Positions 1 to 14,997 of a stretch of DNA of 14,997 nucleotides are shown here, piece after piece; within the stretch, counting starts at the first letter, position 1; each line of letters begins with the position of its first letter. Location of the stretch: positions 3,849 to 18,845 of the forward strand of contig JALTLO010000077.1 in assembly GCA_027001995.1 (NCBI GenBank), written 5' to 3'. The translations under genes and the position numbers were made by a program. The notes below the pieces were generated by a model, which worked only from the letters and a program-made list of their open reading frames with translations, searched no databases and had not been told where the DNA came from. Source of the stretch: Planctomycetota bacterium. GTDB lineage: Bacteria > Planctomycetota > GCA-002687715 > DRQF01.

Positions 1-99
1 CCGTGGATTGCGAAACTGCGAGCCAGCGAGGAAGGGCAAGAGGGCATGGATGCATTTTTGAGCAAGAGAAAGGCCTCCTGGGTGGAGGATAAAGGGTGA
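1..99 (+). CDS. Enoyl-CoA hydratase/isomerase (crotonase) family protein, C-terminal fragment; probably methylglutaconyl-CoA hydratase-like
   Basis: Frame 1 translates to PWIAKLRASEEGQEGMDAFLSKRKASWVEDKG*, matching the crotonase C-terminal pattern 'R.SEEG.EG..AFL.KR.P.W'. Its TGA (97-99) overlaps the GTG of the next gene (GTGA). Not in the ORF track because it is 5'-truncated. Confidence 0.85.
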   Translation, partial: PWIAKLRASEEGQEGMDAFLSKRKASWVEDKG

Positions 100-1628
100 G
101 TCAACAAATGAAACCTTTTAAGCGGGTTCTGATAGCGAATCGGGGTGAAATCGCGATTCGCATCATGCGCACTTTGCGGCAGATGCACATTGAAATTGTG
201 GCATTGGCCTCTGATGCCGACCTCGATGCAGCCCATGTGCGCCTGGCGGATCAAGTGGTTCATATTGGCGCGGCACCAGCCAGCCAGAGTTATCTTGATA
301 TGGATAAAGTGATCCAAGCTGCCAAAGAAACAGACAGCTGCGCCATTCATCCTGGCTACGGATTCTTGTCGGAGAATGCGGCATTCGCCCAACGCTGCGC
401 TGATGAAGGCATCGTGTTCATTGGTCCAAGCGCTGAGTCCATCATCGCTATGGGTGACAAATCACGTGCCCGCGACATTGCAGTAGAAGCTGGGGTGCCT
501 GTGGTTCCTGGATGCAACGATGTTGAAGAGGGGGACTTGGCGGCAGCAGCTAAGGAAGTGGGGCGCCCTTTGCTCTTGAAACCTTCTGCTGGAGGTGGTG
601 GCAAAGGGATGGTGGTGGTGAACGACGGAGAAAATGTGCTTGAAGCTGCGGTGGCGGCGCGCAGAGTCGCTCTTGCTGCTTTTGGTGATGATCGTCTTAT
701 CGTCGAGCGCTTTGTTCATCCCGCCCGACATGTTGAGATCCAGGTCTTTGCTGACGGCCATGGCAATGCTGTAGCATTGGGCGAAAGAGAATGCAGTTTA
801 CAAAGAAGGCACCAGAAGGTTGTTGAGGAATGCCCATCTCCCGCCACGTCTTCAGCAGTTCGCCAAAGGATGGAAGAAGCATCTCTTAGCTTGGTGAAAC
901 AAGTTGCCTATCAGGGGGCTGGCACCGTTGAGTTTCTCTTAGGCCCCGATGATCAGTTCTATTTCCTTGAGATGAACACGCGACTTCAAGTGGAGCATCC
1001 GGTGACCGAAATGGTTTACGGCGTTGATCTGGTGAAAGCCCAAATCATTGTGGCTCAAGGTGGTAATCTGCCAGAGAGCTTGGCCAATGCTAAGCCTCGG
1101 GGTCATGCCATTGAAGTGAGGATTTACGCCGAAGACCCAGACGCCGGTTTCTTGCCAACTCCCGGTCTCGTTCACAAGTTGGTTGTACCCTTCATGCCTG
1201 ATGTGCGCTTCGACTCGGCTTTAGATGGCGCTGGGGAAGTTTCTGTTGAATACGATCCCATGATTGCCAAATTGACAGCTTGGGGTGCTGATCGAGAAGC
1301 GGCGCGGGAAAAAATCGTTGCGGCTTTATCTGAAGTGGGTTTCTTGGGGATCAAAACCAACACCGGCTTCTTGTCTCGCTTGTGCTCCACGCCTTGGTTC
1401 GCTGACGGTAGGTTTCACACGGCGACCTTGGATGAATCCATGGCGGACTCGAAGGAGCTCATGACCGACGATGAAATCCCTGGTGAAGTTCTCGCAGCCA
1501 TGGCTTGGACTTTCATGACTAGCAAGAGCGGTGGGGCAGGGATGCCAAGTGTTTCGGTGTCTGAAGATAGCGATGTCTTCAGTCCGTTTGCGGTCACTGG
1601 ACATTGGCGCGTACTGGAGGACAATTAA
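96..1628 (+). CDS. Biotin carboxylase subunit of an acyl-CoA carboxylase (methylcrotonyl-/geranyl-/propionyl-CoA carboxylase alpha-like, lacking the biotin domain)
   Basis: Motifs LIANRGEIAIRI, IHPGYGFLSEN, GGGGKGM, ERECSLQRRHQK, FLEMNTRLQVEHPVTE and YDPMIAKL. The start could be GTG 96 or ATG 108. Substrate is inferred only from the upstream hydratase. Confidence 0.95.
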   Translation: MSQQMKPFKRVLIANRGEIAIRIMRTLRQMHIEIVALASDADLDAAHVRLADQVVHIGAAPASQSYLDMDKVIQAAKETDSCAIHPGYGFLSENAAFAQRCADEGIVFIGPSAESIIAMGDKSRARDIAVEAGVPVVPGCNDVEEGDLAAAAKEVGRPLLLKPSAGGGGKGMVVVNDGENVLEAAVAARRVALAAFGDDRLIVERFVHPARHVEIQVFADGHGNAVALGERECSLQRRHQKVVEECPSPATSSAVRQRMEEASLSLVKQVAYQGAGTVEFLLGPDDQFYFLEMNTRLQVEHPVTEMVYGVDLVKAQIIVAQGGNLPESLANAKPRGHAIEVRIYAEDPDAGFLPTPGLVHKLVVPFMPDVRFDSALDGAGEVSVEYDPMIAKLTAWGADREAAREKIVAALSEVGFLGIKTNTGFLSRLCSTPWFADGRFHTATLDESMADSKELMTDDEIPGEVLAAMAWTFMTSKSGGAGMPSVSVSEDSDVFSPFAVTGHWRVLEDN

Positions 1629-1631
1629 GCC

Positions 1632-2138
1632 ATGAAAACCATGCATCTCAAGATTGCGGGCCGGGACTACAGCATTCAAATGGACCGCTCAGATGGCTCT
1701 TTGACCCTTCAAGTTGGGGATGACGAAAAGCAGGAGTTCAACATCCGAGATAAGGATGGCGAACTTGTGGTCAAGAGTGCTGCAGGTGTGAGGCGTGTCT
1801 TTGTTCATCGCCAGGGCGAAAAGGTGTGGGCTTCCAGTTGTGCCGAACCCTATGCAGCGGAGAGATTTCATCCGGAGCATGGTGCGTCCAACAACAATGA
1901 TGCTTCTTTCGCCGATATTGTAGCGCCCATGAATGGGCGCGTGGTGCAGGTGCTGGTGGCGGCTGGTGGCGATGTTGCTGAAGGTGATGGCATTGTGGTC
2001 ATCGAAGCGATGAAAATGGAACACAAATTGGCGGCACCATTTGCCGCAAGGGTTGACTCTCTTGATTGCGAAGAAGGTCAGCAAGTCGAGATGAATGAGG
2101 TCTTGGCTCATCTCATCCGCAGGAATGAAGATTCGTAA
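1632..2138 (+). CDS. Biotin carboxyl carrier subunit (N-terminal beta-rich region plus C-terminal biotinyl domain)
   Basis: APMNGRV...IEAMKMEH contains the biotinylated AMKM lysine motif. It has its own RBS, GGAGG at 1616-1620. Confidence 0.93.
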
Positions 2139-2166
2139 CGTACATGAAACCTTTTGGAGAAATGAA

Positions 2167-3153
2167 ATGAAAGCACCATTACGGGTAGCAGTTACTGGCG
2201 CAGCTGGTCAAATTGGATACAGCCTCTTGTTCCGCATCGCATCCGGAACGGTTTTTGGCGACGACCAGCCCATCATCCTCAGCCTCTTGGAGATCACCCC
2301 TGCCATGGGGGCTCTCGAAGGAGTGGTCATGGAATTAGATGATTGTGCCTTCCCTTTGTTGCATGGAATTGAAACCTCCGATGACGCAAACGTGGCATTC
2401 AAGGATGTGAACCGCGTCTTCCTTGTTGGCTCGAAACCTCGTAGCAAGGGCATGGAAAGAAAAGACCTGATCTTGGACAACGGTCCAATCTTTACTGGTC
2501 AAGGAAAAGCGCTCAATGACAACGCTGCCAAAGATGTGCGTGTTGTCGTGGTGGGCAATCCTTGCAACACCAATGCCCTTATTGCCATGTCGAATGCCCC
2601 GGACATCCCCAATGACCGTTTCACGGCGATGACACGTTTGGATCACAATCGTGCCATGGCACAATTGGCGAAAAGGTCGAACAAGCAATCTTCGGATGTG
2701 ACCAATGTGACGATCTTCGGCAACCACAGTGCCACTCAATATCCTGATTTTCAAAACGCGAAGATCTGCGGCAAGCCAGTTGTGGATGTCATTGAGGATC
2801 GCACTTGGCTGGAAGGTGAGTTTATTAGCACGGTTCAACAACGAGGGGCCGCTATCATTAAGGCCCGTGGTTTGAGTTCGGCCGCGTCCGCTGCCAATGC
2901 CGCTCTGGACCACATGCACGACTGGGAATTCGGCACCAAGGATGGGGAATGGGTTTCCATGGCCGTACCATCGGACGGGTCCTATGACACACCAGAAGGT
3001 ATGATCATTGGCTTTCCTTGCACGTGCGATGGCAAAGGTGGCTATAGCATTGTCCAAGGTCTGAAATTGGATGATTTTGCCAAGAAGAAATTCGATGCCA
3101 CCATCGATGAGCTGAAAAACGAAGCCGAGATTGTCAAAGACCTATTGGGCTAA
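2167..3153 (+). CDS. mdh: Malate dehydrogenase (cytosolic/Thermus-type MDH)
   Basis: Motifs [51 protein letters not shown] and [18 protein letters not shown]. Start moved to ATG 2167 (GGAG at 2156-2159); the ORF-track start at 2095 overlaps the upstream gene. Confidence 0.97.
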
Positions 3154-3207
3154 TCAATCCCCTTTGGTTCTCTTGATGGTTCGACCACGGACTTTTGTCC
3201 ATTTAGT

Positions 3208-3245
3208 AGAAAACCCTGCCCCTCATTGGTGGGCAGGGTTCTCTT
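3208..3245. terminator. Intrinsic terminator hairpin between convergent transcription units, possibly bidirectional
   Basis: Perfect 10-bp stem AACCCTGCCC (3212-3221) / GGGCAGGGTT (3231-3240) with a 9-nt loop, A-rich on the left and T-rich on the right. It lies between mdh (+) and the minus-strand cluster. Confidence 0.75.
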
Positions 3246-3343
3246 ATTTGATGGCCATTGAAGGCGGGCGAGTTGGTTTCTTTCTTGTCTGTCATGGAGG
3301 GCGTCCTCTCAGACACTGAGCAAGATCTTGTGAACGAGTCGGG

Positions 3344-3652
3344 CTAACCCCTGGTTCTTGGACAGATTGTGGGGACCCCAGCTTTGTTGAGGTCTTTTTC
3401 TGCCTGCTCCGTTTGGATCTTGTCGAGGAAGAGGAAAGCAGTATTGCCGTCGATCAGGGAGGCATGGAGGTCCCTTGGGGCAAAGGACTTCGTTGTGAGC
3501 CCCGCTTTTTCAAAGAGTTTGAGGTCGCCGTCGAAGCCAAGAGCGAGATAAATCGTTCCGCAACGATGTCGAAGGCAGGTTGATATGACTTTCTCTTCTG
3601 AACCGGGGCCGTGAGCTTTGGTGAGAAGAACCCCTAAGTCAATTGTCGCCAT
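3344..3652 (-). CDS. Hypothetical protein (102 aa, MATIDLGVLL...)
   Basis: ATG at 3652 is preceded by a strong RBS (GAAGGAGG on the minus strand) and overlaps the end of the thioesterase gene. No family recognised. Confidence 0.7.
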   Translation of the reverse strand: MATIDLGVLLTKAHGPGSEEKVISTCLRHRCGTIYLALGFDGDLKLFEKAGLTTKSFAPRDLHASLIDGNTAFLFLDKIQTEQAEKDLNKAGVPTICPRTRG

Positions 3653-4100
3653 GCTCGCCTCCTTCTGCGGGCGTCCACAGATCTCCATCATCGGAAACTA
3701 AATAGCGATTAGAAAAGTCCTGGGGTATTGGCACTGACTCGTCTGCAGAGTTCGCGAAGCACATGACAACCCTGGCTCTGGCCCGGACTTTGCCGTCCAC
3801 AGCGCGCCGAATAACCTGGCGAAATACGACGCTACTTCGCCCAGTCTTAACCAAGCGCGTGCCAATCTCGACTTCTTCTCCTGCTAAGGCCGGGCTGAGG
3901 AAATCACAGTTAATGTTGACGACAACGAACCAAGCATCCAAGGCACTTGGGTAGTAGTAGTAGTCGCGACCCTCGGCGCGTAGGAAAGTTTCACGGCCGT
4001 TTTCGAACCAATTGATGTAAGCACCATTGTTGACATGTTTGTACGGGTCCAATTCATAGGATCGAACCGCCTGCCGTGTCTGGACTTCTTGGGTTGTCAT
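3639..4100 (-). CDS. Acyl-CoA thioesterase, hotdog fold (4HBT/YbgC/FadM family)
   Basis: VRSYELDPYKHVNNGAYINWFENGR matches the 'D..GHVNN..Y..W.E..R' signature, followed by a GRSSVVFRQ strand. Length is 153 aa. Confidence 0.92.
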   Translation of the reverse strand: MTTQEVQTRQAVRSYELDPYKHVNNGAYINWFENGRETFLRAEGRDYYYYPSALDAWFVVVNINCDFLSPALAGEEVEIGTRLVKTGRSSVVFRQVIRRAVDGKVRARARVVMCFANSADESVPIPQDFSNRYLVSDDGDLWTPAEGGEHGDN

Positions 4101-4134
4101 GATCTTGGTTTTTTCTCGGGATGGGTGTTCTAAT

Positions 4135-5139
4135 TCAAACGTTGTCGGTGCTCAATGAATGAGACCAAGCTCTCAGTGTCTTGGCGATTTCAACTTCTCG
4201 ATTCATGGGTGTCAAGAGGGTGCCGCAGGTGGGCGTCAACAAGATGTGGCGGGCCATGGCCTCAGAGCTTTTGATTCCCAACGATTGGCAGAACGTTCTG
4301 ATGTCAGAGCGAAGGTCTGGATCCTCCGACATGGCCATGGGGGCCAGAACACCCAAGGCAAGTACACCACCACCTTCAACGAATTGCCGGAGGAGAACAA
4401 GATTCTCCCATGCAATGGACTGATAACGCAGGAAATCGAAAGACAGATAGTGGGGAGGCAAAGGTGTCAAGAGATCGAAGGGGGGGTGGGAACAACAGTG
4501 GAGCCCTGTTCCTACATGGATGTCTTTCATAGCCCTATTCCATGAGGAGATGAGGCCTTTGGCTTTCTCACGATCGCTTGGTTGATTGATGAGTCCTAAC
4601 ATGGGCTCGTCTAACCACAGGGTGAGTTCTTCACATAGAGGTTGGAGAGCTTGGGCAATCGCTTGGGCGCAGGCGATGGTCCATGACAAGGCCTGGGGGT
4701 GAAATTGGGGGGCACTCCATAGAGGCCTAGATGCACCGTCGCGGATGGTTTGGAGCAAACTTATGGGCCCCATGATTTGGGCTTTCAGGAGAGGCCGTTT
4801 CTTTCCCCGAAAGACAGATGAGGCCCCTCGGGCCCCCTGAACAGCCAAACATCCGTCGATGTTCTCTGGGACTGCTTCAAATGCGTCTAACAGGGATTCT
4901 TCTTCTATCATGTCGGTGAGGGCGACTCCGAAGCCAGAGAGACTGCGGCGGTTGAGCTTTGGGGGCAACAGAAGGGCCAACATGCCGCCATCCCCATCTC
5001 CTTCGGCAATTTGGGGCAAATACGGAATATCGTAGTACCTCGCGATATGATCGCGAGCCGGTTCATGTTGGCAGAAGGGAAGAGAGCCGATTCCAACTGT
5101 TCGCACCATCCCGTTCACGGCTTGCTCAGATTTTTCCAT
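4135..5139 (-). CDS. Single-barrel cobalamin-independent methionine synthase family protein (MetE C-terminal-like; resembles 'core'/MesB-type folate-independent methionine synthases)
   Basis: Ordered motifs GIGSLP, PYLPQI, KAQIMGPISL, WLDEP, GLHCC (His codon 4498-4500), LSFD, LGV and LTPTCG (Cys codon 4225-4227) give the His-x-Cys...Cys zinc site of the MetE/URO-D barrel. At 334 aa it has no N-terminal folate-binding barrel. Confidence 0.75.
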   Translation of the reverse strand: MEKSEQAVNGMVRTVGIGSLPFCQHEPARDHIARYYDIPYLPQIAEGDGDGGMLALLLPPKLNRRSLSGFGVALTDMIEEESLLDAFEAVPENIDGCLAVQGARGASSVFRGKKRPLLKAQIMGPISLLQTIRDGASRPLWSAPQFHPQALSWTIACAQAIAQALQPLCEELTLWLDEPMLGLINQPSDREKAKGLISSWNRAMKDIHVGTGLHCCSHPPFDLLTPLPPHYLSFDFLRYQSIAWENLVLLRQFVEGGGVLALGVLAPMAMSEDPDLRSDIRTFCQSLGIKSSEAMARHILLTPTCGTLLTPMNREVEIAKTLRAWSHSLSTDNV

Positions 5140-5401
5140 GCAAATAGGTCCCTTTGTTTCGGTCTCTTGCCCCTGTTTTTTCGGGGCGTTTTACGGATGG
5201 AAGCGTCGTTTTGGCAACTCGAAAACCGTTGGTGAATCGCTCCCAAATTGCTCAGAACGGGCATCCAATGAATAACAAAGCCCTTTGTCGAAAATCTCGT
5301 TTCAACCTGTACATTCTGTCCCCATGGTTTCTTAGTTTGCCCCTTACCCCCCTGAGGGAAAGAGATGTCAAAGACGGCATCCAATTTCTCGAAGAGGGGC
5401 G

Positions 5402-5429
5402 TTGACTCCCATTTTGATTGTTGTAGTAT
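5402..5429 (+). promoter_or_regulatory. Putative sigma70-type promoter for nrdJ
   Basis: TTGACT (5402-5407), a 16-bp spacer and TAGTAT (5424-5429), directly followed by an NrdR box. Confidence 0.6.
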
Positions 5430-5438
5430 CAGCGCCAT

Positions 5439-5454
5439 CTACTACATGTTGTGG
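5439..5454. promoter_or_regulatory. NrdR box (repressor site for ribonucleotide reductase genes)
   Basis: CTACTACATGTTGTGG keeps all the key positions (C4, A6, A8, T9, T11, G13) of the consensus acaCwAtATaTwGtgt. It is upstream of nrdJ, just past the predicted transcription start. Confidence 0.8.
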
Positions 5455-5703
5455 TTGCCAGGGGCAAACACCCCAGGAGTGCCGAAGCTCGGTCAAATGA
5501 GGAATGCGGCCTTAAAAGACGGTCTGGGTTGGTTTTGATACCAAACAGGCCATTTTTTCGGATTCTCGCAGTTAACCGATTTCGCAAAAAAAGCAGCATT
5601 GAGAGAGCCAGGGAAAGTACTCAATTGACCATTTGGGTGAATTGAATCGGGGGGAGAGTCACTGCAGCGAAGTGACTCGAGATGCCAGTTGAAAGGGGAT
5701 AGA

Positions 5704-8700
5704 ATGTCGACACCGACGAAGGACAATAGCGGGCAGAAAAAGAAGTCACGGCAAACAGCAAAAGTGCAGGCGGGAGGAGTACCAGAAATGGGAATGAAGG
5801 GACTCGCCTTTGAGCGTCAGTTCACCAAGAAAGGTACGGATCCCTTTGACACCATCGAGTGGACCCATCGCTCAAGTTCCATCAAGAATCCCGATGGCTC
5901 TGTTGTCTTTTCGATGGATAATGTCGAAGTCCCGGCCGAGTGGTCTCAGTTGGCCACGGACATCGTCGTCTCCAAATATTTCCGCAAAGCTGGTGTTCCT
6001 GAAACTGGACACGAAGTTTCTGTTCGTCAAGTTGTCCGCCGGGTCGCGAATACCATTCGTCATGGTGGCGATGTCTTAGGGGGTTATTTCAAAGACAAAG
6101 CGGCAGCAGACGCTTTCGAAGATGAATTGACCTTTATGTTGGTGACCCAGCGCGGCGCCTTCAATTCCCCTGTCTGGTTCAATTGCGGCCTGAAACACAT
6201 GCACGGGATCTCCGGCAAGGCTGTAGGCAATTGGCATTGGAATCCAAAGAATGGTCGTATTGAATTAACCCCTGATTCTTACACCTATCCTCAAATGTCC
6301 GCTTGCTTCATTCAAAGTATCGAAGACGATTTGCTCGACATTGCCGAAGCTGTGAAGCGTGAAATGCGACTCTTCAAATTTGGCTCTGGAACAGGAACGA
6401 ACTTCTCAAGTATTCGTGGTGAAGGGGAACTCCTCGGTGGTGGTGGCACGTCATCGGGTATCATGTCTTTCTTGGAGGTTCTGGATAAGGCAGCAGGTGC
6501 AACCAAGTCTGGAGGAACCACGCGACGTGCGGCGAAGATGGTCATCTTGGATATGGATCACCCAGAAATCGAACAGTTTATTTCTTGGAAAGCCAAAGAA
6601 GAAAAGAAAGTTCAAGCTCTCATTGATGCGGGCTATGACGCTGATTTCAATGGCGAAGCCTACCGCACAGTCTCTGGTCAAAACTCGAACAACTCTGTTC
6701 GGGTGACGGATGACTTTATGGAAGCGGTTCTTAACGACGCCGATTGGCAAACCCGCTACCGGACAACAGGTGAAGTCGGCAAGACTCTCAAAGCCAAGAA
6801 GTTGATGGATCAAATTGCTGAATCGGCTTGGCGCTGCGCCGATCCGGGGATTCAATACGACACCAACATCAACCGCTGGCACACTTGCCCGAATACAGAC
6901 CGTATCAACGCTTCGAACCCCTGTTCCGAATATATGTTCTTGGATGATTCGGCCTGTAACTTGGCTTCGATCAACTTGATGAAGTACTTGAGCAGTGACA
7001 ATGTCTTTGATGTCGCTGGTTTCCATCATGCCTGCCGCACATTCTTCACGGCCCAAGAGATCATCGTCGACATGGCTTCCTACCCCACCAAGCAAATTGG
7101 CAAGAACTCACATGAGTATCGCCCATTAGGTTTGGGATACGCCAACTTGGGTGCCATGTTGATGGTTTCCGGTTTGCCCTATGATAGTGACAAGGGGCGG
7201 GCTGTTTGTGGTGGTGTCACTGCATTGATGACAGCCACAGCCTATACCACGTCAGCGGAAATGGCTGCTTCTAAGGGTCCGTTCAAGGGGTACAAGAAAA
7301 ACGCTGAACCCTTTCTCAAGGTCATGAAGATGCACCGAGAGGAGGCCTACGGCATCAGCGATGAAGATTGCCCAGCAGACCTGCTTCAAGCGGCCCGAGT
7401 CGAGTGGGATCGGGTTGTTGAGATGGGAACGGCTCACGGTTTCCGAAATGCCCAAGCTACTGTGTTGGCACCAACTGGTACTATCGGCCTGCTGATGGAT
7501 TGCGACACGACGGGGGTAGAGCCAGATTTCGCTTTGGTGAAGTTCAAGAAGTTGGCCGGTGGCGGTTACTTCAAGATCATGAACAATTCTGTTGTTCCAG
7601 CTCTTGCCAACTTGGGTTACACCCGCAATGAGATCCGAGACATCTCAAGCTATATTCTGGGCAGCCAGAGCTTTGACGAATCTCCTTTCGTCAATCGCAA
7701 AGCCCTTCTGGCTAAGGGACTGCGCCAAGAAGATGTCGATAAGGCTGAAGCAACTCTTGCGGGTTCTTTCGAAATTGAGACGGCATTTAGCCCCTTCGTT
7801 CTGGACGAAAGTGCTTTTGCCAACCTAAAAATCCCGGCAGAGAAATATAAAGAGCCCGGTTTCTCTTTGTTGCTTCATTTGGGTTTCTCTCGGGAAGAGA
7901 TTACCGCCAGTAGTGAGCACATTTGTGGCACCATGACGATCGAAGGTGCTCCCCATTTGCGTCAGCAAGATTTGCCCGTTTTTGATTGTGCTAATCGCTG
8001 TGGTGAAAAAGGACAACGGTTCATTCATCACAATGGCCACATCCGTATGATGGCCGCAGCCCAGCCATTCATTTCCGGGGCCATTTCCAAGACCATCAAT
8101 ATGCCAAATGATGTTTCTGTTGATGATATTCATCATACTTACTTGGAAAGCTGGCGACTGGGTTTGAAGGCCGTCGCTCTTTACCGAGATGGTTGCAAAG
8201 CAAGTCAACCACTTTCAGCAAAGTCGGACCAACAAACCGATTCGAAAGCCAGTTCCGAAATTCTGGCTGAGCTGGAAGCGGCGAAAGCGAAGGTAAAGGA
8301 GTTGGAGACCCGTTTGGAGAGTCGTCAACCACTTCTCAAGAGAAGGCGCTTGCCTCAACACCGTCGTGGCACGACCCAAGAAGCCACGATTGGTGGGCAA
8401 AAAGTCTACTTGAGAACAGGTGAATATAAAGACGGTACTCTCGGCGAGATTTTTATCGACATGCACAAGGAAGGTGCGGCTTTGCGAAGCATGATGAACT
8501 GTTTTGCAATCTCAATTTCCTTAGGTCTTCAACATGGTGTTCCTTTGGAAGAGTTTGTCAACGTCTTTACATTTACTCGCTTTGAGCCTCAAGGTCCAGT
8601 CAATCACCCGAACATCAAGTTTGCCACCAGCGTCATTGATTACATTTTCCGTGTGCTTGGTTTCGAGTATCTTGGACGCACAGATTTCGTTCATGTCAAA

Positions 8701-8982
8701 CCGGCGGATGGAATCGAAGAAGGCCTCGTCGCCTCGGACGAAGTAGAAGAAGACAAACGCCAAAAGTTGGTTGCTGATTCGAAAAGTCTAGGGATGGAAG
8801 TCGCAGAAAGCTCGGTACCGAAACCGGCTCCCAGTGATCGATGCCTCAACTTAGGTCTTGACCAGTCTTTGGGAAACATGATGGGGGATGCACCCTTCTG
8901 TGATGTTTGCGGTCACATCACCGTTCGAAATGGCTCTTGCTACAAATGTATGAATTGCGGCAGTTCTATGGGGTGCTCGTGA
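5704..8982 (+). CDS. nrdJ: Adenosylcobalamin-dependent (class II) ribonucleotide reductase with C-terminal TSCPD-like domain and Cys-rich tail
   Basis: Motifs [34 protein letters not shown] (thiyl-radical Cys), [37 protein letters not shown] and YRDGCK, with a C-terminal [18 protein letters not shown]. Start is ATG 5704 (AAAGGGG RBS); ATG 5788 (GGAGGAG upstream) is an alternative. Confidence 0.96.
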
Positions 8983-9012
8983 TTCTGGTGAAACGCTTTT
9001 AGATGAATCATT

Positions 9013-9045
9013 GGGGTGTTGCTTTTCTGAGGCAGCACCCCTTTT
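9013..9045 (+). terminator. Terminator-like hairpin between nrdJ and dcd
   Basis: GGGGTGTTGCT (9013-9023) pairs with GGCAGCACCCC (9031-9041) using G-U pairs that work on the + strand, followed by TTTT (9042-9045). Confidence 0.65.
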
Positions 9046-9054
9046 CCATGTTCG

Positions 9055-10203
9055 GTGGGGCAAGAAGCGATGAATCAAACTGGGCCAAGCAGGTTTAACG
9101 AAGTCCATGGGGCTTTGACTACGGATTATCTTCGATCGTTGGTTGAAAACGAACATTTGGGGTCGAATATGACGATTGCGCCCCAACAGTTTCAGCCGGC
9201 AAGCCTTGATCTCACTTTGTCGGCGGAAGCTTACAAACTTCCTGGGTCCATCCTTCCATTGCGGGGTGAAACAGTGAGGCAGGCGCTGTCGAGTTTTCAT
9301 GCCCGTTCCTTAGACCTGTCCAAGCCGACGTTCTTGGATCGAGGACAGGTCTATCTGATTCGGCTTAACGAAACCCTCAATCTTCCGGATTCCGTGGGGG
9401 CTTATACCAACAACAAAAGTAGTACCGGTCGTATCGATTTACAGACACGTACCATCAGCGATGGCAACCCTCGATACGAGAAGCATGCCAGAGGATACTG
9501 TGGAGATCTTTGGGTTGAGGTTATTACCAAGTCCTTCGACGTTTGTGTGACTGCGGGTATTTCTTTGAATCAAGCCATCTTCTACGGCGAACGTGCGCTC
9601 TTGAGTGACGCGGAGTTGAAAGCATTGATGGCGGATGTGCCACTGATGTACACGAAAGAAGGGCTGCCATGGAACATAGACGAAGTTGTCTTAGATCATG
9701 GGCTCATGATGTCTGTGGACTTGGATCAAGATGTCGTCGGGTTTGTAGCCAAGAAATCGCCGGAGCCCCTATTCTTGGATCGGCCAGGTACCCATGACCC
9801 CCGAGAATTCTTCGACCCGATTCGGCGTCCGAAAAATGCTCGCCTTCTTTTGATGAAAGGTCATTTCTACATATTGAGTACGCTGGAATATCTGCGAGTT
9901 CCGACAAACTTGGCAGTGGAGATGTTGCCTTACGAAACGACAGCGGGGGAATTTCGCGCCCACTATGCCGGATTCTTTGACCCCGGATTCGGCTATGGCG
10001 TTTGTGGTGAAGTGTTGGGAACACCGGCTGTGCTCGAAGTCAGGCCCTATGATGATGACCTTATTTTGCGGCATGGCCAACCCATTTGCAAAATGGCCTA
10101 TGAACGACTTTGCGGCACTACGGAGCAGATTTATGGTGTTGGTGGGAGCAATCATTATGCCCACCAGCGGGGCCCCAGACTCTCCAAGTATTTTGCCGAT
10201 TAG
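9055..10203 (+). CDS. dcd: 2'-deoxycytidine 5'-triphosphate deaminase (long, two-domain DCD family)
   Basis: Motifs QPASLDLTL, KSSTGRID, EFRAHYAGFFDPGFG, AVLEVRP, HGQ and a C-terminal Y..Q.GPRLSKYF. Start is GTG 9055 or ATG 9070. Confidence 0.9.
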   Translation: MGQEAMNQTGPSRFNEVHGALTTDYLRSLVENEHLGSNMTIAPQQFQPASLDLTLSAEAYKLPGSILPLRGETVRQALSSFHARSLDLSKPTFLDRGQVYLIRLNETLNLPDSVGAYTNNKSSTGRIDLQTRTISDGNPRYEKHARGYCGDLWVEVITKSFDVCVTAGISLNQAIFYGERALLSDAELKALMADVPLMYTKEGLPWNIDEVVLDHGLMMSVDLDQDVVGFVAKKSPEPLFLDRPGTHDPREFFDPIRRPKNARLLLMKGHFYILSTLEYLRVPTNLAVEMLPYETTAGEFRAHYAGFFDPGFGYGVCGEVLGTPAVLEVRPYDDDLILRHGQPICKMAYERLCGTTEQIYGVGGSNHYAHQRGPRLSKYFAD

Positions 10204-10212
10204 CTATTCACT

Positions 10213-11442
10213 TCATGGCCTTGGCAAGAGGGGTTTGATCCTATTGAGGTAGGACTCGAGATGGGCACCAGGACAAAGCGTCGATTTCTTTGGCACGTCC
10301 CTGAGCATTGAACGATGACTTGAGACGAAGTGGGGGTGGATCTTGTAAGACTCGCACAACCATGAAAGTAATCGCTTCAATGATTTCTTTTGGCTTGGAG
10401 TTGGGTCTCGCTTGACGAAGTTTCCCATGAGGCAAACGCCAATGTTGCCGCGATTCAGGTCTTTGTTGCCCGCATGAGCTCCTTGCCACTTGAGATCCCG
10501 CCCTTGCCAGATGCGTCCGGAACCATCAATAAGATAGTGGTAACCTAGGTCCGCCCAACCGCGGTCGTCTTGATGGAATTTTTGATAAGAACGCATTTGA
10601 GCTGTGGCTGCAGACATGGACGTGGGGGGGATCTCTGGCGAGGCCGCATGGTGGACGGTAATGCGCCAGGGTTTTGTCATTCTCATAGGGGCCCCCGCTT
10701 GTTTGATTTTCTTGGCACCCCAGACCGATCTGTCGAGAACTTCAGGGGCCAAGACGCTTGGCATTTGGATTTTCGATGCTTTCCCTGCTTGTTTCCCCCG
10801 TGATCTATTGGCCTTCATGAGACCATCATCCAGTTCTTTGTAGCCAAAAGCGGTCTTGTCATGGATACGGTTATGGTAACTCTGAGCCCGGGCAATGCGA
10901 CCTCGTTGGAGGCTACCTTTACCAAGGCGGACTAAGGCTCGATCTTGAAGGCGAGCGTTTTCTGCGAAAGAAACGGCCTCCAGATAGTGGCGTTCAGCAG
11001 AGGTCCAGCTATTCTTGCCTTCATAGGCTCGGGCCAAGCCCATGGAAATCAAGTAAGTCGATATCTTGTTTCTTTTTTTATTGGCTGATCTGGCTCGATA
11101 GAAAGACGTGACCGCTTCATCGTAGCGTCCCAAAGAAACAAGACAGTCTCCCATGAGCTGGGACACGTCTGTCTTTTCTTTCTGACTGCTGGCGCGAAAC
11201 CGGGATTCTGTGAGTAGACTAAGTGCACTTTCATATTGCCCTCGGTCGATTTCGTGGCGCGCCAATGCGATCCCACTTCCTGCAGCCTCTCGGTCATGCA
11301 GTGAATTGTCACTTGCGCAAGCGAAAATGCTGAACAGAAGCAGCAAAGGCGTCAGTTTCCAATAAGAATGATCCATGAGCATAGCTTCCGGGACAGGTTT
11401 GATTTGGGCCGGTTTCCGCATTTCATGGTCAGACAATGACAT
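10213..11442 (-). CDS. Putative lipoprotein: TPR repeats fused to an N-acetylmuramoyl-L-alanine amidase (Amidase_2/PGRP) domain
   Basis: The C-terminal domain has ITVHH, RGWADLGYHYLID, GAHAG, NIGVCLMGNF, SHR and CPG (His/His/Cys zinc ligands plus catalytic Tyr). The middle has TPR-like helices (MGDCLVSLGRYDEAVTSFYRA). LLLLFSIFAC is lipobox-like, which suggests a true start near 11382 or 11376. Confidence 0.85.
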   Translation of the reverse strand: MSLSDHEMRKPAQIKPVPEAMLMDHSYWKLTPLLLLFSIFACASDNSLHDREAAGSGIALARHEIDRGQYESALSLLTESRFRASSQKEKTDVSQLMGDCLVSLGRYDEAVTSFYRARSANKKRNKISTYLISMGLARAYEGKNSWTSAERHYLEAVSFAENARLQDRALVRLGKGSLQRGRIARAQSYHNRIHDKTAFGYKELDDGLMKANRSRGKQAGKASKIQMPSVLAPEVLDRSVWGAKKIKQAGAPMRMTKPWRITVHHAASPEIPPTSMSAATAQMRSYQKFHQDDRGWADLGYHYLIDGSGRIWQGRDLKWQGAHAGNKDLNRGNIGVCLMGNFVKRDPTPSQKKSLKRLLSWLCESYKIHPHFVSSHRSMLRDVPKKSTLCPGAHLESYLNRIKPLLPRP

Positions 11443-11558
11443 GTGGGGGGGATTTCGTCCAATTGTGTCCGTGGATTCGCTTGCAGAATTCTCGATTCAA
11501 GGCAGGATAGCGAAAACAAGCTGGCGACGAAGAATAGGTCTTAAGAAGAGGGTTGATT

Positions 11559-12128
11559 GTGGCATTAACAAGAGAAGAAGCGTGGGCCCATCTTTGCTCC
11601 TGGACTGAGAGTCTACCCTTACGCCAACATGCCAGGGCGGTGGAGGTCGTTATGAAGGCTGCGGCTCAAAAATATGGTGATGGGGCCGATGAAGACCAGT
11701 GGGCTATGGCGGGATTGCTCCACGACGCGGATTACGACCAATGGCCAGAAGACCATCCCCATCGCATAGTGGCTTGGTTAGAGGAAAAGGGCGAAAACGG
11801 AATGGCCCATGCAATTTCTGCCCACTACACAAAATGGGGCGTCTCTTATGAGACAGCCCTCGACAAGGCTCTGCTCGCCTGTGACGAACTCACTGGCTTT
11901 ATCGTTGCCTGCTGTCTGGTTCGCCCAGAAGGAGTGGCCACGCTGAAGCCTAAAAGCGTCAAGAAGAAGTTAAAAACCAAATCCTTCGCTGCCAAAGTTG
12001 AGCGTGATGAGGTGGTGGCTGGCGTTGACATGCTTGGGGTGGATTTGGGAGAGCACATCCAATTCATCATCGATGCCCTGAAACCCCATGGGGAGGAACT
12101 CGGGATAGCCGGTAGCAAGAGGGATTAG
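11559..12128 (+). CDS. HD-superfamily metal-dependent phosphohydrolase (HDIG/COG2316-like)
   Basis: Motifs TREEAW, LRQHARAVE, AGLLHDADY, AISAH, LLACDELTGFI and SVKKKLK.KSFAAKV.R. GTG 11559 follows the purine-rich AAGAAGAGGG. Confidence 0.88.
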   Translation: MALTREEAWAHLCSWTESLPLRQHARAVEVVMKAAAQKYGDGADEDQWAMAGLLHDADYDQWPEDHPHRIVAWLEEKGENGMAHAISAHYTKWGVSYETALDKALLACDELTGFIVACCLVRPEGVATLKPKSVKKKLKTKSFAAKVERDEVVAGVDMLGVDLGEHIQFIIDALKPHGEELGIAGSKRD

Positions 12129-12173
12129 TTCTCGGAACGATTTTGAGACATCGACATTAAGAATGTTGGCGTT

Positions 12174-12569
12174 TCATGAATGAGGATGGCCAATCATCTC
12201 TTCACTAAATGCTTGCAATTCAGACTCCAGCTGTTCCGCTGTGATACAGTTCAGCTTGAGCAGGGTTTCACCCAAAGGTGGTCGCGTCTCCAATTGAATC
12301 TTGAGGAGTTTGACCAAGTCGTCGACTTCCATGAACCCAAGCTCAATGGCGAGGTCGCCAAACAAGAGGTCTGGTTGTTCCCGGCTTCCGGCTTGGATGC
12401 GATCCGCTTGAAGTCGCAAGATGTTAAAAATCTCATTGATGTTTAGGATCTCATGACGCAGAGCGATCCTTCCAAGTGGTTGCTGGTTGTTTCTTTGGTC
12501 TTCAAGTGCGGCCACAATGTCGCCTTTCGTGACAACTCCGCGGGAAACCAAGAATTCGCCGATTCTCAT
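12174..12569 (-). CDS. Small protein made of four tandem MshEN-like motifs (candidate c-di-GMP-binding protein)
   Basis: Four 24-residue units fit RLGxxLLxxGLIxxxxLxxxLxxQ: RIGEFLVSRGVVTKGDIVAALEDQ, PLGRIALRHEILNINEIFNILRLQ, LFGDLAIELGFMEVDDLVKLLKIQ and PLGETLLKLNCITAEQLESELQAF. Confidence 0.75.
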   Translation of the reverse strand: MRIGEFLVSRGVVTKGDIVAALEDQRNNQQPLGRIALRHEILNINEIFNILRLQADRIQAGSREQPDLLFGDLAIELGFMEVDDLVKLLKIQLETRPPLGETLLKLNCITAEQLESELQAFSEEMIGHPHS

Positions 12570-12835
12570 ACCTGAAACTCCGAAAATCTATCCTGTGGTG
12601 TAGGAATCAACACCTGCGTGATGCCTACTCATTCTGTTAAGGGAATTGTTGTTGCCTTTTTTGAAGAAAAGAAAAAGAAACATAAAATTTTCATCGACCA
12701 CTTACAGAATGGAACCTGATATCTTCCTTGAAGAATCTATAAAGGTGAGGTGTTTGGCTGGTTAAGCGTCAGGAAAGACGAGATGTAGGAATTTTGGGAC
12801 GCTTGGGTGTTGGAGGCTCATGGAATGCCACACCT

Positions 12836-12875
12836 AAAAAAACAACCCTCGCAACTCGTTAGAGCTGCGAAGGTT
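12836..12875 (-). terminator. Rho-independent terminator just downstream of the tRNA-Gly 3' end
   Basis: The minus strand reads AACCTTCGCAGCTC-TAAC-GAGTTGCGAGGGTT-GTTTTTTT: a 14-bp stem whose two G-U pairs work only on the minus strand, followed by a run of 7 U. Confidence 0.85.
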
Positions 12876-12878
12876 AAG

Positions 12879-12920
12879 AGCGGGTGATGAGATTTGAACT
12901 CACGACAATCAAATTGGCAA
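12879..12920 (-). mobile_element. 3' half of tRNA-Gly(GCC), not a full tRNA; probable attachment site (attR-type duplication) of an integrative element lying to the right
   Basis: The minus strand reads TTGCCAA (anticodon loop), TTTGA, TTGTC, GTGAG-TTCAAAT-CTCAT (T arm), CACCCGC, T (3' acceptor strand plus the Gly discriminator U). The bases 5' of the loop (CTTCT) do not pair with TTTGA, and there is no D arm or GCGGGTG 5' strand. Confidence 0.8.
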
Positions 12921-13207
12921 AGAAGACCACCGCTGCCCTCACGGTGTCCATGCTCTTAGGCACATGCCGGCCCCAGGTACAAAATCCCAGCCTCCTCTAT
13001 CCAGAGTAAGCACGAAGGTTCGTACTAAACGGGCTGGGACAGATGTTTAATGGGGCACGACTGGCAATGAAACGCCGACAGGTTGCTGTTTGCAATGTTG
13101 GTGAGAGAAGGCCCAGGAGCGGTAAATCTAAGAATCTTCTTTGCCGACTTGAAACTCTTGGCGCATCCTCAAGGCAAGCTTCGGGACGCGTGTTCAGATC
13201 TTGTCGA

Positions 13208-13618
13208 TCACCTCATCGGAGTGAGAGTACCGCCATTGCCAGGCGATCCGCAACTTCCGCTGTGATCATTGGTTCCGTTTACCCTTACGTTTACTATCAT
13301 CTCTGGGGGATTTGCGCTGTTCCATGGGATATCAAGGGACGGAGCATCAGATTGCGAAAGCGTAAATTTTGCTCGGTACCTGTTGCCCGGGAATGCCCCA
13401 GGTTCTTCTGGCAAGAGGTTGAAATTCAGGTCGCTAAAGGTCACAGAATTGCCATTGATTCCGTAGTCGAAAGTGCCCGTCAGCGTGCTTCCAACTTGAG
13501 TTCCAGAAAAACTTGCGCTTCGGCTTCCTCCATTTGTTCCTGATATGCTGACACTTTGTGCATTGGATATTCCGCACAACACTATCAAAGCAATCATTGA
13601 TCGTAGGATCGTCTTCAC
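13208..13618 (-). CDS. Hypothetical secreted protein (136 aa, Gly/Ser/Thr/Asn-rich, probably beta-rich)
   Basis: GTG start with an AAGGAGG RBS and a GTGA overlap with the upstream stop. Signal-peptide-like N-terminus MKTILRSMIALIVLCGISNA|QSV. Confidence 0.75.
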   Translation of the reverse strand: MKTILRSMIALIVLCGISNAQSVSISGTNGGSRSASFSGTQVGSTLTGTFDYGINGNSVTFSDLNFNLLPEEPGAFPGNRYRAKFTLSQSDAPSLDIPWNSANPPEMIVNVRVNGTNDHSGSCGSPGNGGTLTPMR

Positions 13619-14484
13619 CTTCTTCCTCCTTGGTTAAACAAATCGATCGCTCTGGACCTTCCTCGGCGATTTCTTTCGGAAACCACATTCTCTGTCAAAG
13701 TGGAGAATGACGGCCTGCCTGTCTCGTAGAATGGCGCAAAGTCACGAAAATGCTCGATGTCGTTGTCGTGCCAGTAATTGATATTCTTGATATACTGTTC
13801 GTGGGTCCTTGGTTGCTTTGAGAATGGAGCTGCCTCTACAACTTTTCTAATTTTGGCTTCTACTTCCGCGCCATACCTATCGATGATGTCTTGCGGAGTT
13901 CCGACACCATTCCGCAAGCATTTGCCGGTGAAATCCCAGGCGTCCATTGCTTTTTCTTCGTCATCCAAGAGCTCGGTGTATTGGAGCAGGGTGTATAGGT
14001 GACCTTTTCGCGCCGCTACTACATACTTATCTTTGTCGAGCCGCTTGGGAGTCTTGATCTTCTTCTTCAAGAAATTTCGAGCTTTCTTTCTTCGGATTAG
14101 ATCGATCTTTTCTTGTCTCAGGCGTGCGTTGTCTAACTTCAAAGACTCTATTTCTGCCTGCAGCCGTTTGCCTCTGGCAACAATCGCACTCATTTCTCCA
14201 CGCAAACGATTCAAATCTGCCCTTAGGGTGGAGTGGTCTGACCTTGCGGCCGTGACATGTTCGTCAAGAGCAGGACCTTGAACAATTTCAATGTGTGAAA
14301 TGTGGTTGTCTTCTGCGCTGGCAGATTCCCTTCCAACAACAAACGTTGATGGCAAAAGGACTAACATTGTAAGAACAAAAAAAATGCGCTTTGTTCCGTA
14401 GTTTGCTTCGGGATTCGACATGGTACGTTTGATCCTGAAAGTGTTGATATAGCTCCCCGAAAACCACAGAAGGAGCCGTATCAC
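13615..14484 (-). CDS. Hypothetical exported or membrane-anchored coiled-coil protein
   Basis: 289-aa ORF with a hydrophobic segment (IFFVLTMLVLLPSTFVV) and heptad repeats (LRADLNRLRGEM...LQAEIESLKLDNARLRQEK). The real start may be ATG 14421 (MSNPEANY). Confidence 0.7.
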   Translation of the reverse strand: MIRLLLWFSGSYINTFRIKRTMSNPEANYGTKRIFFVLTMLVLLPSTFVVGRESASAEDNHISHIEIVQGPALDEHVTAARSDHSTLRADLNRLRGEMSAIVARGKRLQAEIESLKLDNARLRQEKIDLIRRKKARNFLKKKIKTPKRLDKDKYVVAARKGHLYTLLQYTELLDDEEKAMDAWDFTGKCLRNGVGTPQDIIDRYGAEVEAKIRKVVEAAPFSKQPRTHEQYIKNINYWHDNDIEHFRDFAPFYETGRPSFSTLTENVVSERNRRGRSRAIDLFNQGGRR

Positions 14485-14823
14485 TGTCCGACATGAAGTG
14501 CCTATGACTTGAGTTGACAGTGTCTAAGCTAATACCGAAGGCGAACCATCCCGTCGGGTGGCGGTCGCTTCATCGAGTTGTGTTCAAGTTGCCTGCAAGG
14601 AGTGTTGACATAGACCATTCATGTCTTTCATTTCACTACCTAATTATGCGAATCAGAGCTTGGAAGTTGCCAGCCAAAAATCCTCGGCAAAATAGGACTA
14701 AGCCGTTTGGCTTAATTTGGTGACAGTTTCAATTCTATTCGCCGTGCCGTTCTTGTGGTCAGACTCCTGTGTCCGACCGCTCTCTTTCGGCGCAGTTAAA
14801 CACGGGGACAAATAGTCTGCAAC

Positions 14824-14853
14824 AAGAAATTTGAATTTTTATTCAACTTTCTT
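14824..14853. repeat. AT-rich imperfect inverted repeat, possible operator
   Basis: AAGAAATTTGAAT-TTTT-ATTCAACTTTCTT: 13-bp arms with one mismatch. Confidence 0.5.
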
Positions 14854-14997
14854 CAAAGGAAATTCGTATGCGGTCGGTGCACGAAGATCCAATTGATTGC
14901 AATGCGGCCCACGCTGTGATTGACGTCAACGACCTGGAGTAGAAAAGGACAATGTTTGCCTCTCAATTGGCTGCAAAAGCAACGAGTTGAGGATTGA

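Follow-up and report, generated by a model that had tools for sequence, protein, structure and literature searches.

The stretch of DNA analysed here, referred to as the window, comprises the last 14,997 bases of contig C77 in an assembly of 5.2 Mb (204 contigs, 92% complete). As a limited check of a planctomycete origin, the genome gave one PF07587 match above cut-off, and 14 control genomes gave none. Its left flank carries genes for MDH, NrdJ, a dCTP deaminase, an amidase, an HD protein, and an MshEN-motif protein, the last of these being the first host gene past the junction described below (Table 1). Homologs of this 131-aa MshEN gene were found downstream of tRNA-Gly(GCC) in two congeners, G001 (two in tandem) and G002, and a paralog lies on contig C54. 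The protein encoded at 10213-11442 (minus strand) combines TPR and Amidase_2 and has a lipoprotein-like N-terminus; it was also found near tRNA-Gly(GCC) in G001, G002, G003, and G007. Two other minus-strand ORFs of the window, of 334 aa (4135-5139) and 115 aa (3344-3691), had no Pfam or NCBIfam match. The former, judged by eye, may be a methionine-synthase-II-type barrel.

Between the MshEN-motif gene and the 136-aa ORF to its right, and outside any other tRNA, lies a 42-nt tRNA half that runs through the discriminator. Its similarity to the intact tRNA-Gly(GCC) gene of the same genome (C191:394-467) stops exactly at loop position 32, and over tRNA positions 1-31 the two sequences match at 7 of the 31 bases, the 5' half being absent. 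Compared with the intact gene, the half consists of the 7-base loop, three mismatches, and a perfect block of 35 bases, which occurs exactly twice in the 5.2-Mb genome; by BLAST, the half aligned with the gene over 44 of 48 bases (E 2e-13). ARAGORN, with introns allowed, called no tRNA on C77, and Rfam at E<=1 over 11000-14997 found no gene at the position of the half. Since the half also folded no better than its shuffles (z -0.39), a structured RNA was rejected. A split, permuted, or intron-containing tRNA was rejected as well: there was no orphan Gly 5' half among the partial tRNA matches listed, an intact gene is present, and the stem strand of the half could not pair with that gene. The half is followed by an intrinsic terminator with a 15-bp stem at 12843-12876 and a T run; its stability is -23.9 kcal/mol (z -5.8), which 0 of 200 shuffles equalled.

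Table 1. Features at the junction and in the tRNA-Val(CAC) array. Positions refer to the window unless a contig is named.
Feature	Position	Strand	Basis
131-aa stand-alone protein carrying two c-di-GMP-binding motifs related to MshE; first host gene past the junction	12174..12569	-	NF053729, 65.1 bits vs cut-off 38
Intrinsic terminator, now also 3' of both cargo genes	12835..12876	-	hairpin and T run
35-nt perfect direct repeat common to the half and the intact gene on C191	12876..12910	-	exact word count in the genome
Displaced tRNA-Gly(GCC) 3' half, anticodon loop to discriminator, attR-type junction	12879..12920	-	40/43 identical to C191:394-467, tRNA positions 32-74
Lesion of three bases at tRNA 39-41 (anticodon stem, 3' strand), TTT vs GGC in the intact gene	12911..12913	-	alignment with the intact gene
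Anticodon loop TTGCCAA, 7 nt; putative strand-exchange (overlap) region	12914..12920	-	7/7 identical to the intact gene; 7/31 upstream
Assembled end of the inserted DNA, to the contig end	12921..14997	.	unmatched by DNA at the G001/G002 loci and in the rest of the genome
136-aa orphan ORF with a signal-peptide-like N-terminus (by eye)	13208..13618	-	itself only among 5.8 billion proteins
ORF with hydrophobic N-terminus, coiled coil, and C-terminal domain without family; 289 aa if started at GTG, 268 aa if started at the ATG at 14421	13615..14484	-	no family above a curated cut-off
tRNA-Val(CAC) array: intact gene with 406-aa integrase behind	C146:27486-28915
tRNA-Val(CAC) displaced 3' half	C175:9970-10015		46/46
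tRNA-Val(CAC) displaced 3' half	C145:1725-1767		43/43
tRNA-Val(CAC) displaced 3' half	C84:6693-6735		41/43
tRNA-Val array: second integrase, 383 aa, with small HTH-like ORF	C140:200-1798

The DNA to the right of the half extends for 2077 bases to the contig end. Its GC content was 48.0%, versus 51.7 ± 1.5%, with 18 of the 2409 windows of the same size being as low; its tetranucleotide divergence was unremarkable (157 of 2296 windows as high). This DNA is gene-poor and carries two coupled minus-strand ORFs, the start of the 136-aa ORF overlapping the upstream stop. Relatives of the 136-aa protein were found in none of the 22 other genomes of the order, and its single-sequence structure model was beta-rich and unreliable (pLDDT 48.6), too poor for a structure search. 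The 268-aa protein had one relative with 89% identity and a homolog with 29% identity elsewhere in G001, and its profile search gave six matches, including itself, none with an informative family. Neither ORF reached a curated family cut-off, PHROG gave a weak coiled-coil match or none, and all ESM Atlas matches for the cargo were under 0.9.

Searches for other copies of the element gave 0 viral contigs and 0 phages, the 268-aa protein was found on 0 genome contigs, and the metagenomes yielded one locus (L041), which corresponds to an intact gene with no fragment nearby. The assembled end, the interior being unassembled, contained no virion, packaging, or lysis genes, and it had no match among phage genomes and viral contigs. 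None of these results marks the element as phage or ICE.

A first-pass annotation, made from the sequence of the window, had described a 42-nt tRNA-Gly half that begins at the anticodon loop, lacks a 5' half, and is followed by a terminator, with recognisable genes to its left and unrecognisable ORFs to its right. The alignment and the hairpin agree with the first part of this description, and the family searches with the second.

The intact tRNA-Gly(GCC) gene and the site in relatives

The only intact tRNA-Gly(GCC) gene that ARAGORN identified in the genome is located on the minus strand of contig C191, 393 bases from the left end of that contig. The window ends at the right end of C77; with the left end of C191 placed next to it, the fragment is downstream of the gene and directly oriented relative to it. 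The genome holds an intact tRNA gene and a fragment of the same gene (40 of 43 bases identical over 12878-12920). An intact tRNA-Gly in a compatible orientation had been predicted to lie outside the window, and it is indeed present at a contig end. The search proposed for it, using an exact repeat of the half, would have missed this partner because the half, with TTT in place of GGC, is not a perfect copy of the intact gene.

The intact gene is followed on its 3' side by a different terminator, with 393 bases to the contig end. A tandem 8-base direct repeat (C191:315-332), unique in the genome, lies 62-78 bases behind the intact tRNA. We take this repeat to resemble an arm-type site, as a candidate. 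On the window side, a search for the arm-like repeat gave two 2-mismatch matches only, in 480 bases, and the two element ends had no common word of nine or more bases. There was no sequence overlap between C77 and C191, and contig linking by end overlap or BLAST gave nothing. Gene and fragment being on separate contigs, their order on one replicon was taken from G001 and G002, which carry both flanks on a single contig. We infer from this order that the right end of C77 joins the left end of C191 in this genome, across an unassembled interior. The element would then be at least about 2.5 kb long (2077 + 393 bases plus the repeat), the range given for Islander being 2-200 kb.

The DNA 3' of the half aligned with the post-tRNA DNA of G001 and G002, with scores of 25 and 29, respectively, reached by 2 and 0 of 500 shuffles. 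The C191 terminator scored 8 and 11 against the same DNA, which corresponds to no alignment. These comparisons suggest that the terminator in the window is probably the original one of the host tRNA gene; this assignment is only moderate because the window terminator also aligns with that of C191, the two terminators of the genome resembling each other with a score of 29.

A search of 40 relatives gave matches to at least a portion of 11500-13100 in 23 of them. In G001, another species of the same genus (83% complete), contig C563 carries, in order, SecDF, a LysM-like gene, IscS, tRNA-Gly(GCC), a terminator, a 122-aa ORF, two MshEN-gene homologs, HD, amidase, and dCTP deaminase genes; those that correspond to C191 are named from a reading of their translations. 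The tRNA-Gly(GCC) of G001 is identical to the intact gene at 74 of 74 positions, and the flanks found on C191 and in the window are joined on this one contig, with no fragment between them; at this place G001 has its own 122-aa ORF. An empty site in relatives, as anticipated in the first-pass annotation, was thus found in G001, which joins both flanks around an intact tRNA. In the congener G002 these flanks are likewise on one contig, separated by 26.4 kb of other genes. No integrase was found in this interval, and a tRNA fragment was not detected above chance (best local score of 26 on both strands, shuffled maximum of 28). These variable genes lie between tRNA-Gly(GCC) and the MshEN gene (G002:C15, ~17.6-44.1 kb; L023, L024), and the locus is plastic in the genus. 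At four of eight more distant loci, orthologs of window-flank genes were located downstream of the tRNA, at a distance of no more than 5 kb. In G003 and G007, matches occurring in pairs 17 kb apart were rejected as islands, these being separate Gly(GCC) and Gly(CCC) genes.

Integrases and other tRNA islands in the genome and the order

No integrase was found in the 2470 assembled bases of the element (2077 + 393, with the interior unassembled), and none of the 10 PF00589 matches of the genome could be assigned to the Gly(GCC) site. Among the PF00589 matches of the order, none was beside a located tRNA-Gly(GCC). The integrase of the element may lie in the gap or may have been lost. The island reading of the first-pass annotation is supported as regards an insertion at tRNA-Gly; the integrase that should accompany it was absent from the assembled ends.

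An array of tRNA-Val(CAC) copies and fragments with two integrases was found in the same genome (Table 1). Two of its three fragments stop exactly at loop position 32, and the third stops three bases further. The integrase on C140 was rejected as the missing enzyme: a 72%-identical homolog in G005 follows tRNA-Val(CAC), and the post-tRNA sequence there is that of C175. The clade of the array integrases was found in 5 of 23 genomes, behind tRNA-Val(CAC) or tRNA-Gly(CCC), not Gly(GCC). The phage-like clade of C203, C97, and C149 was also rejected as the source, with a tRNA within about 1.5 kb at 0 of 12 loci, as were the integrases on C170 and C88, which look like XerC/XerD, judging from length and sequence. 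Further candidates in the genome are located on C187 and C134, in addition to three resolvase-domain matches.

Related pieces of phage-like or satellite-like character, three or four in number, were observed on C149 (1968-10122), C203, C97, and C91, and every one carries a XerC-like recombinase; by reading, C149 also carries terminase-like and ParB/methylase-like ORFs. There was no convincing tRNA-Gly(CCC) in the genome, where the call on C68 looks spurious and the gene may be unassembled; G001, G003, G005, and G007 each have one. In the order, tRNA-Gly(CCC) is an island target, with an integrase directly behind it in G005 (L031) and G013 (L046), and a displaced half in G006 (L034:9453-9496). 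A broad pattern scan gave 121 stretches, of which 80 were examined with their flanks; most were intact genes, and four were clear fragments away from contig ends (L087, L110, L129, and L131). For the tRNA-Gly fragment of L087/L088, an integrase ORF overlaps it in L087. At L110, a Gly(GCC) half also stops exactly at loop position 32. The locus described here adds tRNA-Gly(GCC) as a target in a lineage in which integrases were found only beside tRNA-Val(CAC) and tRNA-Gly(CCC).

The junction in sequencing runs and the proposed mode of insertion

The junction was compared with contigs from four (X1 to X4) of five listed sequencing runs, X3 coming from another study, X1 being possibly the source, and X4, like the fifth run X5, accounting for a small share. 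Cargo pieces were present in all four runs compared. Contig 6 of X1 (depth 10.2) carries TTT at 12911-12913. Contig 20 of X3 (depth 2.4, which may hold errors) spans 12622-12995 and differs from the window by 12 substitutions and five gap bases in total. At 12913 (position 39) this contig has the base of the intact gene, and at 12911-12912 it has those of the window; the lesion is thus not uniform between strains. Over the 43 bases of the half, X3 exhibited five substitutions, including that at position 39, and a 3-base deletion, compared with 22 differences in 1662 bases in the seven other listed X3 pieces (P about 3e-4). In the hairpin, X3 exhibited three changes, which were located in the loop or turned a wobble pair into a Watson-Crick pair and left the stem intact, the last of them being common to X2. 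As judged from these patterns of change, it looks as though the terminator is maintained in X3 and the tRNA half is not.

Taken together, 12879-12920 is very probably the displaced end of the genome's only tRNA-Gly(GCC) gene, that is, the scar of an insertion at that tRNA. Our full reading, to which we assign a probability of about 0.6, is that a tyrosine integrase mediated an insertion centred on the anticodon loop, that the fragment has since decayed, and that the insert is probably fixed. A mobile element would have entered the single tRNA-Gly(GCC) gene by recombination in the loop; the tRNA 3' half carried by the element would have rebuilt the gene at one end (C191), bringing its own terminator, and the original 3' half and terminator of the host would have been pushed to the far end, where they form the fragment in the window. 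Positions 39-41, the old stem strand of the host, would then have mutated as the fragment decayed. A crossover in the loop is inferred because the boundary lies exactly at position 32, as in two of the three Val fragments and at L110. Excision through the loop would leave an anticodon stem with two Watson-Crick pairs, one G-U pair, and two mismatches, and the core half-site would be altered. The insert is probably locked in place because such an excision would disrupt the anticodon stem in the sole tRNA-Gly(GCC) gene; of the 240 Gly codons counted in six genes of the window, this tRNA would read 149. Of wider interest, a small number of substitutions in a displaced half could make excision harmful to a single-copy tRNA. 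Our reading also marks the right-hand end of the window as acquired DNA and orders C77 before C191.

The three changes are adjacent, an arrangement with a probability of 0.003 if changes fall independently anywhere in the 43 bases and of 0.067 if they are confined to positions 32-41. That the three changes adjoin one another, the rest of the half being unchanged, is better explained by a constrained 3' block than by even decay, and because such clustering beside an untouched block is unlikely under even decay, a crossover 3' of the lesion is a possible, although clearly less probable, origin of the same island. The crossover would then have taken place in the T loop or at the acceptor junction (class J of Islander). 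In that case the attP of the element would have brought in the anticodon loop and the three odd bases as a relic, the 35-nt block would be the working att site, and excision would restore a perfect tRNA. Two of the three lesion bases are common to X3 and could predate integration, the T stem supplies inverted symmetry of its own, and J sites account for 1836 of the 3919 Islander islands (PMC4383910). Against this, loop position 32 is exactly where the boundary falls, in common with loop-type fragments of this and other genomes, position 39 varies between strains, and the several changes that X3 carries within the 35-nt block indicate that the block is not maintained there. Selection on the lesion itself is an unlikely variant, in which changes at the core half-site stop excision, loop excision kills the only tRNA-Gly(GCC), and the scar acts as an addiction device that domesticates the cargo, with the 35 bases kept by conversion or reuse as a second att site.

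An origin with no integrase, in which the tRNA was partly duplicated when a plastic locus captured foreign DNA by an illegitimate or homology-aided event, appears improbable. It would agree with the lack of an integrase in the assembled ends and with the 26.4 kb of other genes that G002 holds at the same place, where neither fragment nor integrase was found; however, insertion by an integrase is defined in PMC4383910 by just such a signature, an end fragment that starts exactly at the loop and lies downstream with the orientation of the gene, and this genome also contains two integrases together with four tRNA-Val copies or fragments. An assembly artefact, with a mis-phased 35-nt repeat that hides an empty chromosome and a separate circle or DNA from another organism, is the reading we find hardest to credit. 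No X1 contig bridges the repeat, and both phasings fit the graph; the X1 depth is 10-11 on the insert versus 7.4 on the flank, a depth that is not a copy number and was not counted as evidence of excision. Nevertheless, the X3 contig has 254 bases to the left of the repeat and 85 to the right, and an X2 piece runs from the flank through 12920 with the bases of the window. The objection that the junction might be a chimera, raised together with the original island proposal, is thus answered by one low-depth contig from a second study.

Comparison with known tRNA islands

When an island integrates at a tRNA gene, the gene is restored and a fragment of it is displaced; the crossover occurs at one of three places, namely the anticodon loop, the T loop, and the acceptor junction (PMC4383910; bioRxiv 10.1101/2020.11.02.365908). 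In the catalogue of Hudson, Lau and Williams (2015), Islander, a 3' fragment was recorded in 3760 of 3919 islands and an A site in 2083 (PMC4383910, in the part available). Measured against this catalogue, the scar is of an ordinary, well-known type, the anticodon loop being the site used by about half of the tRNA islands recorded there and a 3' fragment being left by almost all of them. The locus resembles the anticodon-centred (A) islands described there, with an intact tRNA at one end, a 3' fragment from the loop that would lie downstream in the same orientation, and foreign DNA in between. When compared with an A or class I att site, the identity starts at the loop (7/7) but is interrupted at positions 39-41. 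Unlike the Islander islands, which are filtered for an integrase, its assembled ends contain none. It also differs from the "damage" mentioned in the same source, a small deletion 3 bp before the discriminator (PMC4383910, as far as its text was available), since tRNA positions 39-41 are changed here. A literature search and the accessible part of a review (PMC5812530) gave nothing on locking by att damage, by which we do not claim its absence from print.

As in the sublocation classes of Williams (bioRxiv 10.1101/2020.11.02.365908, in its accessible part), the boundary corresponds to one of two symmetric sublocations, the anticodon loop, and the stem forms an inverted repeat around a 7-base overlap. 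The sublocation class depends on the integrase, and the lesion in the window keeps a T-loop or 3' class possible. The closest parallel within the genome itself is the tRNA-Val(CAC) array (C146, C175/C140, C145, and C84), in which the fragments likewise begin at or just before the loop; the array differs in carrying two full-length integrase ORFs and in having two of its three fragments perfect.
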